A stretch of 63,859 nucleotides of DNA, filler included, from Parasitella parasitica NRRL 2501 (lineage: Eukaryota; Fungi; Mucoromycota), in assembly GCA_025201805.1 (NCBI GenBank). It is 6 parts of 6 records of this genome, joined end to end, with 100 filler letters (N's around TTAATTAATTAA, not from the genome) between each part and the next. Parts side by side here need not be neighbours in the genome. Positions count along the whole stretch, not along the records: positions 33,215 to 63,859 come from MU619437.1; 5 more parts are not named here. One strand, 5' to 3'. Under the pieces are notes generated by a model that was not told the origin of the DNA, did no database searches, and saw nothing but the letters and a program-made list of their open reading frames with translations. This document shows positions 1 to 63,859 of the stretch, in pieces (within the stretch, counting starts at the first letter, position 1; each line of letters starts with the position of its first letter). The translations under genes and the position numbers were made by a program.

Positions 1-723
1 GATCTTACTGCTTCCCCCTCCGCTGTCAAACGCACCCCAACCACTCCTGTACCCAATCAGCAAGCGCAACCCAGCAGAGCAGCACCCAACGTCTCCACTT
101 GGACAGAAGTTGTCCAAAAGAAGCCCAAATCAAACAAGATCAAAAACCCCTCTGATGTTACCGAAAAACATCGTGCAGCCATTACCCGTGGCTTCAATGC
201 CCAAGCTGAGGGTCCCAAAGGCTACCACAGCGTTTACATCAACCGTTCACGCCGCTTTACCCGCACCGAAGTTCGTCGTAACTTACATCTGATCGGAGCC
301 GAGGCATCCCGCATCATTGATGTTACCTTCCCTGCTCGCAATGTCATTGGCATCTTGATCCATGTCCAATACAAGGATACTCTCTTGAACCTGCTGGCCA
401 AGAGCAAAGTTGCTGTGCTGGATAAGTTTGATCCAGTTGACCCTCAACATGTGGCTGACCCAAAGTACCATGCGCTGTCTACCACTGAGCGGGAAGACAT
501 CGCTTTTGAGCTGCACATCAAGCGCTGTACGCAGTCGCTGCGCTATCTTGCCTCTCGCCGTCCTCGCCTCTTTGCTTCTGTTGCAGCCTTCTTTCAAACT
601 GAGGGTTATGTCACCTCTGAGGACATTGAAGCTCTGGCTCCTGAGGAAGGTCTCTTCGGCTTCCGTAGGCCTCGGGATGCTGATGCTGCCATGGATGACG
701 ACACCGAGGTGGAAATTTTATAA
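1..723 (+). CDS. LINE (non-LTR retrotransposon) ORF1, 5'-truncated by window edge
   Basis: Frame 1 is open from base 1 to TAA 721-723 (...TWTEVVQKK...RRNLHLIGAEASRIIDVTFPARNVIGILIHVQY...). It lies directly upstream of an APE-RT ORF and its stop overlaps that ATG (TAATG). Confidence 0.8.
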   Translation, partial: DLTASPSAVKRTPTTPVPNQQAQPSRAAPNVSTWTEVVQKKPKSNKIKNPSDVTEKHRAAITRGFNAQAEGPKGYHSVYINRSRRFTRTEVRRNLHLIGAEASRIIDVTFPARNVIGILIHVQYKDTLLNLLAKSKVAVLDKFDPVDPQHVADPKYHALSTTEREDIAFELHIKRCTQSLRYLASRRPRLFASVAAFFQTEGYVTSEDIEALAPEEGLFGFRRPRDADAAMDDDTEVEIL

Positions 724-2887
724 TGATTGAGCCCACACTCAATCATTATAACCTAACCACGTCTCCCAACATTGCTGCTACTACTACTCCTTCTACTAAT
801 ACTTTCCTTAATAATAATCCTACAACTCCTCCCGGCCTTACGGCCACCGTCATTAATAGCGCCTCCCCTACTCCACTCACAATTGGTCTCTGGAACGCTC
901 GCGGTCTTCGAGACACCACAATTGATGATGTCCTCCGTTATTGTCAATCCTTCTCGGTCCTCTTTATCACGGAGACATGGCTCCATCGTCTTCCAATCCG
1001 TATCCCTACCACATGGCAGCAATTCCACTTGCCTGGGATTACTGTCGCTGGTGGTGGACGAGGTTCTAGGGGCGTGTCTTGCCTGGTCAATCCCTCCTGT
1101 CCTCTTACAGCGTTTCAAACGCCTTTGCCGCCTGCCTTGCATGATTTTGCCCTAGGGATTCAACTGGGACGTGAGCTACGGCTCATCTGTCTCTACATTC
1201 CTCCGGAGCAGAATGGTTTATATACTGCTGATGTCTCCACCATCCTGAACGCGATCCCGCTGGATCATGACACTATCATCTGTGGCGATCTGAATGCTCG
1301 TATGGGTAGCTTTGTAGGTGACTATGCGACAAACTCTCGAGGCAATCTTTTACAAGAATACTGTGCCGACAACGATTTAAACATTTTGAACTGTCAATTA
1401 GCCCACGCCACGCCTACTCTCGAGGATCGTCGTCGTGGGCAGAATGTAAGTAGCATTGTCGATTACTACATCACGAATGTAGCGTCATTGTCTTCTGCCT
1501 CTCTGGGTACCTCATCTTTATCTCTTTCACCCCCAAAAATTAGTCTTTGCTCTGATTTGTCCCTGGGATCTGACCATAAACTGATGTCGTTGTCTTTTGA
1601 CTATTACTCTGTTGTCGCTGCTCCTCCTCGACAAGTGACTTCCTCACCTCGGCTCCTCTGGAAGCTCTCTCGTCTGCAAGAACTGGACACCCACAACCTA
1701 TATGTTCAAAAGTTTGAATCTTTGTCGGCGCCTCTGCTGGAGAAATTGATCGCCCTTGTCAATTCCCCTCCCGTTACCATGCCTCCCATTAACTCCCTCA
1801 ACAGCCAGCTGAATCAATGCATTTACGATGCCCTTGATGCCTCGGCCACGCGCCAGACACAGCGCTCATCTCACTGGAAAAAGTTCTGGACGCCTGATCT
1901 TCAACGGCTAGCAGATCATCGCGAATCGATGTATCGCCGATACCGACATTGTCCACGTTCCCTTGACAAGGCGTATTTTTGGCAACAGCATCAACAAGCT
2001 CATCAACAATTCAAACAGGCTCTACGCCGCGCTAAACAGGTCTCATGGCATGCATTTTGTGAATCTTTATTTAAACAAGATTTTTCAAAGGCTATTTCCA
2101 AGATTAAGCTAATTAAAGCACGACGCCAACGCACCTCAGGCTATCAACATGTAGATGGAGCTCAAGCTGGCGCTGCCGCCATGCGCGCTCACCTTGCGAA
2201 TATCTACGCTGGTAGTAACCTCCCGGCTTTGCGGCCTCCATGCCTCTTACCTGCTGCTCCTGCCATGCCCACTTCTGGTGTTTCTACTGAGTATCGCCTT
2301 GCTGATGGCACTTTTAGCACCTTGAATCCTGCTGCTCCTGCCTTTGTTCCTCGTGCAGAACCATCTCCAATTTTTGATGCTGCTCGTGTTCCGTCTGCCT
2401 CTGTTGACAATGCTGCTTTTGATGCTGTTATAAGTATTGATAGTATCATTGAAAACATAAAAAGGTTACCAAACAAAAAGGCTCCTGGTCGAGACTCTAT
2501 TCGTGGCGAAATGCTGAAGCCCATCCAAAAGCCGCTTGCCAAAATCCTGTCCTATCTGTTTGCCATGGCATATCAATGGTCTCACACGCCCTCTGACTGG
2601 CGTCATGGCAATGTGTGCAGCATATACAAGAAGGGTCCCGTCACCGAAGCTTCCAGCTTTAGGCCAATTTCACTGACTAGTACTTTTAGGAAACTCTTTG
2701 AATCGTGCCTCTTGCCACTTGTTCTTGATGTGTCTCCAGCCATTGACGTGGCTCAAAATGGTTTTCGATCTGCCCGTAGTGCTCTTGATAGTGCCCTCAG
2801 CCTTCAAGACCTGATGAAAGACTACCAGCGTCAACACTACCACTGGCCCACTGTCTGCTTCTTGGATATTAAAAGTGCGTACGACGT
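723..2887 (+). mobile_element. LINE ORF2 (APE endonuclease + reverse transcriptase), truncated at contig end
   Basis: APE motifs IGLWNARGL, FITETW, GDLNAR, IVDY, SDH. RT motifs KKAPGRD, FRPISLTS, QNGFR, FLDIKSAYD. Ends at the N linker. Confidence 0.95.
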
Positions 2888-2987
2888 NNNNNNNNNNNNN
2901 NNNNNNNNNNNNNNNNNNNNNNNNNNNNNNNTTAATTAATTAANNNNNNNNNNNNNNNNNNNNNNNNNNNNNNNNNNNNNNNNNNNN
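2888..2987. other. Artificial contig linker (N..TTAATTAATTAA..N); others at 27013-27112, 28988-29087, 31558-31657, 33115-33214; large N gap 58494-59340
   Basis: Identical 100-nt spacers with a six-frame stop cassette. Confidence 0.97.
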
Positions 2988-3042
2988 TGTTCCCGTTCAT
3001 GCACATCTATATTCTTATGAGAACATCGGCGAGGCCATAGTG
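2988..3042 (-). mobile_element. Terminal fragment of a CACTA-like DNA transposon
   Basis: 55 bp reverse-complement match (2 mismatches) to 25591-25645. Terminus reads CACTATGGCC on the minus strand. Confidence 0.65.
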
Positions 3043-3059
3043 TTAACAAACGTAATAAC

Positions 3060-3204
3060 GTTGTGCATGATTTCTTATTCATTTTGTGCTTGAATTTTTA
3101 TTTTATTAATGCTTGAAATTTTTTTTAGTTAGTGCTTGATTTTTATTTTTTCAACTGCTTAAATTTTTTTTCAAAAAGTGCGCGAATAAGTTCGAAACAC
3201 CCTG
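3060..3204 (-). mobile_element. Tc1/mariner-like terminal remnant
   Basis: Ends ...AAACACCCTG|TA (TA-CAGGGTG on minus strand), with repeated TGCTTGA subterminal motifs. Confidence 0.55.
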
Positions 3205-3393
3205 TACCTTCTTCCAGAAAGTTCAAGAAACATAAGCTTATTTATATTATAAATAGATAGCAATTTCTAGAAACCAAGATAGACAAATACAAAACCATGA
3301 TAACTTCTGGAAATAGTTTACCATTAGTATAAATATAACATGAAATTTATTAAATAAACATCATTTTTATTCTGTTAATCAAAACCTATTATG

Positions 3394-3711
3394 TGTCAAT
3401 TTCCCAACCGGAAGTCAAACTCAAGTAAACTCAATCCTGAACACAATTCAGGAACATATCCCAATGGATCATGTTCCTTATTTATAACTCAACATGATAT
3501 GTTCATGGATAATAGATACGATCTATCGTTCCATTCTCTAAATCACACCATGTCTCACACTTGTATCTTATCCTCCCATCAGTCCACTTAGATTCACTAG
3601 TATATAAACCATCATTTTTTCCATGTAATAAACGAGATCTTTACCTGATTAATTCACAACCATTTTATTTGAATAATTTCTCATTCTGATAAATCACTCT
3701 CTTATCTAACA
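3394..3711 (+). mobile_element. Solo LTR, family A
   Basis: TGTCAA...CTAACA ends, internal TATATAAA and AATAAA. First ~125 bp nearly identical to 30852-30977; diverged copy at 58222-58294. Flanks TATG/TTTG are an imperfect 4-bp TSD. Confidence 0.75.
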
Positions 3712-3811
3712 TTTGCCCAAACATTGCATAGTGTATATCACGTGTTTTTCCTCCATATTATACTTGGTTGTTATGTACCTCTAAATTCTACATGTGACAA
3801 AAACCACGAAA

Positions 3812-3895
3812 CCGGTTTTAGCTCAGTTGGTAGAGCGGGAGACTGTAGTGAATATCGACATCTCTAGGTCACTAGTTCGAATCTTGTAAACCGGA
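3812..3895 (+). tRNA. tRNA-Tyr(GTA) with 11-nt intron
   Basis: Acceptor stem CCGGTTT/AAACCGG, D arm, GGAGA-CTGTAG[tgaatatcgac]A-TCTCT anticodon arm, GTTCGAATC T loop, poly-T terminator. Confidence 0.95.
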
Positions 3896-4105
3896 TTTTT
3901 TTTACTTATTTTTACATAAATGAAGTGTTTGTAGCATTCTATTGCTCACTTGGATATACGAAAAAAGGTGATAATCTGCATATTTTACCCTACCGAAGTT
4001 TAAATTGCTTTGATTTTGATATCGAAATTACACACAGCAAAAAATAAAAAGGTAACACTGTCTTTACTTATGTATGGATCTAATATTTTAAATTATGGTA
4101 AAGGT

Positions 4106-5294
4106 CTAATGGCGGTGAGCAGGCGTGAGTTTGATATCGCCATCACCACCGTTTAGTAGGGCCTTGACCTTTTCTGTGTACATCCTCAAGCTATCGCCCA
4201 TGACAGTGATTTTGATTTGAACATCGTTGGTATTTTCCAAAGTATCTTCATTCTTGACGGGTGTAATAGTCCAGCGACCGAAAGCATGATTTACAATTGA
4301 CAGTTTACCATCATCCAAACGTACGAAACCCTTGATACGATAGATATCTTCTTTAGGCATAGACTTGAGGAATGCCTCAAATTGCTCAAGCGTCAATTTA
4401 TCATCATTGACAGATTGAAGGATTTGAATCAAATCAACCTCATTTTCTTGATGCTTGGGATCAAAAACAGATTCTTCCAAATGTTTATTCTTCCCATAGC
4501 CCACCTTAAAAAGCTGCGTATCCAGGCCGAATACAAGATCAGGAGAGACACCGGCTTTATCACATTTGACCTTAGGTGTGTCAGTATTCAAAACGTTGAT
4601 GTGATCAATCACATTATCCAATTGACGTTCGTCGACCAATTCGTGCTTGTTGAGTAAGATGACATCGGTATATTGCGCCTGCAACTTTGCTGTATAACTA
4701 GTATCTTCGTAGCCACTAAAGTTCTCGCAATCAACAACTGTAATGATAGAATCCAATGTAAACCCTTCATCTTCCATCTCACGAATTTGCCAGGCAATAG
4801 GAGCTTCACAAAAGTTCACAGATGTTAGATGATATTATCATCTAGTCAAAAATTACACATACCGGGGAAAGCTGAACCACTGGTCTCAATAATAATTCTA
4901 TCAGGATTATATTGGTCTATAGATGATGTGATTATATGAAAAAGTATATCCATCTTGCTTCACACAAAAATTTACCTCTTAATTCTTGAAGTGCCAACTT
5001 CATTTGACCAACCAGTACACAACACATGCAACCATTAACCATTTCCTGAACACCAACATTGGTCTCCTTTGCCAACTGACTGTCAACTATCAAAATAATA
5101 AGGGTATTGGTAGCCATAAAAACCTATGAAGATCAGAAATTTCTACCTGCAATATCGCCAAATTCATTTTTCAACAAACAGACTTTATAATCTTTGGGGA
5201 CACGTTGTAATAAGCTCAGGATTTGAGTGGTTTTACCACTTCCCAAGAAACCCGTAAAGACAGTGATAGGAAGAGGGTTTACAACAGCAGGCAT
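4106..5294 (-). CDS. COG0523/CobW-family G3E GTPase (zinc metallochaperone, Zng1-like), multi-exon
   Basis: Starts MPAVVNPLPITVFTGFLGSGKTT; NEFGD; GCMCC metal motif; IIIETSG; LLNK; CobW_C-like RIKGFV. GT-AG introns. Confidence 0.9.
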
Positions 5295-5413
5295 ATCTAT
5301 TGCTAAATAGTATTAAGTTAAAGGGAAGGAAGAAAAATGTGCACTAAAAGCCATGTGTTTGAGATAAAATCAATTCAAGGTTTCACAATCCCAAAAAAAG
5401 AACAAATGTTTAT

Positions 5414-7807
5414 TTAAAGTTTTTGCTGCTTTTCTTCTAATGTTAACTGGTTTAATGTCTCAATATCACCTTCCCTCAGCAATTCTTCTTCTCTTGAGGC
5501 ATCATCTCCCTTTTTACGAAGCGCAGGAAACTCTTTTCTAGGCAAAAGAATTCGATTCTCCTCTTCATCATCTTCATTTTCGCCATTGAAATACTCGTTT
5601 ACCAAGCTTCTGATACGAGGGCTTGCAGGCGCAGACAATGGCTTCGGAATTTTCTTTACAGCAATGTCCAAATCCAACTGATCGTCGTCATCCACAAATG
5701 ACTCTGGGTATACACGACGTAATGCCAGTTGACGAGCTTTAATGTATTCATAACCCATTCGTTTCCAGTCTAAAAGATCAGATAGTCTTTCAGTACGATT
5801 GCGCTGATTGATACGTTGGCGCCTTGTCTTTTGACAGAATCTAAACATTTGCTCACACAATTGCTGAATTGACTCCTCGACTGATTTGAGTCTTCGATCT
5901 ACTATATAGATACCATAATCTTCGCAATTTTCGATATTTTCGTCCATGAAACAACCAAAACCAGATAGGCTTATGAAGAAGCATCAGTATGACCTCGCTG
6001 ACTACAAATAAATTTTAAACTTACTTTGTTGTAATTGACGGCACTCCCATTACAGTACATTCGGCAGGTGTATATCCCCAAGGCTCATAATAAGAAGGGA
6101 AGACGCCCAAATGGCAGCCCCGAACAAAATCCTCGTAATCTAGGCCCAATAGTGGGTTGTTGGCATTCAGGAATTCAGGATGGAAAATTGTCTTTACACG
6201 ATCTTCCGACTTGTTATATAGTTCCAAGCGTCTCAATTGATTGATAATTGGGTCAGCACCATCATCTACCATATTGTGAGTAACAATGGGCGGTAAGCTA
6301 TGATTTTTCAATGCGAATACTCGGCGTTTCAAGAGAACTTTATCCTCACTATGCAGGAATTCCGCAGGATCCAGCTCTTCTCCTTTTAGAGCGCTCTCAA
6401 ATATACGTTTGCCAATACGATCCTGAATCTCGTTGACGGTTTCTCGCAGTTGTTTTGTTACAGCTTGACCTTTAAGAGCTTCCACATTGAATGAACGAGT
6501 AGCGGCTGGCATGACTAAAAACACGACCACAGTTATGTTTGACTTGGCCGCTTTCAAACGATCATTCAAACCTAAAAATGAATTGTTTCATGTTGAGAGT
6601 ATTTTTCCTGTTACTTGCAGTGAGACACTTACGTCCGAGGGATTCCACAAACATGTCGACGCCTTTATTACGGAATTCATAACGGCCAGCAGTGAAAAAG
6701 TAAACTGTGTTGTTCAGGTCAAAATCATAATGGCCATAAAAGTGTCCTCTAACGAAATCATTGATCTTTTCTTTGTTCAAGGCATGCTTGTTTTGAAACT
6801 CGTGTACTGCTTGGAATTTTACAACATTCAAGCCATTTGGCAAAACCCCATCTATTAAAGTTATAGAATAAGACACACAAAGACACGCATACACACTTTC
6901 AATCGTCTTACCTGGCTTGCGCTTTAATAAATGTTCGCTCTCATATGCAGTGATATGGCTAACAGTGGTAAAAACATCGGCACAATGGGCTGCGCCCCGT
7001 TCAATACAATACCGATGATAAATACCACGCTTGCCAGCCTCATGATCGACATCAAAATCTCGGAGGTTGTTGTAAAAATCGACCGAACCAGCACATAAAT
7101 AACGACCCAAGAGAGTGGCATGAGTTGTAAAAATGGTAGTGACATCAATCTTGCGTTTTTTGACAAGAGGGATACCTACACCAGCCAACCATTCATGGAA
7201 ATGAGCAATAATGGCAGGGCTTGGGTCAGATTCAGTTGATTGAGCATTGTACTACTCTAGAACCGATAAGAACTCTCAATGTTTGAATGGATCACAACGA
7301 CATATACCTTGTCTGCAACTTGACCAAGAAACCAAGTAACTATATAACCAAACAGGATGGCCTCGTTTGTCTCCTGGTCATTAGGCGGACTAGGAATGCC
7401 TGCAACTTTCCAGAGATCACTTTTCCACTCATCCAGTTTATGGGTCATGCTGCCTGTATCAAACAGCAGTACATAGGGAGCACCTTCCACTAACCACCTG
7501 CCAAAGAGATACTTTACACCGTTGGCGGACATGGTAGCCAATGTTTCCCGGATAATCCCAGAAGGTGGCTCGAGAGCCTCTACTTCCATAGGAGCTGTCT
7601 TGTAAGACAGAGGACCGATTAAGCAATATCTGTCGCCAAATTCCCTGACAGTAACGGGAACTTTTGTCTTTATAACTGTGTAAATGCCACCAACTACGGG
7701 ATACACAGTTAGGTACGGCATCGACTAGAGTTAGAGTTACCTTTGTTAGCTACTTCCCAAGCAATCTCGAATAAAATCGGATTGTAGACGTCTCGTTGTT
7801 CTGGCAT
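5414..7807 (-). CDS. GSY: Glycogen synthase (GT3), multi-exon
   Basis: [10 protein letters not shown]|[47 protein letters not shown]. Confidence 0.97.
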
Positions 7808-8711
7808 TTTGTGTTATTAGTTGATTCAGAAAACAAAACGAAAAGAAAAGTAACAAATCAAACCAGAGGCCAAAGCTATAATTTATACCTTTTTTTCCCA
7901 ACAAAGTAAATCCATCAGGAATCGATTGGGGTTTGGTTGAAGTGTAACCATTCTCACGAACAAATAGCAAGACTTTGCTTTTCCTACTTGACTATTTGAT
8001 CTTTGCCACTATTTGCTGCAGTAATAGGTTGAAAAAACAAACAAACCGTGTGCCACCACTGCTCTTGAGTAGGTATGTGTTGTTTTGTCATCTATTGTGT
8101 TGTGTTGAATGCTGAATTTGTTATCATCTAATCGATTTGCAAATAAAAGAAGCATTACACAAACGAGTAAAAACTAATACAGCATAATGCCCGAAAAGAT
8201 ACGTGCTCCTTTAAATGACTGTAGTGGTTTTTTTATATGATTGTTTGTTTGCTGTGAAAAGTTCTAAAAATTTCCCACAGATAAATTAAATCATAGCTCT
8301 GTAACTGATTTTGTATACAACAGTATCTCTCTTGCTCTGCATTATTACATAATCTTGATCCGCCTTTTCTTACTTCAATGCGTGTTTGGAGTAGGAAGGC
8401 TAAATATAGCCATGCCCCCCCCCACATTGATCTTCTTTATCTCGGGAAGATCTAAAACATTCAAACCCAAATTTCCAGTCTTCCACTTGATTTGTGTATG
8501 CACATTACTGATCCATGTTAGCCGATAAAAAATGAATTAATTGGCTTTCATAATATACCATATATACAAAATAGAGCGATAGTTTCTGTTGCGGCTTATA
8601 CCGGTAACATTGTATATAGAGCACATTAATGTTTCGACAATTACAAAGAAAAGTGCGTTTACAAACTTTTGAGCATTAATCCACAATGTTTATTAACTTA
8701 ATCAATTTATT

Positions 8712-10342
8712 TTACGACGCCATATCTACATCTGCAGATTGCTGTGGCTCCTCTTTACGTATCATATCTGCACTTTCTCCAACCACTATGCGCTCCTCGA
8801 TTTGGTCTTCAGACACCGAGAATTGACGGGCATTGGTATTTCCATTTTTGTTGATAAAAAGTTTGTTTTGAGGTTTGTTTTCTTTGGTGTGCTTGTAAAA
8901 ACAGTTGGGCCGTGTGCATGCTCCATCAAATTTACACTATTGAAATTCCAAAATTCGTTAATGCTCTGGTAGCTATCCGTTTTAAAATCGCTACACTTAC
9001 GATAACTTCGGTTTTAAAATCCGAATCTTTAGAATGAAGAAAATGGCAATCTGCTCTTGTACAAGCATCGCCATTTTTACAGGGAATCTGCACACGTTGG
9101 TCTATTTTTGTAAATGAAGGCTGGCCTTGCATAAAGAACGCTTGTTGAGGAGGCATAGCAGGATGCAAATATGGACATACTGGGTTACTGCAGTAAGGGA
9201 AAAATTTACAAGGGAATGGTATTCTGGATGTGGGTGGCTGTAAAACAGGTGCAACAACTTGAGGATGAATCCCTAAACACTCTGAAGCCATCTTAGAGCA
9301 ATTGGGAAACTCACTATGCATAGAAATAGTATTAAAAGCCAAAGACCTACCAAGAGCTATTGGGGTAACTTACGGGCAAATAGTGGTAGGATGAAAGTAG
9401 ATGCATTCAGCACCATTTTTGCAGTTGGGCCAATACTTGCAGCGTTCCTTGTTACTATCATTTTGACGTTCAGGGATGTTGATAGGCTTGGATCCGCCCA
9501 GACGATTAAAAACACTAGGCATTTCTTCACTCTTTGCAGTACCGATTCTAGAAAACACATTGCCTGATCGACGATTATCTTGCTCGGGTAGTTTTTCGTA
9601 GCGAGAAGTATGGTCTTGTCGTTCGTAGCGAGAAGAGCGACGCTCAGGTGAACGAGAGCGACTACGAGGAAGATCGCTGCGGCGAGCAACAGTGGATCTA
9701 GGCGAAAAATCGGTTCGCTTAATGTTATTATTCAAAGCTCCACCTAGAGCTTGACTGAAAATTCTGCCCTTAGGTCTATCAACATCCGTACGATCTAGTT
9801 GCTGAGAAGATGTAGAATGGTGTTGTTCTGATGGTTTTTGTTCTTTAATCGAATCGATAGTATCTGATGCAGGTGCTTCAAGCGCTTGCTTGCGAGCAAA
9901 AATCCATTCTGTAAGATTTGAATCTGCAAATTAACATTTTAGCATCAGACAGAAATCAGCTGTTTTGAGGGGGGGGGGGGGAACTTACCGTAGTCTGATC
10001 CTACAACTAGTAAAGAATTTCTTAATTAGCAAATGCATTGAAATGCTTATAGCAAAAGAACATACGTTGTAAAAGCTCAATGTCAACATCTTGGGCATTC
10101 TTTCCAACCTGGAGTAAAGTAACGATAAAGCCTGAAAGTGTTTTGTCTATTGGAAGATATTTGATCGTTTGTGGCAAAGCTGAAATACTTGCGACGGAAT
10201 CCTTACCTCCCGCGTCACTGTATTCATAAGCAACGACCTTATTGTAAATCTCATTCTTAAGGAAGATTACAGTTAATCCTGTGATTCTACATGTTTACTC
10301 CTGTCAATATACCTCTAATTGTTCCCAATAATTAGCTTCCAT
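8712..10342 (-). CDS. Nab2/ZC3H14-like poly(A)-binding CCCH zinc-finger protein with N-terminal PWI-like domain, multi-exon
   Basis: Small N-terminal exons (MEANYWEQLE...), an RS-rich linker, and tandem fingers such as CKYWPNCKNGAECIYFHP, CKFFPYCSNPVCPYLHP, CKNGDACTRADCHFLH. Confidence 0.8.
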
Positions 10343-11454
10343 TTTGTCAAAGGTTTTGGTTATTAGAAAAAAAAACTTCAATGCCAAATGTTGAAGCTTT
10401 TGTGACTATGGGGGTGCGTCAAATCTTGGCTCCAAGTGACCATCATGACACCGTGGCATTTTCAATCATCAATATTAGTCAGAGACTCATTCTGTTGCAG
10501 CATTGATGGTTTATGAAACCTTCATGTATGTTTCATAGTCTCAAGTGGTTAAAAAACCCAGCTGAATATTGAGCGACATTTGACCAGGTCCTCCATCGAA
10601 TTTAATCGCGTTGGCACAAAATGAGCTTTGACTACTTTTGATAGATACAGCGTTATTTAGAAGGCATACGTCGAGAAGTAATTCATGTGGTTATGGCACT
10701 TTCTAAAAGTAGATGATGAATTTTAGGATTGCGTATGGCCATTCCGTAGAAAGAAGGCAGTGGTCAATATGATGAAAATCAGCCTGTTTGATCTGAATAT
10801 GCTTTAAAATGCGTACACGTTTGTATAAAGTAGACAAAAAAATACAATTTCATGGTAATAAAAGCTTTTCAATTTGGTTAAGTGTCGTCATATCATCTAA
10901 AATAGCAAAGCTATGAAATGTCAGTTACGTACAGCTCGTGAAATCACATTGAATAGTTACCTTATGATGAAAGTAGTATTGAGACGATTTCTAAAATTTG
11001 CTGCTTTGTGAGGGAAATCAAAAAGTATTCTCATTATCTAATAACTACTATGTAAATATAAACAGGAAAGAAATTGTGATTTTAAATTCAGTGGGCCTGA
11101 AATAGTACATTGTCCAGTTTGATAGTGCAAACCAAGGTAAAGAAAACTTACAGGAGTAATATAATAAAATTTGTATAGCAGTAAATTGATGCTCATGCCG
11201 TATTTATATCTATGGAAAAAGGAATTGAAAAAACAAAAAACTGATGGAAATCGGATAGTTTAACCTTAATACGGTAGAACATCTAGCAATATCCCTTACC
11301 ACTAATACTAACTTGATAAAAGTGAGATTTATTGTGAATGATATAAATATAATTAAATAAAAGTTAATATAGAAGTACAAGCCAGCATCACTGTTATAGT
11401 AATGAATAGAATATAATACAGTAGTCGATTGTTATTGTAGCAGAGATTTTTCAA

Positions 11455-12989
11455 TTAAAATTCATCATCATGCTCAACGGGAACTTTCTTGCTATTCATT
11501 TCTTCATCGGCAATTTGTGGAGTGGGCTTAGGGACCATGATATTGTTGCTTTGCAAAAGATAAGCAGCACAGCACATGAGGACCATGGCTGCTGTCATAC
11601 CCATAGTAGTGATTTTACCAGTACGATAAGCAGGAGCATCTGTAACACTCCATGCTTCGACGTTAACAAAATTTGGCACAAGGTTACCGATAGCATTGAT
11701 AATTGCAATGGCAAGAGCACGAGATTCTCTATCGCAGGAATAGAGCTCATTCACCCACGTCATCATGATAGGGGAGATACCGAACACAGGAGGCACCATG
11801 TAGGCACACACGAACAAGAGTCCAATTGGCACATTGCCGCCGTTGACAGCTACAAGCACAATATACCACACCAGCGTGAACAAGGCACCGCCAATGATGT
11901 GGAAGGCACGATGGCCATATCTTCCTGCATTGAATTTATCAGAAATTTTACCTTGAGCAATGATGACGATGCCCACCCAGCACCAGATTGGAACCATCAT
12001 ATAATTGGCAAATGATGCACTATAGCCAAGTGTTTTGAGAATGATAGGGAAGTTCTGTAGAATGCCCATGCCCATTTGCATACATATGAACATGCAAGTA
12101 AAGAGGTAGATGAAAGGAGTGGTAAAGAGATTGCGGAAGGTGGTCATATTAAGGCCGCTGCCAACAGCGCCTCTGCCCTGACGTTCGAGACGAGTGATTG
12201 CCATGTCGCGCAATTCTCCCTGGATGAAGCGAGTGTTGTGCGGGAAATTAGGAAGAACAAAGAAACCAGCAAAACCAATAACGACAGCAATTAGGCCTTC
12301 AATGATGAAGAGCCATTTCCAACCACGCATTCCATGGGCACCATCCAAGCTTGACGAGATGGCACCAGAAATTAGACCGCTGAAAGCACCAGAGACTTGA
12401 GAGCCAGCGACAAATACAGCAGTGCGGGTGGCTAATTCCTCTTTAGTATACCAAGAGCCAAGCAAAAAGACGATACCTGGATAGAAACCTGCTTCAGTTA
12501 ATCCAAGACAGATGCGAAGACCGTAGAGGCCTCGGTAATCAGTTACGAGCGCCATGAAGCAAACGATGGCACCCCACACAAAAACAATGAGAGGTAACAT
12601 GATACTAGGACGAACTTTTGTGATGATATAGTTGGCGGGAATCTGTAAACTTCGGGAAAGGTGTTAATAATACATATGCAAAGGAATCAGAGGGATGCTT
12701 ACATAATATAACCAATAAAGAACATTGTTAAAGCCCAATTGTACTGCTTATCAACAAGATGCAAATCATCGCTTAGACCTGTGGTCTGGGCATTAGGCAT
12801 ATTGTTTCGATCTAAACCGTTGGCAAAGTAGCCCCAGAAAGCCCAGATCATAAGACGATAATCTAACAGACGCACAAGTTTTTTCTCGACTTGCGCATCA
12901 GTCGCAGAAAGCTGGACTTGATCTAGGCTTTCACCATCTTCAATAAATTGACTATCCACTTGCGTGGGCTGAGGCTTGTCTTGCTGCAT
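11455..12989 (-). CDS. MFS transporter, anion:cation symporter (Dal5/Tna1-like) family, one intron
   Basis: LVRLLDYRL, LDRNNM, GLTEAGFYPG, WYTKEE, GWKWLFIIEG; multiple hydrophobic TM segments. Confidence 0.9.
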
Positions 12990-15949
12990 GTTTTATTTGG
13001 AGTGATTTTATAAAACAACAAGAAAAAGAGTAATAAAAAGGTTTGACCAGGCATTTGGAGATACTTTATATACAATTTTAATATGATTTAGTTTCTTCTC
13101 CACATTTCCCCAGATTGTACACACCAATCAATGTAACTCCGTGCTACCGGGAAATGTAGAAGGTTCATCCACACCATTAATGGCCAGAAGATTGTCGTCC
13201 AAGTTTAGATCCATCCCAGTAGATGAGATACAAAGTAGCTGTCATGTGGGAATATTCAAATGGCCCAAGATAGCAAATTATATTCTCATTTTGTACAAAT
13301 TGCCTCTGTTGGCTGATTATTCTCCAAAAGAAGCAAAAATAGAAATATTCCATACATTTGAAGAAATCGTATTTTTTACTTTTTTTTTTTAATAAAAAGT
13401 AGACAAAAAAAAAAGTGGGGTAAGTTTGATAAAATGTAACAGCTGGAAGCCATTTGGTTCTATAATTCGGTAAAAAGATAGTTTTTGAAAATCAAGTAGG
13501 AGCTTCAACGGTAAAATACGGGTAAATAGACCCTTTGAATTTCCTCAATACATATTTATATAACCTGAGGCATCTCAGCCTAGTTTATGTGCTATGATTG
13601 CTAGAGCCGTTTGGTGCTTACCAAAAAGATTTACCCTCACATCAAAGCATTATGATGTTAGACCTTATACCATGAATTTCAAATTTGTTCAAAATCCGGT
13701 TCATTAGTTGCACAGCATCTCCCGAGGGTCACACAGCCTCTTTTGAGCTGCTTTATGATTAGTATATTCAGTTGACTTACCATACGTAATCATCATTTTT
13801 TTACTAGGGTCAAAGGGGCAAAAAATTAAGACATTGAAATAACAAGTGCTGCTTCAATATGAGTAAATTCTAGTCCTCTTCCAGAGGATATTATGATGGA
13901 TTATTGGTTGAATATTACATGCAACATACACTCGCTTTTTAGTTACGTAAAAATTAGTACAAAGATTCACATTAGTCATAAAACGAATGCTAATTATGAT
14001 CAACCACGTAGTATCAAACCATGTAATACCATTACTGCCTGGGCTGCTTACTATAGAATTTCCTTTCAGGAATGTACAAATAATCACTGTATTCGCTATT
14101 GCATTTATTCACCATATAATTAGAGTCAATAGCGTATTCACACTAAGACTTCGTTAAAGCAGAATTGTATTGGAAATCTTTCTAATGCAAGCTTCAACGA
14201 ATGTTTGTATCTTCAATAATATTAATAGTACTTGAATAATTGAGTTCCACAAACGACTAGATAATTGAATAATGTTAAGTAGTACTATTTGCACTATCAA
14301 ACGAAATACATTCTCATAATTTACCGATCTAAATTATAATGGAACAAGAACGCAGCAAAATAAACACAATTCAGCGAGGAATAGAGTTTATAATGTTTTG
14401 TTTGGTTTTTCAATTCCCATTCAAGTTTCGGATTTTTGAGAAGTCAGTGTTAAATCAGGTATATCTCATTTTCAAAAACTAATTAAAAATATATATAAGC
14501 TTTAGAAAACTATAAAAAAATATGTGCGTATGCAACAAAGCGTAAAATAAATGGCCATGTATTTTGATTTGAAATAAAAGCTTTTTCAACAGAGTAAATC
14601 ATGTTGAAAGTCGGGCGAAATAGCTTGAATCAACCAAATTAGGATATTCGAAATCCAAAAAAGGCGATTTTTTAAGCTGAACACTCCGTTCTATTTAATA
14701 ACATGCTAATATGTTAATGAAGTTAGAGCTTCTTTTCATTTCATATTTCTGTCTAAGGTCTAAATTTCAAATCATAGAACCTTATGCATATCCACCCGAC
14801 CTAATTCAGAAATGTAAACATACTATCGTTTTGCTTACATTAACGGTTTCACCGTGCGCCATCATTACTGGGCCCATTAGTCGAAATGATAAACAACTTT
14901 TCCATTATGTCTGTTTTTCAGAAAATATGGCAAATTTTTCAACATAGTGATCAATTTATGCGTGATCCCCTCTTTCTATGAGACCATATATCAGAACAGT
15001 ATTATACCAGAAGGCACCTAAATGAATTCTTCACATATCCTAAAATTGTTTACCTTTGGAATCATCAAACAATGGCTCATTTTTGTGGAAAATGCATTTG
15101 ATCATTAGTAAAAATGGGGTTTGCCAAAATTTTATTAATTTTATTCTTTCGTCACCACCAAAGTTTTGTATGGTACGACTCTTTAACTTTATCGTATACT
15201 AATCTTGGTCTATAATTACAATCACATCTTATTAGCAGATATGAAGTTGTGTGATACATGTCAAAACATACAAAAATAAACGGCCAACCGGAACAAATTA
15301 CAAAAAGTTGAATAAGACAGATTTTACCAAAATCTTCCTAGAAAAAATAAACAGATGGTAAAGTTGTTAATCATTTATCATACAGAATTTATAAAGTTAT
15401 GCTAACCGAAGGAAGTAGCGTCTGGAAGAATTAGGTTACAGCGATAAGATTGTAGACGCAGCAGTTTAATAAATGGCAATCTCATGGGATCATCATGTTT
15501 TATTACAGTATTGATGATTATTTTGAAAAGATTATCTACTCTTTGTGGATGACCTTTAATATTGTACAACTCATAATATAGTCAAGGTAAATTGTGTATC
15601 AGATAGCCTTGTTTAGGTAGTGGAGGCTAGACTCTGTTCTTCGGGGGGGGGGGATTTTTCGAGGAAGTCGTTAACTAATGAAGACCAAATATGATCGATT
15701 ATCCTTATCCATATTTTCACATTGTTGAGCACCGCTTCTGATGGTCTGTAAGTCCATCTTTACGTGCAACAAATAAAACTCATTTAAAAAAAAAAAAAGA
15801 TTGATTACGAGTGTGCCATATTCAGGTATAGATTGTTCAATGTACCAGTGCTGGTGTAGTGCTGGTGCTGTGCCTCCTGAGTTTAGGTTATTATGTCAAC
15901 AGAAAACAAGATATTTAATGTCAAAGTTCCGAACATATACTACTACTTA

Positions 15950-17629
15950 CACTATTTTCAGAAATTATTGGGACATTTTAAAAAAAAATTGGTACAAATT
16001 CTGAACAAATATTGGGACAAATCTTGAACTGTTTTGGAACACTTGCCTAATTAATATTGGAACCCTTTTGGAAATTATAATGAGACAAAACTAAATGGGA
16101 TTGGAGATGAAATCATAATTGATTTCTTCGTTATTCATAACATGTCAGATATCAGAATTTACTATGAAGATGGAATAAATGCTCCAGTCGATGAGCATGG
16201 AAACGAAGCTGTCGAGATGGATGTAGACGACGAAGCCTTCCCTCTCGGCAACATTACCAACTACAATACTTACGTCGATAGGAAACCACCTGAAAGAGAC
16301 TTGACCGCAGTAAAGGAGAAAAAGATTAAAAATAAAAAGAATGAACCCAAGGCTGAATACAACAGCTACACAGATAAAGACAAAGCAAGATTTTTTATTC
16401 TTATCTACGACCATGGCATGAATCCTAATCAAGCTTGGAAAGCGCATGGTCATATATCAAGGACGACCGCTTATAGATGGTACGCAGAGGATCAAAGAAA
16501 GGTTAACAAAGAAATTGAGGACGACGAAGAACCTTCAGTTAAGAGAGCAGGTCGGCCAAAACTATTGAACGAAGACCATACGAAGCACCTAAAAAAAGAG
16601 TTTAAAGATAATCCATCAGTAACGATCGAACAAGCTCAAGAGAGTCTTGTTAAGGCTTTCTCAGGTTTGACTATCAGTCAAACGACTATTTACAACTACA
16701 TGACCAATGATCTTGCCCTGACATTTAAGAAAGCTCATTTCCATCCCAAAGAAAGAAATTCGCCTGAGAACATTCAAAACCGATATGACTGGGTGGTTAA
16801 ATGGAGCCAAACCGACATGGATTACATGTCCAATTGTGTTTTCATTGATGAGTCAGCTTTTCATATCAATTTAAAGCGAACAATGGCTTGGTCAGAGAAA
16901 GGAACTCGAGCTGAAGTGCCTGTCCCTCAAACAAGAGCGAAGACTACCACTATTCTTGGTGCAACTAGCGTGTGGGGGGTGTTGAATGTTCAAGTGAGGC
17001 TGCCTGGAACATCCAACAAGAAAAGAAAGTTGGCTGGCACGTCTTCTGGAAAAGCAACAACAACTGTGGGTACTGTAACTGGCCATTACTTTAATTTTGC
17101 TGCGAAAACGATGGACATCATGGACCAGCATGAGCAATTCAAAGATTTTTATCTTATTATGGACAATGCACCTATTCATACAGCTAAAGATATTGAAAGG
17201 TATATCGTTCAGCGAAGTTACAGATGTGTTTACCTCCCACCATACTCCCCTGAGCTTAATCCTATTTAGCAATTCTGGCATGTGGTCAAGAGTAAGCTCA
17301 AGAGGGAGAGGCTCTTAAAAACTGAAACACTTTCGACCAGGATTACCGATGCATGCAATGATTTATTGTACAGTGATCTTGAAGGTTCTGCTCGCTACTC
17401 TGTTAAGAAATTCGATGTTTGTTTAGTGAAAAAGCCTTTGTAATAAATGAATTTTACTTGTTCTGAAAATGGCTCAACGTTTTTTCCAAAAGTGTCCCAA
17501 TATTTATTAGGCTAATGTCCCAAATCATTTCTAGATTTGTCCCAAATTTAATGATAGATAGTCCCAATAGTTGTTCAGAATTAGTAACAATTTTTTTTCA
17601 AAATGTCTCAATAATTTCTGAGAATAGTG
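15950..17629 (+). mobile_element. Full-length Tc1/mariner (DD34E) transposon
   Basis: About 70-bp imperfect TIRs (CACTATTTTCAGAAATTATTGGGACATTT / AAATGTCTCAATAATTTCTGAGAATAGTG), TA on both sides. Confidence 0.93.
16142..17443 (+). pseudogene. Tc1-like transposase with nonsense codon at the catalytic Glu
   Basis: HTH region, FIDES, MDNAPIH, YSPELNPI* (TAG 17267-17269 where E is expected). Frame continues QFWHVVKS...KKPL to TAA 17443. Confidence 0.9.
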
Positions 17630-17825
17630 TATAATACTATACTCTTCCAACCAGAACTGGCTAGGGCAACACAATACATTTAGTTATTCTGTGCTTACCA
17701 GCTATTTTTATATTTAATTTTTATAATAAAATTTGTTGTTTAATCGTATGTAGTCTATATCAATTTAAGGTAACTGGATGAATCTAGAAGTGGAAAGCAG
17801 ATCATCATAGTGAATGTATTTCACA

Positions 17826-17995
17826 TCCTGGATGAATAATCCAATATGATTTAGGTTTATATCCATAATCATTTACCCTTGGAAAACTAGTATAAAAAGA
17901 TAGTCTTTAAATGACATTTTGATGATCTTCATCTAAAAAATAAATAACAACAGTTTCAAAAAGTATTTTATATATATTTTTTACTAGTAATTTCA
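17826..17995 (-). repeat. Dispersed repeat matching 57866-58030; possible decayed Fanzor fragment
   Basis: About 170 bp of high similarity by eye. Minus strand encodes GYKPKSYWIIHPG, continuing CENTFT just beyond the shared segment. Confidence 0.7.
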
Positions 17996-18367
17996 TATGG
18001 AATCCCTCCGAACAACTTATTACATTGATGTAACTGAATGTCCCTTTGAATACATCCCAATTTCTTCAAAACAAGGAATTTGTAACGAACATGGAAACTT
18101 ACCCTCCCATGGCCCATCTTACCTAAGGCTCCAGCGACTATTCCCATGACTAAACGCTTAATGGTTAAAAAGTCAACGATGTGAAGATAAATCTCTTTAG
18201 CATTTTTAAAATTTCGAACCGGCTGCCTTTCGTTCATTAGATATTTTTATACATTACTCTGGATTAGCATAATAACATTTCCTATTTTGTTCTTCAGGTC
18301 TAATTAGCAATTTGTAGGCACGAAGAATGCTACACACACTGCTTTGAAAAAGAAATGTAAAAAGACA

Positions 18368-18451
18368 TCCGGTTTACAAGATTCGAACTAGTGACCTAGA
18401 GATGTCGATATTCACTACAGTCTCCCGCTCTACCAACTGAGCTAAAACCGG
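18368..18451 (-). tRNA. tRNA-Tyr(GTA) with 11-nt intron
   Basis: Exact reverse complement of 3812-3895 including the intron; downstream T-run terminator. Confidence 0.95.
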
Positions 18452-18463
18452 ACTACATGATTT

Positions 18464-21400
18464 TGTCAGGTTTCTAATAAATATTAATAGGATATAATTA
18501 ACTATTTATTAAGTAAAGACAAAGGTGAAGAGCTTTATTGATTTTAAGCGAATACTATTAATAATGCATATGCTAGGGTGACCCAGACTACGTCACCATC
18601 GTTTGAAGCCTCTGCCTCTTCTTAAATCGCCGGACCGGCACTGTTGGTCGGAAGACCCGCTTCTTGTTCGCATTGTGCTGGAGCACTGCCTCCGGCACGA
18701 GTCCACTAAACATCTTCCTGACATTATCCCCTTTCGAAACTGATGTTGGTCCCTCAACATCCTCATGTAGATCGATATCACTCGTTGGCAGTGGTTCATC
18801 GTCAGTATAGTCTGTCTCTTGATACGACCGAATTTCAATTTGTCTCCGGTTCATGATTTGCGGCGAAAAAGGATACACATTGTCACGCATTTTGCTGAAA
18901 TCAACCAATTCTTTACTACTCCTGCTGCTTTTGTTCATCATTTTGTTGCCATGGTCACTAGTAATGTCTAATTTATCCTTCTGACAACTGATTGTTGTTT
19001 TGTTTCCCTGACTACCACTTTGTTGCCTTGGTTCTTCCTCCTGCTGCTCCATAATTACATCAGTTGTGTCATGACGGCTACTATCATCCGCCGATGATAT
19101 ATCATCGTACCCGTGAACTACGCTTTCGAGACTTTTTTCTTCTCTTTCTTCTTCTGTCAACTCTTCCATTGTCTCATCGTTTTCTTTTAGGCAAGGTGAT
19201 ATGTCACCATACTCATCAACAATATTTTGCAACATATTTTCATCTTCAATAACTGCATTCTTTTGTATATCAACATCTTCGCTTAGCGCTGATACATTGT
19301 CCAAATACGCATCAATAACATCAGTCGCATTGTCGTCATTGAATTCAGTTGTTGCGCTCATGTTGACAACCTCTTCAGTTGCTGCATTCATATCGGCAAC
19401 CGCTGCACCTGATGTATTCATGTCGACAACCTCTTCTGATTCTGCTGACATGAACTCATCTGTATCGATGACACTTGCTGATATTTCACGTTCGTAATCA
19501 AAAGGTACACTGCCATATATGTCGTAGATGCTCTCTGTTGATGATGGTTGTGCTTCTGCGTCTTGACTAGCTCCTACCAATTTGATTGATGATGATATCT
19601 TTTGCTGCTCTTGCTCTCCTTCTTCTAATGCACTACCAATAATAGCTATACCACCATTGCTACTATATTTCTTTCTTTGAGTACTTGAGGTAGGTACCAA
19701 TAAAGATCGCTGCCTAGGGACTCTGCCACTGCGAGATGTTGTTACCTCTTTCACTGCTCGTCGGCTAACTGTAGGGTCGTACCAGGCAGCATCAGGTTTC
19801 AAGCCTTTCGCTTTCTTCAACCTGTCACGATGCACTAAAGAATCCAGTTTCTGGCCAGACATTGTCTCCAATTGGTATGTGCCATAGTCATCAAATACTT
19901 GTGTAACTATGTATGGTCCTTTGAATGCTGGCTCCAATCCAAACTTGCCTTCGTGTGTTAACAGTACAAGGTCTCCCACATCGTAACCTACAAACTGCAT
20001 TGCCGTGTCCCAACGCTCCTTGTCTTTGGTAGAAACAGCATTCATTCTTGCCTGAGCTGCTGCTCGATGTTGACCTAGTTCTGATAGTTCTCTTGCGGTG
20101 ATGTCTGCGATAGTCTTTGGGTCTTTCATAGACTCATTTGGTATAAATGGAATCACGTTATCACCAGGTAACCGAGGCTCTCTACCATAGACCAAAAAGT
20201 AAGGGCTGTATCCTGTCGTTCTATTGACCCACACCCGAGATGACCAGACCGCGGCATCCACAAACTCATCCCATCTGTGTATAGCGCCTTGAACATATTT
20301 TCGAAGCATCTGCTTTACCGTGCCGTTGTAACGCTCTACTTTGCTGTTGCTTCTAGGATGGAATGCACTGGTAAGTTTGTGATGAATACCTAGTTTTTTG
20401 ACGTATTCATTAACCAATCCACTGTTGAAATTGGCACCCCTATCTGTCACAATTTCTACTGGGCAACCGAAATGAGTAACAATGTCTTGATATATAAACT
20501 CTGCAACTGCTTCTTTTGTAGCTTCTGGCATAGCACGAGCAATAGCCCAGTTGGTTGCAGCATCAACAGCAGTAATCAACCAGCGATTTCCATTTCGCGT
20601 TACAGGTAGTTCCCCTACAAAGTCCATGTGCCATCTCTCAAAAGCACCAGCTGGAATGGGTAATGGATGCAGGACATCTTGATGTTTCGACAATTTGGGA
20701 CCGTTCACTTGGCAAGCAGAACATGGAGCGATCCAATCCTCGATATCAGAGCGCATATGCGGCCACCAGTATCTCTTGCCCATCATGTGCATCATATTGC
20801 GGATAGAGGCATGTCCAAAACTCTCATGGTATTTTGAAACAAGATCTGCGCGGTGAGCAAACGGCACAAAAGGCACTTCCAATGCTAATTTTCCCTGCTG
20901 CTTTGGCTTGACAATTCTGAACAAACGATTGTTGCTTTTGATAACAAAATTGGCTTTTTCTCTCTTGAGTAAGTCCTTGAGAGATTTTGTTTTCACTCTG
21001 GTATCTATTGCGTCAGAGAGGTACAGCAACGGCCAATCCGACTTCAAATCTTTTGGAAGATCATCCCACGACGCATACAAATATTGAGGCTCTAAGGATT
21101 GCTTGGCAGGAGAAGAAGCATCACCAATTCGAGAAAGTGCATCGGCTACAACATTTTCTTTACCAGGTTTGTACACAATCGTTGGTGAAAACATCTCCAA
21201 GTCCGATATCCATCTGATTAAGCGTGGCGTAGGTTTTTTTTGAGTGCGAAAGTATGTCAAGGGGTTATGATCACAGCACACCGTGTATCCTGCAGGACAG
21301 CCATCAATATAACATCGCCAGGTCCTCAATGCATGAACAATGCCAATTAGTTCTCTTTCTTGCGCCGGTAGCTTTTGTTCTGCCAATGACAGCTTCTTGG

Positions 21401-24400
21401 ATTCAAATGCCACAGGATGCCATTGTTTGTTGTTGCCATCACCAGGTTGTAAAAGCACGCCACCTACTCCAAAATCGCTACTATCTGTTTCGATTCTAAA
21501 TGGTTTAGACATATCTGGCAGTGCAAGTAAAGGCGCCGTAGTAAGCAAACGCTTGAGCTGTCCAAAGCTAGTCTCGCATGTAGCATCCCATTCTATCGCT
21601 CTTTTCTTGGGTCCTGATCCTTGAGTCAAGTTGGTCAATGGTGCAGCAATACCAGCAAAACCTCTGATAAAGCGTCGATAATGCTGTGCCAAACCCATAA
21701 ACTGCCTCACCTCTTGAACATTGGAGGGAACAGGCCAGTCTTTGATTGCCTTGATCTTGTTAACGGCTGGCTGTATGCCATGTTCACACACTTCAAATCC
21801 CAGGAACTCCAGTTTTCTCTGAAAAAATCGACACTTTTTGATGTTCACCACTAGTCCAGCCTCCTTAAATTTGTCCAACACAATTTTGATATGCTTCTGA
21901 TGTTCTTCCAATGTCTTGCTATAAATGCAAACGTCATCAAGATAACACAAGGCAAACTTATCAATACATTCATAGCCAAGTAATTTGTTCATCCAAGCTT
22001 GGAAGGTAGGAGGGCTGTTACACAAACCCATTCCTAAGATAGACCATTCAAATTTGCCATACCGAGTGTTCATAGCTGTTTTAGGAATATTGCCGTCTGT
22101 GATCCGGATTTGGTGGTAGCCACTCTTTAAGTCCAAGCAACTAAAATAAGATGCGCCATCAAGACGGTCCAAACACTCGTCAATCCTTGGCAATGGACAT
22201 GTATTACGAACGGTCACCTTGTTGAGAGCACGATAATCAATGCACATGCGCATAGAGCCGTCTTTCTTCCGGACAAAAAGTACAGGCGATCCCCACGGTG
22301 ATGTGCTAGGACGTATCAAACCCAGCGACAAAAGCTCATTCAGCTGTTTCTTGAGCTCGTCCAGCTCCAACGGGCTCATTTTATACGCAGGGCGGTTGAT
22401 TGGAGAAGCGTTACCGGTGTTTATAACATGTTCCACCTCTTGAGAAGAAGGAATACCAGCTAATTTGTCTTGAAACACCGTAGGATATTCATGAGAGAGA
22501 GTTTGCTTCCATTCAGAGTCCATGCTCCTAGTGATTTGCACCTCCTTGTTATGATCTTCACACACGTACAAGAGATACACGTCTGCCTCATTGCGCTTCA
22601 AGAGCCTATCAACTTGCTTGGGTGTAATCAAATACTGTTCATAAGTGCCTTGGCGGTCATCGTGGAAGGTAAGTGTATCATTATCCCAGTTAAATTCAGG
22701 CTTATGCTGCTTCAACCAGGACCTTCCTAAAATAATGTCAAATTTTGAATCGTAAACGAAGGACGATACAGCCACCTTGTAGCCCTGTAAGTTAAGAGCA
22801 TAATCAATTTTGTCTGTTATCTTGTGCACGGTACCACCAGCGGTTTCTACTTCTCGATCCACCTTGGACCCCAAACCTTTGGCCTGATTGGCAATAGATG
22901 GCTTGATGTAGCATTCACTAGCGCCACTGTCAACCAAAATCTTGACTGGGATATTGTCAATACCCTCACGAGAATACACGTATCCAGCATACAAAGGCAA
23001 GTCAGAGGATGTTTCAATGGTGGTATTTAACTGATCTAAGTAAGGAACATCACGGGCAAGCTTTGAATCTAACTGTTCAACCATCTGTTGGTCGCTACCC
23101 ATCTTTGTTTTCTTGTTATCTAAACAAGGACCGTTTGAATAATGTTCACAGGACTGAGTCAGTTTATTGCGGTCATTATCATTAGTAGAACTATTATTAG
23201 CGTTCTGGTTGGTGTCAGACGACTGCAAAGCATGCAAATCATCCCTTCTTTGCTTATTATTATAGTTCTGGTTTCTCTTGCTGCTACCTCTGTTATAGCC
23301 ATGGTTACCACCACGTCCACGACGACGATTATTGTCCATTTGACGAATAGCATCCAGACGATCAGCACAGGTGCGCTTGAAATGGCCAGGCCTTCCACAG
23401 AAATAGCACAGACAGTTTTCAGCAGAAGCACCTCGGCCACGACTACGTAAAACATCGAGATCCATTGGGTCGTTTGGAGGAGCATTGCTACTACCACTAT
23501 CACGATAAGCAGCTGGCTGTTGCTGAGATGGTAAACCATACGAGAATACACTTGCATGAGGCCTAGTTGCAGCATAGTTCAGAGCATGATTGAAATATAC
23601 TTGAAGCGATCTCTTGTCGACAGGATAGTCTCGCAATTGTGCTTGCAGCTCTGTGTCCTTGAGACCCTTTCTAAACTTGTGGCATTGCTCCTCCTCCGTG
23701 ATACCAGGCAGCATCATGACTATGTCCATAAAGCTGTCGACGTAATCGCGTACCAAACCAGTCTGTACCAAAGCATCCAAAGCATCTCTAGCATCATCAG
23801 TGCCACTAGTAGGACGAAACTGAGCAATGAGTTTTTCCTTGAGCTCTTTCCAAGTAACAGGTGCTTCTGAGGTACGATACTGTTTGAGAACACGTAGCCA
23901 TTCACCAGCACGACCAGAGAGCAAAGTCCCTGCAAACACATATGTTTTGTTATCTGGCCAACCATAAAACTCTTGATGTGTGTCGATTGCAGCAACCCAA
24001 GTGTCTATAGCTCGAACATCGCGCTCTCCAGTATATGAATCAGGTTGCTTAAGCCGAACGGGCTGGCTATCACCACCTCTTACGTCCACATTCAAATTAT
24101 TCACAGCTTGCAGAACTAGATCCAGTAGCTCCTTGCTTTGATGAAGTGTTTGATCAGTCATTGAAGTAGCCGCTTCCAGTTCTTATAAGTTTTCTTGTTC
24201 TTGTAATAGTATTCCAGTTCTTTTTCTTGTCACGTTCAATATCTGTTAATATGACTATATATATTGCAACGTACAGATGCTACCAATGTCAGGTTTCTAA
24301 TAAATATTAATAGGATATAATTAACTATTTATTAAGTAAAGACAAAGGTGAAGAGCTTTATTGATTTTAAGCGAATACTATTTATAATGCGTATGCTAGG

Positions 24401-24546
24401 GTGACCCAGACTACGTCACCATCGTTTGAAGCCTCTGCCTCTTCTTAAATCGCCGGACCGGCACTGTTGGTCGGAAGACCCGCTTCTTGTTCGCATTGTG
24501 CTGGAGCACTGCCTCCGGCACGAGTCCACTAAACATCTTCCTGACA
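18464..24546 (-). mobile_element. Complete Ty3/gypsy LTR retrotransposon
   Basis: 260-bp LTRs at 18464-18723 and 24287-24546 (2 mismatches seen), TGTCAGG...CCTGACA ends, ATTT 4-bp TSD, PBS TGGTAGCATC (24276-24285, iMet-type), PPT GAAAGGGGATAA next to the 3' LTR. Confidence 0.97.
18588..24161 (-). CDS. Gag-Pol polyprotein, single 1857-aa ORF (Gag, CCHC, PR, RT, RNase H, IN, long acidic tail)
   Basis: CYFCGRPGHFKRTC; LVDSGAS; YLDD; ETDSSD; HESFGH..CSAC; MDFVG..TDRG..E; GPY; no chromodomain visible. Confidence 0.96.
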   Translation of the reverse strand: MTDQTLHQSKELLDLVLQAVNNLNVDVRGGDSQPVRLKQPDSYTGERDVRAIDTWVAAIDTHQEFYGWPDNKTYVFAGTLLSGRAGEWLRVLKQYRTSEAPVTWKELKEKLIAQFRPTSGTDDARDALDALVQTGLVRDYVDSFMDIVMMLPGITEEEQCHKFRKGLKDTELQAQLRDYPVDKRSLQVYFNHALNYAATRPHASVFSYGLPSQQQPAAYRDSGSSNAPPNDPMDLDVLRSRGRGASAENCLCYFCGRPGHFKRTCADRLDAIRQMDNNRRRGRGGNHGYNRGSSKRNQNYNNKQRRDDLHALQSSDTNQNANNSSTNDNDRNKLTQSCEHYSNGPCLDNKKTKMGSDQQMVEQLDSKLARDVPYLDQLNTTIETSSDLPLYAGYVYSREGIDNIPVKILVDSGASECYIKPSIANQAKGLGSKVDREVETAGGTVHKITDKIDYALNLQGYKVAVSSFVYDSKFDIILGRSWLKQHKPEFNWDNDTLTFHDDRQGTYEQYLITPKQVDRLLKRNEADVYLLYVCEDHNKEVQITRSMDSEWKQTLSHEYPTVFQDKLAGIPSSQEVEHVINTGNASPINRPAYKMSPLELDELKKQLNELLSLGLIRPSTSPWGSPVLFVRKKDGSMRMCIDYRALNKVTVRNTCPLPRIDECLDRLDGASYFSCLDLKSGYHQIRITDGNIPKTAMNTRYGKFEWSILGMGLCNSPPTFQAWMNKLLGYECIDKFALCYLDDVCIYSKTLEEHQKHIKIVLDKFKEAGLVVNIKKCRFFQRKLEFLGFEVCEHGIQPAVNKIKAIKDWPVPSNVQEVRQFMGLAQHYRRFIRGFAGIAAPLTNLTQGSGPKKRAIEWDATCETSFGQLKRLLTTAPLLALPDMSKPFRIETDSSDFGVGGVLLQPGDGNNKQWHPVAFESKKLSLAEQKLPAQERELIGIVHALRTWRCYIDGCPAGYTVCCDHNPLTYFRTQKKPTPRLIRWISDLEMFSPTIVYKPGKENVVADALSRIGDASSPAKQSLEPQYLYASWDDLPKDLKSDWPLLYLSDAIDTRVKTKSLKDLLKREKANFVIKSNNRLFRIVKPKQQGKLALEVPFVPFAHRADLVSKYHESFGHASIRNMMHMMGKRYWWPHMRSDIEDWIAPCSACQVNGPKLSKHQDVLHPLPIPAGAFERWHMDFVGELPVTRNGNRWLITAVDAATNWAIARAMPEATKEAVAEFIYQDIVTHFGCPVEIVTDRGANFNSGLVNEYVKKLGIHHKLTSAFHPRSNSKVERYNGTVKQMLRKYVQGAIHRWDEFVDAAVWSSRVWVNRTTGYSPYFLVYGREPRLPGDNVIPFIPNESMKDPKTIADITARELSELGQHRAAAQARMNAVSTKDKERWDTAMQFVGYDVGDLVLLTHEGKFGLEPAFKGPYIVTQVFDDYGTYQLETMSGQKLDSLVHRDRLKKAKGLKPDAAWYDPTVSRRAVKEVTTSRSGRVPRQRSLLVPTSSTQRKKYSSNGGIAIIGSALEEGEQEQQKISSSIKLVGASQDAEAQPSSTESIYDIYGSVPFDYEREISASVIDTDEFMSAESEEVVDMNTSGAAVADMNAATEEVVNMSATTEFNDDNATDVIDAYLDNVSALSEDVDIQKNAVIEDENMLQNIVDEYGDISPCLKENDETMEELTEEEREEKSLESVVHGYDDISSADDSSRHDTTDVIMEQQEEEPRQQSGSQGNKTTISCQKDKLDITSDHGNKMMNKSSRSSKELVDFSKMRDNVYPFSPQIMNRRQIEIRSYQETDYTDDEPLPTSDIDLHEDVEGPTSVSKGDNVRKMFSGLVPEAVLQHNANKKRVFRPTVPVRRFKKRQRLQTMVT

Positions 24547-25245
24547 ATTTTGATGCAAAAGTATTTTTTGTCTTGTCAACTTACGATATACTACTTCTCA
24601 AAAAGGCAACTCATTTTTACGTGATGTTTATGAAGAGTCAAGTAATACGTATTTTTAAATGGTGTTTTGAATGCAGCATGTTTATTCTGGAGTCTCAAGT
24701 GTTCTGAGGTGAAGGTCAATCTAAATTTAGCCTCTTATTTTGGATTATATAATTGTTGCCGATGGCTAAATGTTGAAGTTCATGGTTACATTTTGATCTG
24801 GGGCATTTATTTTTATTTTGAAATGGAGATTTGACAGTTCGATTTGACAGTTTATGATAGTTTGAATTTTAGAAAGTAGACATGTAGATGTAGATAGACA
24901 TTATGAAATCGTATAAAAACGATCATTTTATTTTTAATAAACCATGTCGAATTTTTCTTTCTTTTACACTTTAGTTACTATTGTTATTTTTTCACATTTA
25001 ACACCAACTACCCTAGATCTTAATTCATTTTCTCGATATACAATTTAAATAGCTCTTACAGTCTCCCTATTTACAAACAAATTTATATCACTTTGACTTA
25101 CCTACTCACTTACGAAGGCAATCATAAAAGAGAACTTGACATTTACCAGGTGCAAGATACAAATATGACTTTTCACTATCTGAATGGTGTAATGTATTTG
25201 GACAGAAATAGTAGCTCATGAAATAATACAATAGGCAATATTATG

Positions 25246-25590
25246 CAGTGTTTTTCAAATTGTTGCGACTTTCATAAAAAAAAATGAGACTATTTTTATT
25301 TGTTATTGAGACAAACTTATGACTAATTTGACCCAAACAATGATTCGTTTGGGACAGCTAGACTCCTAAGTTGAGACTATTTTCTTGCAAAATTGAGAAA
25401 AAAGTGGGAGAAATTGAGACAAATGAATGGGACAAATTGAGACACCTAGGTAATGTATTTGAGCCACTTGAATTATGAAATTGAGACAACCAAAGAAAGA
25501 AATTGAGGCGTCTAACTTGAGAGAATTATGGCCTCCTTTATTTTATATATAATAAGCTCAAGGACTTGTCTCTATTTTCTTTTTTCCAAA
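25246..25590 (+). mobile_element. Tc1/mariner-like left-end remnant
   Basis: Starts CAGTGTTTTTCAAATTGTTG, followed by many TGAGAC/GGGAC subterminal repeats like those in the 15950 element. Confidence 0.5.
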
Positions 25591-25890
25591 CACTATGGCC
25601 TCGCCGATGTTCTCATGAGAATATTGATGTGCATGAACGGGAACATTTTTTAGAGCCAAAAAAAGTGCTTATCGAGCTAGGTTAAGGCGATAAATGTGCT
25701 CATGCGAGAACAAAAATTGAAACATCTTATGATCACGTTTTTATGCTCAAATGAGCACATAAATTACTAGTTTCATAGGCTTAAAATTGCGCTCAAAAGG
25801 CTTGAAAAAATGTGCTCATGAAGCGAAAATGTGCCCGTACACTCAAAAAAATGTGCTCAAAAAAGTAAAATTTGCGTACAAAAATGTAGC
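25591..25890 (+). mobile_element. CACTA-like transposon end with subterminal repeats
   Basis: CACTATGGCC terminus matching 2988-3042; repeated ATGTGCTCA motifs. Confidence 0.65.
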
Positions 25891-26835
25891 TTTAGCTTTT
25901 GTTTATTTCTCAATTTTTGTAGTATGAACCAGTAATTTATTATCGCTTAAATTTTATATCGTCACATACAGTATTGTCTTGATTATGTAGCCTTTGGTTG
26001 ACACAGGCAATGATGGAGAACAGTGCAAGATTAACTATTATCCGATTTGAAATTGAAGCAGCTACTGAGGTATTTGCTATATAAAAGAAAAGCGCGTCAG
26101 TAAAATAAATTTTGTTGACGACAATAACAAATAAACACCTACATTGATTGTGAAAAGAGATGATACACTAGATCATATTATAATACTCGAAAAAAGAAAC
26201 AAGGAGGCAGCTTGAAAAAAAGTAGCAAGGTTTAGCTTCATAACTTCTAGAATCCAGGGCAAAAATGAGCAACAAACCTCTCATATTATCGTACATGTTC
26301 AGATACTGGGCACAAAATTACACCTGTAGTATGCCTAAATAATAGAAAAAATCTAATTATAGTGTATATTAATAAAACAAAAGAAGCAAGCCAAAAAGTA
26401 CTCAAAACTACCTTGACATTGACACCCAAACGACGTATAATGCAAAAACAATTTTCATACATAGCATCATCTTTAGCTATTGCCTATATTCAGCAGTAAA
26501 AGTAGTCAATCATTTAGTTGCAACAAACAATTTAATGCACATAGCAATACCATGCTCTCATATTATCTCTTATATTAAAATGATAGAAATCGTAAAAAAC
26601 AGTCCTCAGCGCTTAAAAATGAATCGTAAAAAACAGTCATACTCTTTTAAAAAAAAAATAATAGACGTTTTAACGTCTAACAATTTCTTTTAAAAAAAAA
26701 CAAACATCGAACAATCTCTATATTTTTTATTTTCGAACCAATATAAGTGGTATGGAATAGGGGGGGGGGGGGGTTTTTTCGAAAAGCTAATTCAAAGCAG
26801 ATTAAACTTTCTTAGATTTCGTAATTTTGATCATA

Positions 26836-27012
26836 ATGAGTGAAACCAATGTTGTATTTTGTGCCTCATGTAATGAACCAGGACATTCACGTCGATCTTC
26901 ACGCCTTTGCAGGCTTAACCCAAACAACGAAACAACAAATGAAGATGTCATAATGGAAGAAGCTCACGGATTGCGATGTGCTTCATGCAATGAGACAGGG
27001 CATCTCAGACGA
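26836..27012 (+). CDS. N-terminus of a TE-type protein with tandem Cx2Cx4Hx7C zinc knuckles, truncated by gap
   Basis: CASCNEPGHSRRSSRLC then CASCNETGHLRR. Confidence 0.55.
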
Positions 27013-28068
27013 NNNNNNNNNNNNNNNNNNNNNNNNNNNNNNNNNNNNNNNNNNNNTTAATTAATTAANNNNNNNNNNNNNNNNNNNNNNNNNNNNNNNN
27101 NNNNNNNNNNNNCCATACAACCTTGTGTATGTAAGGCGCGATAGCATTATCCATGTCTTGTCATTTGCAGCACTTATTCTTTGGAAGCATCAAGGTAATT
27201 TGACTCATCCTGTAACTGATCAAGGCTGTATATTTTCTCACCGCTTATAGACTGCATAATTCTGTTGAGCAAGGCGAAACTGTTTTATTACATACGCATA
27301 TGAATAATTTTAAGATTGAGCTCTTAAGGCGATATCAAGTAGATCAGCTGGTATAGAATGGAAAGCAGGATTACAAGTACACATATCTCAGAATCAAGCC
27401 TTAACTTATGGAGTCTCACCTGGTTAATATCACCACTCAACACTCTAAAAATCATTTTCAAGAACTGCTTAGACAAAGTCCCTATTTAAATAAAATGTTC
27501 CATGCCAAGTTCAAAAGCAATTTTTATTGAGGTTCACAATGTGTTCCAATTTACTTTCAAAAGTTGTTGCAAACCAAGTTCAACTTTTGACCTTTTTGGC
27601 ATAAAAAAAAGCGCCCATTGTATACTATATAATAACAAAAATGATGTTGAAGTTTAATCTTCCAAGTGCTAACCTAAACTTAGTTATCTTATACATACAG
27701 TATATTTCTATACAAATGTGTGATTATACCACAGCTTTTTGGCGTAAAACATTAATGGCATTGCTATATAGTGATAAGGGGTGTGTAGAGATTATTGCTG
27801 TATGTTTAATGGGTTTCTGGTCAAAGTCAGTGTCATAAGTAGCCATTTGATAATATGATACAAATAAAAAAGATTGTTTTTATTATTGAATTCAACCACT
27901 ATCTAAAGTGTGCTTCTCTTAATTCTCAAAGCCTCAAAAAGAAACTTTGATTAACAGAATCAACCACGGGAAGGTGGATAAGAAATACTAAGAGTAAGAT
28001 AAAGGTGTAGAGCAAGTTCAAGTGATTTTCAATTTCTAGGTTAGTTTTGTTTGTAAGATGTAGAGAAG

Positions 28069-28730
28069 TCATTGGGCGGGACAAATATCTCTATGATTCT
28101 CCATGATAGTTAAATGCATAGGATTGACAGGTGGCCAATGTTCGAATACTTTTGTCTTGCTTTTTTCACTGGCTTTGAGCTCCAACAAGTAGAAATGGTC
28201 ATCAGTCAGGAACAAGATGATTGGATCGCAAATGACATTTGGGTCAAGAGAGAAGAAAGGCACAAAAGTCATTCTACTCTTGTTGTAGACAACATTTCCT
28301 TGAGAATCCAACTCAGTTCCTTTACCAGGAAAAGAGCGAGCAGAGGAGCCAAGCAAGACAACAGGGCGAGAAAACGTATCAGCAACGAGTTGGGGGCAGC
28401 CAAAGGTATCGAACCACATATACTGTTCATTAGGCAGCATGCAAGGTGCCTTGACATCACCCAGCTTCTTCTCAAACTCCTCTAAATCAAGACCATATGT
28501 CGTATAGACATGTTGGTAAGAACGAAGAGTTGCAAGCAGCTTTTGCTTAACCTCGACCCAACGCTCCTCATCGCCATATACTGCAACGCTCACTGCTCTA
28601 AAGCCACAGTTTCCGTCACCAACAGGATTAATCAAGCCAGCTGCTTGAGCGAGGTCGGTGGGGTGTAGTTGCTGGAGAAGATACGAGCTAGTATCAAATA
28701 CTGCTACAGAACTGGAATTCTGACCGTTTC
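28069..28730 (-). pseudogene. OTU-like cysteine protease domain, probably transposon-borne
   Basis: PVGDGNCGFRAVS catalytic Cys loop and DHFY His motif. The frame extends upstream of the listed ORF to an AG acceptor near 28730. Confidence 0.75.
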
Positions 28731-29087
28731 TATATGTAAATGATATTAGAATCTGTATACCTTAATGTTTTGGTTTCAAGTATACATATTCTAATTTTCG
28801 ACAATTACCTTTTTTATAACCGACAATTGCTTTTTTAGTAATAGAGACCTTGCTAGGTTATAAATATTTGAAATTTTTACAATATTTTTATAAAAAATCA
28901 TGCCATTTTTGTAAAAAAATGTAACATTGCCATTTAAAGAAAGTAGGATATTATAACAAAATGGTATGAAATGTTGCAATTTATAAANNNNNNNNNNNNN
29001 NNNNNNNNNNNNNNNNNNNNNNNNNNNNNNNTTAATTAATTAANNNNNNNNNNNNNNNNNNNNNNNNNNNNNNNNNNNNNNNNNNNN

Positions 29088-29743
29088 TACATCTGCACTA
29101 TATTAATTCCTACAAGTACTACGCTTGCTGATTTACTGCAAATATATTATATGATTGTATCAGATACGAATCAGTATAATATCTCAACGGTCACTGGATA
29201 TCGCAATGTCTCGGCTGCCATGACATCAAGAAAATATGCGGACTTGCTCTCAAATGTCAAGGTGCGAACAAACTATTTGATATGTTACATCAGCTCATAT
29301 TCTTGGATCAATCTCAACAATGAAGCATATCAAACCAATTGACAATGATAACACGGTGTATTTTCTATTCGTTCATCAACAGTGACAAGATAATACTATC
29401 ACATTAATCTATTGGTAATTACAGCTACCATCTCAGTTGTAGTAAATAATTGAAGATATGAATACCCTGTATTTATATCATAATAAACGAGATACTTCTT
29501 TTATTGTTCGGAGACAGTTGAAAGCTGTGAATTATTACAAGTCTCTTTTTATTGTATTGAAATATCTGAAATATACATCAGACTAGTACTTTGAATAAGT
29601 CACCAAAAATTAATGTAGTTGTAAAAAGTATAAATAGCAGATGCAAAGTTGAGTCTTTAATAAAGTAATCTCAAGTTTTCGTGTCCCGTTAATTCAACGT
29701 TTTATATTATACTTTACTTATTTCGATCTTGCAGATCTCAACA
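29088..29743 (+). mobile_element. LTR fragment, family B
   Basis: TATAAATA, AATAAA and ...CTCAACA end. AATAAGTCACC...ATGTAGTTGTAAAAAGTATAAATAG is shared with 58295-58493 on the minus strand. Confidence 0.65.
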
Positions 29744-30348
29744 AATATCAAAGAGTTTTTAACATGCTATCTTCAATTTCTGTGGAGAAATTTATTATGA
29801 AAGGGTCAGCCCAAATGGGCCGATTGGGGTAATTGTTTTAATATACGAAATAGATATACAATTAAAACTGGATATATTTATTCGTATATAAAAAATAAGA
29901 CGATTCTTCTCTACACAACATTTGCCTAGACTATTTATACTTTTCGAGTGCTGACATCGGTTGCATGCTTGTGGAATCGAGGCTTAATAAACTTGCACCA
30001 GATAGAACCAATTACTAGCCATGTGCTGCTAGTACAAGTAATCGTAAACCAGTTATTACCAGAAGGAGACAGGAAGGATAGTGGTCTTGAGAAAGAGTAT
30101 AATCGCCTTGTGGTATAAAGGATTTCTAATGAGTGTAACCATGGTATAATACTTTTGCATAATTGTGAGAATACCCAAGTTGGATCTCAGGCACAACATC
30201 AACTCAACAACCCACCTCGCTTAGCCTTTACATCTTAAACAGTAATCCCTACTTGTTAATTAAAGAAGTTACACGCAAGTCTATGTATATCTGACAAAAG
30301 TAACTCCACAAATATATGTCTACGAGCACCACAAAAAAGTGTAAAAGT

Positions 30349-30420
30349 TGCCGGTAGCAGGAATCGAACCTGCATCATCACGGCCACAACGTGGTATACT
30401 AGCCATTATACTATACCGGC
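30349..30420 (-). tRNA. tRNA-His(GTG)
   Basis: GCCGGTA/TACCGGC acceptor stem, CACG-TTGTGGC-CGTG anticodon arm, GCAGG-TTCGATT-CCTGC T arm. Confidence 0.93.
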
Positions 30421-30457
30421 TTCCTTATTCTTGTCACAGTTAAAGGAGGATTAGATA

Positions 30458-31557
30458 CACTATTTTAGGAAAATAATCGCTCACAAAAAAAAAAAAATTC
30501 GTTCGCAATAAAAAAAATAAACCAATCAGAAAATAAATAAAAAATCGTTCACAAAAAAATATGAATACTGATCACTCGCAGTAAATATTTTCGTTCACTT
30601 TTCGAAAAAAAAAATTAATTCAACAATGGACCAATTTATATATGAAGATGGTAAAGGAAACCTTAACAATGAAGAAGGCGAAAAAGTTGCAGTTCTTGAA
30701 AAGGAAGTTGATGAATTAGAATATCCTCTTGAGGATGTTACTAATCACAACATGTACTTGGATTTAAAACCACCTGAAAAATCAGTAAAGATTGAACAAG
30801 TTCAGGAACAAGCGGATATGGAGAACGAAGAGAAAACAGATAACAGTGATGTGTCAATTTCCCAACCGGAAGTCAAACTCAAGTAAACTCAATCCTGAAC
30901 ACAATTCAGGAACATATCCCAATGGATCATGTTCCTTATTTATAACTCAACATGACATGTTCATGGATAATAGATACNNNNNNNNNNAACCCACCGAAGT
31001 TATAAGCCTGAGGTCAAAAACTACTTTTTTTATCTAATTTATGAGAAAGGGATGAGCGTACGTGCCGCTGCTCAGGAAATAAAAGTGCCTCAAAGTACGA
31101 CACAAACATGGAAAAAGAAAGCTGAGCTCGCTGGAGATGAGGAAATGGAACCGAGACAAAGTGGAAGTGGCAGAAAGGCCGGTAGACCCCCTGTTCTTAC
31201 AGAGGAACATCAACAATTTTTAATTAACTTTATTGACGAAAAGCAATCCTCTGTATTGGACGAAATGATGATCGAAGGCCTTACTAGTCATTTCGCCGGT
31301 CTTACAATCAAAAAATCAGCACTTCATGATTTTGTAACCAAAAAATGCAATATTACCCTTAAAAGAGCGCATTTCCACTCAATAGAAAGAAACAGCCCTG
31401 AAAAAATTGAGGAACGATATTGCTCGGTGAAAAAGATGTTTGAAACTGATATGGATTTTTCAAGTAATTGCGTTTTTATAGACGAAGCCGCGTTCCATAT
31501 CAACATGAAGAGATCAGTAGCTTGGTCAAGAAAAGGAGAAAGGGCCGTAGTTGTTGT
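30458..31557 (+). mobile_element. Tc1/mariner element, interrupted by LTR family A and truncated by gap
   Basis: TA|CACTATTTTAGG left end; transposase MDQFIYEDG... resumes after the insertion as THRSYKPEVK...GRPPVL...FIDEAAFHINMKR. Confidence 0.88.
30852..30977 (+). mobile_element. LTR family A insertion inside the Tc1 transposase gene
   Basis: Near-identical to 3394-3519; runs into a small N gap. Confidence 0.8.
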
Positions 31558-31657
31558 NNNNNNNNNNNNNNNNNNNNNNNNNNNNNNNNNNNNNNNNNNN
31601 NTTAATTAATTAANNNNNNNNNNNNNNNNNNNNNNNNNNNNNNNNNNNNNNNNNNNN

Positions 31658-33114
31658 GGGATCCAGGGCACGACAAGTCAAAAAGTGATCGCGAGAGATA
31701 AAAGCGCCTGTGGCACAGGGACACTCTTCTCTACGGTTTGTGAACCGGCCAAGACGCCAACGAACAAGACGACTTCGAGCAGATCGACCAATGGGCAGGT
31801 AGAGAACGGGATCTGGGCGAGAGGCAGACGAGCGACAAGCACGAAGGAGAACCTGAGAGCCAGAAACAGCAGCAGAAGCAAGTTGACGATCAACCTGATC
31901 TTGCCAATAGTCACTAAAGAAACTAGTAAGACCAGAAAAAGATGGCAGAGGATCAGGGAGGGCTAGATACATTGGGTTTCGACAAATAAATTTGTCTAGC
32001 CTGTTGTATAGCATGCTGTTTCGAATTAGCACCAGTAAGCAATCCTCAGGAAGCGTATCAGCACGCAGAGCAAAGCGAGTAGCCAGAACATTGTAGCGAT
32101 GCTTCATGCTTGGGATACAGGTTATATGTTTTGCAACATTGTACCATGTACCACCAACAAACATACCCACCAGCCGGTTTTGCAGATCATCCAAAGCTTT
32201 GAAGTCACGGAACGAGAGGTTAGAAATAGCAAGGCCATATTCCAATTTTGGGCGGATGAATGTCTTGTACAAACGAGAACTCAATAACAAAGAGAAGCCA
32301 GTTCGGTTGACTCCTACAGAGTTCAACAAAGACATAACCTTGATAGCACCAGCTGCGCGCAAAGTAATAATCCCAGGAGCATAGAGACCTTTATACCGAA
32401 ATGGCATACCAAGGTACGTGAATTCCTCAACCAAAGGAAGAGGCTCACCATACAAGGTCAGAGGAACTCGATTAGAGGCAGTAGGAGCAGAGATGACAGC
32501 GCATTTGGACGGTTTCCACCGATATCCAAGCGAGAAAGAGTGTTCAGACGCTGCATTCAGCATGGCTTGAACATTTGCCTTAGAGCCAAAGATTGCCACA
32601 TCATCAGCGAAAAGCAAACTATTGATGCAAAGCCCTCGTATTCCCGGGGGAGAGACCATTGTTGCGCTATTAGCCACGGACCGAAGAATACCAGGCAACG
32701 AGTTGATATATAGAGAGTACAGGTGAGGGCTAAGGACAGAACCCTGTAGGACACCAGTAACAGGCGAGAAGGGAGCTGAGCTGTGATTAGCAATCAGCAC
32801 TGTTACAGCGACATCATCAAACATGTTGATCAATAGACCCAGGACTGGTCGAGGCAGAGACGAGCGAGCTAAAATGTCCCAGATGACACGACGATCCACC
32901 GTATCGTAAGCCGATTTGATATCCAAAAAGGCAACAACTGGATAATGGTGGTGTGTGAGGAAGTAGTCATGCATCAGGTCATGCAAGCAGAGGGCCTGGT
33001 CCAGAGGACTACGCTGGGGACGGAAACCACCTTGAGCTACATCCAAAGCGGGAGAATGGTCATCAAGAGCAGGCATCAAAGAGAACTCAAACAATTTACG
33101 CAGCACTGAAGTGA
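31658..33114 (-). mobile_element. LINE ORF2 fragment (RT and C-terminal Cys/His domain)
   Basis: QGGFR, FLDIKSAYD, GVLQGSVLSP, LFADD, YLG, CPC...DHFLTC. Confidence 0.95.
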
Positions 33115-33929
33115 NNNNNNNNNNNNNNNNNNNNNNNNNNNNNNNNNNNNNNNNNNNNTTAATTAATTAANNNNNNNNNNNNNNNNNNNNNNNNNNNNNN
33201 NNNNNNNNNNNNNNGAAAAAATCCGTCATTTTGCATCGAAAAAAAAATCGTGCTCAAATTGCGCCAAAATCATATATAATGTAGTTTTTCCCCAATGGAT
33301 ACTATTTCTGGTGTTTTCAGGGCACTTTTGTTTATAAAAACAATCAAAAAATGGCACACAAGGCTATAGTTCTTGCTTTTAAGCTGTAAAAATATCTATC
33401 TGAAGATGATATCATGTCAAGAATATTTTTAGTACATGACACAGCTCTATAAAGTAAGTATTTTTGATACCACAAGTGTACCTTTCGTCATAGTAATATG
33501 ATAAAACAGGTGTGGCTCATCGAGCTGGAAGCAGAAGAAAGTAATTAATGGAAACAACATTTTGCTGTAAAGGCCCCTTGTGATTTATGAATAATTCATA
33601 AATTGCTAATTGCTAGTGACAGAGAAGCCCTATTACCATTGTTACTTATAATAATGCTTAATGTCAGTTTAAGTATTTCTTTTTTTGTAGTTTTAATGCT
33701 AATCATGCAAAATAGAAGGTAAAGTAGAGGTTAATATTGAGGTGGAGGTAATTTTACTAAGAAAAGTTAAGCTTCATAATAAGCTTCTGGTAAATTCCAG
33801 GTTTCAGGCACAGCACTGTAGAATATCAAATTCTGAATGGGGGATAGCTCGCTATATCAAACACAGTTTTGTCCACTAACCCGTCCGTTATAACGAGTCC
33901 ACTTAAAGATTTTACTTTTTCAACTTCAA

Positions 33930-35690
33930 AAATGTCACGTACAGTATTCATCATTGCTTAAGTTTTTAATACTAACATATGTAGATTAAGTTTATATGAC
34001 CAAAGCTATTCTTTAGTGATGATATGATATAAATACTTATAAAAAATACAATCCAAAACAAGTGAAAAGTTAACATATTTCATGTTACTAACGCAGTAAC
34101 TGGACAGTTTCCAATTTAGGCTTCATGGGAAAGCAGTAACAATTATGATTTATATGGAGTACAAAGGCGTACAATTGTCTTGATACTGTATGTTGAATGT
34201 TAGTGATGATATTTGTCATGTTCAATATTGTTTCAAGGACACGGTTCTTAATAAAGAAATGTCTTACTAATTCAAACAAGATGTGAGAAAGACCGCCAGT
34301 AGTTCACATCGCTATATACGCTTTTGGAATGTGCGATTAGACTCTACGATACTTCTCAAAGCTGGATTAGGTTCTGCAGAGTTGATTAGCGATATAACTG
34401 ACCACAGAATTGAATCTTTACGAAACACTGTTACAAGTAATGGTTCTGAAACATCGGATTGCCAAGTCTCAGACTCTTCCAACACAGTTAGTTTGCCCGC
34501 TGATTTTGTTGCCTCGCCCGTTTTCAATGACCCAGCAAGTCTCACCAATCTCACACATTTCGGTATACATAACCATCTAATCAATATCAGAAAAAGCTTT
34601 TTAAATCAAAGAGAATATAAAGAACCATCCAAGGGTACATAAAGATTTCAACATTAGTCGTTTATTCAACAAGTACCAGATTGCTGTCTACAACATTGTT
34701 AAAAAACACGAGAACCTTCCTATCGAATCATACGTGCATGAATTTCTTTGACGCATATATTTTTTCTCTGCAAAAACCAGCATAGCGAGATTGCTGAAAA
34801 AATATTCTCTTTGTATTATTTAAAAGATCTGACAAATTTACCTGAATTAGAAACGATGAATGACAGCCTTAATTATTCTTTGACCATTACCCAGACTATT
34901 ACAAACCTCACCTTGAACAAGACAACAAGAGAAAAATCAATTTTGGATCTTTTTGTTCTTGCTTCACAATTGAACTATGGTCAAAAGCGACTTCTTTTAG
35001 GTGTTATTAATTTGTAAGTAAATATAAAAAGATAGTTTTACTAGTTTTTTTCCGGCGCTCGGATCAAGGATTCAGAAGCTCCCCTGTTCTCCTCTAAATG
35101 ACACTACAAACAAGTGAGCGACAGCGAGTTATGGAGTAAATACTTTGATCCTTTGTTGTCATGCTTAATCAGCGGCCGAGATCGACTTGTTCACCCTCCG
35201 TTGGACTAACAATACCCCGAATGAAAAAGGAAAGTCTCGGCCTGATGCAGTGATAAGTGAAAAACCACAGTTGATATTTGGAGGCAGTGTAGGCTATGGA
35301 GAAGCTAAAACCAAACAAGGCTGTTGTAACAACCTTTTGTGTCTGTATACCCTTCGTTTGGCAATTTTTACAAAAAAATGCCATTGATATCATTAAATTG
35401 GATGGTGCTCTTGCTTTTCCTATTCATAGTAAAGAATACGGTACAATAAGACAGATATTTCTAGGATTCAATCGCTTTGAAGATTTACCATCATTATTTA
35501 CTCTGATCAACATCAAAAACCTCCTTGAAATCAATCATATTTTTTTTGGAGTATTTGAAAAAATCTCAGAATCCTGATAACGTTGAAGGAAGATATAAGG
35601 CAACTCAAATGCCTTTAGATGCCATTATAGATCCATATCAAGACAGCACTCAAAAATGACATTATTCCAATACCTATACATTTCATCTTT
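33930..35690 (+). pseudogene. Decayed gene with a PD-(D/E)xK restriction-endonuclease-fold domain (boundaries approximate)
   Basis: Fragmented frames including KSRPDAVISEKPQLIFGGSVGYGEAK; multiple stops and frameshifts. Confidence 0.55.
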
Positions 35691-36827
35691 AAATATCCTT
35701 ATATTTAAGAAGTCAGAGCTACATATTCTATTTTAAAAGTTCGTTCAAATCACTATTATTTATTAAAAATTATTAGTACATGTTAGGAAATCAAATTAAT
35801 CAATTCTACATATATATAGTTTTTTTTACATAATACAGTTCATTTTATTCACCTGTTAATAATGTAGCTTTCAAACAATTATTAAACTTATGTAGTATGA
35901 TAATGGCAAAGTTTCCGATGACCACTAAAGAAGACGCTGTTGTATATGTACTTCTTTGGCTCTACTAGGAAATGTCTCGTTTTCTAAAAGCTGTCATATC
36001 AACAGGCCAAATTACACGATCTGGTTGATTTCAGGAAAGTAAAAATGAGATGTATACGGCTATAATCAAAGCTAATAATATAGTATAACGTTCGATATCC
36101 CTTGGAGTATGGATTAGATTATTACCTATTATATTCCAATGATCTTTAAAGCCATGATCACCCAAGATACACACAGTAGTCTTGACAAGCTATTATAGAT
36201 TTATTACTGTAACTCTAAAACCGTTAACAGCCAATACATTATCACCTAGCTTTTGCTTATTGTTGATCGATGTGTTCGAATAGTTACAATTCCAAATTAT
36301 AGACATTACTCTTATTTCAAAAGGACAAAATTTCTAGATATCTCTTGGCTTATTGACATTTATTTTTTGGTTATGGACATTCACTTTTCTTAAGTGGAAA
36401 AATTTACTGAGAACACTGTAATTGAAAGCGCCAAGTTTATTTCAAACATGCGAGTGCGCGGCGAAATAGAAATTCACAAAAAAAGGATCTGTATGCAAAC
36501 CTTCTTTAGGTAAACCCTGGCAGCAGAAAACCTAATCTTATGAAACCAAACCACCTCTTTTGTTCAAGAAGACAATATAATATGAGTAAAATGCATACAA
36601 TATATATCAGATTGTAGAATGATATTACGCAAGTTGAGCGAAATGAATCCTGTATGTAAAATCACGGCATTTTAGCTACTATTCTCCCCAAAATATGAGA
36701 TTGAAAGGTTTTACATTGCGTAAAGGCGATTCAGATATCACTGATATATATACATATATATATAAAAGAAGAACAAGTTTTTTATTTCCTTCTTTTTCGA
36801 TGTCAAATCAAAATTTAACCGTATAAT

Positions 36828-37919
36828 ATGGCCGTTGCATCGCTAGTAGTATCAAAAAAAGACCATTTTGGCACAACTTCGATTGAGGGAATTGCATCAG
36901 ATATCAGCACAGATACTTTGATAGCAAAGAAATCGCTAACCTATACCCTACCGACTATTTACTCTGCAATTACTACTACAGCAGAAAAACATGTTACTCA
37001 GACAGAGGATCCTGGAAAGTATCATATCACACTGTTTACACCTATAGCGACCTCGTCAACTACTGGTACAACCACAAAAACTATTGATCCCAATGCATTA
37101 ATTCCTGCGGAATATTCTGTCCTTGTTTCAAGAGCACCTAATGAAGTTACCAGAAGTACAAAATCATGGCTTCCCGCTACAACATCTACCTCAACATCGT
37201 TCTCTAATACACCTTCCTCTGTACCTATCAAAACCTATTCAGGGCTAGATAAGGGAAAACTAATAGGCGTCATTATTGGGAGTATAGCTTGTGGCCTCAT
37301 CGCTTTTTATATGTTCTACGTGATTTGTTGGGGAAGACAAAAAGCCTTACGTAAAACAAGAAAAGAGAAGCAATTGCGAAAATTGGAGACGAAGAATTCT
37401 CGGACCAATACCATTAACCTTGACTACGACAGCGAAGACGAGAAACAGTGCATATATCACGATGATAACCAAATTGTTAGCTTGCCTCGGTCTCAACCAC
37501 AATATGATCCAGATCGTGTCTATTATCCAACCTCTCGCTGTGATCCCAAGGAAGATTTTAGAGCTTATTACAGAAGAGTCCTCAACAGCACCAGCAACGC
37601 CAACTCTTTATTAGAAAACTCAAATACATTTTTGAATGCTCGTGCCAATTTGCAGCCTTTTTATGGTGGGTTCAATCCTTATTATGGACCAACGTTGCAT
37701 CAACAATCTCCTGCACTGTTCTATCATAAGAGGAATTGCCCTGAAAACAATTCGCCATTTTATCCTCCTCAGCAATCCTTCTCTTTGCCAATGAATGGTA
37801 TGGGAACATTGCCAAATATAGTTCGAAATAATCATTCCAATCCTGAAGTCTGCAAGAAAGATTCTCGTTCAGACAGTAATAATTCAGGCTTCGTCTCCAG
37901 TAGTAATCTAGACCGCTGA
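36828..37919 (+). CDS. Ser/Thr-rich single-pass membrane protein (Mid2/Wsc-like architecture)
   Basis: S/T-rich N-terminal half, TM segment LIGVIIGSIACGLIAFYMFYVICW, basic juxtamembrane stretch; upstream TATATAAAA. Confidence 0.7.
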   Translation: MAVASLVVSKKDHFGTTSIEGIASDISTDTLIAKKSLTYTLPTIYSAITTTAEKHVTQTEDPGKYHITLFTPIATSSTTGTTTKTIDPNALIPAEYSVLVSRAPNEVTRSTKSWLPATTSTSTSFSNTPSSVPIKTYSGLDKGKLIGVIIGSIACGLIAFYMFYVICWGRQKALRKTRKEKQLRKLETKNSRTNTINLDYDSEDEKQCIYHDDNQIVSLPRSQPQYDPDRVYYPTSRCDPKEDFRAYYRRVLNSTSNANSLLENSNTFLNARANLQPFYGGFNPYYGPTLHQQSPALFYHKRNCPENNSPFYPPQQSFSLPMNGMGTLPNIVRNNHSNPEVCKKDSRSDSNNSGFVSSSNLDR

Positions 37920-38393
37920 GAAAATGTTACTTTGCCTGTTTTGATGATTTTGGAAACCGTTCTGGATACAGTCGAGAAGATGCCCCCAGCATAATTGACG
38001 CAGCAGCTTCAACGATAGAATCTACAACTTTCGCTGGAACATATCAAAATTTGGCTCAAAAATCAGCAAAGTATTCAACTTCTTTTTCATGAGATCAGAC
38101 AATAGCTGGGATATTTCCGTTGCTTTCACTCTTCATACACATTTTATTCACTTTCGCTAATACACACATCTCTATTTAAAATATACGTAAGTAATAAATG
38201 TTTCAAATTACTTAACATATCTTTTGATTACAATTTCAGCCATGATAAGACTCTCTGCGGTCGGGCCCATACCGGTATGCTCATCAATGTATTATAAGCG
38301 CTAATTTTCTTTGTTGAGAAGCATCATACGAGTTAAAAAAAAAAGAAAAAAAAAGAAGAGGAATTAGCTTTATTAAATACAACATCAAGTATC

Positions 38394-41300
38394 TTAAGTG
38401 GATATAGCTGATACATCGTCATCTCCATCTTCAGCGATTTCCTCTAAAAATGGATGTTTCAACAGCTCATCTGCTGAAGGTCTCTCCTCGTGGTTTCTAT
38501 TTCAGAAGAAGTAATTAGTTTACCGAGTATTCAATGCATGGTTGATACATTACACTAGAAAAGTACGCCCTAAAAAGTTTTGGGCGTCTTCACTCAGATT
38601 GGAAGGGATATTTGGTGCAGTATAACATCCAATCTGTCGATTCAAAAATTTAATCAGCTTGCATTATCAAACCACCTAGTGAAAATTTACCTGAAATATA
38701 GCTTGCATCTGTGAGTATTCTGGAAAGGGGTGATCTCCGGTAAGCATCTCCACCACCATACATCCCAAAGACCAAATATCCGCCTTTCTTGTATAGTGCG
38801 TCTGTTTTACCACCTCAGGCGCCATCCAATAAATAGATCCCTGCAAGCTTGGCCGATGAGCAGCAGAAGTACTTTGTCCTTGCAACATGATATCTTCCTC
38901 TATTTTCTTGGAAATGCCAAAATCTGTGATTTTGACGCCTCCTTTATTATCAACCAACACATTAGCGCCCTTTATGTCTCGATGCACGATATCTTTGTTG
39001 TGCAAATAGTTTAATCCCTTCAGTATTTGGCGAACAAAGCTCTTGACTAGTGGCTCTTGGAATGCACCATAACTTGAAAGTAGACCAGCTACGGAACCGC
39101 CTGGTACATACTCCAAAAAGATGCTAAAATAGGAATCATCCTCTTTGGAGCCCAAATATTGCACGATATTGTCGTGCTCTAATTCACGCAAAAGCTCAAT
39201 TTCCCTATGAAGAGCCTTGACCATTGACTTTTTTCGTTCTTCCGTAGCAGAGTTCTCAACAGGTAGTTCAACCTGCTTGACCGCCATCAATTCACCACTG
39301 ATCGGATTAAGACCCAAATACACATCGCCAAAGGTACCCCGACCAATTAGCGATCCTTTCATCCAGTTTTCGGGTAACAATTTTGATTTGGTCGCGGAGG
39401 TAGGTGTCGTTACAATTTCTTTGATGGCAGGAATAGCTTTTTTTTTTTTTTTTTTTTTTTTTTNNNNNNNNNNTTTTCAAGGAGGCGTGAGCAAAACAAA
39501 CTTGCAAGTACTAGAAATGCTATGGAACTTACTGCTTTCATCTAGCTTGAGAGACTTTAGCTCATTTAGATAATTTAGACTCGAACTTCTCTTTTGATTT
39601 GCTTTCTGCTGCTGCTCTAAAACATCTTTGATAGCACTTTTTTGAGGAGAGGCTGTTGGATGCACACTCAATTCTTCAGTTTGAGGCTGAGGGGTATCGT
39701 TTTGTAGACTTTTTGTTTCTGCTGTTGATTCTTCATGGTCACTTGATATACAGCTTCCACTACTACTATTGCTGCTACTACTACTACTACTACTGGTGAT
39801 AATTTCTTCCTCGTTTTCCTCTTCTAAAAATTTGTCCAAATCTACACCCAGGACGGACACTAATTCAGGCAGAACACTATTTCGATAATTCCGAGGCTCT
39901 AATCGACTTAGCGCAGAATTCCGGCGAGTCATTGACAATCTTTGAGCTTTGATGCCAGCTGTTTCCAATACTTCGCGGTTGTGGTTGGGAAAAAATGATT
40001 GAAGATTAGACGAAATGATTTCAGAGGGTGGACGTTCTCCAAAAAAACGTCTGCGCCCTTGTCCCCGAGTACTGCCACTGTGGCTGCTAGTTGTATTTGA
40101 CCTTAATGATCCTACTTGGCTCGCACGATTTGAGTAGTATTCGGGACGGTTCAAGGTACTGGAACTAGTATTCCAATTGTTCTGCAAAGGCGATTGCGGC
40201 TTTTCGTCGTCTTTTCGAAATCCTCGTCGATTTGCATTGATTGTTCCTTTGCGCTTGAACTCTTCGTGTGTAGGGTACATGTGCCTCTTTCGTAAAATCA
40301 GCCTTTCTTTTTCAGGCCTATCTGCTGATCGACATATCTGAACCAGTTCCAAGTCTGACAAGGTACGCGCTTCGCCGTGTGTACTGGAGCCAACAAAGAT
40401 ACAATAGCTGTCTGCATTGCTTTCATCTATGCCAAATTTGTGTAGAACCTTGCCCATTATTTGCTTTGCTTCGTTGGCTGTATGCACATTGACAATACGC
40501 GTTTGTCCATCCTCGCCAAATACTTTTACACATGTTTGTTTTACTTTTTCCATCGACATAATACCTCCTTCTAATGAGTTTCGCTAATTGAACAACATAA
40601 ATAACCAAGATGAGGCTCCCCCCCTTCCTGATGATCTTACCTTTTGTAATGCTCTGGGACTAGGTGGAGCTTGTGAGTAAACATCTGAACTCGACTGTGG
40701 ACTTTGTAACGAATTCTGTTGAAGTTGCGGGAGATTCGAGATATTGGCATTGCTATTGTTATGAGCTCTTTGGGATCTTTTTGAGTCTGATCTTCCTAGG
40801 AATCTGGAAAACGAATTGGATCTATTTAGCAAGCTTTTTGCGCTTGTTTCTGTTGATTTAGACATCTTTGAGCTGGTGGTAGTCGGCGTCGATGCAAAGT
40901 TCTCAGGGATAACAAGCCCTTCCAGCTTGAAATCAATGTTACCAAAATTGTGTCTCTCTAAAGGTGTGTGCATCTAGAACAGAGTGTGAGATTTCCATGT
41001 CGTATTCAGTTATAATGTTGCTTTTTTTATTACTTTAGTAGGTGTCCTTGCTGCTAGAGAGGCGGCCAAGTAGCATTCTTGTCGTAGTGCCTTGATAGCA
41101 GCGGCAAGACGAACTCTTTCGCCAACGGTTTTTACATCCATCGCTTTGATTGCTTCATAGTCCAAGTCGAGTAGGACTGAGCCCGAGATTCTATGATCTT
41201 TAAAAAAGCTATTACATAAGTACGGCGTCTATCTTCAGACATGCAATGAAAACTGTACCTGTGAACTTTTGGCTGAAGTGTCCCAGGGCTTGGTTTGCAA

Positions 41301-41448
41301 GCCAATCTGCTACTTTCTGTTCAGACCAATTCTTGACATCATCCAATAAAGTTCTTTTGTACTGGTGCTCAGAGTAGGAAGGCGAGGTTGGAGAAGGTTG
41401 TCTTAATTGTCTTGCGGATGGAGAGGAGGGAGGTAGAGGTACAGACAT
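38394..41448 (-). CDS. STE11: Ste11/Byr2-type MAPKKK (SAM, Ras-association and kinase domains)
   Basis: SAM ([10 protein letters not shown]...VGERVRL), RA-like [15 protein letters not shown], kinase [29 protein letters not shown]. Confidence 0.9.
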
Positions 41449-41542
41449 GTTTTTTCTTGTGCACAAAAGAGAAGAGAAAAGGAAACAGTTGAAAACGGGT
41501 TTTTAAATAAAATTTTATTTCATTGTAGCACAACATGAACGA

Positions 41543-43432
41543 TTATCTATTTGACGACGACGACGACAGATTCATGAAATCCTCGCCTACTTTACTGATT
41601 TGGCTCAAAAACGACCCGGAGTTGTGGACATTATTGCCGCCCAAAACTATGCGGACTCCAGGCGTTGCAGCGTTTAGCTGTGCAATGTATTTGGCTTCCT
41701 CAAATGTTGTACCGCCGCAGATAAACACGATGATGTCTTGTGGCCTTTCACGCAACATGGAATTATCATTGGATACAAAGGGGTAGTCTGTGTCTTTGAG
41801 ACGAGCCTTGACAAGTAAATCGAGTGTCTCGCCAAGGTGAGGTGTGTGCTGCGTGTAGACATTCTCTACACCTTTCAGCCCCTTCAATGCGCTTTTACCT
41901 CGGGACAGAAATGATTGATTGGAGAAGAGATCGTCCTGTCTTTGTTGGTAGCCTGCGTAAAGCAATAAAGAAGGCACAAGCGCACTCTTTTTTTCGCTGA
42001 CGCCCGATCGATCCAGCATGTCAACAAGAGCTTTCACAGAATTGTTGGCCATTCTTTCGTATCTCAGGGCGTATAGCAGGACTAGGCGAACTTTGGAGTC
42101 TTGGTCGATTTGAGGGCTTTCTATTAAACGCTGGATAGTCTTGAGATTGCTGCTGTGGTTTTCGTTGCAGGCAAGCCCTTGCTCTAGTTCGCTGATCTCC
42201 AAAAGATGATCTTGTGCAACTCGTCTACTCAATTCGCTCACAAGCGCAACGTGTTTGGACACATTGCCAGACAGCTTTCTAAATTCAGGATATTCTTCTA
42301 CAAACCGCTTCATGTCAGCAATGGATTCAATGTTCATGTTGGATTTGGTCTTTGACTGATATTCGTCCACGTACTGTTTGATAGTAGCACCCAAGTCGCC
42401 CAGATTCAGGTACATGGACTTTTTGAAAAATGGGTCTTGGTCAGGGGACAAAACGATTTCCTTATCATACAACAAAACATGAGTCAAACGCCTCCAGGGC
42501 AGCACCAAGAAACCTTACCTTTAACTCGTTCTTTACTTCAGGCACATTTGTCATGTCAACTCTGCCGTGATGAATGCCAATGAGCTCATGAACCATAGCC
42601 TGATAAGTCCATTGTGTTAATAAAGGCGTAACCGGGTCATTTCTTCTGTCCAAAATCAACAAAATGGGTGGTGTATCAGGTCGTCTGAAATCAAACAGCT
42701 GCCCTTCAGACGTAATCGTATTCTGCACTTCCGTAGCCAGCTTTTTGGCCATTGCTGATTTTCCTTCGTAACGGATCACAGGCTTTTTCTTGAGGCTCAA
42801 TAAAACGGCACACACTCCTTTCACAGATTGTTCAAATGTATCAGCTTCCCAACTGTTGAAGCTGTTGCCAAAGAAATGGCGAGGGTCTTGGCCCAGAGAA
42901 AACAAGTCGGGGTTGATGGCCAAGTAATCTCCATAGTATTCTTGCACTTCTCGAATGACTTCATGTTCGTCGACTTCTGCAAGCTGTTCAATATCAGATT
43001 TTCGAATGATGCTGCTAAAATCTACATTTGTTATCAGCAGTCGTTGTTTGATATATGGCGCTTTTAAAAGACTTACACAAGTAATAGTCGCCGTAGGATG
43101 GCTCCCTGAGTTCAGCAATTAGATATTGGAGAGTTTCGCGCGTGGGTCTCAAGAAACAAATGCACTTTAAATGCTTCATTTTATCTCGGTTTCGGTTATC
43201 AATTCTATCAATCAAGTAACATTCTTTTGTCAGTAGCGTTGACTGCGTTGTTACTAAGGATATAATGGATGTCTAGATTTGTTTGTGAGTATCTCGCTTA
43301 CGAAAAACGCAAATAAGTAAATAAATAAATAAAAAGACTTACTGTATCTGTATCGAGTAATAAAGCCTTCATACCAGGCACGTCGTTGATCATTTTTTCT
43401 GCATAATGCTGAACTGCTTTTATAACATCCAT
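41543..43432 (-). CDS. VPS45: Sec1/Munc18-family protein Vps45, multi-exon
   Basis: MKALLLD, HLKCICFLRPT, DPVTPLLTQWTYQAMVHEL, VENVYTQHTP, GGTTFEEA. Confidence 0.93.
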
Positions 43433-44765
43433 TTTATTATAATGTCTATAAAAGATGAAAAATGCAAAATGCAAAATGCAAAAAATCTCAATCACTTGCG
43501 AAGGGCACAAAATGAGTTTCAAACATAAAGCATCATATTTAACACAAATGAAGAGTCAAACAATTGGCTTTGATGAACTTTGGTATTCTTGAGAATGATT
43601 TTACTAGCAAAGGTTAATCTCGCAAAGCTTTCTCGCAAACAAATAAGAGAGTAAGTCTACGACTAGCATGGTTAAGCTTTCAACAACTTTTGTAGTGCTA
43701 CTTCATTGATTTTGCGCTCCAAAAAATTTAAAGTAGGATGTCTATAACACCTCTTCGTGTTCATTTTTTGATAAGAATACAAACCAGAAGAAAGATGGCA
43801 TGAAAGACCCTGCCACTGCGGGATATCACAAACTCTAAGAATTGCTGTAAAATGCAGCTTTCTCCATGTAAATCTTACATATTGCAACACATAATATCCA
43901 AGATTGTAGAGACGAGTTGTTTTCATCGTATATACTTGAAAACTGCATGTAGGTTCTATTTGAAAAAACTATGTGTATTAGTCTAAAACAAGAAAACTTT
44001 TACTTGTGATCTAAGAAGACATTATGTTCTACAATAATTTTTGAAATAAAGCGATTCAATAGACATGTAATTTATACATGAATATTCTTTCGGAGAATTC
44101 AGTTTTTCTATGCTCAGCTGTACATGGTGTATGCTTCGAAATGTGTAAAACCACCAAATCATCTGAAGATTGAGAAACGTCGTCTGTGCAATTGAGAGCA
44201 CCAGAGTATTGCGCTTACACTGTTTTTGGTTAGCTTTTGAAGCAAATAACGACGTTCAAAGGTTCACAACACTTTAAAAAAAATGTAACGCATGAACGCT
44301 GCATGACAAAATGACTTGATCTAGAAACATGCAATTATGTGTATACCGTATCCAAAAATTAAAGACACAGTGAGCTGCTCATTTTTCCCATCATACATAG
44401 TGCTTCTAGTCCCATAAAACTTGGTAGCAAGGGCTTCGTTATTTGAACGGATGAGCCCAACCAGAAGCAGGTAAGAGTATCCAATTGACAGATTATGCAA
44501 ATAAAACCGCATATTACGACGGTAAATCAAAGCAAAAACAACACCTGTATATTAAAAAAAGAAAGGGCCCAGACTGTAAAAAGGTAATTCTCAATTTGAG
44601 TGGAACTCAATTGGAAAGTGTAATGTTGCACAGAGTATATCTGTTAATTTAGATTTTATAATATACCCTCCCTGTTCATTTGTAATATCTCTGCTTTCAC
44701 ACTAAAACTGGTTATTTTTATTAGTCTTTCTTTTCCCACCTTTTTTCTCTTTTTTCGACATAAAA

Positions 44766-46190
44766 ATGAAGGAATCATTGACATTCTCAAAAATATGGCG
44801 GTTGCTATTGAGTTTTTACTTGGCAGGATCACTATTTTATGCCACAATACATTTGCTCGGCTTCAGCTGGTTCCAAGAACCCCATTCACCTTCCAGCCCT
44901 CCCTTATTACCATCAACTGAACTTGGACCCGATCTATTGAGCGTCAATCAACTTCAGAAGAAATATCACTCGTTACAAACAGTGACATGGACAAATGCAG
45001 AAGGTACTGTATAGCAGCTTATTTTATAAGTGATGTGCCTGAATTTACCGATTTTTTATTTTTAAAATCACTCTACAAATAGGTGGTCAAAATCAATCAA
45101 TTTCCGAGGATTTGGTATTAAGTAAGGTGTTTTCGGATGCTATGGGGCCATCCAAAGTGATTCCGTACTATTTCAAAGCTACAGAATATTTTGATCAAGA
45201 GGATGTAACCATTTCCACCTTGGTTACACACAATCGATTTCCCGTCCTTAGCAGATTAGCAACCCGTTACAAAGGCCCTATTTCAGTCGCTATCCATGTC
45301 AATGACGATCATACAAAAGATGTCATTTTGCGAGATTTGCATACCATGTACAACGAGAACCCTGATATGGGCCGATACGTCGATATCCACTTGGTAGTGG
45401 ATAAATTTGACCGCCAATTCAACATGTGGAGAAACGTCGCCAAGTTTTTTGTTAGGACTGATTTCTTGATGATGCTTGATGTTGATTTCCATCTGTGCAC
45501 TGATTTTAGAGAGTCTTTGCGCAAAAATGAAGATTTAAGGGAGAAGCTTCGAAATGGCAAAGCTGCTATTGTTGTGCCTGCCTTTGAGTATATTTTAGAA
45601 GAGGATGGCGAGGATTGGAGATTGTTTCCAAAGGACAAGGAAGCATTGATGAATATTGTCCTGACTGAAAAAATCGACATGTTCCATCTGGGCTGGACTA
45701 GAGGCCATGGCTCCACAGATTACAAAAAGTGGTACAAATCATCAACCCACTATAAAGTTACCGATTACAACTATTCTTACGAACCTTACGTGATCTTCAA
45801 GAAGGAAGGTTCTCCCTGGTGCGATGAACGTTTTGTAGGATACGGTGCAAACAAGGCAGCATGCTTGTATGAGATTTATTTGGCTGGTATTGATTATTGG
45901 GTCCTTCCCAGCGATTTCTTGATTCATCAGACTCATCATTATCCTGAAGACACCAGGGCAAAAGAGGTATTCAGAGGCTTGAAATCTAGTGAAAGATGCA
46001 GTTATACTAAATCACCTTCTAGCGTAAATATAACAAAAAGCTGTATGATTATTTCAGAGAAGAAGTGTGTCTCCGTTATTCTCGCTTAATGATCTCTGCA
46101 GGCCTATGGGACACTGACGTTGCTGATAATTTAAAGAAGGAGTGTGCCAAAATCAAAGGCTTCCGCGAAATCGTCTCTCGTGTTCATTAG
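44766..46190 (+). CDS. GT49 (LARGE/B4GAT1-like) glycosyltransferase, type II membrane protein, two introns
   Basis: N-terminal TM anchor, MLDVDF DxD motif, YEPYVI, CDERFVGYGANKAAC. Confidence 0.88.
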
Positions 46191-46389
46191 TCTTCCTCCA
46201 TCAAATTATCATCCTCTGTTACATACTAATACTAGACGGTTGCGGTGCTCCCCTTGACCATGTACAAATGACAAAACAACATAATAATAATAAAAAATAA
46301 AAAAAAAACTAAATTTAATAGAAAAATACATATACATCCAAGGATTAAATCATCAATTCTTAACGACAAAATTTATTCCTGCTGCAATC

Positions 46390-46954
46390 TTAGTTTGTAC
46401 GCAGACGATCCTCGATCTCTTTGTTTTTCTTGGCTAAAGGAGATTTATGGTTAGTACGATCAATGTTAAGAATTCTCATATTTGAAGCATTTACATTTTG
46501 CAGCTTGAGTTGTTTCTTGAGTAGCGTTGTAATCTACAATGTTGGCTTGATTAAATGGATTTTCGGGTGACTTTTGGAAAGCCTTATAAACCAAATCCTT
46601 CAACTGGGTTAAACGCAATCCAGGATTCTCTTTCTTGAAGTTGGGTAGCTCGCGCTCCTCAAAAGCAGCCAAAGCAGCCTTGAAACGACGCTCGGGGTGT
46701 CTTTCAACATCCTTGCTTTTAACTCGGCTTTCATTGATAGATAAAAGATCAAGAGCATCATCAATATTCGACGCAGTGAACTCAGGAATAACACGTAGGG
46801 CTTGACCAGCAGCATCAATTTTGGCTGATTTTTGCGCAGCTTTTTTCTATGTTAGGTAGACCATCAGATGCGATTTTGTAATTTAATAATAATCGACTTA
46901 CATCGGCACCCTTTAACGTAGGCTTCTTGTTGAATTGCTTTTCTTCCTCTGCCT

Positions 46955-46995
<41 letters not shown>

Positions 46996-47309
46996 ACACA
47001 TCAGTTAGCAACCGGATGAAACACTCTTATTCAATACATATTTACCAAGAGTTTAGCAGCTTCAGCCTTCTTAGCAGCAGCAGCCGCCTATCAAATAAAA
47101 TCAGTCATTGATTCAACATTTGCCCGTTTACTGTCTACCTTTTTGTTTTCAAGGTCTTTCATCCTGCTGTCATCTTTGGCGCCTCGAGCCCATTTTTCAG
47201 CTGTGGCAGCTTCTAAAGCAGCCTTTTCCTTCTTATCCTTTTCAGACTTATTAGCAGCCTTTTTGGCATTGCCAGCCTCAGCTTTACCGTTAGGTCCTTT
47301 CTTTGGCAT
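46390..47309 (-). CDS. CCDC124/Lso2-family protein (DUF1014), multi-exon
   Basis: MPKK start, K/A-rich coiled coil, HPERRFKAA...ENPGLRLTQ...KSPENPFNQ. Confidence 0.88.
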
Positions 47310-47701
47310 TTTAGATTATTGAACAATGATGGAAACAAATAGAAGATCTGTTTCGGTCATCCAGGTTTTTGTGAGGCTTGTCGCCTATTTAAAACCTCAT
47401 CCCAGCTTAGATATACGATATCAAGAGAAAAGAATAAAAGTCAAGTGCCAACACTATAATGAAGGTAAATTGGATTAATGAGAGAAATTCATTAACCTAG
47501 TCCCTTTATGCTAGTTTTGCATTTATAAAATGTATGGTATAAGGGATAGATAATAACACAATTTTTTTTTCACTCTCCAGAAGATTGATACCATGACCAT
47601 TTTTCTAGGCCAATTTTTACATAGCGGTGGGACCATGGAAGAATTGAATATACAAATTGCAAAATATAAAGTGATTAGTAAATGATTCAACACGCAAAGT
47701 A

Positions 47702-47993
47702 GACAATATAACAGGCAGATTCTACATAGACATCAAGTTTTTTTTCGATGCACAGAAGCACTATCTGTACATCTACTTAATACGCATTTATATAGTAATC
47801 AGACCAAGGAGAGCCATACGATCAAGTCGTAGAGGTACACTTGAGTATAACAGCTGGGGCGCTACTCTATCATATACAGACATGTTATATAGTCAAGCTA
47901 TTACGCATCTGCAGAGCAAGCGAGCAGAGGAGAGCCATACGATCAAACTGTAAAGGTACACTCATACGTGCTATGTAAGCCTGTTATATTGCC
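47702..47993. mobile_element. Possible MITE
   Basis: 13-bp perfect inverted repeat CAATATAACAGGC/GCCTGTTATATTG at the ends; internal degenerate direct repeat with period 121. No TSD found. Confidence 0.45.
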
Positions 47994-48859
47994 ATTCAAC
48001 TACTTACCAAAAGTTGATTGATGGTAAAATTAACGGAATGATCTTTGAAGAAGACATTTTTACATGTGAAGACTGGGAGAATATTATTTGTTTTAATGAA
48101 ACAAGTACTTGAATTAATTCTTTTTCTTTCCTCTCGATTTCTGTGCTGCATTGTGTCTTTCATTGCCAAAACTACAATGCAGATTAGACCATCGGAACAA
48201 CATAGGAGATGTAATTGTAGTTCTATTAGGTGAGTGCAGCTCTACCGGACCATACCTGGACACGGGCCTTGCCGAACATGGACCTTGGGCTTCACTTGAT
48301 TACAAGACATATTGAAGCATCCCATACCTTGCTACAAGGTAATTCGATTATATTGCTCAATTTCATCAACAGACACTTTATTATAGGTCTTTTTTTTTTA
48401 TCAGTTTCTCTGAAAAATACTGCATTACAAATTTTGGTAAATTTGCTTTCCCAGCAATTTGTGCCCAAGAAGAAATTCATCTTTCGACCAAAATCTTATA
48501 CTTTTGCATAAATATTGATCAAAAATGGCTAATAATCGTAATCTCTGGAGTAAAATGGAATACTTTCGACTAGCATACCACCCATATTTGCTCAATTTTT
48601 TTTTATTAGTTCCTCCGTGTAAATAATTGGCCAAGTCGTTACCAAGGCCCGGGTGTAATTGAGGGAGCTATAAATGTATTGTAAACTTGGGAGCATCTAG
48701 AGAACAGAGGGAAACAAGTGAGTTGCAATTGATTTGACTGATTACATCCCGCTAACTAATGGGGCAGAATGAAATATTAGTCGTACCTGGGCACGCTGTA
48801 TATTAACGAGTGCGACAAGAATGACCTTGGAAGGCAGTAGACACATAGCTTTACCTTGC

Positions 48860-50774
48860 TAAAATCAATTGGAGTGAATATTTGCAGTCATTGCATAATC
48901 TAGTGAATACTACTCACACTGTCATCACTCACACATTTGCTTTTTCAAAATACATGTTCTTGAAAGAAGTTGGCCACAAACAGCAATTTCAACTTGAATG
49001 AATTTGTACGAAAAGAATTCTTTGTGGAAGTGTTCTTGTCTCTGATTGCCCAAAATGCTACCCTACAATCCCTGTAATCAAGTTATACAAGCTGTAGCCA
49101 AAAAAGGCATGCCCAACGTTGATATTTTGAATGAATCAAACCAAAAGTACAAACTTTCTTGTTGGCATATCCAGAAAATTACAAGTTTAAAATGGGCTCA
49201 ATCTTCTACGATGTAAAGGCTAATCCAGAAAACCACTTCAAAGCCTTCGTTTAGCTGAATTGTTTGAAGCGGTGCAGCTAAAGCAATTTTTCTGTTTCCC
49301 ATTAAGAACGACGTTTATTCCTTGCTACATGACGTTAGACAACAAGATTATCCACTACCATATTGTTCAAAGCAAGAAACCTTTGATGCCAAGAAGTCAA
49401 TTTGAGAACTGGGGATCTATAGTCAATCTTAAAACCAAGGCTTTTAAAAATCAAGGATCCTTAAGCTTCAAAGGTACTCTTGAAACTGATGGGGTTGGTG
49501 CCAGTATCATTAAACAGAATTGCGATACTTCCCGAAAAGGGCCGCCAGTCAAGAGTGATAAGAATGTAGCCGGTGATGAAACGAGATATATTGAAGATTT
49601 AACACAAGAAGAATTGAAGGGAACTAATGGAAAATGTGTGCTCATGGATCCAGGAAGAAGAGACTTGCTATACTGCATGAAAGAAACAAGCAAAACGAGC
49701 GACAAACAAACCCTAGTGTATTCTAACGCAACTCGAAGTAAATTATCAAGACACTTCAAAATGTTGCTGAAGAAAACCAAGCCAGAAGTTATCAAAGCTG
49801 CAGAAGCCACGCTATCGGAAACCAAATCTTCTTCTGTAAACGTAGACAACTATGTGGAATACATTAAAACAGGAGCCTCTGTCAACACCTTATTATCAGC
49901 GTATTATGGGAACGAAACCATAAAAACTGAAAAGATGTATTACCCGGATAAATGCTCTTTGTTGAACGTTAATGATAAGGGTGACCTGTACTTTGGGAAA
50001 CTATTGGTTGCAAGAATTCGCGGTTATTATCCTCAGCCTAAGATTACTCCTGGCAATCATACACGTCTCCAAATTTATGCGTCTTACATGCATATAATGC
50101 TTCAGCAACCACATATATCAGAACGTTTAAGCGATGCCGCTAAAACCGAAATTGTCAATCTTGCGTCGGAAATGCTGGGAAATTATCGAAACGACTTGAA
50201 ACAACGTGTACATGATGTTTTACAAAGTTTACAGTTATTGCCATTCAGAAAACTCAAGTTTTCAAGCAAATTATACTACAGCAAAAATGATGCGCAGTTG
50301 GTAAACAAGTTGAAAACGAAGTTTGGATCGAATTCAGTTCTGATAATTGGAAATTGGTCTGCACCAAACGTCAGATACCATGAACCAATTAGAAACGCTG
50401 GATTGATCAAGATACTGCAAAAGAACGGGTTTAAAGTTTATCTCCTTGGCGAATACAAAACATCTTCCCTCTGCCCAGGCTGTGGTGGCAAGCTCGATCA
50501 AAAGTTTAAAACAATCCGAAACCCTAGACCATATCAACGCCACAAAATGCTCACTGTAAAGTGTCATGGCCTAACAAGGTAAATCAAAAAATATATATAT
50601 GCTCACGTAACATTGGATCATGAAGACTAACCTTCTTCAAGATGTCGAAGCAGTATGTGTTCAAGCAATGAAAACCGACTATGGAATCGAGATCTTGCAG
50701 CTGTATTAAACTTCAGAAGGATTTTAATCTCCTTAAGGGAAACAGGCAGACGACCGACAGGTACGTACTTTTGA
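48860..50774 (+). pseudogene. Fanzor (eukaryotic TnpB-like RNA-guided nuclease), 5'-frameshifted, with one intron at 50579-50641
   Basis: FPLRTTFIPCYMTLD; TDGVG; RuvC-I MDPGRRD; IIGNWS then rearranged RuvC-II EYKTS; CPGC. After the GT..ACTAAC..AG intron: CRSSMC and RuvC-III WNRDLAAVLN...RP. Confidence 0.9.
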
Positions 50775-50819
50775 ATCCAAAACGAGAATAATCGATGAGC
50801 CAACAGATATTTTTTCTTA

Positions 50820-50912
50820 GGTTAGTGACATTTGTCTTTTGCCAAACGACATTCATTTTTTTACCAACGACATTTATTTTTTTAAAACTGACAAAATTAA
50901 TGAGTCCAACTG
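50820..50912 (-). mobile_element. Tc1/mariner-like right terminus downstream of the Fanzor
   Basis: ...AATGAGTCCAACTG|TA (TA-CAGTTGGAC on minus strand), with three GACATT subterminal repeats. Confidence 0.65.
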
Positions 50913-51767
50913 TAACTGAATAGCATACATTCGATAAACAGTTTGGCAGATTTAGCAGTTGCACCGTAATATCCTGTTCAATGGTACCATAAAAAAAAGC
51001 AACATTCATAGTTCTCATGAATGACTGGTACCTTTCCTCAACTACCCACATCAGTTTCTGCTCTTTTAAATGTCTATTTTATACACCATTTGTCATTTGA
51101 GAACGTAAGTACTTTAGTAGCATTCGAGTTGATGCACTCCAATCTTAGGATACACAGAACAAACATGTAATATTTCATTGTATAAAATAATACTTGGCAA
51201 GAAGCAGCTCTCTTCTAAGATTTGAAAGGTTTACAAAATTTTCGAAAATGTTTAGGATATTCCTGTGTCTCTATCAAAGCGATAATGCTGAAGCATTACA
51301 ACGGATTTTATGGGTATGAAAATCAATCAAATGTGTGCCTAATATGTCAATCCTACGCGTGTTTATTTTTTTCCAAAAGAAGTAGTATTTTTTTTTACTG
51401 CGGTCTTGCGTTTGGTACTCATCTTATTAAGCTTTTAGTTCCTTGGATTTCTTCAAGCGACTATATAGTAGTGACGATGTCGAGTGTGTATTATAAAAGC
51501 TGCCTGAAGCCTGAAATTTAGTAAAGTGATTGACGAATGCAATGAAGTACTCCAAATCACATGAAAACACCATCGCTGCAATTTTGATTCAGTACTCTCC
51601 ATTACGGGGATTGTGTTGCCTGTCAACAAATCTCAAATTTATCCGGAAAAAAAAAAAGTGACTATCACAATTTGTATTATTCATACAGTTTGAAACTATA
51701 AAGATGGCCTTAGATTTCGTCGTATTACAAACAAAGCCTTTTTCTTTCTTTTTTCGATTTATTAGCC

Positions 51768-56911
<5,144 letters not shown>

Positions 56912-57175
56912 TTAATGTTCCTGCTATTTTTTTTTATTTATTTAGACAATCTTTTCAATTAAATACATTTACAAATTCTAAAATTACAGTTCTTTGGAGC
57001 GCACTTTGCAAAACGTACTTCAAACAAAACGTATTTGCAAGTTGATTTGAAATTGAATATAACTGGAGATGATGTGCAGAGGTCTACATAAGTAAAAATG
57101 GATTTTTACACAGAAAAAGTAAAATAGTTTTCAGACAGTTAATGATTGTGTATAGACTTAATACCTGTAAAAACC

Positions 57176-58030
57176 TTAAACCCTGTTAGGGATACTCGTG
57201 TTTGCTACGGTGATTTCGCTTTTTTTTTGAGGTTTGAATATTGCTGGTCTTTCTTTTCCACACCAGATCGATTGAGATATGGCCATCATGCTTTGAGCTG
57301 CATTAACTTCTCTTTGCCGGACCTTGCGGCAGCTTTCGCAAAACAGAATACCAACACCTTTGAAACAGTGTGCCTTGACAGTTTTGATGTTTTCGGACAA
57401 ACAGAGGCTGCATATTTCGAGATGTTTTATTCTATGGCTGTTTGCTAGCTGACAGATACTGTACCAAAAGTTTCGTGTATAGACACCAGAAGGGGATGGT
57501 CTGCCTGTGGCATATAAAATGAAAAGCTTTGCCCTGAAGATAATCTGTCTGAAATATGCGCAAGCAGTTACAATGATGTTTTTTATTTGATAAAACTGTC
57601 AAACGGGATCGTCCTCGTGAAAGTCCTGTAATTTCCACTGTTATAGATCAGTATAAACTGATCATCACATAAAAAGAATCTCCGTAAATAGTATGAATAT
57701 GAACTTCAAATTACCCCAGAATATTCCACAAAGATCACAATCATCAAGACCAGGCTAGCATGGGTTAAGAAGACGTAATCCAATATCAAGAACAAATAGA
57801 AACAACTCCAATACTCGTCAAATCCGCCTTTGGTTATCTCTTTATCAATCCTTGCTGCCAACACGTCCTGGATGAAAAACCCAATACAATTTAGGTTCAT
57901 ATCCATAATCATTTACCCTTGGAAAACTAGTATAAAAAGATAGTTTTTAAATGACATTTTGATGAGCTTCATCTAAAAATAAATAACAGTTTTAAAAAGT
58001 ATTTTTTATATATTTTTACTAGTAATTTCA
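57176..58030 (-). pseudogene. Highly decayed Fanzor remnant of a second family
   Basis: ICSLC...GILFCESCRKVRQREVNAAQSMMAISQSIWCGKERPAIF matches the Zn-finger/RuvC-III/RP tail layout. Upstream YWVFHPG resembles RuvC-I. Confidence 0.65.
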
Positions 58031-58221
58031 CAGCCCCTTGATGTTGCTACAAGGTCTATGGCATGTTATTGATATAACATATCTGGCCAGTAGATGATCT
58101 GGAGCTTTATACACCTGTCAATTTGATAACAAAACCTATAACTTTAGCAATTTGATAATTATTGATTTTTTATCTAATTTTCTTCCGTATATCCATTTAA
58201 CAATTTTCGCCGATTCCACTT

Positions 58222-58294
58222 TGATTTATCAGAAAAGTTCAAATAGAAATTAATCAGGTAAAGATCCGTTTATTACATTCAAAAATAGAGGGTT
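58222..58294 (-). repeat. Diverged LTR family A fragment
   Basis: Minus strand ATGTAATAAACGGATCTTTACCTGATTAATT...TTCTGATAAATCA matches about 3623-3696. Confidence 0.7.
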
Positions 58295-58493
58295 TGTTGG
58301 ATCAAAAAGATAATAAAAAAACCAAAGGTTAACGAGATACGAAAACTAAAGATACTTTATTTAAGATCGAAATTGCATCTACTATTTATACTTTTTACAA
58401 CTACATAAATTTATGGTGACTTATTTAGATTACTAATTGACAAGACTAATTCACAGTGACAATCTACTTGACAGGGTACGATATGAGGTTATA
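58295..58493 (-). mobile_element. LTR family B fragment nested in LTR A
   Basis: Homologous to about 29460-29743; terminus ...GATCCAACA. Confidence 0.7.
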
Positions 58494-59340
58494 NNNNNNN
58501 NNNNNNNNNNNNNNNNNNNNNNNNNNNNNNNNNNNNNNNNNNNNNNNNNNNNNNNNNNNNNNNNNNNNNNNNNNNNNNNNNNNNNNNNNNNNNNNNNNNN
58601 NNNNNNNNNNNNNNNNNNNNNNNNNNNNNNNNNNNNNNNNNNNNNNNNNNNNNNNNNNNNNNNNNNNNNNNNNNNNNNNNNNNNNNNNNNNNNNNNNNNN
58701 NNNNNNNNNNNNNNNNNNNNNNNNNNNNNNNNNNNNNNNNNNNNNNNNNNNNNNNNNNNNNNNNNNNNNNNNNNNNNNNNNNNNNNNNNNNNNNNNNNNN
58801 NNNNNNNNNNNNNNNNNNNNNNNNNNNNNNNNNNNNNNNNNNNNNNNNNNNNNNNNNNNNNNNNNNNNNNNNNNNNNNNNNNNNNNNNNNNNNNNNNNNN
58901 NNNNNNNNNNNNNNNNNNNNNNNNNNNNNNNNNNNNNNNNNNNNNNNNNNNNNNNNNNNNNNNNNNNNNNNNNNNNNNNNNNNNNNNNNNNNNNNNNNNN
59001 NNNNNNNNNNNNNNNNNNNNNNNNNNNNNNNNNNNNNNNNNNNNNNNNNNNNNNNNNNNNNNNNNNNNNNNNNNNNNNNNNNNNNNNNNNNNNNNNNNNN
59101 NNNNNNNNNNNNNNNNNNNNNNNNNNNNNNNNNNNNNNNNNNNNNNNNNNNNNNNNNNNNNNNNNNNNNNNNNNNNNNNNNNNNNNNNNNNNNNNNNNNN
59201 NNNNNNNNNNNNNNNNNNNNNNNNNNNNNNNNNNNNNNNNNNNNNNNNNNNNNNNNNNNNNNNNNNNNNNNNNNNNNNNNNNNNNNNNNNNNNNNNNNNN
59301 NNNNNNNNNNNNNNNNNNNNNNNNNNNNNNNNNNNNNNNN

Positions 59341-59704
59341 TGATGTGAATTACTGGCAGTCTTTCACACATCATATTGAATTAGTAAAGCAGATCTTAGT
59401 TCTTGACTAAGATCCTGAGAATAAAGCATTAATAATAAGAAGTATACCATTAATATTATACATTTAAAGACGATTGTACAACTTGTACTCCACATTAATC
59501 AAACACTGCTTACTGCTCTCCCATGAAGCTTAAATTAATCAAGATCAAGTTATTACATTAGTAACTTGAATTCACTATATTTTACTTTACTATAAATAAG
59601 ATGAAGTTCAAGGAGCTAACCAGAACTTCACTTACATTTTAACTTTAATAAACCAAGAAGAGTTATAATTGTATTTTTCTAAGCTTTTTTTAATTTTTAT
59701 AGCA
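59341..59704 (+). mobile_element. Probable 5' LTR of a second Ty3/gypsy element
   Basis: TG...TAGCA, TATAAATA 59591, AATAAA 59647, directly upstream of the Gag ATG. The partner LTR is outside the window, so boundaries are inferred. Confidence 0.65.
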
Positions 59705-59754
59705 TTTTTTACAATTAAACTACGTTATTTGGTTCTACTACTGGTAATATACAA

Positions 59755-62700
59755 ATGTCATCTCCTGAATCTGATCTCTCTTTGTTTGATGGCTCCTCTC
59801 CTACTGGTTCTGAAAAAACTAACGCTACTCCTAACCAATCTCACCATGAGGCACCTCAAACTCTGGATCAAATGAACATTACTGAAACTCAAGCTGATTT
59901 AGTTGCAACCGTTGAAGAGGACGTCAATATGACAGATGCTGAACCTACTGACGCCACATTACCTCTTGTAACTGGCACTACTTCGTCCCCTGTGAAAAGT
60001 AACAACAATCTCATTGACACCTTAAAGAAAATGGTCTATCGTCGCGATCAGTACTTGAACTTACTTTCTGATATGATCAATACGGATTCCAATGATCCTC
60101 AAGACATCAAGCATCTAGGCGAAATCAGGGACAAGGTGGATGATCTAAACAAAGGAATTCATGTCATGCGTAACTCGGTGCGTCTCTCGAAGGAAAAGGT
60201 GGTTAGTGAATCGGCTAAAGCGTTCTGCAAGGTACCTCTTGGGGGTGGAATTCGCTTAAACCGAAATGACCTGCCAAAGTTTCAACTCAAGACTAGTGTC
60301 AACAAGTACTTTCCTAAGGAAGACAACTTTGAATCGGTGAATCACTTCCTACGATCTTTTGAGAAGGTCGTATCCTCTAGTGGTGAAGAAATTGAACTAG
60401 TCTGGAAACGTTATATTCCACTTACTTTGCACTATGATCTGGATGGTTGGTTGAATAATGAGCTGCTACTTTGTAATTCCTGGGCTGATGTTGGTGCACT
60501 CTTCAATAAGAAATTTGGAAACAACGCTGTAATGAAACTTCAGTCAAGAAGACAAGTGTTTAATGCTACGATGAAAGTCGGTGAAACTACAGAAGATTAT
60601 ACGACTCGCTTCAACAAGGCAGTTGCTGAAGCCGGCTATGCTGAGGACAATGTCACTATTGGTGATGCATTCTTGATGGGGTTTCCAAGGGCTTGGCAAA
60701 CACAAATCAATACGTTGTTGCATTGCACGTATGTTGATCGGGATCATTGGAGTATCGAAGAAATTCACACCGCTGCTATCAACATCTTCGGTAACCAGAT
60801 GGCTACTATTTCATTTATAAACGCCAAAACTCGTCTCCCCAGTTCTGAAGGTGAAAATACTCCTGGTTCGTCAAAAAGGTTCAAAACAACTGAAAATAAA
60901 AGTTTCTACTGCTCCAACCATGGTGGTTCTGCTGCTCGACATAATGAAAAGGATTGCTCTCTTAACAATAAAGGATCCGCCAGTGTAAATCCTACTACTT
61001 CCTCATCATCTGCATCCTCATCTTATCAGCAACCAAAGTCAAAATTTCTGGGCAATAAGAATACACCTCGTGCTGCCACTGGTAACACCTTCTGTACTTG
61101 GTGTGGAAAGCTTTGGTCATATGGACATACTTGCCCTGAATATCATGAAAAAAATAATGGAAAAAACGTCCGCGTTCTTACCGTGCGAAGCACTACAAAA
61201 ACTAGAAACAGTAAAAAGGATAACAAGGGAAAAATGAAATCTGACGATGAAAATGAAAAAACGTTTCGTGAGAATATGGAAGACTCATATTGTGAGTATA
61301 CAAACAAACAAAAGGTTGACAACCATTTTAAACTAATCACTCCCTTACTTTTAAACAATGTTAGAGTTCTTGGAAAAGTTGATCCTGGTGCTGACATTTC
61401 ATTTATTAATAAATCAATTCTTAATAAAGATTTCAAAAACATAAAGAACATAAAAACCATGGGTTATTTAAACTTTCTTTCGATAAACGATGATGGAACT
61501 AATAGTCGCACCCAAAGAGTGGGACAAACCGAACCTATGGAAGTAGTTTACTTGAATGGAATTACTTTTAAACACAAATTTGAAATTGTTGAGTTTAATG
61601 ACATTATGAAAACTGACTTTGATGTATTACTTGGATCTGACATCTTACCTAAACTAAAAATTTATCTCAGTGGTGTTGCTCATACATGGCCTAATGATCC
61701 TGCTAAAGAAATATCTCAGTTCGAAAATATCAACTATGATATGAAAAATGAGTATGATCCGGAAAATGCTGACTATGGCACACCTAAAGAACGGAATGAA
61801 TTGATGAAATTGATTCAAAGCTCTCTTGATAAAAACATTGGTATAAAACCTGATGCTGTTTGCTCTATGAAAGAGAGCATTGTTCAAATTCCAATTGATG
61901 ATCCTTCTGATTGCTTTGTCAGACAATATCCACTTCCTGTTAATGCACATGAGGAGATAAAAACCCAATTAAAAGAATGGTTGAAAAATGGGATTGTAGA
62001 AAGAACTCAGCCCTCGTCTTTATATCATTCACCACTTCTATGTGTGCCTAAGAAAGATTTACATGGTAAACCCACGAAACTACGTATTTGTTGTGATCTT
62101 CGAAAAATCAATGCTGCCATATCAAAAAATTACCATGAAAACTATGCCGTACCTAAGATCAATGAGATTTTTGATCGAGTTTCAGCGAATGCTCGTATTA
62201 TATCTAAAATTGACTTAAGTCAGGCATACATGTCGTATTCTGTCCACTCAAGTTCAAGGGAATCCTTAACATTTAGTTATGATGGATCTTTCTACCGTTG
62301 GTCTAGAGCACCGTATGGATTAAAATTCATGACATCATTGTTTGTAAAATGCATGGCTATTTTGCTAAATGATATACATCTTGAATTAAAAGAAGAGATG
62401 CAAAGAGATGCTGGTCATCTTGAATTCAAGAAAATAAAAAAGATGCAGGAGGTAAAAACTACCGGCAATAATGATGATACATTTTATGGTGGTTTAGAAA
62501 GCTATGTGGACGATTTAGTCCTATATAGCAGAGACGTTAAATCTCATGTAAAATTGATCAATCTAGTCATTAATCGATTGACATCTGTTAATCTTCGTAT
62601 AAACGTGGACAAATGCACTTGGTTCAAAACTTCTGTATACTTGTTAGGATTTGTTGTTGGTCCTGGTATAACGAAAATCGATATGAGACGTTTGTCGAAT

Positions 62701-63859
62701 ATTGACAGTTGGCCCATCCCAAAAACAGCCAAACAAGTTAAAAGCATTATGGGAATTGTATCTCATCTGCGAAATTACTGCCCAATGCTTTCCAAGGTTG
62801 CTGCTCCTATTGACCAATTGAGAAATGATAAAGATGTAAAAACCAATTGGTCTCAACTTCACACAGATAGATTAAATACTATCAAGCAAATATTATTATC
62901 AAACCAAATACTTCATGCTCCTGTATTAAGAGATAAATTTTATCTACAGGTTGATGCTAGTCTTTACGGAATAGCAGCATGCTTGTATCAAAAGGACGAC
63001 CTAGAACGTATTAAACACATTGGATTTGTGAGCAAATCACTTAATCAGGCTGAAAGGAACTGGTCCACAAACCGTCGTGAAACTGTTGCAATTGTATTTG
63101 GCTTGCAAAAGTTCAGGTCGTTACTGTGGGGTCATCCGAACCTTGAAATTTTAACTGACCATATAGCATTAACCTATATGTTCACATCCACGAATTTAAA
63201 CAGTACATTGCAAAATTATCTGGAAATCCTAAGTGAATACAACTTCACAATTTCCCATGTAAAAGGAATAGATAACGTGCTTAGTGATGCATTGTCTCGA
63301 CTATATCCACCAATTGAGGAAGATCAAATTCTGGAAGAAGAAAACCAAAAACAAATCAAAAAACTTCAACGTTTTATACTCATGAAAAGAGCAAACAGTG
63401 ATGCTAAGATCGTTAGGGAAACAAAAATATACTCTCAAGATGAAAACCTCAATGTTCTAGCTATAAAACTTAGCGACAAAGAATTTAAATCGTCTGTCAC
63501 TGATTATGTATGTCCACCAGAAAGGGACAGATCTCAGATCATAAAAGATGCTCACGAAATTGGACATTTTGGTATTGAAAGTTGTGTTAAGCATATTCAC
63601 ACATATTACGGCTTACATTGGAACTCCATCTATAAAGATGTTAAAGAGTCTCTATTGTCTTGTCGTGAGTGTGCTTTGCACAACACTGCAAAAAAAGGTT
63701 TCAACCCTGCTCGTAGCGTCGTAAGTTTTGAAAGTATGGACTTCGTTGCAGTAGACTTGATCGGACCACTCCCTGTAACTGATAAAGGCAACATATTTAT
63801 TTTGGTCATGGTTGATCTCTGCACTCGTTATGTTATTACCCGTGCCATTCCAAATAAAT
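59755..63859 (+). CDS. Ty3/gypsy Gag-Pol polyprotein, uninterrupted ORF running off the window (absent from the ORF track)
   Basis: Hand translation from ATG 59755: MSSPESD...CTWCGKLWSYGHTC, protease VDPGADIS, RT CDLRKIN/IDLSQAY/PYG/YVDD, RNase H QVDAS/TDH/DALSR, integrase HEIGH..CREC..VDLIGPLP. Confidence 0.93.
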   Translation, partial: MSSPESDLSLFDGSSPTGSEKTNATPNQSHHEAPQTLDQMNITETQADLVATVEEDVNMTDAEPTDATLPLVTGTTSSPVKSNNNLIDTLKKMVYRRDQYLNLLSDMINTDSNDPQDIKHLGEIRDKVDDLNKGIHVMRNSVRLSKEKVVSESAKAFCKVPLGGGIRLNRNDLPKFQLKTSVNKYFPKEDNFESVNHFLRSFEKVVSSSGEEIELVWKRYIPLTLHYDLDGWLNNELLLCNSWADVGALFNKKFGNNAVMKLQSRRQVFNATMKVGETTEDYTTRFNKAVAEAGYAEDNVTIGDAFLMGFPRAWQTQINTLLHCTYVDRDHWSIEEIHTAAINIFGNQMATISFINAKTRLPSSEGENTPGSSKRFKTTENKSFYCSNHGGSAARHNEKDCSLNNKGSASVNPTTSSSSASSSYQQPKSKFLGNKNTPRAATGNTFCTWCGKLWSYGHTCPEYHEKNNGKNVRVLTVRSTTKTRNSKKDNKGKMKSDDENEKTFRENMEDSYCEYTNKQKVDNHFKLITPLLLNNVRVLGKVDPGADISFINKSILNKDFKNIKNIKTMGYLNFLSINDDGTNSRTQRVGQTEPMEVVYLNGITFKHKFEIVEFNDIMKTDFDVLLGSDILPKLKIYLSGVAHTWPNDPAKEISQFENINYDMKNEYDPENADYGTPKERNELMKLIQSSLDKNIGIKPDAVCSMKESIVQIPIDDPSDCFVRQYPLPVNAHEEIKTQLKEWLKNGIVERTQPSSLYHSPLLCVPKKDLHGKPTKLRICCDLRKINAAISKNYHENYAVPKINEIFDRVSANARIISKIDLSQAYMSYSVHSSSRESLTFSYDGSFYRWSRAPYGLKFMTSLFVKCMAILLNDIHLELKEEMQRDAGHLEFKKIKKMQEVKTTGNNDDTFYGGLESYVDDLVLYSRDVKSHVKLINLVINRLTSVNLRINVDKCTWFKTSVYLLGFVVGPGITKIDMRRLSNIDSWPIPKTAKQVKSIMGIVSHLRNYCPMLSKVAAPIDQLRNDKDVKTNWSQLHTDRLNTIKQILLSNQILHAPVLRDKFYLQVDASLYGIAACLYQKDDLERIKHIGFVSKSLNQAERNWSTNRRETVAIVFGLQKFRSLLWGHPNLEILTDHIALTYMFTSTNLNSTLQNYLEILSEYNFTISHVKGIDNVLSDALSRLYPPIEEDQILEEENQKQIKKLQRFILMKRANSDAKIVRETKIYSQDENLNVLAIKLSDKEFKSSVTDYVCPPERDRSQIIKDAHEIGHFGIESCVKHIHTYYGLHWNSIYKDVKESLLSCRECALHNTAKKGFNPARSVVSFESMDFVAVDLIGPLPVTDKGNIFILVMVDLCTRYVITRAIPNK

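Follow-up and report, generated by a model that had tools for sequence, protein, structure and literature searches.

The window, by which we mean the whole 63,859-nt stretch of DNA that was analysed, has a usable piece at positions 33215-63859, interrupted by N gaps at 39464-39473 (10 N) and 58494-59340 (847 N). The host genes in this piece are ordinary: they encode a protein with a Byr2-type Ras-binding domain, a member of the Sec1 family, a family 49 glycosyltransferase and a two-domain ABC transporter, and the corresponding ORFs, at 39477-40559 (-), 41543-42508 (-), 45112-46089 (+) and 53522-56638 (+), are fragments of intron-containing genes. A 64-nt direct repeat of 75% identity (47778-47841 and 47899-47962, spacing 121 nt) is intergenic or intronic. 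We found no tRNA genes or Rfam families in the window piece. Beside the host genes lies a single-ORF Ty3/gypsy element of Mucorales, consisting of a 5′ LTR followed by an ORF that is truncated by the window edge. The 847-N gap adjoins the first base of this LTR, the sequence restarting at 59341 with TGATGTGAATTACTGG, and probably reflects a break in the assembly at the edge of a repeat. A search for further copies of the element inside the window found none.

A single open frame runs from 59719 to the end of the window, with its earliest ATG at 59756. The resulting gag-PR-RT-RNase H-integrase ORF (59756-63858, + strand; 1368 aa from the ATG) matches, in order, the Pfam models Retrotrans_gag (weakly), RVT_1, two RT_RNaseH models and Integrase_H2C2, which is the domain order of Ty3/gypsy elements; the Pfam search gave no match for a protease in the window ORF. 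The top match among solved structures is Ty3 Gag-Pol (E=3e-44). Protein searches returned relatives of ~1700 aa from Mucor and other Mucorales, with identities of up to 77%, that add an integrase core and a chromodomain. PF00385 (Chromo) was detected in all full-length relatives at 50-77% identity, so that these can be assigned to the chromoviruses by domain content; the window copy ends before the integrase core and is apparently intact as far as the window reaches. On the basis of the open frame, the Pfam domains, the match to Ty3 Gag-Pol and the Mucorales relatives, we conclude that this is a single-ORF Ty3/gypsy element of a Mucor-like fungus. The initial annotation had called it a gypsy-type LTR retrotransposon, which the Pfam domain order and the Ty3 match bear out.

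The 3′ LTR lies past the window end, and the ends of the window LTR were set using relatives fetched through their proteins. In one of these (L001, 74-77% identity), the 3′ LTR begins with TGATGTGAACTACTGG immediately 3′ of the polypurine tract GGCCGGGGAGCA, and the start of the window LTR, TGATGTGAA, matches this position. The L001 3′ LTR ends in GTAGCA followed by unrelated flanking sequence, and the 5′ end of L001 reads GTAGCA and then TTTTTTACAATTAA. An element of Mucor velutinosus (L002), representing a young family, has a 699-bp LTR pair that is 100% identical (TGTAATG...CACTGCA), a CTCTG target-site duplication and an internal part beginning with TTTTTTACAATATTC; in another relative (L006), the duplication is TATGT and the internal part begins with TTTTTTTCGATTA. 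Both elements have identical LTR pairs and polypurine tracts, and their 5-bp duplications put the LTR end exactly at CA, leaving a run of T's that follows as internal sequence. L005, unlike L006, has no matching target-site duplication. Lastly, one sequencing run (X1; contigs, probably DNA), the only run with the sequence, contains a second LTR copy that tracks the window to 59705 and diverges thereafter. Given the boundaries in L001, L002 and L006 and the divergence in X1, the 5′ LTR comprises 59341-59704 (+ strand, 364 bp, TGATGTG...TAGCA), with the TG...CA termini of Ty3/gypsy elements, and the T-run is internal. An LTR end at 59704 had been proposed before any relatives were compared, and it is supported by the L001 flank, the target-site duplications of L002 and L006 and the X1 divergence at 59705. 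The X1 copy lacks 62 nt (59575-59636), with AT in their place; the loss covers the TATA box and the initiator-like motif described below, making this copy a promoter-less variant. In this X1 contig, 59705 is followed by 59377 from the opposite strand, a junction suggestive of LTR fragments that are inverted or nested.

Within the LTR, all on the + strand, we identified a putative TATA box, TATAAATA (59591-59598); an initiator-like motif, CTTCACTT (59626-59633), with a putative transcription start at CA 59629-59630; and AATAAA (59647-59652), a putative polyadenylation signal that would lie inside R. The functions of the first two are proposed from similar motifs in relatives. CTTCA(C/G)T is present at the matching position in the window (59626-59633), L002, L003/4, L005, L011 and L134. 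Downstream of AATAAA is a segment, AGTT(A)TAATTGTA (59661-59673), whose 3′ end is the putative cleavage/poly(A) site; its last part, TAATTGTA (59666-59673), ends 21 nt past AATAAA and is followed by TTTTTC. The remaining 31 nt of the LTR (59674-59704), ending in TAGCA (59700-59704), are T-rich and are the putative U5, an assignment that depends on the inferred poly(A) site. Directly after the LTR end come a T6 run (59705-59710) and then ACAATTAAACT (59711-59721), which begins with ACAATTA (59711-59717), matches the reverse complement of 59661-59673 apart from one bulge, and would be the specific part of the primer-binding site. There is no TGG within 24 nt of the window LTR end; the earliest, at 59729-59731, is not conserved in relatives.

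The complementarity that is encoded in the DNA joins AGTT(A)TAATTGTA (59661-59673) to TACAATTAAACT (59710-59721) through 12 bp with one bulged A. AGTT (59661-64) pairs with AACT (59718-21) across the bulged A, and the templated A at 59673 is the partner of the sixth T of the run (59710). Five further pairs, reaching the last base of the LTR and bringing the total to 17 bp, could form only if A's followed 59673, but the DNA continues with T's there; there is no templated A-run for 59705-59709. The predicted energy of the duplex (RNAduplex) is -8.3 kcal/mol without a tail of A's and -13.4 kcal/mol with it, a gain of about -5 kcal/mol. The minimum free energy fold adds a helix of ~59651-59657 with 59728-59734, and weaker pairing may reach ~59731. 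Compared with shuffled versions of the 24-nt R-end, the pairing was significant for the window (p<0.001) and for all ten families described below (p<=0.05). These observations agree with most of what the initial annotation had described, namely the absence of a tRNA-type primer site after the LTR, the pairing of the post-LTR stretch with an LTR segment ending 21 nt after AATAAA, with each item at the position given there, and a T-run that no templated sequence can pair. Its complementarity stands but its lengths, 13 bp or 16 with one bulge, are slightly short, the pairing being 12 bp templated and 17 bp with five tail A's. We also considered pairing of the T-run with the AAUAAA region and rejected it: being 5′ of the segment, AAUAAA would be opposite the bases 3′ of the specific part and not opposite the T-run.

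We compared these features in ten families beyond that of the window (L001, L002, L003/L004, L005/L006, L007, L008-L010, L011, L011b, L132 and L134), whose proteins are 34-77% identical to that of the window element. L011b is a second element in L011, and for L001 the R region was taken from the 3′ LTR and the primer site from the 5′ end. L012 (Rhizopus) and L133 were left out of the pairing set, as contigs without an R region or primer site; L133 has a primer site only, CA followed by T6 and ACAATTAAAT. A common layout emerged: TATAAATA, 29-60 nt, AATAAA, 9-19 nt, a segment of 7-10 nt, a T-rich tract of 31-69 nt, CA, and then T6-7 followed by the reverse complement of the segment. The T6-7 adjoins the CA of the LTR in all 11 families. 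AATAAA is present in 10 of the 11, the exception being L011b, which has AATAAC at 24 nt and its nearest AATAAA 37 nt upstream; the segment ends 17-27 nt after AATAAA, mostly 21-23 nt. The TATA-like box is TATAAATA in 9 of 11 rows of the alignment and lies 63-89 nt upstream of the segment, mostly 73-78 nt (ten families measured). By eye, about 8 of 11 rows of the alignment table have an initiator-like YCA(C/G)W, located ~35-42 nt 3′ of the TATA box. The base that follows the segment in the LTR is T or C in the families, never A; hence, no templated sequence can pair with the T-run.

The segment and the primer site change together. The pairs of segment and primer site include TAATTGTA/TACAATTA, TATTGTA/TACAATA, TAATCGA/TCGATTA, TAATCTTA/TAAGATTA, TAACAGTA/TACTGTTA, TAACCGTA/TACGGTTA and GCTGATTC/GAATCAAGC. 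With the pairs aligned at a constant offset from the T-run, two or three types of Watson-Crick pair occurred at four of the eight positions, and cognate combinations matched at 7.7 of 8 positions, as against 5.6 for non-cognate combinations. In a permutation test, 5 in 100,000 permutations reached the observed total (p=5e-5), a value that is not a strict probability because the families are related. For 24-nt duplexes, the cognate partner was the best in 9 of 10 rows, with a mean of -10.8 kcal/mol vs -5.1 kcal/mol. L011 and L134 provide a double compensatory change: within the common context gaaggatttTAA--GTAttc, the segment has TT in one and CA in the other, and the primer site AA and TG, respectively. 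A compensatory change between the R end and the post-T sequence in relatives was among the checks suggested at the outset, and it is clearly present. From the covariation and the duplex energies, we conclude that pairing between the segment and the post-LTR sequence is under selection. In L011b (L011 6991-7160), a relic, TTATTGTATTTT, is kept inside the T-rich tract, and the primer site, T7 followed by GAATCAAGC, matches GCTGATTC 30 nt upstream; L011b may record a shift of the RNA end followed by rewriting of the primer site.

These comparisons bear on the simplest alternative, that the complementarity is a chance similarity in AT-rich DNA or a degenerate primer site for a tRNA or tRNA fragment. 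The region is indeed AT-rich, and the leader alone folds no better than shuffled sequences (z=-0.09). Against this stand the compensatory changes in ten further families and the shuffling result in every one of them. Moreover, the specific part varies between families and therefore cannot match one host tRNA. We regard this reading as effectively refuted and attach next to no probability to it. A tRNA primer site in particular was rejected because the site varies between families, following the LTR, and because no TGG follows the LTR. In tRNA-primed elements (Ty3, gypsy, retroviruses) and tRNA-half-primed elements (copia, Ty5), the primer site lies 0-2 nt after CA. The elements described here resemble them in the position of the primer site, in their LTRs, in the polypurine tract (for example, that of L001) and in the 5-bp target duplication, but no fixed host RNA is complementary to their site, which changes from family to family along with the element's own LTR.

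Priming by the element's own RNA, or at least pairing with it, is well supported at the primer site. Covariation proves pairing, not priming, and it could in principle reflect a structural or cyclisation element, with roles in 5′-3′ circularisation, dimerisation, packaging or masking of the 5′ poly(A) site, while another RNA serves as the primer. Long-range 5′-3′ interactions are reported to assist reverse transcription in Ty1 (CYC5/CYC3) and Ty3 (bipartite primer site). Nevertheless, we consider a purely structural role improbable: the paired stretch, which begins immediately 3′ of the LTR, occupies the exact position of a primer site; neither TGG nor any other motif is conserved between the LTR and the ATG in the compared families; and the leader is only ~30-80 nt long.

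Priming of LTR elements is, to our knowledge, established only for host tRNAs, whole or half, and for the Tf1-type 5′ self-primer. The mechanism that best fits the arrangement described above is one in which the element primes minus-strand synthesis from its own poly(A) junction, an interpretation to which we assign an even chance of being correct. The primer-binding site would have two parts: T6-7 from the first base after the LTR, and then 7-12 nt complementary to the last bases of R, which are the stretch between AAUAAA and the presumed cleavage site. Element RNA would be cut and polyadenylated right after ...UAAUUGU(A), and the R-end with ~5-7 tail A's would then anneal to U6-ACAAUUA(AACU), either on that RNA or on one packaged with it; a short R-poly(A) transcript from the 5′ LTR could also take this role. 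The part of the tail extending beyond the duplex would be trimmed off, in analogy to RNase H cleavage in Tf1. Reverse transcriptase would extend the last paired A through U5 and R, so that minus-strand DNA would begin exactly at the terminal CA of the LTR. Following strand transfer to a 3′ R, plus-strand strong-stop synthesis would copy the primer back, regenerating the T-run and the specific part in each cycle. Copying back of the primer would make the primer site follow changes in the R end, and would explain the tight covariation of segment and primer site. For the clade as a whole, it is about equally balanced whether these Mucorales chromoviruses do start minus-strand DNA in this way, from the R end plus 5-7 non-templated A's on a two-part primer site that is re-copied each cycle.

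Several features favour priming from the poly(A) junction. The T-run faces whatever follows the segment, and an added tail is the only A-run available that would let the helix reach the LTR boundary. With the tail, the last paired base of the primer faces the first base after the LTR, which is the canonical position of a primer site. The segment ends 17-27 nt after the only conserved AATAAA and is followed by the T-rich tract; a position ~20 nt after AATAAA and before a T-rich tract is the usual geometry of a cleavage site. From this geometry and the initiator-like motif we infer the positions of the poly(A) site and the transcription start: if transcription starts at CA 59629-30, R would be ~44 nt long and the segment would be its 3′ end, ~36 nt from the RNA start. 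Because R is present at both ends of the RNA, covariation does not by itself identify the copy of the segment that pairs; the features listed here suggest that the 3′ copy does so and that it would prime after trimming. Trimming of a long tail to 5-7 A's by some activity is only assumed, and L011b, with AATAAC rather than AATAAA at 24 nt, does not conform to the proposed signal. Searches for R-end-plus-A junctions gave at least 119 matches to R-end + A9 in metagenome contigs, all in unrelated AT-rich contexts, and 0 and 2 chance matches for two patterns in viral contigs. These negative results are weak evidence, since the metagenome and viral collections may contain no such transcripts.

The copy of the segment at the 5′ end offers a second route, in which priming would follow Tf1 more closely. 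The segment in the 5′ R would fold back onto 59711-59721, RNase H would cut 3′ of the segment, and the 5′ fragment would serve as the primer, the T-run being a spacer or loop of 5-7 nt that is copied and then trimmed by integrase. [quoted passage not shown] Pairing of the 5′ segment with the specific part in cis is, in addition, the predicted fold of the leader, which counts against priming from the poly(A) junction, and covariation fits this route equally well. The TATA-to-segment distance is also fairly constant, as noted above, so that a start site and a poly(A) site cannot be told apart by spacing alone. Approximately half of Tf1 cDNA keeps a 3′ primer-site extension (PMC11042837), suggesting that bases past CA may be tolerated and that a T spacer need not be harmful. 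On the other hand, this route leaves unexplained why the spacer consists of invariant T's in all 11 families, the LTRs of which cannot otherwise be aligned, and why the complementarity always stops exactly at the T-run. A cut after the segment would yield strong-stop DNA of the T-rich tract only, and a poly(A) site well beyond the segment, >30-40 nt from the single conserved AATAAA, would be required for strand transfer. The Tf1 primer comprises RNA bases 1-11, released by an RNase H cut between bases 11 and 12 (PMC7175516), whereas the initiator-like motif suggests an RNA start ~36 nt upstream of the segment. The second helix predicted here lies between the part of R 5′ of the segment and bases 3′ of the primer site, which is not the Tf1 'pretzel' (PMC10085805). 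We treat Tf1-like priming from the 5′ R as the main alternative, though a less likely one.

There are several likenesses to Tf1/sushi elements (Tf1, Tf2, Tj1, Tcn1 and others). They too are Ty3/gypsy elements with a chromodomain (present here in the full-length relatives), often a single ORF and no tRNA site; their post-LTR sequence is complementary to their own LTR transcript, as is that of the elements described here, where it co-varies in 10 families; and they have extra flanking helices. An RNase H-type cut at the duplex end would be needed here as well. Unlike in Tf1, the complementary stretch is located ~21 nt after AATAAA, probably ~36 nt inside R, the arrangement of flanking helices differs, and the primer site is extended by a T-run, with five to seven T's that have no templated partner in any family. 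The family shares the principle of self-priming with Tf1/sushi, but its primer site is not fully templated and its primer is probably not 5′-terminal either.

Two other chromoviruses have comparable post-LTR sequences. Skipper, a dictyostelid element, has no TGG and has a polypyrimidine stretch directly after its left LTR, for which Spaller et al. (2016) suspected a novel form of self-priming (PMC5006619). In Skipper, however, no complement to the left LTR was found, whereas the primer site here has a co-varying LTR-complementary part, and the Skipper tract contains a characteristic C, leading its authors to dismiss a simple poly(A) partner, whereas the run described here is pure T (PMC5006619). 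SM-Tcn1 of Selaginella, a Tcn1-like chromovirus, has a conserved thymine-rich stretch between the 5′ LTR and gag, and no site for a tRNA or for self-priming was identified in it, its authors leaving the mechanism open (Novikova et al. 2010; PMC2864245); by its description, it resembles the present elements in having a T-rich post-LTR stretch without a tRNA site (PMC2864245). By analogy, the tracts of Skipper and SM-Tcn1 hint at a possible broader occurrence of tail-assisted priming in chromoviruses, which, if true, could explain T-rich 'missing primer sites' in others. Our literature search found no description of an LTR element that primes from its poly(A) junction. An earlier proposal of a similar kind is possible: as cited in PMC7175516, Goodwin & Poulter (2001) are said to propose 'potentially novel priming' for Cryptococcus Tcn2-5.

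The mode of priming is a defining trait of retroelements. If minus-strand synthesis does start at the poly(A) junction, a primer drawn from the polyadenylated 3′ end would be a third priming solution for LTR elements, polyadenylation would be tied directly to replication, genomic RNAs would be circularised or paired at initiation, and the R end and the primer site would have a simple copy-back route for concerted evolution. Annotation tools based on tRNA sites are expected to miss the primer site of these elements; a usable signature is CA + T6-7 + the reverse complement of the sequence ~20 nt after AATAAA.

The contigs of the relatives contained several further features. Long homopolymer runs of A and/or T are present just after the polyprotein stop in several families, among them L001 (5180-5205; T9 A8), L007 (~5640-5670; A13 G T6) and L012 (~4845-4860). 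In L005, L006 and L011, which are JGI 3300066330 contigs, elements of the clade are clustered with fragments of other retroelements and with a DDE transposase, suggesting zones of nested insertion. Just upstream of the Mucor velutinosus element, L002 has three tandem copies of a ~137-nt unit (1365-1837).
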